In this document: one piece after another, positions 1 to 32,743 of the stretch
Position numbering within the stretch: position 1 is the first letter of the stretch
Layout of the letters: every line of letters starts with the position of its first letter
Assembly (NCBI GenBank): GCA_050014495.1
Contig: JBEKDF010000034.1
Span: forward strand, 1 to 32,743
Origin: Candidatus Bathyarchaeia archaeon
GTDB lineage: Archaea > Thermoproteota > Bathyarchaeia > TCS64
Direction of reading: 5' to 3'
DNA length: 32,743 bases
The notes under the pieces: model-generated
The model's database searches: none
The model's input: the letters and a program-made list of their open reading frames with translations, nothing else
What the model was told of the DNA's origin: nothing
Translations under genes and position numbers: made by a program

Positions 1-21
1 TGGAAGTGAGGATAAGGCTAT
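1..21 (+). repeat. GGATAAG junction site, arm type A (TGGAAGTGAGGATAAGGCTAT), cut by window edge
   Basis: Identical to the last 21 nt of the 13672-13697 copy; contains the stop codon of the 18..242 ORF. Confidence 0.85.
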
Positions 22-582
22 TCACTCTTGAACAACGATGGGAAAGCCCTCTCCCAGCTCCCCTTCTCATAGTAAATCATGTTCCCTCTATAGCTAGAAT
101 CTACTCTGTACATCATTTTCGCCACCTCAAGGGCAAGGTACTCAAAGTCAGCGTAGTAGAGGCTACTGATCCTTGACCTCTTATTAGCATCCATAATAGG
201 CTTGAACTTAGCCCAGGTATGGGGCACCGCCGTGTTACTCACTGCCCACAGAGTCTTGATCTATCACCCCTGATCGGTATTGAGAACCGAGAAGCTCACA
301 CGAGTTCCATATGGCGTTCCTCTTAGCGTAGTACTCAGGGTTTGTCTTTGGTCCATACTTTTCGTTGAAGTCTTCTGGTTCGCTCCATTCGGCTGCCATA
401 ACATCAAGCCATCTTCGGCCTCCTTCTTCTGATATGAAGGTCTGCATCAGTGTTGATGCGAGTGAGGCTCTCCTGTTTCTAGTTGTCTCCCTCAGGTTCA
501 GGATGTAGTAGAATGCTGCTATGCAGACGCCGATCGCGGCTGCTACCCATGACACCGGCTGTAACAAGCTAAGGTCTACCAA
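18..582 (-). pseudogene. Frameshifted DUF4760-like membrane-anchored protein (paralog of 649..1197)
   Basis: ORFs 235..582 and 18..242 join into one ~190 aa protein (..GVID/IKTLWAVSNTAVPHTWAKFKP..) if a frameshift near 258-262 is corrected; the two halves resemble the N- and C-halves of the neighbouring gene. Confidence 0.7.
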
Positions 583-602
583 ACAAGTTCACGAATAACA
601 CT

Positions 603-627
603 CAGGTGGAAATGGGGATAAGGCTAT
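603..627 (+). repeat. GGATAAG junction site, type A (CAGGTGGAAATGGGGATAAGGCTAT)
   Basis: 23/25 identical to 13673-13697; lies between two paralogous genes. Confidence 0.85.
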
Positions 628-648
628 GGAAGATGTAAACACAAACAA

Positions 649-1197
649 CTAACCCTTGAACTCATCAGGCACCCTGATCTTCAACTCGGGATGCTCCCTA
701 CCATATTCCACCACCCTCTTTGCGAGATATTCCTGCTCAATACCGTACCTCGGGAAGTCCCAAGCCTCCCTACACTTCAGTATGCCCTGACCGAACTTTT
801 CCCACCACGTAAGAATAGTGCCCGAGCAGAGCTCGGATACTAGCCTGACATCGACGAGGTTCTCCCTCACAAGGACACCCATTCCCTCCAAGTGCATACC
901 AAGAGCGTAGAATGAGTCCCTGAGTTCATCATTCTTGACCATCTCATCGAAGTCTTTCACCTCGTGGAGATTCAATCCCATCGCAATATTATGTGCAGAA
1001 AGAAACTCCTTGGTGGCCTCAGTCCTATATATGTCCATAAAGAGCTGAGCTTGTCTCGTTTCAAGGGTCTGTTCCTGGGATCTCGCGGCGATTTGCTGTG
1101 TCTTCATGTTGATTCTGAGTGTGAACATGTAGTAGACTGCTGCCACGGTCACACTTACTGCGGTAACCAATACGCCAATCGTCTGAACGTCAATCAT
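649..1197 (-). CDS. DUF4760-like protein with N-terminal TM helix
   Basis: 182 aa; N-terminal TM (IGVLVTAVSVTVAAVYY), ETRQAQLFMDIY and EGMGVLVRENLVD segments; family name recalled, not searched. Confidence 0.7.
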   Translation of the reverse strand: MIDVQTIGVLVTAVSVTVAAVYYMFTLRINMKTQQIAARSQEQTLETRQAQLFMDIYRTEATKEFLSAHNIAMGLNLHEVKDFDEMVKNDELRDSFYALGMHLEGMGVLVRENLVDVRLVSELCSGTILTWWEKFGQGILKCREAWDFPRYGIEQEYLAKRVVEYGREHPELKIRVPDEFKG

Positions 1198-1342
1198 TCA
1201 CAAGTCACTGGTTAGAGTCAGGTGGAAGTTTCCCCTCTCCTATACTCTCCTTAATATAACTCTCTATAGGTCTCAACAAACAAACACACACGAGAAATCA
1301 CGTACATATTTTGCAACAACTGCGCGATCACGTAGTTGAGGA

Positions 1343-3136
1343 TTAGAAGATTAGCAGCCAGGCGACGAAGATAATCAACGTCACTACGAAGAGCGTCGCC
1401 CAGAAACGCTTGCTGTAGTCAAAGATGTCCTTCCCGCTCATCGGGGAGATAGGGAAGGTACCGAAGAAGGAGCCAATGACGCACATAGACAGGCCCGCGT
1501 CCCCGACGGCTACATAGCCTCTCCTCAGCAGGATGAAGAATAACCCAGCGAAGGCCAGGCTGATGAGGATCTCAGCCGAGGAGGCGATTGCGCCCAGCTT
1601 ATCCGTGTATTTTTTGGAGTGCAGGCTCCGCGTCGGCGAAGAGAATGGTACTCTGAAGGCTAGCGTAGTTGAGAGGAAGAGGATGAGGCCCAGCGGCCAA
1701 ATCGTGTGCTCGCTCCAGACGCCTCTGCTCCGCAGGTACACTATGGAGAAGAACTTCTGGATGAATCCGACGAGTATGCTCGTGAGGAGGAAGACGGGCA
1801 ACAGTTGCCATATCTGGCTGAGTGTATCGACTTTCACATATGAGAAGGCGAAAGTAAGAACGACGATAGAGGTAATGTAGGCTAGTATCTCGATTTTAGT
1901 CGGCGCAAAGATCGACCCGGTCTTTTCCTCAGCGTCGACCTCGGTTCTAGAGGAGACTACTTCCTCGAGCCATTGCTTCACATTGTCCGGTAATATGTCC
2001 TTTAGCTTTTCACCCAGGCTGCTCAACGGGTTGCTTATGGAGGCAAAGATCAGCGAAGCTGCCCCCATTACCGCAGCGGTTATGCCGACCGCTTCGACGG
2101 CGTTCGCCGGCTTTGGGGCCCAGAGCTGTTGCAGTAGGCCCGATGAGCCTCCCGTGTTACCAGTTGGAGGCGTAGTTGTGTTGGTGGAATCTGATACGAC
2201 TGAAAGTGTGCCTTCGCCATAGTTGGTTACGATTATCTCGCCCTTGGCCGAATCATAGGCTGCGCCGTAGGGCTTACTCCCCACGATCACCGTAGCCACT
2301 ACGGCGTTTGAGTTATCCGATATTACTGAGACCGAGCCGGAGTTTCTGTTGACCGCGAATACCTCACCCTTACCTGGGTCATAAACCATGGGCCCTGGGC
2401 CGGCTCCTACGGTTACCGTGGCTACGACCGCTTTAGTGCTGTCAGATATCACCGACACGGTGTCTGAGACCGAGTTGGCTATGAATACCTCGCCCTTCGC
2501 GGAATCATATGCAACCCCTAGGGGACCGCTCCCAACGGACACGGTTGAAACCACCTGATTGCTGCTATCGGATATGACGGAGACAGAGCGGGAGTAAGAG
2601 TTGGCAACGTAGATCTCCCCCGTTACCGAGTCGTAGCCCAAGTCATAGGGAGTGGATCCGACGGTCACCGTCGCCACGACGGCGTTTGTGCTGTCCGATG
2701 TGATAGAGACGGTGTTATCGCCGGAGTTGGCTACGAATATCTCTCCCTTGGCTGAATCGTAGGCGAATGATGAGGGTGAGACCCCAACGGGTATGGTTGC
2801 CACGACCGTATTTGTCTGGTCAGATATCACCGAGACCGAGTTGGATCCGTAGTTGGCGACGAAGATCTCGCCTTTGACAGAATCGTAGATGTCCCTGTAG
2901 GGCTGCTGCCCCACGTTGACCGTCGCGAGCACCGCGTAGTTGCTGTCTGATAACACCAGAACGGTGCCGGCGGCGGAGTTGACCACGAATATCTCGCCCT
3001 TGGCCGAATCATAGGCTACGCCCCATGGAGAACCCCCCACCGTTACCGTAGAGTCAGCGTGAACCGTGAGAAATGCTGAGAAAGCGAAGACCGAGATGAA
3101 TATGAAGACTAAAAGCTTCCAAAGTTTCTTGCCCAT
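1343..3136 (-). CDS. YVTN/YncE beta-propeller surface protein with C-terminal multi-TM domain (degenerate M50-like)
   Basis: Signal peptide; ~7 repeats of ~42 aa (YDSAKGEIFVAN..SVSVISD..VVATVTVG); Thr/Pro/Gly linker; C-terminal TM helices. Confidence 0.85.
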   Translation of the reverse strand: MGKKLWKLLVFIFISVFAFSAFLTVHADSTVTVGGSPWGVAYDSAKGEIFVVNSAAGTVLVLSDSNYAVLATVNVGQQPYRDIYDSVKGEIFVANYGSNSVSVISDQTNTVVATIPVGVSPSSFAYDSAKGEIFVANSGDNTVSITSDSTNAVVATVTVGSTPYDLGYDSVTGEIYVANSYSRSVSVISDSSNQVVSTVSVGSGPLGVAYDSAKGEVFIANSVSDTVSVISDSTKAVVATVTVGAGPGPMVYDPGKGEVFAVNRNSGSVSVISDNSNAVVATVIVGSKPYGAAYDSAKGEIIVTNYGEGTLSVVSDSTNTTTPPTGNTGGSSGLLQQLWAPKPANAVEAVGITAAVMGAASLIFASISNPLSSLGEKLKDILPDNVKQWLEEVVSSRTEVDAEEKTGSIFAPTKIEILAYITSIVVLTFAFSYVKVDTLSQIWQLLPVFLLTSILVGFIQKFFSIVYLRSRGVWSEHTIWPLGLILFLSTTLAFRVPFSSPTRSLHSKKYTDKLGAIASSAEILISLAFAGLFFILLRRGYVAVGDAGLSMCVIGSFFGTFPISPMSGKDIFDYSKRFWATLFVVTLIIFVAWLLIF

Positions 3137-3324
3137 AGAAAACCACCCAACAGTTCCAGTTAATTGAGCGGTATTTTCAACTTTAAATTTAAAACTTGCG
3201 TGTCACGTGTCCTAGAATCACAACTTTTTACTTAAAATCTCGAAATAATTGGGCCTATTAACGTGTGAACATGCTACGGTTTTATATATCATTTGAAGCG
3301 CTACCGTTGGTTAGGTGTCTTAGA

Positions 3325-3537
3325 ATGGTTGAAAAGATGGATACTTCAGACAAAAACAAACAGCAGGCAAAGCTTCTGCTTGCGGTCGGCATAGTCCTAG
3401 CGATCATCGGAGTACTAGAATTTGAGGTCCCAGGTATGCCGTTTCGCGGCTCGGGTATAGGCACAATCTGTCTTTTTTTAGGCGCATTGCTCCTAGCTGT
3501 CGGTTATGTGAGACTTAATTCAAAGGCCACAAAGTGA
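3325..3537 (+). CDS. Small two-TM membrane protein
   Basis: Two hydrophobic helices; ATG at 3325 after GGTG preferred over 3265. Confidence 0.6.
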   Translation: MVEKMDTSDKNKQQAKLLLAVGIVLAIIGVLEFEVPGMPFRGSGIGTICLFLGALLLAVGYVRLNSKATK

Positions 3538-3601
3538 GTTCTAATCCAAAGACTCCGTCATTTTTTTACGCCAATTTACGCGCTCGCGCGCGTATGGATA
3601 A

Positions 3602-3910
3602 TTAATTCATCCTTTTTTCGATCAAATAAACTTCGATTATGCATATTGCCAGAGCGATGTCTAGCGCCAGGTTACCCAAATAGATCGCAAAGTAGGACTG
3701 CTCAGATTGGGCTATGTGAACGAGAGCGATCTGAGCAATTGACATACCTGACGTACCCATAATAGCTGGCCCTAAACCACCTGAGCCGAGGATCATGTAA
3801 ACATCTTCCTCGGAGACCGAGTTATCCACGACGACGAAGATCCTCTGAATAGGCAGCGTGATGAATAGTTACCCCACCAACACGAGCAATAAGAAAGGGT
3901 AGATCTTCAT
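3602..3910 (-). pseudogene. Membrane protein with premature stop
   Basis: ATG at 3910 (MKIYPFLLLVLVG*LFITLPIQRIF..) is in frame with ORF 3602..3829; TAA at 3869-3871; starts 2 nt after the stop of 3913..4311. Confidence 0.55.
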
Positions 3911-3912
3911 CG

Positions 3913-4311
3913 CTAGATTCCCCATACTAGCCTCGAAGTTAAGGGTATCAGAACGATGAACTCCACGAATACGATTAATTCGTAGTAGAGGAGCACCTTC
4001 GACTCATACCATCTTTTCCTAAGACTAACAAGAGAATAGAGGAAAGCGACTCCGATGAGAATGAGTCCAATCTTGATATTCAGACTAGTTGATTGAACGA
4101 ATAAATAGTAATACCAAGAAGGTGGGCCATCAAAGTCAGGTCCCCATGGTCCGCTGAAATACATTAGGAATAGTATCAGGATCTCGGTAAGAATAATGTG
4201 TACCCAGCGGTACTTCGTTAGCACCTTATACCCGACTATTGCTGGGGTGAGGATTATGGAGAGACCAATTATGGGTCCAACAATGGTATTCAGTACATAA
4301 TTTACCATCAA
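3913..4311 (-). CDS. Hypothetical 4-TM membrane protein
   Basis: 132 aa with four hydrophobic segments. Confidence 0.65.
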   Translation of the reverse strand: MMVNYVLNTIVGPIIGLSIILTPAIVGYKVLTKYRWVHIILTEILILFLMYFSGPWGPDFDGPPSWYYYLFVQSTSLNIKIGLILIGVAFLYSLVSLRKRWYESKVLLYYELIVFVEFIVLIPLTSRLVWGI

Positions 4312-4369
4312 CTTTCAGATGGGTCTATAACATATTAAGCGTTGACCTAACAAGGTTGTATGTTTGTTC

Positions 4370-4586
4370 GTCCGTCTGTTTGTTTGGTTGTTTCCCTTTC
4401 GTCCTAGAGAGAGTGGGAGAGAGTATGAGAGAGAAGAAAAGGGTTTAGGTTTGGGCCATAGTCTTATCACACACACTTGCTTCTTTATGCTTACGCTCAT
4501 ACGTACGTAACTATCTTATCCTTTCCCTTTACTCTTCAATACTCCCCCCTACTCTCCCTACGGACCAACATAAACAAACAACGGAC
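4370..4586. repeat. Imperfect long inverted repeat enclosing two GATAAG-type sites
   Basis: 4370-4450 approximates the reverse complement of 4520-4586; ATAGTCTTATC at 4458-4468 and ATCTTATCC at 4513-4521 lie inside. Confidence 0.55.
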
Positions 4587-4640
4587 CAGCATCAAAGTTA
4601 ATGTGAATATAAATTGAGTACGCGTGTCCTTGTGAGAATC

Positions 4641-5867
4641 TTAATAGACTCCGTACTTCTTCACAGCGTCCATTAAAGCTTTCACGTTCTCGGGCTTTGA
4701 TGATGGTGGGATGGGCACCGCTGGGCTCAGTATGAACCCGCCGCCCTGCTTGACCTCGTCGAACAGGTCTTTGACGTAGGAGTCGACCTTGGCAGGTGTT
4801 GTGAGGAATAGTGAGGCTGGAGGGCCTCCCACGATGCATGAGTGTTCGCCTATCAGTCGCTTCGCCTTGGATAGGTCCGTCTTCTCGAATCGTGAGATGG
4901 TCTTGCCTTTGGGTAGCTCGAGTATGGTTTCGAGGTGTGCGTTGTGCTGCCCCTCGTAGAAAATCTCGGGGATTATGCCGAGTCTTATGAGCTCGTTTAT
5001 CACTTCCTTTAGGGTTGGCCAGTAGAACTCTTTGTATTGCTTAGGTGAGAAGTACTCGTTCAGGTGCAGCGGTATGAATTGGATCGTGCCTGGGGGCGAG
5101 GATCTGGCTGAGATTCTTGCCATTTCGATGATGATGCCCTTCATGGCTTCGGCTGCCTGTTTAACCTTGTCAGGTTGCCTGTAACAGTCAAGTAGGACGT
5201 TCTTGAGGTCTCTCATGAAGTCGCCGATAAAGTCGAGGGGCGCATACGACATGCCTTCGGTGAAGCCTGCAAATCCATAGTCCCTCAGCTTCTGCCTAAG
5301 CATTAATGATGCGTCCACGCTTCTTCTATACTCGATTCCCCACCTGTATAGTGCGGACATGGCTTTCGCGGAACAGGGTTTCTCTAGGCTCCTGAGTGAC
5401 CGCGGGAGGAGCTTCTCCGCGATAAACCTCTTTGGGTCGTCGATGAATTGGTCGTACTCATCTGCCTTCATGTACTCCTCACCGATGAATTGGAATGGTG
5501 AGTCGATGGGGAGTTCCCTACCTGGGAACCTTGCGTATCTTACACCCAGGATATCGTGGATGGGTCCGTTGACGAAGCTAGGGGCCAGTCCATCGTACTC
5601 GCCTATGAAGGCGAGGGTTAGTGGTAGGGCACCGAGGGAGTACATCGCGCCTCCGGTGTCGTATCCGAAGTCTATTGCAGTTTTGACGACGGCTTCTTGG
5701 GCCTTATCATAGTCGTAGAGAAACTCATAGCTTGTTATCCCGGCGTATCTGGCTGCGAAGTAACCATAGCTCTCAATGAGCGGCACTCTGTCGGGTTCCT
5801 TTAACTGGACTGCTCGGCTTATCCTATCCTTTCGCTGCTTGTAGAGTTCTTCAAAATCTTCACTCAT
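4641..5867 (-). CDS. Uroporphyrinogen decarboxylase-family protein (corrinoid methyltransferase-like)
   Basis: EPDRVP N-terminus, SPKQYKEFYWP, and GGFILSP..IPP..KPENVKAL C-terminus typical of the URO-D/MtaA fold. Confidence 0.85.
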   Translation of the reverse strand: MSEDFEELYKQRKDRISRAVQLKEPDRVPLIESYGYFAARYAGITSYEFLYDYDKAQEAVVKTAIDFGYDTGGAMYSLGALPLTLAFIGEYDGLAPSFVNGPIHDILGVRYARFPGRELPIDSPFQFIGEEYMKADEYDQFIDDPKRFIAEKLLPRSLRSLEKPCSAKAMSALYRWGIEYRRSVDASLMLRQKLRDYGFAGFTEGMSYAPLDFIGDFMRDLKNVLLDCYRQPDKVKQAAEAMKGIIIEMARISARSSPPGTIQFIPLHLNEYFSPKQYKEFYWPTLKEVINELIRLGIIPEIFYEGQHNAHLETILELPKGKTISRFEKTDLSKAKRLIGEHSCIVGGPPASLFLTTPAKVDSYVKDLFDEVKQGGGFILSPAVPIPPSSKPENVKALMDAVKKYGVY

Positions 5868-6504
5868 TCTCTTTACTCCTCATCAGCTCTATACACATCT
5901 TCACGCCCTGAGAAGCATTGTCAGTGTAGGCGTCGGGTTTGATGTACTCCGCGGCGTTTCTCTCGAGCCTGCCTCCTCCGATGATGATCCTTGTTTTATC
6001 CCTGAGTCCCGCCTCGGCGATGGCGTCCACGGTTTTCTTCATATCCTCGATGGAGGTGCTGAGTAGGCAGCTCATGCCTACGATGTTCGGGCTGTGAGCT
6101 CTGATCGCATCGACGAACCTAGAGGGAGGTACATCCACACCGAGGTCAATAACATCGAAACCCTCCACTTCAAGGAGAGCAGTGAAGATGTTCTTACCAA
6201 TATCGTGGATATCGCCCTCAACAGTTCCTATGACCACCTTTCCCCTGGCTTCTGAGGCTGAGCCGCTAAAATAGGGTCTTATCTGCTCCGTCACTTCCTT
6301 GAAGATCTCAGCCGCCATGATCATATCGGAGAGGAAAAACTCATATCTCTCGAAGCGCTCCCCCACGGCGAGCATCCCTTTTCTACACTCTTCCATTATC
6401 TTTACAGGGTTCACGCCGGCATCTAACATCGATTTGACTAGCTGGCGTGTAGCGGATTCATCAAGGTTCAGGAAGGCGTCAATGATATTATCCTGGGTAG
6501 GCAC
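5860..6504 (-). CDS. Cobalamin-binding corrinoid protein
   Basis: DxHxxG motif (GDIHDIGKN), DLGVDVP, GMSCLL and IIGGG; overlaps the downstream gene by 8 nt. Confidence 0.92.
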   Translation of the reverse strand: MPTQDNIIDAFLNLDESATRQLVKSMLDAGVNPVKIMEECRKGMLAVGERFERYEFFLSDMIMAAEIFKEVTEQIRPYFSGSASEARGKVVIGTVEGDIHDIGKNIFTALLEVEGFDVIDLGVDVPPSRFVDAIRAHSPNIVGMSCLLSTSIEDMKKTVDAIAEAGLRDKTRIIIGGGRLERNAAEYIKPDAYTDNASQGVKMCIELMRSKENE

Positions 6505-6545
6505 AACAGGATGTTCTCATACTTGGTTAAAAATTGCGTGTGTGT

Positions 6546-6574
6546 GGGCCATTGTCTTATCCCCCAACCCAAAA
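6546..6574 (-). repeat. GGATAAG junction site, type B
   Basis: Reverse complement TTTTGGGTTGGGGGATAAGACAATGGCCC. Confidence 0.8.
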
Positions 6575-6705
6575 ACACGGCGCATACATTTGTATTCGAC
6601 TCGAGTTCAGAGATTACAATTGTAAATGTCCACAATTAATAGATAATTAACTCTACTCGACTCGGGGTGCGTGCGCACCCTGTGGATTGGAGGTTGAGTA
6701 GTTAG

Positions 6706-6975
6706 GTGTTATTAATACAGTACTTTGACTGGTTCGAAACAATGGAGAGCCTCAAGAAGTGGGATGAGGAGACCAAGAGAGTTTGCGCCCTCACTAAGGA
6801 CAAGTTGCTAGGTCGATACGGTGCAGCGAATAAAAAATACCACTGGTGCTACGTCTACGACATCAAGAACTATACTAAATGGGCTAATACTTACTTTAAG
6901 GAATTCAATAATCAAAGAGATTTAAATGTAATGAAGTACTACGAACTCGGGATGCTAGCTGATATGCCAGAGTAA
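6706..6975 (+). CDS. Small GYD/DUF3303-like (ferredoxin-like fold) protein
   Basis: 89 aa; GGAGGT RBS; followed by a T-tract; fold inferred from the beta-alpha-beta-beta-alpha-beta pattern. Confidence 0.6.
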   Translation: MLLIQYFDWFETMESLKKWDEETKRVCALTKDKLLGRYGAANKKYHWCYVYDIKNYTKWANTYFKEFNNQRDLNVMKYYELGMLADMPE

Positions 6976-7113
6976 AGAAGCCCTTTTTTTTCATATTCTC
7001 TATATTTCAAAAGTGTAATGTTGCGCGCGTACTAGTCCATCAAACATTTTTTATTCAAATATGGAAGAATCGATTGAGAACTTGTTAAAAAAAAATTAAG
7101 GAACGTATCACCA

Positions 7114-8364
7114 TTATGGCGTTGTAGTCCAGCTTATGGTCTTAGAGTATAAGTCATATGAGCCATACTGCATGTACCCAGATGTCCCATATCCAACGAT
7201 ATCCCAGTTGCCACTAACTCTATCACCGTACTTGTCCAGTTGGCACCAGCCACTGTATCCGAAGTATCTAGAGCTGTCGTCGATTAGTACCTTTTTAACA
7301 TCGTTGGCACCCGGAGTCATCCCGGTCCAAGTCGGTCTCGTCTCGATCACGGCTTGGGCGAGCATCCAGCCAGCATCTATCCAGCACGCTTCGCTGTAAC
7401 CCATCGGCCATCCCATAAGAGGATACCACGTTAAAGCCATGCCGTCGAACTTCGTGTTGTGTGGCTGCGCAGGGTTAGGGCTAAGTATCTTTAGTGCAGC
7501 TACATTTGGCTCTGTAAGGAATCCTGAATTGGCTGTTCCATCGGTACCGAACCAGAGTAGCCCCCAGAGATTTGGATAGTTAGTGGCAAAGTATGGACTG
7601 TTGAGTTCAGCGCAATCGGTGTCGTACGCGATAAGGAAGACCCCTACGCTCGAGAGTTTACCGGCTTCCGTATTTGCAGCTGTAAGGGCATTGATGAAAC
7701 TAGTTCCAGTTGTATCGGTTGGATCATATGTATAAGTGAATAAATTGCTGGATGAAAACGAGGGGGAGAACGTTCCTAATACCCCGCTTCCAAAGGTACC
7801 CACGCGTTCAATTACGATGGCGCTGGTCAACCCGAGATTCTTGAACATTGCTGCAACAATTGTGCCCTCCATAGAGGCATTTGGCATTAGCAAGAACAGA
7901 TTACCGTCCATCCCCGCTAAACTGGGGGCATTGGCAGTAGGGCTTATCATAACCATATTGTATTTATGTAGGATCGAGAGTGTACTAGCATCTATTTGGG
8001 ATGAGTACCAACCACCAATGATGAGGTTGATGCCCTCCTTATGGAATTTCACGAGTTGGGCATTAGACTCAACAAGATTGTCATCCCCTCCCATGCTTTC
8101 AACTTGGAACTCAAATTTGACTGGTGGGATGAACCTATAGTCGGGTAGTTTGGCGACGTACGCGTTGATGTCATTCTGGACAACGCCTGTATAGAGCGCA
8201 GTCTCGGCCGTTAAATAATAGTCATCCGATATGACCCCTATCTTAACTATTACTGGTTTGACCGCATTCGTTGTTACAGAGAAAACCGAGAAAAACGAGG
8301 TAACGAACAGTACAATCAGCAGGACCGCTAACACACCGGACTTCTTAACTCCTAACTTTTCCAT
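7114..8364 (-). CDS. ABC transporter substrate-binding protein, LIV-BP/type 1 family
   Basis: Signal/TM N-terminus; IIGGWYSS, MISPTANAPSL, WFGTDG and YFGYSGWCQLDKYGDR segments. Confidence 0.85.
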   Translation of the reverse strand: MEKLGVKKSGVLAVLLIVLFVTSFFSVFSVTTNAVKPVIVKIGVISDDYYLTAETALYTGVVQNDINAYVAKLPDYRFIPPVKFEFQVESMGGDDNLVESNAQLVKFHKEGINLIIGGWYSSQIDASTLSILHKYNMVMISPTANAPSLAGMDGNLFLLMPNASMEGTIVAAMFKNLGLTSAIVIERVGTFGSGVLGTFSPSFSSSNLFTYTYDPTDTTGTSFINALTAANTEAGKLSSVGVFLIAYDTDCAELNSPYFATNYPNLWGLLWFGTDGTANSGFLTEPNVAALKILSPNPAQPHNTKFDGMALTWYPLMGWPMGYSEACWIDAGWMLAQAVIETRPTWTGMTPGANDVKKVLIDDSSRYFGYSGWCQLDKYGDRVSGNWDIVGYGTSGYMQYGSYDLYSKTISWTTTP

Positions 8365-8393
8365 TCTTCATTTCACCTTTAGTTGATTCTTTC

Positions 8394-8657
8394 CTACTCC
8401 CCCACTGGGGAGCTGAGAATTAACCCGCGGTGCGCCTCAAGGACCTCACTCAGCTGCTCCTCTGATAGATCGACTCTGAGTGTACCGTTTACACCGATGA
8501 TCTCCAGGACATCGCCTTCGGCGATGGAAATCTTCGTCAGCTCCCCGAGGCTGCCCTCAAAGAGCACGCGGTCGTGGGCTTCGTTTGAGATAGAGATGTT
8601 CTTAATGTAAGCCTTGGACTTCATCTCGACTGAGAACGCGTGTTCCATATGCACCAC
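8394..8657 (-). CDS. Small hypothetical protein
   Basis: 87 aa (likely start MEHAFSV at 8648); coding-like composition. Confidence 0.65.
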   Translation of the reverse strand: MVHMEHAFSVEMKSKAYIKNISISNEAHDRVLFEGSLGELTKISIAEGDVLEIIGVNGTLRVDLSEEQLSEVLEAHRGLILSSPVGE

Positions 8658-8669
8658 CCTTAGCGCACC

Positions 8670-8690
8670 GTGTCTTATCCTCAGTCAACC
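8670..8690 (-). repeat. GGATAAG junction site, degenerate type A
   Basis: Reverse complement GGTTGACTGAGGATAAGACAC. Confidence 0.6.
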
Positions 8691-8763
8691 GTAAGGCTAA
8701 ACTTAATATCTCATCTGCGAAGGATCAATACACCGAAAATTGGTTGATACACCCTAGGGAGGA

Positions 8764-10944
8764 TTGATCCTACAAGTGCCAGCAAATGAGAAATTCTACG
8801 ATTTACTATTCGAAATATCAAACGAGATTAGGCACAGGATACTCCAGCTGCTCAATAACCAGGCCTTGAGGATCACCGACATCGCGAAAGAAATGAGTCT
8901 AAACAACCCCGAGACGAGACGCCACGTCTCCAGGCTGCAGGATTTGGGTCTGATTCAGAGGGACGCCGGAGGATACTATCACCTTACACCCTACGGTGAG
9001 GCATCTATGCTCCTTATCCAGGAGTTCGAGTTCCTGTCAGCTTACCACGAATATTTCAGGACGCACACCATTCTGAACATCCCCGAGGGGTTCGCCAAAC
9101 GCATCGGGGAGCTCAACGCCAGTGTTCCATTGACGAACCCGATGGATTTCTTTCGTTACAGCGAGAACCTCATCAAGGAGTCCAAGGAGTATGCCTGGCT
9201 GCTTGTAGAACAGTTTCCCTTAAACTCGCTGTCGACGATTGCTAGGGCCATCGAAGGCGGCGTTAGTATCAGGGTTGTAGAGCCCCGGGATAGGGTGCTC
9301 AACCTGGATCTGAGCGCTATGACCTCCGAGGAGAATCAGGCCCTAAGTGAGACGAGGCATACGCCGTTGATGGAGGAGCGGATGGTCAAAGACATCAACC
9401 TATACCTATTATTATCCGAGTCCAGATGCGTCTTAGCCTTCCCAACGCCAGATGGCCAATTCGATTTCAAAGGCTTCACCGCATCAGATGAGTCAAGCCT
9501 AGAGTGGTGCCGGAACCTCTTCAACCACTACTGGGATAATGCAGACCTCAGAACCGTCTCGGCAGTCACCAAGATTAAACGTGGCAACGTATCGAAGAAG
9601 GCTAAATCCGGGGAGAGGATACTGGTTGTCGGTACTGAGAGCCCTGAGATAGACGCGCAGGCTGTTCAGGACGCGGTGGATAACTACCAGATGGTCGTCC
9701 TCAAAGGCGTCTTCAACTTCGGGACCTCATTCGTGAGGGTGTCTAGGAGCGTCGTCATCAAGGGGGAGGGCCGCGTCAACGATGTCCCGTCGACGATTAT
9801 ATATAAGAAGGGCTGGAGTTTCCCCTTCCACGAGTTTTCAGGCATTTTTGAGTTGCATGGAGACGGTATAGATGTATCCATAGAGAATCTATGCTTCACG
9901 GATTTTAACTGTACTAGTGTAATGTCAAACACGGAGGTCGGTACAGGAACACGCAACAGCGTGAAGTTTCTGAATAACAGGGTCACGATTAGATCGGGAT
10001 ATGGGCACGGTCAAACATTCGCAGCTTTTGGTGATTTTCTTTGGGGTGTATTGATTGAGGCAGTAGGAGCTGGTGGTGTTCTTGTTGAAGGTAATTACAT
10101 TGATCTTGCTCATCGTGGGGACTTTGGAGGGGGGATTTGGAGGGGCGCCTTGTCTCGGGGAGGACTTGAGGAAGATCCCGAGTATCGCCCTGACTTGTTC
10201 AATCACGAGTATTTTGTAGGTTATGGGATAGTCGTGAACAGTTGCTCTGGAAAGGTTAAGATATTAAATAATGTCGTCAGGAATGCGTCTGGTAAAGGAA
10301 TTGCGACCAGTGATCATCTTAAACCAATTGACGTGGTTATCCGAGGAAATCTTGTTGAGTCAGATGTGTATGGCTCCTACCCTATGTCCAGCCCCGAATC
10401 CGCCGCTGGCATCTCGGTTCACACAGGTCTCGAAGGACCCAAGAAGCCCGGCTTCTCTGTGAACATCGAAGAGAACACCATCAAGCTTGAACGCCTGAAT
10501 CATAGTGGAATAGTTGTTTTAGGTCCATCTAATGAGGAGTCAGGTAAACTAAGTGGAGTAATTCGTCATAACGATATACAGTTGGGTGATGGCTATGAAG
10601 GCATACATGTTAGAAAATGTGATGACTTTCAAGTCACCAACAACAGGATATCGGGGAAGGCTTATTATGGGATCAGATTATCGGGGAGAAAAAAGTCAGG
10701 TGAGCTCGACCTAAGTGCTGTGAACAACCATGTTGAAGATAATGATATGGATAGTTTGGCAATTAAAAAGTCTGACAAGTATTCGAATAACCATGCAGAT
10801 GGGAGAATGTTCGCATATTCCTCGGATGGATCGGCCACAGCAAACCTTTGGTTTAACTCGTATACGAAATGTAATTCAGTTAGCTTAAGACGAGGCGAGT
10901 CGATTATAGACGAAGGTGAAAATAACAGCATCAAGTACGTTTGA
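8764..10944 (+). CDS. Winged-HTH (ArsR-like)/DUF1724-type regulator fused to a right-handed beta-helix domain
   Basis: N-terminal wHTH (ISNEIRHRIL..HVSRLQDLGLI..YHLTPYG); DESSLEWCRNLFNHYW; C-terminal ~430 aa of (V/I)xxNxI / GI repeats. Confidence 0.8.
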   Translation: MILQVPANEKFYDLLFEISNEIRHRILQLLNNQALRITDIAKEMSLNNPETRRHVSRLQDLGLIQRDAGGYYHLTPYGEASMLLIQEFEFLSAYHEYFRTHTILNIPEGFAKRIGELNASVPLTNPMDFFRYSENLIKESKEYAWLLVEQFPLNSLSTIARAIEGGVSIRVVEPRDRVLNLDLSAMTSEENQALSETRHTPLMEERMVKDINLYLLLSESRCVLAFPTPDGQFDFKGFTASDESSLEWCRNLFNHYWDNADLRTVSAVTKIKRGNVSKKAKSGERILVVGTESPEIDAQAVQDAVDNYQMVVLKGVFNFGTSFVRVSRSVVIKGEGRVNDVPSTIIYKKGWSFPFHEFSGIFELHGDGIDVSIENLCFTDFNCTSVMSNTEVGTGTRNSVKFLNNRVTIRSGYGHGQTFAAFGDFLWGVLIEAVGAGGVLVEGNYIDLAHRGDFGGGIWRGALSRGGLEEDPEYRPDLFNHEYFVGYGIVVNSCSGKVKILNNVVRNASGKGIATSDHLKPIDVVIRGNLVESDVYGSYPMSSPESAAGISVHTGLEGPKKPGFSVNIEENTIKLERLNHSGIVVLGPSNEESGKLSGVIRHNDIQLGDGYEGIHVRKCDDFQVTNNRISGKAYYGIRLSGRKKSGELDLSAVNNHVEDNDMDSLAIKKSDKYSNNHADGRMFAYSSDGSATANLWFNSYTKCNSVSLRRGESIIDEGENNSIKYV

Positions 10945-10993
10945 ACTCACATAATATCTTTTCACGCAATTGTGAGTGAGTACACGCGCACAT

Positions 10994-11023
10994 TTTGGGT
11001 TTGGGTTTGGGGGATAAGACTAG
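10994..11023 (+). repeat. GGATAAG junction site, type B (TTTGGGTTTGGGTTTGGGGGATAAGACTAG)
   Basis: Matches the reverse complement of 18066-18090. Confidence 0.85.
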
Positions 11024-11095
11024 CTGCTTCATGCTTTTTTCAACGATTTTGCCAAAGTCTTCTGGATCAAACTCCAAAAACAAAACGTACTTCAT
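11021..11095 (-). pseudogene. 5' stub of a small DUF3303-like gene cut at a junction site
   Basis: MKYVLFLEFDPEDFGKIVEKSMKQL after a GGGGA RBS, then runs into the repeat; first 13 nt identical to the start of 21154..21438. Confidence 0.6.
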
Positions 11096-11127
11096 TTATT
11101 ATCCCCAGTTAAGGAGGGGAGGATTGA

Positions 11128-11152
11128 GCCTATAGTTTTATTGGTGAATAAT
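11128..11152 (+). repeat. Partial copy of the 49-bp CCTATAG repeat
   Basis: 23/25 match to the 22802-22850 copy. Confidence 0.65.
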
Positions 11153-11199
11153 TCTAGTTAATCAAAAACGATATAAATCGAAAGGTTTAGCTCACATTT

Positions 11200-11775
11200 A
11201 TGTATGACAGCAGAAAAATGGCGGGCCTGCTCCTCTTTGTCGGCGGCGCACAATTTATCCTAGGAATAATTATCTCAGAAGCACTCTACTCCGGCTACAG
11301 CGCCTCCCAGAATTATATCAGCGACCTTGGAGTGGGTCCACCAGCACTCATCTACAACTCATCCTTATTCCTGCTGGGAGTGCTTGGCCTTGCTGGTACC
11401 ATCTTCATTCAGCAGGCACTCAAATCTAGAATCTTCACAGCCCTATTGGCTTTAGTAACTATCGGTGCAGTTGGGATCAGCATATTCACGGAGAATTTTG
11501 AACCGATACACACCATCCTTAGTTTGACTGTCTTCGCATTAGGTGGACTATCTGCCATTATGTCATACAGGTTTGAGCAGCCTCCCCTATCTTATGTCTC
11601 CGTCGTGTTAGGTGCAGTGACGCTTTTAGCACTCGTTCTTGGTGTTTCGGGAATAAATCTTGGGCTCGGAGCTGGAGGAGTTGAACGAGTAATTGTTTAC
11701 CCTACTCTGCTCTGGATGATTGGTTTCGGGGCTTACCTAATCGGGGAAAGTGGGAACCACAGCGACAATAAATAG
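11200..11775 (+). CDS. DUF998-family membrane protein
   Basis: YSASQNYISDLG and GLGAGGVER motifs; six TM helices. Confidence 0.8.
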   Translation: MYDSRKMAGLLLFVGGAQFILGIIISEALYSGYSASQNYISDLGVGPPALIYNSSLFLLGVLGLAGTIFIQQALKSRIFTALLALVTIGAVGISIFTENFEPIHTILSLTVFALGGLSAIMSYRFEQPPLSYVSVVLGAVTLLALVLGVSGINLGLGAGGVERVIVYPTLLWMIGFGAYLIGESGNHSDNK

Positions 11776-11925
11776 GAAATTTTATAGATAAGTCTCGAGG
11801 GTGCGTTCTCACCCGAGAAAAAAACATACTTAGAAAAACTCAGAAACATTGAGAGAGATTCAATAACTAATTGGGAGTCACAAGTCTTATGTACTTATAA
11901 TACTATCAGAAATTGAAACCTGAAA

Positions 11926-12261
11926 ATGGACATCACTAGAAATGTAAGACTTCTAGCTGCTTCCCTCATAACGTTACTGGGAGTCCTCCATCTGGCTTTA
12001 GCTGTATTAGGATTAACTAACACCGAATTTGAGATGCTGGTATTCGCATCTTTTGGGCTGCTTTACATTTTGGTGGGAGTCGGTCTATTCACGGGCAGAC
12101 GACTTTTCAATTATCTGGGAGTGGTCATCCAGCTTCTAGGCTTAAGTATTGGAACAATCTTTTTTGCTGCCAATTATCCAGTTCTTGAAAACATTGCTAC
12201 TGACGTTGTTGAGGTCACCGTGATTTTGTGTTGTCTTTACCTTATAATTCATAAAACATAA
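11926..12261 (+). CDS. Hypothetical 4-TM membrane protein
   Basis: 111 aa, hydrophobic. Confidence 0.7.
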   Translation: MDITRNVRLLAASLITLLGVLHLALAVLGLTNTEFEMLVFASFGLLYILVGVGLFTGRRLFNYLGVVIQLLGLSIGTIFFAANYPVLENIATDVVEVTVILCCLYLIIHKT

Positions 12262-12292
12262 TAGTACCCACGAGCTAGCGTGTGTATAGACG

Positions 12293-12313
12293 ATACTCTT
12301 ATCCCTAAAAACC
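12293..12313 (-). repeat. GGATAAG junction site, degenerate type B
   Basis: Reverse complement GGTTTTTAGGGATAAGAGTAT. Confidence 0.6.
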
Positions 12314-12329
12314 ATAACATTTTGAATAG

Positions 12330-12347
12330 CCGATAATCTTTTATCGG
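12330..12347. promoter_or_regulatory. Perfect palindrome CCGATAA-N4-TTATCGG
   Basis: Dyad ending 33 nt upstream of the 12381 start. Confidence 0.45.
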
Positions 12348-12380
12348 GTTTTATCGAAGTAATAATTTGGAGTATTTGAT

Positions 12381-12695
12381 ATGCCTATACAAATATTCTT
12401 CCTCAAGTATTCCCCAGAGAACGACTCTAGGTTCAATGAGAAAGTCCTAAAGGTAACGATGGATCTGATGGCCAAAAGAGAGGGCCTGTTGAAGAAGCAT
12501 GGAATTAAGGATCTTGGGCTCTGGTTAGTCCCTACGGAACATCTAACAATCATCGTGGATGAAGCCTCAAGTTTGGATGCTTTTCAAAAACTGTTGATGG
12601 AGCCAGAGTTCGTTGCCATTAATGCCTATTGCTCAATCGAAACGAAAGTTGCAATCACTGCTGAAGAAGCTATGAAGATGATGAGGGGCAAATAG
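12381..12695 (+). CDS. Small GYD/DUF3303-like protein
   Basis: 104 aa; KKHGIK..G.W..PTEH..IIV.EA.SLDAFQK pattern. Confidence 0.7.
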   Translation: MPIQIFFLKYSPENDSRFNEKVLKVTMDLMAKREGLLKKHGIKDLGLWLVPTEHLTIIVDEASSLDAFQKLLMEPEFVAINAYCSIETKVAITAEEAMKMMRGK

Positions 12696-12838
12696 CCTCA
12701 AACCTAAACTTAACCCTCTTCCTTATTCTTTTTTAAACTAAAACTGCAAAATACGAGCGCAGGCTCTGGTTCAGGGCGAGGTTGCCTCCAAGACGGGAAA
12801 CGAGGACAAGGAGCTTTCCACGAAAGAGCAGCCCTATA

Positions 12839-13555
12839 TTAACGCTTACCGAGCCCATAGAGCCTGACGCCCACTAAAATGCTCCAGACGCCGAGGATGA
12901 TGAGACAGGCGCCGATAAGCGGTACATAGAACGGGTAAAAGACAAAGCTGCTGATACCACCAACAATCCCCGCGACACTTGCGACTATACCCAGGTAGGC
13001 TACGGCCCTGCTGAAGACCCCTCTCAACATGACCAGATTAGTGATTATGAATCCTAAGCAGGGGACGACGAAGCTGTATATGGGGCTGCTCACCGCGAGA
13101 CTTACTGCGGCATAATCCGCGGCAGCCACAAAGGCCGCACGCTGTGCGTCGCTGGTCGTGGCTGCGTATTGTACGCTGAGCGTGATGAGTGTGGATGTGT
13201 TCAGGGTGCTTGTTCCTAGGTCTAGAGCTATGAATAAGCCCGTGAATACTGTGGTTACGAGCATTGCGTTTCTATCGACTCCCCTCAATACGAGGTAGAG
13301 GGCCAGAGCGACAGGTATGAGGAGGAGGTCTGTGAGTGCAGGTATGAGGACGTCGGCAACCCGAGCTTGAAGCACGATTCCGATAAAGTACTTCAGGTAT
13401 TCCTCGCCGGTGCTCGGCGGAGATCCCAAGGTAGCCGCTAAAGCGACGTCGATGATACACAGTACTCCGATTATGAACGCGGCGATGCCGCCTGCTCGAT
13501 ACAGCCCTTTCCAGTCGGGGTCAACGTTGTCCAATTCTTCCATTTTGCATCTCAT
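12839..13555 (-). CDS. DUF4386-like membrane protein
   Basis: WKGLYRAGGIAA start; MLRGVFSRAVAYLGI; multi-TM; start may be MEELD at 13543. Confidence 0.75.
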   Translation of the reverse strand: MRCKMEELDNVDPDWKGLYRAGGIAAFIIGVLCIIDVALAATLGSPPSTGEEYLKYFIGIVLQARVADVLIPALTDLLLIPVALALYLVLRGVDRNAMLVTTVFTGLFIALDLGTSTLNTSTLITLSVQYAATTSDAQRAAFVAAADYAAVSLAVSSPIYSFVVPCLGFIITNLVMLRGVFSRAVAYLGIVASVAGIVGGISSFVFYPFYVPLIGACLIILGVWSILVGVRLYGLGKR

Positions 13556-13616
13556 CTCTAGCTATCGAGTGCTCTCTTAGCTGTTGACCTCGGAACCCCG
13601 AGTGGAGTGGAGGAGT

Positions 13617-13665
13617 AAGGTGCCTATAGTTTTGTTGGTAAATTATCCATAATTATCGGAATAAT
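13617..13665 (+). repeat. 49-bp CCTATAG repeat, copy 1
   Basis: 45/49 identical to 22802-22850. Confidence 0.85.
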
Positions 13666-13671
13666 TTTGTA

Positions 13672-13697
13672 TCAGGTGGAAGTGAGGATAAGGCTAT
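13672..13697 (+). repeat. GGATAAG junction site, type A (TCAGGTGGAAGTGAGGATAAGGCTAT)
   Basis: Best type A copy; matches 1-21, 603-627 and 24514-24538. Confidence 0.9.
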
Positions 13698-13766
13698 TGA
13701 GATATCTGTTAATCTGGAATGTCATACTAAACTTCTACGCGTGCCCAATGTGAACTAATCTCGCAG

Positions 13767-14084
13767 CTACTTGACGTCTCGACTCAAGCTCTTGTAGTAG
13801 CCCTTGATCTTGTCCTCGACCTCAAACCATGAGCCACCAGAAAGGCGATCCATAGACCCATCAGCCTTCGCGAGAAAATCAACAGCCACCGCCGGATCAA
13901 GCTTTGACTTAGTTGAAGATATCAGCCCACGTGAGAAGGTTATCACCCGGTCCCTATACCTTCTAAATGGAGGCACACCCTTTACCTGCTGCTTCACCTC
14001 AAGCTCCACAATCTTGCAGCTTAGAGATACAAACCCCTTGACTATATCCTCCACTTGTGCCTGCTCAAGCTCTCCGAAGCCCAT
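13767..14084 (-). CDS. Hypothetical protein
   Basis: 105 aa, bracketed by directly repeated type A sites. Confidence 0.6.
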   Translation of the reverse strand: MGFGELEQAQVEDIVKGFVSLSCKIVELEVKQQVKGVPPFRRYRDRVITFSRGLISSTKSKLDPAVAVDFLAKADGSMDRLSGGSWFEVEDKIKGYYKSLSRDVK

Positions 14085-14102
14085 TATGTAACCAACTAGA
14101 AT

Positions 14103-14121
14103 GAGTTGAGGATAAGATTAT
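14103..14121 (+). repeat. GGATAAG junction site, degenerate type A
   Basis: GAGTTGAGGATAAGATTAT; a related AGTTGAGGATTAG lies at 1334-1346. Confidence 0.65.
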
Positions 14122-14251
14122 TGGGTGAACAATCACTCGGCTGCCTCCTAATCGGTGTACCTAGGCATGCACATGCATAAACTAAATAAGAATAATTATT
14201 TTAGAAACCTAATCCAATTTGATTTTTGTCACGCGCTTAAGGTGTATGTGA

Positions 14252-14416
14252 ATGACAACTGAGAGGGGAAAATTATACAAGTCCACTACAATCGACCTTG
14301 ACAAAGACTATGCCCCGGACATCATCGAGTCATTGAACATGGCGAAAAAAGAGCTAAAAAGAATCAAAACGATTGACCAGCTGAATGCCTGGGCCATCAA
14401 GTGGTTTGGTGAATAG
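14252..14416 (+). CDS. 54-aa small protein (below ORF-track cutoff)
   Basis: MTTERGKLYKSTTIDLDKDYAPDIIESLNMAKKELKRIKTIDQLNAWAIKWFGE; GGTG upstream. Confidence 0.5.
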   Translation: MTTERGKLYKSTTIDLDKDYAPDIIESLNMAKKELKRIKTIDQLNAWAIKWFGE

Positions 14417-14447
14417 AATCACACACACGCATAGCATCGTCTGGCAC

Positions 14448-15320
14448 TTATTTTTGTTTCTTCATGTTTTGTCCGTGCGTTTTCCGCTCGATATCCTCAT
14501 CAAGCAACAACCCATAGGTGGCTGGTCTCCTCCAGTACGGGTACCTCGTCCTGCACTCCTCGCGCCTATCCTTCACCCTGTCGAGGTCCATTGTCGCCAC
14601 TACGATCCCCTCTGTGAGGTCAGGTATCCTTGCTATGTAGTTGCGCAGCCAGAAGACACCGCTTCCTCCCAGGTGGAGTGGCTCACGCTGCATCCTGTTT
14701 GATAACACTACATAGGCGTCGCTTACACTTGAGCCAGCTACGGCGTAAGCTGCCACGCAGTCGTGGACGGTAGCACCCCAGCACATCGGCGTGAAGAGAA
14801 TCTCCACCCCCTTGAGTCCCATGATCCTCGGGACCTCCAGTGCGCACAGATCCATGTCTATTGTGACACCGACTACACCTATCTCAGTCTCATAGACCGG
14901 ATAATCACCGGGGCCGGGTGTTATACCGAAGTGCACCTCGGCCTTCTCAACATCATTCTCGGGATGGTCCTTATGCACCATGGCGATGAGTTCCCCTTTG
15001 GGGGAGATTATGCCCGAAGTGTTGTAGTATCTACCATCTTCACTGATCTCAATTATCGTGCCCGGCACGATGTATATCCCGAGCTCTTTCGCCTTCTTCG
15101 CGAATGCGTCGAATGTCGGGCCCGGCACTTTCTCAGCGAGCTTAGTGAGCCTAGAGTTGTCGCCCTTGATCGGGTTTCCAGTCATCCAGTACTCGGCGAA
15201 GCATATCGCCTGTGCCCCCTTAGCCGCAGCCTCCTCGCAATACCTCAGGGCCTTCCTCCTGTTCACCTCCGGGTCGGATGTCGTTTCGAATTGGGCTGAC
15301 GCTACCTTTACTTCTCTCAT
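14448..15320 (-). CDS. Carbon-nitrogen hydrolase (nitrilase superfamily) with altered nucleophile motif
   Basis: Start MREVKVASAQF; ICFAEYW (Glu), YYNTSGII..HKDH (Lys), GVTIDMD, RRPATY. Confidence 0.85.
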   Translation of the reverse strand: MREVKVASAQFETTSDPEVNRRKALRYCEEAAAKGAQAICFAEYWMTGNPIKGDNSRLTKLAEKVPGPTFDAFAKKAKELGIYIVPGTIIEISEDGRYYNTSGIISPKGELIAMVHKDHPENDVEKAEVHFGITPGPGDYPVYETEIGVVGVTIDMDLCALEVPRIMGLKGVEILFTPMCWGATVHDCVAAYAVAGSSVSDAYVVLSNRMQREPLHLGGSGVFWLRNYIARIPDLTEGIVVATMDLDRVKDRREECRTRYPYWRRPATYGLLLDEDIERKTHGQNMKKQK

Positions 15321-15473
15321 ATCAGGATCGTTTACTCCTCTGGGTTTACGGTTATTTGAAAATTCGTATGTATGCGTCAAACTAATCGAGGAGAAGTGTA
15401 CGCACCATTCTAAGTGTGAGTAAGAAAAAGAGAGAGTGCGATCGAAAGAGCGCACAATTTTAGTGCATTTACG

Positions 15474-15875
15474 TCATTTTGAAAGAAGATAGCGCCACGG
15501 GATGACGATTATGTCTCCTATCACATACGACGCAAAAATTGCAATCATCGTAAATCCGAACGACGGCATGGCGCCCGTAATGGCTATGGGAGCGATAACT
15601 CCTATGAACCAGACCACTTTGTAGGTAAATTGCAGAAGCAGAACTGGAACAAATTTCATGGGTGACCTCAGACCAAATATGGATAAGATTCCGAACGCCA
15701 ACCACGCACTATATGCAACTCCCGCCATTATTGGTTCTTCAGCTGGAATGCTGAGAAGAGACATAGCGGTATTGGGAGCAATGAGGAGAGCCAAGCCGAT
15801 TCCCCCAGCCCCAACAATCGTGTAGGCATACATGAACCGTAGCCAATTAAGATGAACCTTAACCTCATCATTCAT
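15474..15875 (-). CDS. Hypothetical membrane protein
   Basis: GGAGGTGA RBS before ATG 15875; GLRSPMKFVPVLLLQFTYK; four TM helices. Confidence 0.75.
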   Translation of the reverse strand: MNDEVKVHLNWLRFMYAYTIVGAGGIGLALLIAPNTAMSLLSIPAEEPIMAGVAYSAWLAFGILSIFGLRSPMKFVPVLLLQFTYKVVWFIGVIAPIAITGAMPSFGFTMIAIFASYVIGDIIVIPWRYLLSK

Positions 15876-15965
15876 TGACGATTCATTCACCTCCAATAGT
15901 TTCTTATTTTTGAAACCTTCCAAAATCAACGTAGCTGTAAGATTTATTTAAAATATTGTGAATGC

Positions 15966-15990
15966 GTTTGGGTTTGAGGAATAAGACTAT
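15966..15990 (+). repeat. GGATAAG junction site, type B variant
   Basis: GTTTGGGTTTGAGGAATAAGACTAT, followed directly by GCGCGCGCGT. Confidence 0.75.
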
Positions 15991-16002
15991 GCGCGCGCGT
16001 AC

Positions 16003-17268
16003 TCACAAGTATGATATCTCGCGGCTGATCATTTCCTCGAGCTTCACAGGGGCACCCATCTCCGTCGCGATTTTGAAGAACTTTTCTGGGTCGAGGCACT
16101 CGGCGCAGATCACCCCTTTATTCGCATCTCCTCTGAGGCACATCTTTGCCCCGATCACGGCGGGTAGCGCCACACTCGTTATCGCTGTTCCGAGCCGCTC
16201 GTAAACGGATCGTCTCTCCTCCTCAGTCCGGTAGAAGGAGTTGGGACAGACCACACGGTAATTTGTAGCTACGCCGGACATGGTTCCCTTGACCTCCACC
16301 ACGATGAGGGTCAGCCGATCAAGCTTCTTCCCGATGATCGACTCGTCCTCAGCTAGGAAGGAGTTAACTGGGGGGCGCACAAGCTTGAGCAATACGTCCC
16401 TGGGCGCAACCTTAATCCCATTGACCTCAATCTGGTCGGGACTTCCGAATCCCATCTTGACAAAGGCTCCCACAAGGGGGTCCACGGGATATTTGAAGTC
16501 GCAGTATTTTATTCCCTTCCCAATGAAGTGTGGTAGGGTTATTGGCTCCTGGTGCTGGTGATAACTCAATAGGACGGGCCCAACGGGATCTGGGAACTTG
16601 TACAGCTCTGGGCTTGAAAAGATCGGGAGCCTGCTGTAATGTCCCTCCTCGAAGACCATCGGTTCAATAGAGTAGCCCCAAAGAGCCCTAAAGGGAGACC
16701 ATGTTGGTGTCCAAGCCTTCACGACCTCATTCGACTCCTCCAGGGCTCGACCACCGTATCGTATGCGGATTTCCTCAACCCGTTCCATCAAGTCGCAGAT
16801 GTATCTAGCTATCACGTTGGTTGTTCCAGGGGAGACTCCGCATCCCAGTAGCCCTGTCAAACCAGCCTCCCTATACTCTCTGTCATATGCTATTGGCCGA
16901 TTCTCTATGATTTGGCTAAGGATGTTATCCCTTGCACGGATATCCATAAGATCAGGTTCACCGAATGAGGTATCGATATAGTGAGCGCCGCTTCGCAGGG
17001 ACGCCTCCATTATGTTCATGTCGAAGGCGGTGAGGGTCAGGTTGATCACGACGTCCGAACCCTTTGCTGCTTTTTCAACTTCATCGGTTTTAGACGCATC
17101 CAACTTGATTGTAGTGATCTTTTCACTGCCTATCTTTTCGCCGACCTTCTTGGCCAAATCAAAGTTGATGTCACCCAAAACGATCTCGGATATTTCTTTA
17201 TCTCTCGAGAGGATCGAGGCGCATGGACCTCCCTGTGCCCCAGCACCGATTAGTAGTATCTTGCTCAT
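16003..17268 (-). CDS. Saccharopine dehydrogenase / carboxynorspermidine synthase-family oxidoreductase
   Basis: GAGAQG Rossmann motif; GAHYID; GCGVSPGTTN; YKFPDPVG. Confidence 0.85.
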   Translation of the reverse strand: MSKILLIGAGAQGGPCASILSRDKEISEIVLGDINFDLAKKVGEKIGSEKITTIKLDASKTDEVEKAAKGSDVVINLTLTAFDMNIMEASLRSGAHYIDTSFGEPDLMDIRARDNILSQIIENRPIAYDREYREAGLTGLLGCGVSPGTTNVIARYICDLMERVEEIRIRYGGRALEESNEVVKAWTPTWSPFRALWGYSIEPMVFEEGHYSRLPIFSSPELYKFPDPVGPVLLSYHQHQEPITLPHFIGKGIKYCDFKYPVDPLVGAFVKMGFGSPDQIEVNGIKVAPRDVLLKLVRPPVNSFLAEDESIIGKKLDRLTLIVVEVKGTMSGVATNYRVVCPNSFYRTEEERRSVYERLGTAITSVALPAVIGAKMCLRGDANKGVICAECLDPEKFFKIATEMGAPVKLEEMISREISYL

Positions 17269-17380
17269 GGTAAAATCAATTAGATCATCGTAATTAATCT
17301 AAATAACATTTATCACATGCGCATGAGCGAGTCACCTTTGCAGGCGAGCACGAGGTTCTCATTAGCCGATTCATAAGGTC

Positions 17381-18020
17381 CTAGATTACACCCTTTTGAC
17401 GTAGTCTCCCGAACTCCTCCTGTGTAAGCCTCAATAAGCCCATGAAAACCGCATCATTATCCTCGCCGAGGCTTGGCGCGGGCCCCCTCGGCCTCGGATC
17501 CGTTTCGGATATCTTTATCGGATTCCCCTGAAGCTTGATCTTCCCCAGCCCCGGCTGCTCGACCTCAACCACCATGCCCCTAGCCTTAGAAATATGTGGG
17601 TCCTCTGAAGCATCCTTAACATTGTACATTGGGCAAGATGGAATCCTCCTGTCGTTAAGCATCTGGACAATCTCTCCCATCGTCTGCTTCTGTGTCCATT
17701 CCTCGATAATTGAACGAAGCTCGGCATGGTTTTCGACTCTGAGCTTGTTTGACTTAAACCTCGGGTTGCTTCCGAGCCATGATAACCCCGATGTCTCCAG
17801 GAACCTAGCCCAGATCGCATCGTTTGCGATGGCTATCACCACCCAGCCGTCACACGTCATGAATGTGTCGTAAGGGTAGATGAACTCGTATCTGTTGCCA
17901 ATCCTTTGAGGGATCACCCCCTCTGAGAAATATTTCTGAGGGATGTTCTCCAATGCGGCGTAAACAGAGTCCACCAATGAGACATCCACAAGTTGCCCTC
18001 TCCCCGTCTGAGCGCGCGCG
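17381..18020 (-). pseudogene. 5'-truncated CaiB/BaiF (family III) CoA-transferase
   Basis: Only the C-terminal ~210 aa remain (TGRGQLVDVSL..PYDTF..GPAPSLGE); homology begins at GCGCGCGCG 18012-18020. Confidence 0.8.
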
Positions 18021-18065
18021 AGACATTTCTCACATATGTCCCAGATAAGTAAATCCTTCGTTTCT

Positions 18066-18090
18066 ACAGTCTTATCCCCCAAACCCAAAC
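18066..18090 (-). repeat. GGATAAG junction site, type B
   Basis: Reverse complement GTTTGGGTTTGGGGGATAAGACTGT. Confidence 0.85.
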
Positions 18091-18181
18091 GATTTATACT
18101 TAGTTGATTCTTATATATTCAAGGCTCTTTTATTATTTACTAATACTGGACCTTACAAAAATTGGAGAAAACTGGTGAAAA
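18077..18181 (+). promoter_or_regulatory. 105-bp promoter/leader, copy 1
   Basis: 103/105 identical to the reverse complement of 21441-21545; TTTATA and TTATATA boxes; GGTGA RBS. Confidence 0.85.
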
Positions 18182-18184
18182 TAA

Positions 18185-18502
18185 ATGAAGTTTATAGCCG
18201 TACACAAGTGGACCAAAGAAACAAATATCGCATGCACGAAAGACATGGTAGCAGGCTTTACAGCCCTACTTAAGGGAGAGACTCCTAAAGACGTAGTAAT
18301 AGAAAACACTTGGACAAGAGACGATTATGGAGCTTTCTGTTGCTGGGATGCGCCAAACAAAGAGGCTCTAACTAATCTGTTTAAGCAATACCTGCCTATA
18401 ATGTTGAAATACACCGAGTTTATACCCGTCTCGCAGGCGTTCCCCGCAACCATCGAGTACGAACTCGGTTTACTCAAGATGATTACTGATATGGCGAAGT
18501 AG
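18185..18502 (+). CDS. Small DUF4242/GYD-like protein
   Basis: 105 aa; MKFIAVHKW..GAFCCWDAPNKEAL; T-tract after the stop. Confidence 0.75.
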   Translation: MKFIAVHKWTKETNIACTKDMVAGFTALLKGETPKDVVIENTWTRDDYGAFCCWDAPNKEALTNLFKQYLPIMLKYTEFIPVSQAFPATIEYELGLLKMITDMAK

Positions 18503-18630
18503 ACTTCGCCTTTCCCTTTTTTTAAATATACTTTTCGAGCGCGCGTTCGTATATCCTTTTGTCTCTAGGGATATATCTTGAAATACGATGGTATATCCTT
18601 CCCTGAGAACCCCTATACTCCTTATGCGCA

Positions 18631-19058
18631 CGCGCTGGCCTGTCCCGAAATCAATTATGACTGGTATTAAATGGTTTAAAATCCGCATTCCCGTTTACAA
18701 CCTGAAATAGAGCCTTTCTACCCGAAGGATTATGAAGCCGTGGAGCGACCCACATAGACTCAGCTACAGGAAAGGAGCCTGATAATGAATGATAAGCAAC
18801 CTATGAAGGGCCTGGAAGACCATGGTTATCGTTCTCAACCGCTTTCAGCTATGGATTGGTCTCTGAGAAGCGTCGAAACTCGTTGACGGGTGTTGTTTCT
18901 ATGTTTTTCGACGGAATCGTCTATTCCGTGAGTTGAGGGGATGGCTTCCGCGAGAAGGGTAGGGGTTTGTGATATGTCAGAATTTGCCTCAAAATCCGTT
19001 AAAGGGAATTAAGACCATTATAAACCATCTTAAATCAATTTAGGGACAGGGCAGCGCG
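18631..19058. mobile_element. Putative 428-bp MITE / non-autonomous IS remnant
   Basis: Terminal inverted repeats 19/21 (CGCGCTG[G/C]CCTGTCCC[G/T]AAAT), with weaker similarity over ~50 bp; no recognisable ORF. Confidence 0.5.
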
Positions 19059-19359
19059 CAGCGTCGAAAGCGAACTTCCTAACCATGTTCCCTCATTAAA
19101 TGCAAAACTTAGACCTTAGTTGCGCACAGTAATTTACGCGCCCTAGTTTGATTCAGTACCTCTATTATTCAAGACCTACAGTAGTCTAAACGCGTCATAA
19201 CAATAAACGATATATATTGCTTTAGAGTGTGCGCTCAAGATTGTTTATCGTTGGGGTTCGAGGATAACTAGATAAATGCATTCCTAGACTATAGAATAGC
19301 AATAAAGAAATTCAACAGGAAATATAGTGCGCGTACGTGTTTGTGTTTAATATTCTACA

Positions 19360-20028
19360 TCATTTCACCTTGACAACGGGCGGCACGTGATACTCGCCGT
19401 TCAGGATGGCCGCGCCGGGCTGGTACACGCGCAGCCAGAGTATGAATTTGCCCGCAGGCGCGGGCAACCAGTTGGATTCATGGCCTGCCGGAGCGGCGTT
19501 CTGAATGTAAATGTCGATGAAGCCGTCGGCGTTTGGCACGAGTCCCGACCGGTCGCTCACGCTGTACCGATTTATTGGATTCGGTACAAAGCGATTGTGC
19601 TCATCGCCCATAGTCAGCGACCAGAATGCATCGTTCGGCGGGAGTTGTCCCGCCGGGAAGTGCATGATGTAGTCGTGCTCTCCGGAGAGTAGGTGACCCG
19701 GGCCATCTACGTCCGTCGTCCAGTACATCGCCTCCTTCTGTACGTTTATCGGGCCAGGAAATACTTGGGCGCACGCGGCTCTGAACAGAAAGCCGTTGCC
19801 AGGCTCGCCACATCCAAACATCGTGGTCCAGCCGTTGATCTTCTTGGTCTTGATCCTCGCGTAAATTTGAGCCGTGACAAATGCTAGCCCGAAGCCGATG
19901 AGGAAGCCTTGCACGACGTCATTGCGCACGGTTCTTGAATTGGGGTTGAAGAAGAACGAATAGACGAAGAAAAAGCCGATTATCACGCCGTCGAGTGCTG
20001 CCAGATAAGTGTATGTTCTGCCGCTCAT
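19360..20028 (-). CDS. DUF1214-domain protein
   Basis: EAMY..L.G...Y..HFPAGQLPP..AFWSLTM..NPINRYS..NWLPAP..LRVYQP. Confidence 0.85.
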   Translation of the reverse strand: MSGRTYTYLAALDGVIIGFFFVYSFFFNPNSRTVRNDVVQGFLIGFGLAFVTAQIYARIKTKKINGWTTMFGCGEPGNGFLFRAACAQVFPGPINVQKEAMYWTTDVDGPGHLLSGEHDYIMHFPAGQLPPNDAFWSLTMGDEHNRFVPNPINRYSVSDRSGLVPNADGFIDIYIQNAAPAGHESNWLPAPAGKFILWLRVYQPGAAILNGEYHVPPVVKVK

Positions 20029-20615
20029 ACCGATCCCTCCTGGCTTAGCGGCGTGAAACGTATCTGTTCCGCGAGATGATGGGCGTTCGATAGGTCGACG
20101 TCGCTCTCCACGAGCACTCGGCCGAGGACCAGAACCGAGTTGTTCGGCGAGGAGATCTGTTTCATGCCGCTCGGCGCCTGTCCTTTCCGGTTCGGCCCTG
20201 TGATGAGGTAGTCGCCGGCTTCGGTTCCCGTGGTACGTCTGCCGACGTAGGCGAAAACAGTGTTGTTCGACGGGTCAGTGAACTGCACGCTGTAGTAGCG
20301 GCTATTCATGTCCGGAACGTGCAGGACTTGCGGCCCTTTACTGAGGTCTAATACGCCGACCGTAAGGAGCGTGTCGCGGTTCACGCCGGTAGTCGCCAAG
20401 TTTGAGGCCGAGGCGGGAGGGTGGATGGGGTCTGCAAAGAGCGTTTGGGGCTCCGTATGGAGCGTATTGATCGGGATGGGGCCGTCGCCGAACCCTTTAC
20501 CGAGGATCGCTCTCTTGAACACGTATAGGATCATGCGTGGCCAATTGTAGGTGAAGAGGAACCATGTCACGAGCATGATCGAACCGAATATAAACAGATG
20601 TTCGGGCTCTATCAT
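20025..20615 (-). CDS. DUF1254-domain protein
   Basis: NRDTL..LDLSKGPQVLHVPDM..RYYSVQF.D..FAYVGRRTTGT.AG.YLITGP; ATGA overlap with the DUF1214 gene. Confidence 0.85.
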   Translation of the reverse strand: MIEPEHLFIFGSIMLVTWFLFTYNWPRMILYVFKRAILGKGFGDGPIPINTLHTEPQTLFADPIHPPASASNLATTGVNRDTLLTVGVLDLSKGPQVLHVPDMNSRYYSVQFTDPSNNTVFAYVGRRTTGTEAGDYLITGPNRKGQAPSGMKQISSPNNSVLVLGRVLVESDVDLSNAHHLAEQIRFTPLSQEGSV

Positions 20616-20749
20616 GATAAATTTACCTTTATACGCGCACATAAAATGTTGGCCGTATGTTTGATGAGGCGGTTTGCAGTGAAAAATGCCGGAGCTCCCC
20701 CCGCGATAATTCCTAACGTTAAAATAGCGATGATTGTCTTTTTCCGCAT
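20612..20749 (-). CDS. 45-aa signal-peptide-like ORF or gene stub
   Basis: MRKKTIIAILTLGIIAGGAPAFF..; its stop overlaps the ATG of the DUF1254 gene (ATGA). Confidence 0.35.
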   Translation of the reverse strand: MRKKTIIAILTLGIIAGGAPAFFTANRLIKHTANILCARIKVNLS

Positions 20750-20992
20750 AATGGGAACCCGCTTTTCACATTGTACTTTTCCTTTTCATCCATTATTAAC
20801 ATTCTCGTGCGCTCCCCATACTGGCGAACTGAAGGGATCGGTTGGTGCCTGCGCAGTCTAGTAGCCATTCTATGAAGTAAGCACCTAATAGAAATTCACC
20901 TATTGTGAACCTGCATCGCGCGCTCCGTTGCATGCACTCTGTACTCATAATCTTATTCTCACATTAACTCACTCATAGAAAATCTTATCCCA

Positions 20993-21023
20993 AAGTTACT
21001 TTGGCATAAGCCTCATCTTATGT
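20993..21023 (+). repeat. dif/cer-like site, copy 1
   Basis: AAGTTACTTTGGCATAAG-CCTCAT-CTTATGT(AAA), a dyad; 30/31 identical to 24480-24510. Confidence 0.75.
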
Positions 21024-21153
21024 AAAGGAGATTGATAAAGTAATTCGCTCTTCCTCCAAGGGCTTACTCACACCTCGACACAAGCGTTGACTAGTTATAA
21101 AAAAGGAGGTTAATTGTTCAAGTATCGTAATAGTTCGGAAAAGTCCTCTAGGT

Positions 21154-21438
21154 TTAGAATTGCAGCACTTCGTAGGTCTTTGTATAGGACATTGGAATCT
21201 CGGGATCCAGATTCCAAACTTTATCTCGGAAATCCTGGAAAGCATCGCGGTGCATATCAGTAGCATAGCCGATTACAGTATCTTCAACGCAGCCAAATAC
21301 GCGGCCGTTTGTTACTATCTCCACTTTATTATCCTTGCACAGCTTCTCATGCTTCTTCAGCCACTGTGCCCCCTTTTTAGGCCACTCTGCTACTGCTTTG
21401 TCTGACCACTTTGTGAAACACAGATAAACGTACTTCAT
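21154..21438 (-). CDS. Small GYD-like protein
   Basis: 94 aa from MKYVYLCFTKW; GGTGA RBS within the duplicated leader. Confidence 0.7.
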   Translation of the reverse strand: MKYVYLCFTKWSDKAVAEWPKKGAQWLKKHEKLCKDNKVEIVTNGRVFGCVEDTVIGYATDMHRDAFQDFRDKVWNLDPEIPMSYTKTYEVLQF

Positions 21439-21440
21439 TC

Positions 21441-21545
21441 TTTTCACCAGTTTTCTCCAATTTTTGTAAGGTCCAGTATTAGTAAATAATAAAAGAGCCT
21501 TTAATATATAAGAATCAACTAAGTATAAATCCTTTGGGTTTGGGG
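21441..21545 (-). promoter_or_regulatory. 105-bp promoter/leader, copy 2
   Basis: Inverted duplicate of 18077-18181. Confidence 0.85.
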
Positions 21546-21566
21546 CCATAGTCTTATCCTCCCACA
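21533..21566 (-). repeat. Composite junction site TTTGGGTTTGGGGCC-ATAGTCTTATCCTCCCAC (+ strand)
   Basis: Same architecture as 4441-4468. Confidence 0.8.
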
Positions 21567-21665
21567 TAACCCATATCGTGAGACCTCAAAGCCTCACCCT
21601 CCATTCGCCCTACATCTTGATTATAATGTTAAATAAAGATAAGATTTGCAAGAAATTGTTGCAAG

Positions 21666-21686
21666 TGGGTTTGGGGATTAGGCTAT
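21666..21686 (+). repeat. GGATAAG junction site, type B variant
   Basis: TGGGTTTGGGGATTAGGCTAT. Confidence 0.7.
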
Positions 21687-21747
21687 GGCTTCCCACCATT
21701 CCATTGCGCGCGAGTTATTAAAAAGTCGGGTGCTGAAGTTGAAAAAA

Positions 21748-22686
21748 TTAATTAAAGGTATAGATGGTGCCTACAGTATTGATAATGACTCGTCCCGGCA
21801 TTTTTTCTTTAAACTGATTGATAGCATTCCATCCTGTGCAGTGCATTGGTGCGACATAATCGGGGTTTATCTTTTTCATTTCTTCAATTGTCGCTCCTAT
21901 AATAGGTTCAAATTGCAGCCCCGTAAGATGGAAACCGCCCAATACAGCGTGGACCTTCTCTATTTTGGTGATTTTCTTAGCATACTTAACAGTGTTTATG
22001 ATCCCCGCGTGAGAACAACCGCTAATGACCACTAATCCCTTATCTTTCAAATTGACTACCAGTCCCTGGTCATCGTTAATAGGATCAACAACCCAGTTAC
22101 CGTTAATTTTCGCCTCCATCCCGGGAAACCCCTTTTCAAATGGTGTTACTCTTTCTACTTCTCCGGTTGCCATGATTAATCCCGATGCTAACGTCGAAGG
22201 TCCCAAGGATTCTAAGATTTTTGCCCCTGATTTCCTCAAGGATTCTTCCTCCAAAGAAGGCATATCAACGGGGTGGCTTAATGAAGGATTTTTGAGGCGG
22301 CGAATAAGGAAAGCATCAGGATGAAGAATAAGTGGGATCTCTTTTGTAGAACGACCTAATAGTTCCATAAGCCCGCCAGTATGGTCAAAGTGGCCATGGC
22401 TCAGAACGATGGATTCTATACTATCTAAATCGACATTTAGTAGTTTAGCATTGTGAAATAGACATTCTGCAGATACTCCCGAATCAAAAAGCACAAAATG
22501 TTCCTCTGAACCAGCACAGACCTTAAGAAAACACGAGAACCCATGTTCGGCAAGTAGCAACGTTGGAGGAGAAACCCAAGGCCGCCTATCAATTTTTGTG
22601 TCCTGCGCCTTGAATACATCCGTATAATTATCGACCAGGTTTAGCACTTCTAAGCGATCCGCTTCTCTTAGATTTAATTCACCCAT
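21748..22686 (-). CDS. MBL-fold metallo-hydrolase, MJ0301-like dihydropteroate-analog synthase family
   Basis: LVDN, AEHGFS, LFDSG, LSHGHFDHTGG, DDQ, GCSHAG, GGFHL, PMHCTG; likely start MGELNL. Confidence 0.85.
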   Translation of the reverse strand: MGELNLREADRLEVLNLVDNYTDVFKAQDTKIDRRPWVSPPTLLLAEHGFSCFLKVCAGSEEHFVLFDSGVSAECLFHNAKLLNVDLDSIESIVLSHGHFDHTGGLMELLGRSTKEIPLILHPDAFLIRRLKNPSLSHPVDMPSLEEESLRKSGAKILESLGPSTLASGLIMATGEVERVTPFEKGFPGMEAKINGNWVVDPINDDQGLVVNLKDKGLVVISGCSHAGIINTVKYAKKITKIEKVHAVLGGFHLTGLQFEPIIGATIEEMKKINPDYVAPMHCTGWNAINQFKEKMPGRVIINTVGTIYTFN

Positions 22687-22801
22687 TTGATCACCCATCG
22701 ATGACCTTGGTGGTTTTATTGTTACCATACTCCGAGTACCAAACATACTTCAACTTGAGATACGCCTCGGTGCGCACATGTTCACAAATAAGTGGAGAGG
22801 A

Positions 22802-22850
22802 AAGGTGCCTATAGTGTTATTGGTAAATAATCCATATTTATCGGAATAAT
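22802..22850 (+). repeat. 49-bp CCTATAG repeat, copy 2
   Basis: 45/49 identical to 13617-13665; followed by ATGCGCGCGCG. Confidence 0.85.
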
Positions 22851-22981
22851 ATGCGCGCGCGAAGTTAGATGGTTGATCAATCTGAGATTCAGGCTACCCA
22901 CTACGCGGTTGTAGCCACAGGTTGCTTGCATTAAATGCATAACTTTTTACCATTCCTGTAAAGTTTTTTTGATGGTTTATT

Positions 22982-24424
22982 ATGTTGAAGGAAACGGCGT
23001 GGAACTGGATTGAGGATAATAAAGATCAGCTAGCCAAAATAAGCGACGATATCTGGGGCTTCGCCGAGTCTGGGCTTCTCGAGGAGAAGAGCAGCAAGCT
23101 AATCGCAGACACCCTTGAGAAACACGGATTCAAGGTCAACCGCGGCGTCGCCGGCATGCCAACTGCCTTAACCGCAGAATGGGGCAGCGGGGAACCCATA
23201 ATCGGCGTCATGGGCGAGTATGACGCCCTCCCGGGTATCAGCAACAAGGCGGTGCCCCGTAAGGAGGCCATCGTTGAAGGCGGTATGGGTCATGGCTGCG
23301 GTCACAACATCCACGGAGTCAGCGCTATGAGCGCTGCCATCGCTGTTCGGTACGCTCTCGACAAAGGTGGGCTGAAGGGTACTATACGGTTCTATGGCTG
23401 CCCGGCTGAGGAGAATTACCAGGGCAAGATCTTCATGGTCGGTGACGGTCTCTTTAAAGACGTCGACGCATGTCTGAGCCACCACCCGGGCCACTTAAAC
23501 ACCGCTTCATTATCCCGCAGCACCGCAACGATTCACGCCAAATTCAACTTCTACGGGAAGACGGCGCACGCCGCCGCCAACCCTGAGCAGGGGAGGAGCG
23601 CCCTAGACGCTGTCGAACTGATGGATGTGGGGGTCAACTTCCTCAGGGAGCACATTATTGAGAAGGCGAGAATCCACTACGTCATCGAGGCTGGAGGTGG
23701 CCAGCCAAATGTTGTCCCCGACTACGCGAGGAGCTGGTACTATGTGCGTGCGCCTGAGATAGACCAGTTAGAATCCATCTACAAGCGTGTAGAGAAGATT
23801 GCAGAGGGGGCGACCCTCATGACGGAGACTGAAGTCAAGATAGAAATGGACCTTGGAAGCTATAACCTGATTCCAAGCAGGACTTTGAGCGAAGTCGTCG
23901 TAGCCAACATGAGGGAGGTCGGTGCCCCAAAGTACACAGATGAGGAGCAGAGGTTCGCTGCAGAGATTGCTAAGAGTTTTCCCAAGCAGGATAAGATAGA
24001 CACCCTGAAAAAGTCCCGGATGCCGAATTGGGAGAAGTATGTCGATGTTGACCTAGTCACCGATATCTTCGATGCTTGGGACGACGGCGAGGTCTCCCCC
24101 GGAAGCACAGATGTCTCCCACGTCAGTTGGGTGGTGCCCACGATGGAGTTCGGCACCGCGTGCAATATTCTCGGAGCCCCTGGTCATAGCTGGCAGTTCG
24201 TAGCTAGTAGCGGCTCGAGCATTGGGCACAAGAGCTTGATATTTGCGGCGAAGACGATGGCGGGTAGCGTTATAGATCTGATGACCAAGCCGGAGATCCT
24301 GGTGAAGGCTAAGGAGGAGCATAAGAAACGGCTCGGAGGAAATCGCTACAAGCCGGATGAGAAGCGGAAGCCTCCATTAAAGCAGGCCAGAGAGAATGCT
24401 GGGAAGCTCAAGGGCAAGAACTAG
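22982..24424 (+). CDS. abgB: M20 amidohydrolase, p-aminobenzoyl-glutamate hydrolase subunit B-like
   Basis: GEYDALPG, GHGCGHN, GCPAEE, GRSALDAVELM, PNVVPD, GSTDV and HSWQ motifs. Confidence 0.85.
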   Translation: MLKETAWNWIEDNKDQLAKISDDIWGFAESGLLEEKSSKLIADTLEKHGFKVNRGVAGMPTALTAEWGSGEPIIGVMGEYDALPGISNKAVPRKEAIVEGGMGHGCGHNIHGVSAMSAAIAVRYALDKGGLKGTIRFYGCPAEENYQGKIFMVGDGLFKDVDACLSHHPGHLNTASLSRSTATIHAKFNFYGKTAHAAANPEQGRSALDAVELMDVGVNFLREHIIEKARIHYVIEAGGGQPNVVPDYARSWYYVRAPEIDQLESIYKRVEKIAEGATLMTETEVKIEMDLGSYNLIPSRTLSEVVVANMREVGAPKYTDEEQRFAAEIAKSFPKQDKIDTLKKSRMPNWEKYVDVDLVTDIFDAWDDGEVSPGSTDVSHVSWVVPTMEFGTACNILGAPGHSWQFVASSGSSIGHKSLIFAAKTMAGSVIDLMTKPEILVKAKEEHKKRLGGNRYKPDEKRKPPLKQARENAGKLKGKN

Positions 24425-24479
24425 ATTCACTTTGTCTATCAATCAAGAGCGACGCATCCGATAATCGAAAAAACTACCC

Positions 24480-24510
24480 AAGTTACTTTGGTATAAGCCT
24501 CATCTTATGT
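24480..24510 (+). repeat. dif/cer-like site, copy 2
   Basis: AAGTTACTTTGGTATAAGCCTCATCTTATGT. Confidence 0.75.
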
Positions 24511-24513
24511 GTA

Positions 24514-24538
24514 ACAGTCTTATCCTCACTTCCATCTG
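24514..24538 (-). repeat. GGATAAG junction site, type A
   Basis: Reverse complement CAGATGGAAGTGAGGATAAGACTGT; 3 nt from the dif-like site. Confidence 0.85.
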
Positions 24539-24621
24539 GATATTCAACAGTGACGATGAGTGGTTGATCTGCAGACTTTGAAGTCTCACCGTTAATTAAA
24601 TATCAGTTATATCAGAAAAAA

Positions 24622-25260
24622 TCATGAGTTTTTCTCCTTCTCAATCCTCGGGGTGTATCTATCACAATCGAAGCAAAGCAACTCGGTGACACGGAGCATC
24701 TCTCGATTTTGTCCCTTTAACACTGGGAGGCTAGAATATGCGGGTAAAGTATATTCCCTTGCAGCGAATCTTTCATAGATCTTTTTAAAATTATCCGAGT
24801 TTGGCGTATACTTCCAATATTGACAATAACCATTCCACGAATAGTGACAGTCGATGGCTTTCACCTTCGCCCTCTCAAACCTTATGTCGAAGAGAGCTGA
24901 CTCGACTTCTGCCCTAGAAAACAAGGTCATTTCCCTTGTGGGGTATGTTAACGTTGGGTACAATGTTACATGATAGTTCGACGTTTGTTGTTGCGATTTG
25001 TCATAACCGGTATCATTTGCGGTTACATGGGATTTGTTTAGAGTATCAAGAAAGTCACGCAGCTCAGGTGTCAGAGGACCCAAGCCCTTTTCATCGCTTC
25101 CTCTTCTCGCAGATAGGTATTGTTTCCCGTTTACAGTTTTAACCCTGAAATTCCACCCATCTCGGTGAAATGCCTCGATTTCTTCCCAAGTGTTTTTATT
25201 GTGAGAAATAATGTACCCCCCTTGCACATCTCCCCATGTTCCCCAATATTCCCCTCCCAT
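24622..25260 (-). CDS. Hypothetical protein (mobile-element-like), Cys pairs near the C-terminus
   Basis: 212 aa; DCHY..YCQY and CFDC; start uncertain. Confidence 0.6.
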   Translation of the reverse strand: MGGEYWGTWGDVQGGYIISHNKNTWEEIEAFHRDGWNFRVKTVNGKQYLSARRGSDEKGLGPLTPELRDFLDTLNKSHVTANDTGYDKSQQQTSNYHVTLYPTLTYPTREMTLFSRAEVESALFDIRFERAKVKAIDCHYSWNGYCQYWKYTPNSDNFKKIYERFAAREYTLPAYSSLPVLKGQNREMLRVTELLCFDCDRYTPRIEKEKNS

Positions 25261-25468
25261 TTAATGTTTTACATAAGTTTGGAATATGTCTTCTTCGCGA
25301 AACAATCCTTCTTCCTTGATTCACTATATTTCCCCAGGTTTTTCACGTTTCCCCAAATAATTATGTAACTCCTAGGTTTTTGTTATGTTTCCCTTTTTTC
25401 CCATGTTCCTAAGAGAATAGGCTAGCCTAAAATAGGTGGATGGGGATATTTAATACTGGGAAAATAAC

Positions 25469-26338
25469 GTGTCGCACCTGATTTGTCCCTTATGCGGGTT
25501 GAATGTACCTCTTTCAAAACTGGATGAGGGGAATTTCCCCATCGACCTAAAGACTATCAGTTTTAAAAATCGGGGCTATAGAATGGGCTTCGGGGTCGAT
25601 GAAATAGTCTCCATTATGGGTGATGGGGAAATTACACCGATCATCGCCACAAGGATCAAGGAACTGTATGACTTTTTTGTAGAACACGGGGAAATCGATG
25701 CACCATTAGTGGATCCAAACTATGGATCAATCTTAATACAATTAAATAATTTAAAGAGACAATTATCCGGGGAGAAAACAAATAATCTATTTTTAAAAAA
25801 TAGGATAAATGAAGTGGAAGATGACTATGAACTGGATAGACAGGTCGACTACATTATTCGGGAGAGTCTGTGCGTTGGGAATGCCCGTCAGCAATTGACG
25901 GTTGATGAGAATGGGTGGACGCTAGCCATTTCATCTAAACCTGGTCAGCTAGAAATGTACCTGTTTCTGTTGATACTAGATATACCCAGCAAGCTAAAGG
26001 TGAGGCTATTGACTCATATTAAAGGCGACGAAAATCCAATCTTTTACAACAACATGTTGAAGTACTTCTCGAGGAGACAGAGCATCGCGGAGAGGCTGCT
26101 TGATTACGATAACGAGAACACGGTCGTAGAAGTGGATGAAACCGGAAAAAAAATCGAGCACATATTTAAACCCGTATATCGCCCAGAGTATGCTGGAAGA
26201 TCTATAGGCTTCGAACAGTTGAAGCGCATCGTAGAAAGCGCAAAGGAACACTCGGATGAGCCTGAATATATCGGTAAAACAATTATAGATGTAAAATATC
26301 CAAAAAAATTGGTGCTACCATACAGAGGAGAGGGCTAG
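25469..26338 (+). CDS. Hypothetical protein with N-terminal CxxC
   Basis: 289 aa; MSHLICPLCG; coiled-coil-like middle; AT-rich codons. Confidence 0.7.
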   Translation: MSHLICPLCGLNVPLSKLDEGNFPIDLKTISFKNRGYRMGFGVDEIVSIMGDGEITPIIATRIKELYDFFVEHGEIDAPLVDPNYGSILIQLNNLKRQLSGEKTNNLFLKNRINEVEDDYELDRQVDYIIRESLCVGNARQQLTVDENGWTLAISSKPGQLEMYLFLLILDIPSKLKVRLLTHIKGDENPIFYNNMLKYFSRRQSIAERLLDYDNENTVVEVDETGKKIEHIFKPVYRPEYAGRSIGFEQLKRIVESAKEHSDEPEYIGKTIIDVKYPKKLVLPYRGEG

Positions 26339-26404
26339 ATCACCTAGAGCGCGCACCCCACCTAAGGAGGTGCCCCACCGCTGATTTAGGTAGATAAGCG
26401 TGCG

Positions 26405-26421
26405 TGGCATAAGCCTCATCT
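26405..26421 (+). repeat. dif/cer-like site, partial copy 3 (left arm + spacer) at the island border
   Basis: TGGCATAAGCCTCATCT, 17/17 identical to 21002-21018. Confidence 0.65.
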
Positions 26422-26444
26422 AAGCGTCGCATACATCCTCCTGC

Positions 26445-26873
26445 ATGCAGCACGTCTACTTCGAGGTGAAGGGTGACCCGGTGCCAAAGGCACGGGCCCG
26501 AACGGTGCGAAAAGGCGGGAGGACATGGAGCTTCACCCCGAAGAAGGTGGCGGTATGGGAGAAGACTGTGAAGGAGGAGGCCGCTAAACACTTCGAGCAG
26601 CCCCTACACGGGCCGATACAGGTCTCCATGATATTCTACATGGACCGCCCGGAATCGAGGCGCAAAGACATCTGGGTCCCAACCACACCCGACCTCGACA
26701 ACCTCGAGAAAGCCATCCTCGACGCCCTAAACGGCGTCGCCTACGAGGATGACCGCTTCGTCGTCGCAAAGAACGCCCAGAAGAGATACATCCGAAGGGA
26801 CGAGCCAAGGGTCTGCATCAGGGTAACCAGCCTGAGCAAGCAGATCAATATCGAAGAGTTCACGAAGCAATAA
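26445..26873 (+). CDS. rusA: RusA-family Holliday junction resolvase
   Basis: G.PVPKARAR; PDLDNLEKAILDALNGVAYEDD catalytic motif. Confidence 0.9.
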   Translation: MQHVYFEVKGDPVPKARARTVRKGGRTWSFTPKKVAVWEKTVKEEAAKHFEQPLHGPIQVSMIFYMDRPESRRKDIWVPTTPDLDNLEKAILDALNGVAYEDDRFVVAKNAQKRYIRRDEPRVCIRVTSLSKQINIEEFTKQ

Positions 26874-26920
26874 AGAAGCTCCGATAAGGTTTTACAGTGG
26901 GTCCAGTCAACTCTAGCTGG

Positions 26921-27008
26921 GCCGGGGTAGCCAAGCGGACCACGGCGCCAGTCTTGAAAACTGGTGCTCCTTGCGAGCCCATGGGTTCGAATCCCATCCC
27001 CGGCGCCA
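26921..27008 (+). tRNA. tRNA-Ser (anticodon UGA)
   Basis: GCCGGGG/CCCCGGC acceptor stem, G discriminator plus CCA; CCAGT-CTTGAAA-ACTGG anticodon arm; long variable arm; ATGGG-TTCGAAT-CCCAT T arm. Confidence 0.95.
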
Positions 27009-27067
27009 CTTCAAAAAACGATAACCCCCAACGGACTAGGGGATCGCCAGAACAAATTGATCGAAGC

Positions 27068-28258
27068 TTACCTTAGATACGCCGCCATGAGCTTAATTAT
27101 CTTCCCGGGCGACCTAGCGCAAATCTTCGCGACTGTTCTCTTCGTGTTCTGCCCGTTGGCCAATGAGAGAATCTCCTCATTCGTTATTATCGTCGAGAGT
27201 ATGTTTAGGTCATCGTCGCTGAACTTGTCGAGCATCTCGAGTATCCTGCGGCTGTCCCTCATCCTCTTTCCCCAGTACCTCTCGAACTTCACCCTGTACT
27301 GGCTGAGCCTCTTCGCAGAGGTATCCTCCCCCACTATCGCGTCAACAGCCTCCTTCCCCGCCATCTTACCCGCCTCTATGCCGCTGTGGATACCCGCCCC
27401 AGTCATGGGCACGAGCTGACCCGCCGCGTCACCGACAAGCATCAGATTATCATCCACAATCTTCTCAAGCATCCCTGAGACAGGCGTCACCCCACCGTTC
27501 CTGCGGAGGACCTTAGCTCCCTCGAAGCGGGTGTCGGCTTCCAAGAATCTCTTGAGATAGTTGATGGCTGGCTCCGTGTGGATGTTTCTCACACCCAGAC
27601 CGACATTGGCTACCTCCTCGTTCTTCGGGAAAACCCATGCATAGCCACCAGGCGCGTACTTGAACCCGACATAGAACTCGTTCGTTGAGGGATCCTCAAG
27701 ATGTAGCCCACCGAGTTGATACTGCGCGCAAGTGACGACGTCCGGGTACCACCTCTCCAACCCCGCCGAGCGGCGAACTATAGACCAGTAACCATCCGCA
27801 CCTATCGTGACCTTCGCCTTTATCTTCACTTGTTCGTCGCCATGCTCGGCCATCACCCCAGCGACCTTACCGTTCACCCTGAAGACACCCGTCGCCTTTG
27901 TATCGGTCATCAACTCGGCCCCAGCCTTCACCGCCAAGTCCCCAATAGCCTTATCAAAGAACTGTCGGTTCAGAGTATAACCGACCCAGTCATCACTCGT
28001 AAGGTCTATATGATTCCCGTTGGGGGCGAAAACCCTAGCGCGGGTTATCTTCTGCGCCACAAGCGGGGCAACCGGCTCTAGCCCCGCATCCTTAATTCCG
28101 TTGAGGCTCAGCCCCTCAGCACAGAATACTGGGGATCCAATCACCGGGTGCTCCTCTAGGAGAACTACATGCGCGCCGGCAGCCGCTGCGGCCCTGGCAG
28201 CCGACGATCCAGCGGGCCCACCGCCCACCACAACGACGTCGCAGTCAACAAGCCGCAT
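27068..28258 (-). CDS. Digeranylgeranylglycerophospholipid (geranylgeranyl) reductase
   Basis: VVGGGPAGS, CAEGLS, GADG, APGGYAWVFPK and LVGDAAG..PMTGAGI motifs. Confidence 0.92.
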   Translation of the reverse strand: MRLVDCDVVVVGGGPAGSSAARAAAAAGAHVVLLEEHPVIGSPVFCAEGLSLNGIKDAGLEPVAPLVAQKITRARVFAPNGNHIDLTSDDWVGYTLNRQFFDKAIGDLAVKAGAELMTDTKATGVFRVNGKVAGVMAEHGDEQVKIKAKVTIGADGYWSIVRRSAGLERWYPDVVTCAQYQLGGLHLEDPSTNEFYVGFKYAPGGYAWVFPKNEEVANVGLGVRNIHTEPAINYLKRFLEADTRFEGAKVLRRNGGVTPVSGMLEKIVDDNLMLVGDAAGQLVPMTGAGIHSGIEAGKMAGKEAVDAIVGEDTSAKRLSQYRVKFERYWGKRMRDSRRILEMLDKFSDDDLNILSTIITNEEILSLANGQNTKRTVAKICARSPGKIIKLMAAYLR

Positions 28259-28297
28259 GGTAATCAAATAGTCGCCCGCGGCTTTCGTATATTAAGG

Positions 28298-28516
28298 CTA
28301 TCTCTCAAGTACCTTCTGGGCAGCTATCTCAATATCCTTGGCCTTCACCGTCTTTCTGCCAGCGTGCTTTGCGTAGTCGAGGGCCTCCTTCGCAACCTTG
28401 ACCCCGATCTCCTCAAGGGCCTTCCCCAGCGCAATGGCGCTCTCTTCACTCACCCTGTCCGCACCTGCGCGCTTGATCAGTTTGTGCATTGGAGCAACTT
28501 TAATCTCATTAGTCAA
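28298..28516 (-). CDS. Archaeal histone (HMf-like)
   Basis: AP..KLIKRAGADRVSE..AKHAGRKTVKAKDI. Confidence 0.95.
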   Translation of the reverse strand: MTNEIKVAPMHKLIKRAGADRVSEESAIALGKALEEIGVKVAKEALDYAKHAGRKTVKAKDIEIAAQKVLER

Positions 28517-28765
28517 GTGAAATCCACCTTAATATAATCCAGCTTTACCTAAATATTTAATACTTTTCCCTTTTTCCTGTAAATGAACTCAAAAATTGGG
28601 TTATACTCGTTTTAGGGGTAATTAGTAGCCCCTTCGCGCGCGCAGTAGTCGAATAAGCTGATGCCAGTTCAAGGCACCCGCCACACTGAGTGGGCATTCG
28701 AGATAAACGTTTAAATGAGTGCCCAAGCCCCATAAACCATCGACAAACCGACCTGGTGGTTGCAA

Positions 28766-28996
28766 GTGGGTAAAGTAAGGACTGAGATGGTCAAAAGATT
28801 GTCACTCGAGCTCATTGAAAAGTACCCGAAGAGCTTCAACACAGAATTCGACCAAAACAAAAAGTTCCTTACGGAGCTCAACGTAGGCGTGTCGAAGAAG
28901 ATGAAGAACAAGGTCGCAGGTTATGTCACCAGGGTAGTGAAGTCAGACCTCATGGCCGTAGAGTACGAGGGCGAAGTAGAACCCGATAGCATCTAA
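28766..28996 (+). CDS. rps17e: 30S ribosomal protein S17e
   Basis: GKVRTE.VKR..FD.NKK..SKK.KNKVAGYVT; GTG start at 28766 (or 28760). Confidence 0.95.
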   Translation: MGKVRTEMVKRLSLELIEKYPKSFNTEFDQNKKFLTELNVGVSKKMKNKVAGYVTRVVKSDLMAVEYEGEVEPDSI

Positions 28997-29029
28997 AACC
29001 TTCATGCCTCACGAACGTTTTCCTCGTCG

Positions 29030-29896
29030 ATGCAAATGATGTCAAGAACGCGGACTGCCTATACCCTAAATCACAATGGGCTACGACTAGACATAGCAAT
29101 TGTAGAGTTAAGCAGCCTGCGAGTCCACGAGGAGACCATACAAGGACATATCGAGGAGCTGAAGCAGAGGCTTTTAGAGCGTGGCTCACTGGGCACACCG
29201 ATAATCGTCGACAGGGCAACGAACATAGTACTCGACGGCATGCACCGGGTTAGGACGCTCAGGGAGCTCGGTTGCCACTACGCCCTAGTCTGCTTCGTCG
29301 ACTACTCGGATCCAAGGATAACATTGGGGCGTTGGTGCAGGACCATCTCCAAACCATTCAACAGAAAGGATGCCGAGAGGATAATCAACAACAACGGAGC
29401 CACTATGCATCCAGCAAGGGGCATTGACCCAACAAAATGTGCTGACCTCCTCCTAGCATTCGCTGACGGTACCTACATTGTTGAATCCCCCGAGAAGGAG
29501 CCAATGTCCATCTACCGCCTCTCCTATAGGTTGGAAAAGTCACTCCTCAGCGAAGGATATACAGTGGCTCACATGGGGGAGGACGATGCGATCCAGTGTC
29601 TTGCTACAGGTAATTTCTCAGCCATACTATATCCACCCGTAATTACGAAGGAACAGGTTGTTGAAGTTGTTCGACGAGGCGAAGTCTTCCCGCCGAAGTC
29701 CACTAAGCACAGGATACCCGCCCGCCCCATAGGGATTATGCTGCCCCTCTCCACCTTAAGAGATGGAGACCGATCCTTGGAGGAGATTAACACTAGCCTA
29801 GGTGTGAAATTGAGGTCATCGAGGCTGAGAAGATTAGCCCCCGGTAGCGTTTATCGTGGTAGACGCTTCGAGTACACCCTATTCATATTCGAATAA
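29030..29896 (+). CDS. ParB/sulfiredoxin-fold protein, SerK-like free serine kinase candidate
   Basis: HEE, PIIVD..VLDGMHR..VDY and C-terminal VFPPKSTKH. Confidence 0.65.
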   Translation: MQMMSRTRTAYTLNHNGLRLDIAIVELSSLRVHEETIQGHIEELKQRLLERGSLGTPIIVDRATNIVLDGMHRVRTLRELGCHYALVCFVDYSDPRITLGRWCRTISKPFNRKDAERIINNNGATMHPARGIDPTKCADLLLAFADGTYIVESPEKEPMSIYRLSYRLEKSLLSEGYTVAHMGEDDAIQCLATGNFSAILYPPVITKEQVVEVVRRGEVFPPKSTKHRIPARPIGIMLPLSTLRDGDRSLEEINTSLGVKLRSSRLRRLAPGSVYRGRRFEYTLFIFE

Positions 29897-30463
29897 CAGG
29901 TAATGTGCGATGTCTCTCTTCTTGAAGCCAGCATCGATGAGCTTCGAGACGATGGCTTCGTTCCTTAATCCCGTGGCTCTTATCTTATCCGCGACCTCAA
30001 GTATACACTCCTTAAGTTCCCAGGGATAGACGACCCACTCATCAACGCTCTCCGCGTAGTAGTCGGGGATGAATCGACTCCAGGGCTTTATGTGGATCGT
30101 GGCGATTCTGACATCTGATGCCCCCTTCTCTTTGAGGTGGTCCCTCGCCTTTATTATTGAGGCACCAGAGTCAGACACATCGTCGACAAGTAGAGCCTTC
30201 TTGCCTGTCAGGTTAGCGTTGACGGGTAAGACAACTACTGGCTCCGGCCGCTTAACCATACCATCATAGGCCTCAACCTGCACACATGCAAGTCTCCGGA
30301 TGTTAAGCTGGTCACAAATTATCCTAGCGGGGGCGAATCCACCCCTACTAATTGCGACTACGACGTCGGGTTGGAAACCCGACTCCTTTATCCTACTCGC
30401 CACGACCTCCACGAGCCTCTGAATGTCATCCCAGGATAAGTGTAGGAAACGAAGCTTCTCCAT
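29879..30463 (-). CDS. Purine (xanthine/guanine) phosphoribosyltransferase
   Basis: LSWDD, AISRGG, LLVDDVSDSGAS PRPP loop, WVVYPWE. Confidence 0.9.
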   Translation of the reverse strand: MEKLRFLHLSWDDIQRLVEVVASRIKESGFQPDVVVAISRGGFAPARIICDQLNIRRLACVQVEAYDGMVKRPEPVVVLPVNANLTGKKALLVDDVSDSGASIIKARDHLKEKGASDVRIATIHIKPWSRFIPDYYAESVDEWVVYPWELKECILEVADKIRATGLRNEAIVSKLIDAGFKKRDIAHYLLFEYE

Positions 30464-30566
30464 GGACCCGCCTCAATAAGGTGATATAATGTAAATCTCT
30501 AATGCGAATATAAGACAGACGCGCCTCTAAACTCGCTTTATATCCGAGCAGCTACGATTCTGGATC

Positions 30567-31424
30567 ATGATTCCCGGAAACGACCTCGGTGAGTGGGCGA
30601 AGAAGCTCATCGAGGGCTTCATAGCCTCACCTGAAAACTCATTCAACGAAATCGGCGAACCCGCCTGGGATGCACCCCTCGTTGGCTTCTCAAGCGGCGC
30701 TGATCCCCTCTACGACTTCTACAAGAAGGACATTGGGAGTTTCTACGTTTCTCCGATTGAGTTCTTCAGAAACGCTTACCCCTCAGTAGAGGTGAAACCC
30801 GGGGATCTCACAGTCATCAGTTGGGTGCTCCCCCAGACGAAGGCCACCAAGTATGACCACAGGAGGGAGACGAAGATGCCCAGTGAGAGATGGGCGCGTT
30901 CGAGGATAATGGGTGAGGGAGTAAACGTCAAGCTTAGGAGATACATGGTAAGGGAGCTCGGGGAGTCCGGGTACCCGGGAGTGGCTCCTATGCTCTCCCC
31001 CCTATGGGAGCAGCACATGTCGGAGAAGTACCTATTTGCCTCATCTTGGTCTGAGAGGCATGCTGCCTATGCCGCGGGGCTAGGCACCTTCGGCTTGAGT
31101 GATGGCTTGATTACCGCTAAGGGGAAGGCTCACAGGGTCGGTTCCGTTGTAGCGAAGATCATGATTCCACCGACTCCCAGACCATACACAGATCATCACG
31201 CCTACTGCCTATGGTACGCCAAGGGAACGTGCGGTGCATGCATTCATAAGTGCCCAGCTGGAGCCATCTCAGAGAAGGGGCATGATAAGCAGAGATGTAG
31301 CGACTATGTCGATACTACGCACGCCTTCGTCGAGGAAAATTACCACTTCAAGGGCTATGGATGTGGTCTCTGCCAGGTCGGCATCCCATGTGAGAGCAGG
31401 ATACCCGAGGGCATAGACCTCTGA
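30567..31424 (+). CDS. Epoxyqueuosine reductase (QueG)-like 4Fe-4S protein
   Basis: WSERHAAYAAGLGTFG; CGACIHKCP and CGLCQVGIPC clusters. Confidence 0.8.
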   Translation: MIPGNDLGEWAKKLIEGFIASPENSFNEIGEPAWDAPLVGFSSGADPLYDFYKKDIGSFYVSPIEFFRNAYPSVEVKPGDLTVISWVLPQTKATKYDHRRETKMPSERWARSRIMGEGVNVKLRRYMVRELGESGYPGVAPMLSPLWEQHMSEKYLFASSWSERHAAYAAGLGTFGLSDGLITAKGKAHRVGSVVAKIMIPPTPRPYTDHHAYCLWYAKGTCGACIHKCPAGAISEKGHDKQRCSDYVDTTHAFVEENYHFKGYGCGLCQVGIPCESRIPEGIDL

Positions 31425-31474
31425 TGGAAACAGATAAAGAGTCGCCAGACTAGTCTCCTCCAACTCTGGGTGAT

Positions 31475-32026
31475 GTGTTGGCTCGCGCACTATTTGTCGG
31501 TAGATTCCAACCTTTCCACTTCGGTCACCTCCACGCGATACAGACGATTCTCGAAGAGGCCGAGGAACTCATAATCGTAGTGGGCAGCGCTCAGATGAGC
31601 CACGAACCAGATAACCCCTTCACCGCCGGTGAGCGCATTGAAATGATAAGAGCTGCCCTGAAAGAGGCTGGTGTGAAGAGGGAGAGGTACATGCTCATCC
31701 CAATAGCTGATGCCCCAAGCCACAGAACCTGGGTGAGCTACGTCGAGTCCCAGACACCACGCTTTGACATTGTCTACTCAAACCAAGCATTGACGCGTAG
31801 GCTCCTCATAGAAGCGGGTTACATAGTGAAGGAGATCCCACTCCATAAGAGGAGTAAGTATGAGGCCACAGAGATTAGGCGTCGCATCCTCAAAGGGGAG
31901 AACTGGGCAGATCTCGTCCCCGCCTCCGTACACCGCATAGTTGAAGAAATAGATGGTGAAAACCGAATAAGAGACCTCAGCAAATCCGACACCATACGGG
32001 TGCGCGAAGACAACCAATCAGGTTAA
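31475..32026 (+). CDS. nadM: Nicotinamide-nucleotide adenylyltransferase
   Basis: GRFQPFHFGH, GSAQ.SH..NPFTAGER, ATEIR, W..LVP. Confidence 0.92.
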   Translation: MLARALFVGRFQPFHFGHLHAIQTILEEAEELIIVVGSAQMSHEPDNPFTAGERIEMIRAALKEAGVKRERYMLIPIADAPSHRTWVSYVESQTPRFDIVYSNQALTRRLLIEAGYIVKEIPLHKRSKYEATEIRRRILKGENWADLVPASVHRIVEEIDGENRIRDLSKSDTIRVREDNQSG

Positions 32027-32030
32027 CCAA

Positions 32031-32690
32031 TTGTACCTCAAACTTGACCCCGAGCTCGGCTCCAAGTTTCCTGGATTATCCGCGAGAATTGTCAAAATCC
32101 ATGGCTTGAAGATCACGACTCAGAGTCCTGAATTGGAAGCCTTCAAGACGCAGGTCTTGGAGGAAGCTGTACGGAGGTATAGAGTCGAAGAACTGAAGGA
32201 CAATCAGGTCTTCCGGGCATACCGAGACTTCTTCTGGATGGTTAAAGTTGATCCGACGAAGACTCGCCCCGCGGCAGAGGCACTACTCAGAAGGATGCTG
32301 CATGGAAATCCTCCACCAACTATCAACACACTCGTAGACGCCTACAACTTGGCATCTGTTGACACCTGTACCCCATTCGGCGCCTTCGACCTCGATAAGA
32401 TGAGGGGCGAACCCATCATGAGAGAAGCGAAGACTGGTGAGGAGTTCCTCGGCATAGGAATGCAGAGACCCATCACCCTTGGTGGAGGGGAGGTGGTAAT
32501 ACAGGACGATGAGAGACTCATAGCGGTCTACCCATACAGAGACGCGGAGTACAGCAAGGTCACCACGTCAACGAGTAATATCCTCCTCATGACCTGCGGG
32601 GTCCCCGGAGTTGGAGACGAGGCCCTAAGTAACGCGGAGACGACATGTATAGGGTATATTAGGAGATTTTGCGGTGGTATCCCCGCCTAG
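32031..32690 (+). CDS. B3/B4 (PheRS-beta editing-like) domain protein
   Basis: AYRDFFW..DPTKTRPAAEALLRR..INTLVDAYNLAS..GAFDLD. Confidence 0.88.
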   Translation: MYLKLDPELGSKFPGLSARIVKIHGLKITTQSPELEAFKTQVLEEAVRRYRVEELKDNQVFRAYRDFFWMVKVDPTKTRPAAEALLRRMLHGNPPPTINTLVDAYNLASVDTCTPFGAFDLDKMRGEPIMREAKTGEEFLGIGMQRPITLGGGEVVIQDDERLIAVYPYRDAEYSKVTTSTSNILLMTCGVPGVGDEALSNAETTCIGYIRRFCGGIPA

Positions 32691-32699
32691 GTGGTACCC

Positions 32700-32743
32700 T
32701 TGTTAGAGATAGACGGTTCACTGATGGAGGGGGGTGGCCAGCT
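32700..32743 (+). CDS. rtcA: RNA 3'-terminal phosphate cyclase, 5' end (runs off window)
   Basis: LLEIDGSLMEGGGQ, matching the EIDGSxxEGGGQ N-terminal signature. Confidence 0.8.
   Translation, partial: MLEIDGSLMEGGGQ

What the first reader, a model, noticed from the sequence alone, without database searches (positions are those of the whole stretch)
18077..21545. The same 105-bp promoter/leader in front of two different genes
18077-18181 and the reverse complement of 21441-21545 are 103/105 identical. Identity starts in the B-arm (CCCCAAACCCAAA), covers TATA-like boxes and the GGTGA RBS, and ends just before the start codon. Both ORFs begin ATGAAGT and then diverge with no obvious identity. 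Near-identical non-coding DNA before non-identical CDSs suggests a portable expression platform tied to the junction site, with swapped coding regions, or a strongly conserved cis-regulatory RNA.
Basis: seen in the sequence. Interest (0 to 1): 0.72.

Follow-up and report, generated by a model that had tools for sequence, protein, structure and literature searches.

The report
Promoter-leader swapped between unrelated archaeal genes
Two small genes of a peat-dwelling archaeon that share no detectable sequence similarity sit behind the same 105-base control region, a predicted promoter with a likely folded RNA leader, which was likely copied from one gene onto the other by recombination, as has likely happened at least three times in this lineage.

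Summary
The repeat is real (103/105) and not an assembly error. It is a predicted complete archaeal expression unit: BRE, TATA box, initiator, a 34-nt hairpin starting at the predicted +1, and an RBS. The family has 15 copies (one partial): 14 in 8 genomes of one Bathyarchaeia genus, one metagenomic. All precede short ORFs (85-105 aa where complete), probably all ferredoxin-like, from at least four groups that BLASTP cannot align. The leader moves independently of its gene. Copy 1 matches the ORF2-type leader at all 25 diagnostic sites upstream of the RBS, while ORF1's orthologues carry leaders only 70-82% alike. Two more within-genome pairs (95%, 86%) also precede unrelated ORFs, and trees reject inheritance with the ORF. 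The likeliest mechanism is gene conversion between dispersed leader copies, bounded by a junction tract and the RBS. The junction core lies upstream of 9 of 14 copies, in both orientations, and no integron integrase was found, so a dedicated platform is unproven. Closest known: putative mobile promoters. The scan has noted other shared Bathyarchaeia promoter modules on other DNA; sequence look-ups found none like this one.

The parts
18077..18181 (+). Leader copy 1 (105 bp): junction tract, predicted promoter, 5' UTR and RBS; ORF2-type sequence in front of ORF1
18085..18098 (+). Predicted BRE (18085-18089, CCAAA) and TATA box (18091-18098, GATTTATA); the last A of the TATA box is invariant in 14 copies
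   Evidence: spacing as in PMC6640164 (passages); inferred
18121..18154 (+). 34-nt hairpin or dyad starting at the predicted transcription start (18121)
   Evidence: start site inferred from TATA spacing and a YR initiator in 12 of 14 copies
18174..18178 (+). RBS GGTGA; identity with copy 2 ends 3 nt downstream
   Evidence: sequence
18185..18502 (+). ORF1, 105 aa, predicted ferredoxin-like (beta-alpha-beta-beta-alpha-beta plus C-terminal helix); weak DUF3303 and SCO4226-like matches below cut-off
18493..18523 (+). Terminator-like hairpin and T7 run after ORF1
18066..18076 (+). Junction core ACAGTCTTATC (1 mismatch to ATAGYCTTATC), forward relative to leader 1
18019..18065 (+). Likely remnant of the 3' end of a DUF4760-family unit upstream of the core
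   Evidence: resembles the ends of DUF4760-family genes printed; covered by a contig of another run; inferred
17381..18009 (-). Truncated CoA-transferase III gene (C-terminal part only), cut at a GC tract; full length (399 aa) in G016
19360..20642 (-). DUF1254/DUF1214 gene pair, cargo between the two inverted leaders; in G016 it lies on another contig, next to another leader copy
21099..21104 (-). T6 run, likely terminator of ORF2
   Evidence: inferred
21154..21438 (-). ORF2, 94 aa, member of an unnamed family widespread in this archaeal family; likely ferredoxin-like
21441..21545 (-). Leader copy 2 (predicted BRE 21533-21537, TATA 21524-21531, start 21501, hairpin 21468-21501, RBS 21444-21448)
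21548..21558 (+). Junction core ATAGTCTTATC, reverse relative to leader 2
21676..21686 (-). Second core facing the one at 21548 (inverted pair about 140 bp apart)

Best explanation
The 105-bp repeat is a predicted complete archaeal expression module (BRE, TATA box, initiator, a hairpin at the predicted start of the transcript, RBS) that a clade of Bathyarchaeia reuses in front of unrelated small genes, and the two window copies are near-identical because one gene's module was likely overwritten with the other's by recombination. The module is strongly constrained and dispersed in accessory DNA, so its copies would act as 75-95% identical targets for gene conversion. A conversion tract running from the C/A-rich junction tract on the left to the RBS region on the right would replace the whole leader and leave the ORF untouched, because the ORFs share only ATGAAGT. 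The donor was most likely the ORF2-type leader (about 70:30). The hairpin likely acts as RNA (5'-end protection or protein binding); a DNA operator over the start site is the alternative. Shown: identity, distribution, decoupling of leader and ORF, and where the identity ends. Inferred: promoter activity, start site, role of the hairpin, and the recombination route.
For: Geometry: AAA at -34 to -32 in 12 of 14 copies, TATA box ending in an invariant A at -23, YR at -1/+1 in 12 of 14, AT-rich -11 to -2, matching P. furiosus positions (PMC6640164, passages). T-runs follow both ORFs. Constraint: ORF2 differs from its G016 orthologue at 17 of 285 nt, all third positions, while the leaders are 96-98% identical. 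Decoupling: at 25 diagnostic sites upstream of the RBS copy 1 follows the ORF2-type leader, and at none the ORF1-type. G015's ORF1 is 96% identical in protein but its leader only 70%. Nearest-neighbour pairs with unrelated ORFs: 98% (window), 95% (G016), 86% (G000), with support 97/99 (clade holding both window copies and G016's), 97/99 and 90/98. AU tests reject leader clades by ORF family (p 6e-5 and 6e-81). Both ORF families extend beyond the leader's range: the ORF2 family is in 43 of 79 genomes, and 5 of 30 fetched loci carry the leader, all in genus g1; 4 of 8 ORF1-family loci lack it. Partial leaders exist (L019, 3' half; window 11089-11110, last 22 nt behind another promoter), so breakpoints are not fixed. 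Hairpin: 88.6% of cells paired, 3 pairs with double changes, 0 of 500 shuffles as high, slid controls 26-47%; 10 G-U cells against 3 A-C; a copy with a 3-nt deletion keeps an 11-bp stem (z -4.2).
Against: No recombination intermediate or inversion joint between the copies appeared in the contigs laid. The core is upstream of 9 of 14 copies against 3.7% of random windows, which plain homologous recombination does not explain. All cargo ORFs are small and probably of one fold class, whereas free conversion of a generic promoter should also capture other genes, as the neighbouring D4 promoter does. The hairpin is weak in the window's two copies (-6.0 kcal/mol, z -0.1 and +0.3); the counts of pair types and of double-changed pairs do not exceed shuffles (290/500 and 189/500), and the 14 sequences are related. 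The direction is uncertain: this leader type also precedes ORF1 in another habitat. The 94-column tree has 7 of 11 inner branches unresolved.
Confidence: 0.62

Rival explanations
1. Dedicated platform: an undescribed site-specific system uses the ATAGYCTTATC core, with its C/A-rich tracts, and the RBS/ATGAAGT end to load different small ORFs behind a fixed promoter-leader, or to load promoter-gene units into arrays.
For: 168 exact cores in the genome against 6 in the reversed control; 130 of 144 close neighbours co-oriented, about 600 bp apart. Core next to 9 of 14 leaders. All 8 leader-bearing genomes have 3 or more site matches (kin, not independent). Foreign genes are fused at the start codon behind the core's own leader. 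All three recent pairs end their shared sequence at the RBS/start region.
Against: The core is forward in 4 and reverse in 5 copies, 10-34 nt from the promoter, and not found at 2 mismatches or fewer in 5 (one masked by N). Partial leaders exist. The RBS is also where homology simply ends. None of 10 tyrosine recombinases reaches the integron-integrase cut-off (best 75.4 of 265 bits). No RVT_1 and no IS1595 transposase in G000. No core seen in the printed flanks of 8 DDE transposase ORFs.
Confidence: 0.17
2. Regulon without exchange: the ORFs are ancient paralogues of one superfamily that each kept the leader since duplication, under selection for a shared regulator or riboswitch.
For: All cargo ORFs are small and probably ferredoxin-like. 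The leader changes far more slowly than synonymous sites. Similar GGUUC...GAACC hairpins precede other small-barrel genes under other promoters (seen by eye, and the covariance model does not score them).
Against: Constraint cannot put 25 shared private substitutions in front of non-alignable ORFs. AU tests reject inheritance with the ORF. The leader was found in one genus only while both ORF families are wider.
Confidence: 0.08
3. The exchange history is as in the best explanation, but the 34-bp element is a DNA operator over the start site, bound by a dimeric repressor, and not an RNA hairpin.
For: It overlaps the predicted +1, a usual place for archaeal repressors (recalled, not from a call). 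Folding energy is weak and similar on both strands in several copies. The inner TATCA-N5-TGATA looks like a protein-binding dyad.
Against: The inner and outer arms have symmetry axes offset by one base. G-U cells outnumber A-C cells 10 to 3. One copy loses 3 nt between the arms and keeps a strong stem. No regulator gene recurs beside the copies in the four neighbourhoods mapped.
Confidence: 0.11
4. Assembly artefact: one leader was placed twice.
For: The genome is a 92-contig MAG with 7.5% contamination; the 61-nt identical stretch breaks short contigs.
Against: The copies differ at 2 positions; independent runs and an independent genome hold both junctions.
Confidence: 0.02

Closest known systems
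Putative mobile promoters (PMPs) and promoter reuse (Nijveen, Matus-Garcia, van Passel 2012, PMC3575422; part 1 of 2 read, which holds the main text)
   Same: Highly similar non-coding DNA (80% or more over 50 nt or more) upstream of non-paralogous coding sequences in one genome; some PMPs carry RNA motifs; the paper says the way they move is unknown.
   Different: Here the whole predicted promoter, 5' UTR and RBS move as one unit in an archaeon, the exchange recurs in three lineages with visible end points, and the cargo is limited to small genes of probably one fold class.
Consensus regulatory sequences of early and anti-defence genes in archaeal viruses (PMC11065993; passages read; lead from earlier scan notes)
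   Same: A conserved block around a BRE-TATA core precedes short, single, unrelated genes.
   Different: This one is chromosomal accessory DNA, with no match in IMG/VR; it includes a 60-64-nt UTR with a hairpin and RBS; copies share private substitutions, which points to exchange; no anti-defence role was tested.
Integron cassette arrays, including archaeal integrons (Ghaly et al. 2022, PMC9668308; passages read)
   Same: The surrounding DNA has co-oriented, site-delimited single-gene units about 600 bp apart.
   Different: No IntI above cut-off; the leader is a predicted promoter carried by each gene, not one array promoter; the core lies in either orientation.
Promoter capture by duplication or IS (E. 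coli citT, L. lactis ldh; as cited in PMC3575422)
   Same: A gene comes under another gene's promoter through rearrangement.
   Different: Here one module of the same family replaces another, repeatedly, and no IS is adjacent.
DUF3303 / GYD / SCO4226-like dimeric alpha+beta barrel proteins (cargo)
   Same: ORF1 model: ferredoxin-like, best matches ClcF and TftG (Z 6.5) and SCO4226 (Z 6.2); one leader-linked ORF passes the DUF3303 cut-off (33.8 bits against 21.2).
   Different: ORF1 (13.3 bits) and ORF2 (no match) do not pass; Z under 8 may reflect a common fold only; no function shown.

Membership tests
Putative mobile promoter (PMC3575422) | 80% or more identity over 50 nt or more in the region 150-50 nt upstream of start codons in one genome | tested here: met
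   103/105; both differences lie in that region
Putative mobile promoter (PMC3575422) | Adjacent coding sequences not similar | tested here: met
   No BLASTP alignment; hhalign 0.2% and 0.5%
Putative mobile promoter (PMC3575422) | Acts as a promoter | not testable with these tools
   Sequence geometry fits; no expression data were available
Archaeal core promoter | BRE at -36 to -32, TATA at -30 to -23, YR initiator at -1/+1 | tested here: met
   Spacing holds in 14 of 14 copies (one has a 1-nt deletion), YR in 12 of 14; the start site itself is predicted
Known Rfam cis-regulatory RNA | Match to a curated covariance model | tested here: not met
   0 matches at E<=1 in 17900-21800; none over the leader in L122
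Structured cis-regulatory RNA (new motif) | Conserved pairing with covariation and strand bias | tested here: inconclusive
   88.6% paired, 3 double-changed pairs, G-U 10 against A-C 3; weak energies and only 14 related sequences
Integron cassette system | IntI-type tyrosine recombinase | tested here: not met
   10 of the 13 Phage_integrase matches of G000 scanned; best TIGR02249 score 75.4 of 265 bits; genome 96% complete
Integron cassette system | attC sites with the folded bottom-strand structure | not tested
   No attC model was run; the core with its arm is about 30 bp and purine-poor on one strand
Integron cassette system | Co-oriented array of single-gene units | tested here: met
   130 of 144 close neighbours co-oriented; 105 units listed. 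This concerns the junction site, not the leader
IS or MITE-borne promoter | Terminal inverted repeats shared with a transposase-bearing element | tested here: inconclusive
   No core seen in the printed flanks of 8 ORFs at the 13 DDE_Tnp_1 matches; true element ends were not mapped
DUF3303 (PF11746) | Pfam score of 21.2 bits or more | tested here: not met
   ORF1 13.3 bits, ORF2 no match; only the G000 C24 ORF passes
Dimeric alpha+beta barrel / ferredoxin-like fold | beta-alpha-beta-beta-alpha-beta topology | tested here: inconclusive
   Met for ORF1 (pLDDT 77.8 in the best of five models); the ORF2 single-sequence model is poor (pLDDT 48.7); Atlas features place both near DUF3303 clusters

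The most novel reading that the evidence does not exclude
This clade runs a combinatorial promoter-by-gene library. Short cores at module junctions are cut and rejoined through newly written telomere-like tracts ((CCCAAA)n, (CA)n, (GC)n), in either orientation, and whole promoter-plus-structured-leader modules (this one, the D4 promoter, the GCUCC/GGAGC leader) are exchanged among a large pool of small barrel proteins. That would be a programmed system for rewiring expression that needs no integron integrase.
Probability: 0.15. Interest if true: 0.8.

Novelty: new variant of a known kind. Interest (0 to 1): 0.4.

Why it matters
Promoter reuse has been catalogued in prokaryotes, but PMC3575422 says the way such promoters move is unknown. 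Here the end points are visible (junction tract on the left, RBS on the right), the same swap recurs in three lineages, and the module is small and complete enough to test in a reporter. It also yields a candidate archaeal 5' leader RNA absent from Rfam and links several unnamed small-protein families through one control element. If it is ordinary gene conversion, it is a clean example of regulatory rewiring in Bathyarchaeia. If the junction core drives it, it is a new kind of shuffling system.

Tried and rejected
Close paralogy of ORF1 and ORF2: rejected. A coding leader: the frame is open in some copies (P0003, P0023), but column variability by frame position was 0.12, 0.13 and 0.18, some copies have stops or a 1-nt deletion, and a search with the translated leader found only itself; rejected. 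RNAalifold proposed pairing of TACTTAGTT with the RBS region; it shows no double changes and TACTTAGTT lies upstream of the predicted start, so I do not rely on it. My first pair count had the outer stem off by one column (74.9% paired); one search is the corrected count. Viral contigs: 0. Rfam: nothing over the leader. The genome-wide census of shared upstream regions used a crude gene caller that missed ORF2's start and the D4 family; it gave 42 of 455 pairs without protein similarity, mostly core-related. A generic TATA-plus-hairpin pattern found 1 hit against 2 in the control, and the leader's covariance model did not score the other leader types, so common ancestry of those leaders is not shown. 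The sigma-70 promoter scan is uninformative for an archaeon. No RNA holder listed. The ORF2-family profile found no solved relative by sequence, and Foldseek gave no match at E<=0.001 for ORF1. Literature: 0 papers for Bathyarchaeia+cassette+tandem+recombination site and for Bathyarchaeia+DUF4760; none of the 15 listed papers held 'DUF3303'; two searches listed nothing on this element (listings only). The NAR 2012 PMP paper was not held, so its methods and supplements were not seen.
Full report
Observation. The two stretches match at 103 of 105 positions; the longest exact inverted match is 61 nt against 13-18 in shuffles. Identity begins at the C/A-rich tract and ends at GGTGAAAA. ORF1 (18185-18502, 105 aa) and ORF2 (21154-21438, minus strand, 94 aa) do not align by BLASTP or by profile. 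Both junctions occur in independent data: a 2727-nt contig spans copy 1 and both flanks with no difference, and 132-nt contigs in 2 of 4 runs bridge copy 2 into ORF2; genome G016 has copy 2 with ORF2; a freshwater run has this leader type joined to the ORF1 start behind another flank. Related records are titled Candidatus Bathyarchaeia or Bathyarchaeota, and most of the best holders are peat metagenomes.

The family. G000 has four copies. BLAST found the leader in 8 of 61 genomes and a covariance model in 7 of 79 genomes of the order, all in the same genus; many of these genomes are incomplete. One more came from a metagenome scan. I aligned 14 full copies and left out one partial copy (L019). 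Every copy precedes a short ORF (85-105 aa where complete; two are cut by contig ends): six ORF1-like, six ORF2-family (plus L019), one DUF3303 above cut-off, and one unassigned. ORF1 folds as a ferredoxin-like domain with best matches to ClcF, TftG and SCO4226 at Z 6.2-6.5. ORF2's model is poor, but Atlas features put both near DUF3303 clusters. So the cargo is probably one broad fold class made of families that do not align with each other.

Anatomy. With column 45 as +1, AAA falls at -34 to -32 (12 of 14 copies), a W-rich box ends in an invariant A at -23, and YR sits at -1/+1 in 12 of 14. These are the BRE, TATA and initiator positions given for Pyrococcus furiosus (PMC6640164, passages). 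A 14-pair hairpin runs from +1 to +34: 88.6% of cells pair, three pairs change on both sides, 0 of 500 shuffles reach that level, and slid controls give 26-47%. Wobbles favour the sense strand, 10 G-U cells against 3 A-C. Against this, the stem is weak in the window's copies (z about 0), two of five measures do not beat shuffles, and the sequences are related. An A-rich spacer, GGTGA and the start codon follow, and T-runs follow both ORFs. Each gene is thus a predicted self-contained unit. Rfam has no match.

Leader and gene have separate histories. ORF1's orthologues carry leaders 70-82% identical to copy 1, even one whose protein is 96% identical. At all 25 diagnostic sites upstream of the RBS, copy 1 follows the ORF2-type leader. 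Two more within-genome pairs precede unrelated ORFs, at 95% in G016 and 86% in G000. AU tests reject grouping of leaders by ORF family (p 6e-5 and 6e-81); the groups were defined by protein similarity, but after I had seen a first tree, and the alignment has only 94 columns. Both families extend beyond the leader's range: the ORF2 family has 99 matches in 43 of 79 genomes, and only 5 of the 30 loci fetched carry the leader; 4 of 8 ORF1-family loci lack it. The leader is also strongly constrained: ORF2 differs from G016's copy at 17 third positions while the leaders are 96-98% identical. So 98% identity means exchange on about the time scale of the split between these species' cassettes, not necessarily a very recent event.

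Relation to the junction site. The core ATAGYCTTATC has 168 exact copies in G000 against 6 in a reversed control. It mostly heads tandem DUF4760-like genes about 600 bp apart, mixed with unrelated cargo; an earlier scan note (e1-4619428) read a similar repeat in another genome as that family's start module. The fuller site pattern occurs in 13 of 79 genomes, 12 of them in this genus. A core lies upstream of 9 of 14 leaders (background 3.7%), forward in 4 and reverse in 5, at 10-34 nt; two others have a GC tract there. Upstream of copy 1 lie a CoA-transferase gene cut at a GC tract (full length in G016) and a likely remnant of a DUF4760 unit. No IntI, reverse transcriptase or IS1595 transposase was found.

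Mechanism. Most likely a constrained promoter-UTR-RBS module, dispersed among mobile single-gene units, is exchanged by gene conversion. In the window the tract runs from the 13-bp C/A tract to the RBS region, where G009's ORF1 leader is already nearly identical over about 30 nt. A single crossover between the inverted copies would swap the ORFs but not make the leaders identical, so a non-reciprocal transfer is needed (inference). The core and tracts likely move whole units and trim them just upstream of the BRE; whether an enzyme acts there is open. Partial leaders (L019; window 11089-11110) argue against fixed cut sites. Why the cargo stays within small barrel-like proteins is unexplained; shared ATGAAGT starts and selection for a common control signal are both possible.

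Comparison and verdict. The pair meets the sequence criteria for putative mobile promoters (PMC3575422) and resembles the shared regulatory blocks of archaeal viral early genes (PMC11065993). It fails the integrase test for integrons (PMC9668308). Earlier scan notes describe other shared promoter modules in Bathyarchaeia (unchecked); sequence look-ups found none like this one. It is a new variant of promoter reuse, with mapped end points and a candidate leader RNA. Interest 0.4. The bold reading, a programmed promoter-shuffling system, has probability about 0.15.

Noticed in passing
window 11112-11171, 13606-13665, 22791-22850 (repeat D4); L221-L233: A second shared promoter-like block (ATTTACCAAYAAMACTATAGGC with an upstream dyad) precedes a membrane protein, a metallo-beta-lactamase-fold gene, likely an alpha/beta hydrolase and a luciferase-like oxidoreductase (labels by eye), and several small barrel-like genes; matches in 5 of 18 genus genomes.
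   Followed up: partly
L196, L197, L201-L219 (G000 C15:5959-5987, C77:2398-2426); related at window about 8395-8416 minus strand: A nearly invariant motif GCTCC-N7-GGAGC-TATACAAGTACC just upstream of the RBS, 19 matches in 14 of 79 genomes of the order (0 in the control), often after a variable GGUUC...GAACC hairpin and before small barrel-like or secreted proteins; no Rfam match. Candidate new cis-regulatory RNA, possibly a pseudoknot.
   Followed up: partly
G000 genome-wide; window 4440-4468, 6551-6577, 10996-11023, 18066-18090, 21533-21558: Telomere-like (CCCAAA)n tracts of 1-4 units, and (CA)n or (GC)n variants, abut the core on either side and always read C/A-rich outward (35 of 64 tracts). 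They look like written filler DNA; no RVT_1 enzyme was found.
   Followed up: partly
G000 C15, C24, C50, C72, C74, C75, C77, C84; window 235-1197: Tandem arrays of DUF4760-like paralogues, each behind the core, with unrelated genes inserted in either orientation; some foreign ORFs are fused at the family's start codon (for example C50:9110, C72:791-1099).
   Followed up: partly
window 11023-11110, minus strand: D4-type promoter joined to the last 22 nt of the leader family (AACTGGGGATAATAAATGAAGT) and a small-barrel-like ORF broken after about 24 codons at a core.
   Followed up: yes
L172, L175 (G075 C29; G000 C14:85102-85416): ORF1 homologues in two genera share a third conserved upstream region of about 150 bp with CAAGGT...ACCTT pairing; the G000 copy has an in-frame stop.
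   Followed up: partly
window 21546-21688; G016 C13:152082-152188: Inverted core pairs 106-140 bp apart with no gene inside, MITE-like.
   Followed up: no
window 20977-21023 and 24477-24524: A 34-bp repeat (CCAAAGTTACTTTGGCATAAGCCTCATC...) next to cores, present with many different flanks in other runs.
   Followed up: no
window 24622-27008: Two ORFs with no family match and a RusA resolvase gene lie next to tRNA-Ser(TGA) at 26921-27008, which marks the edge between accessory DNA and housekeeping genes.
   Followed up: no
window 18600-19350: About 750 bp with no ORF of 80 aa or more downstream of ORF1; parts (about 18840-19060) are multi-copy in other runs.
   Followed up: no
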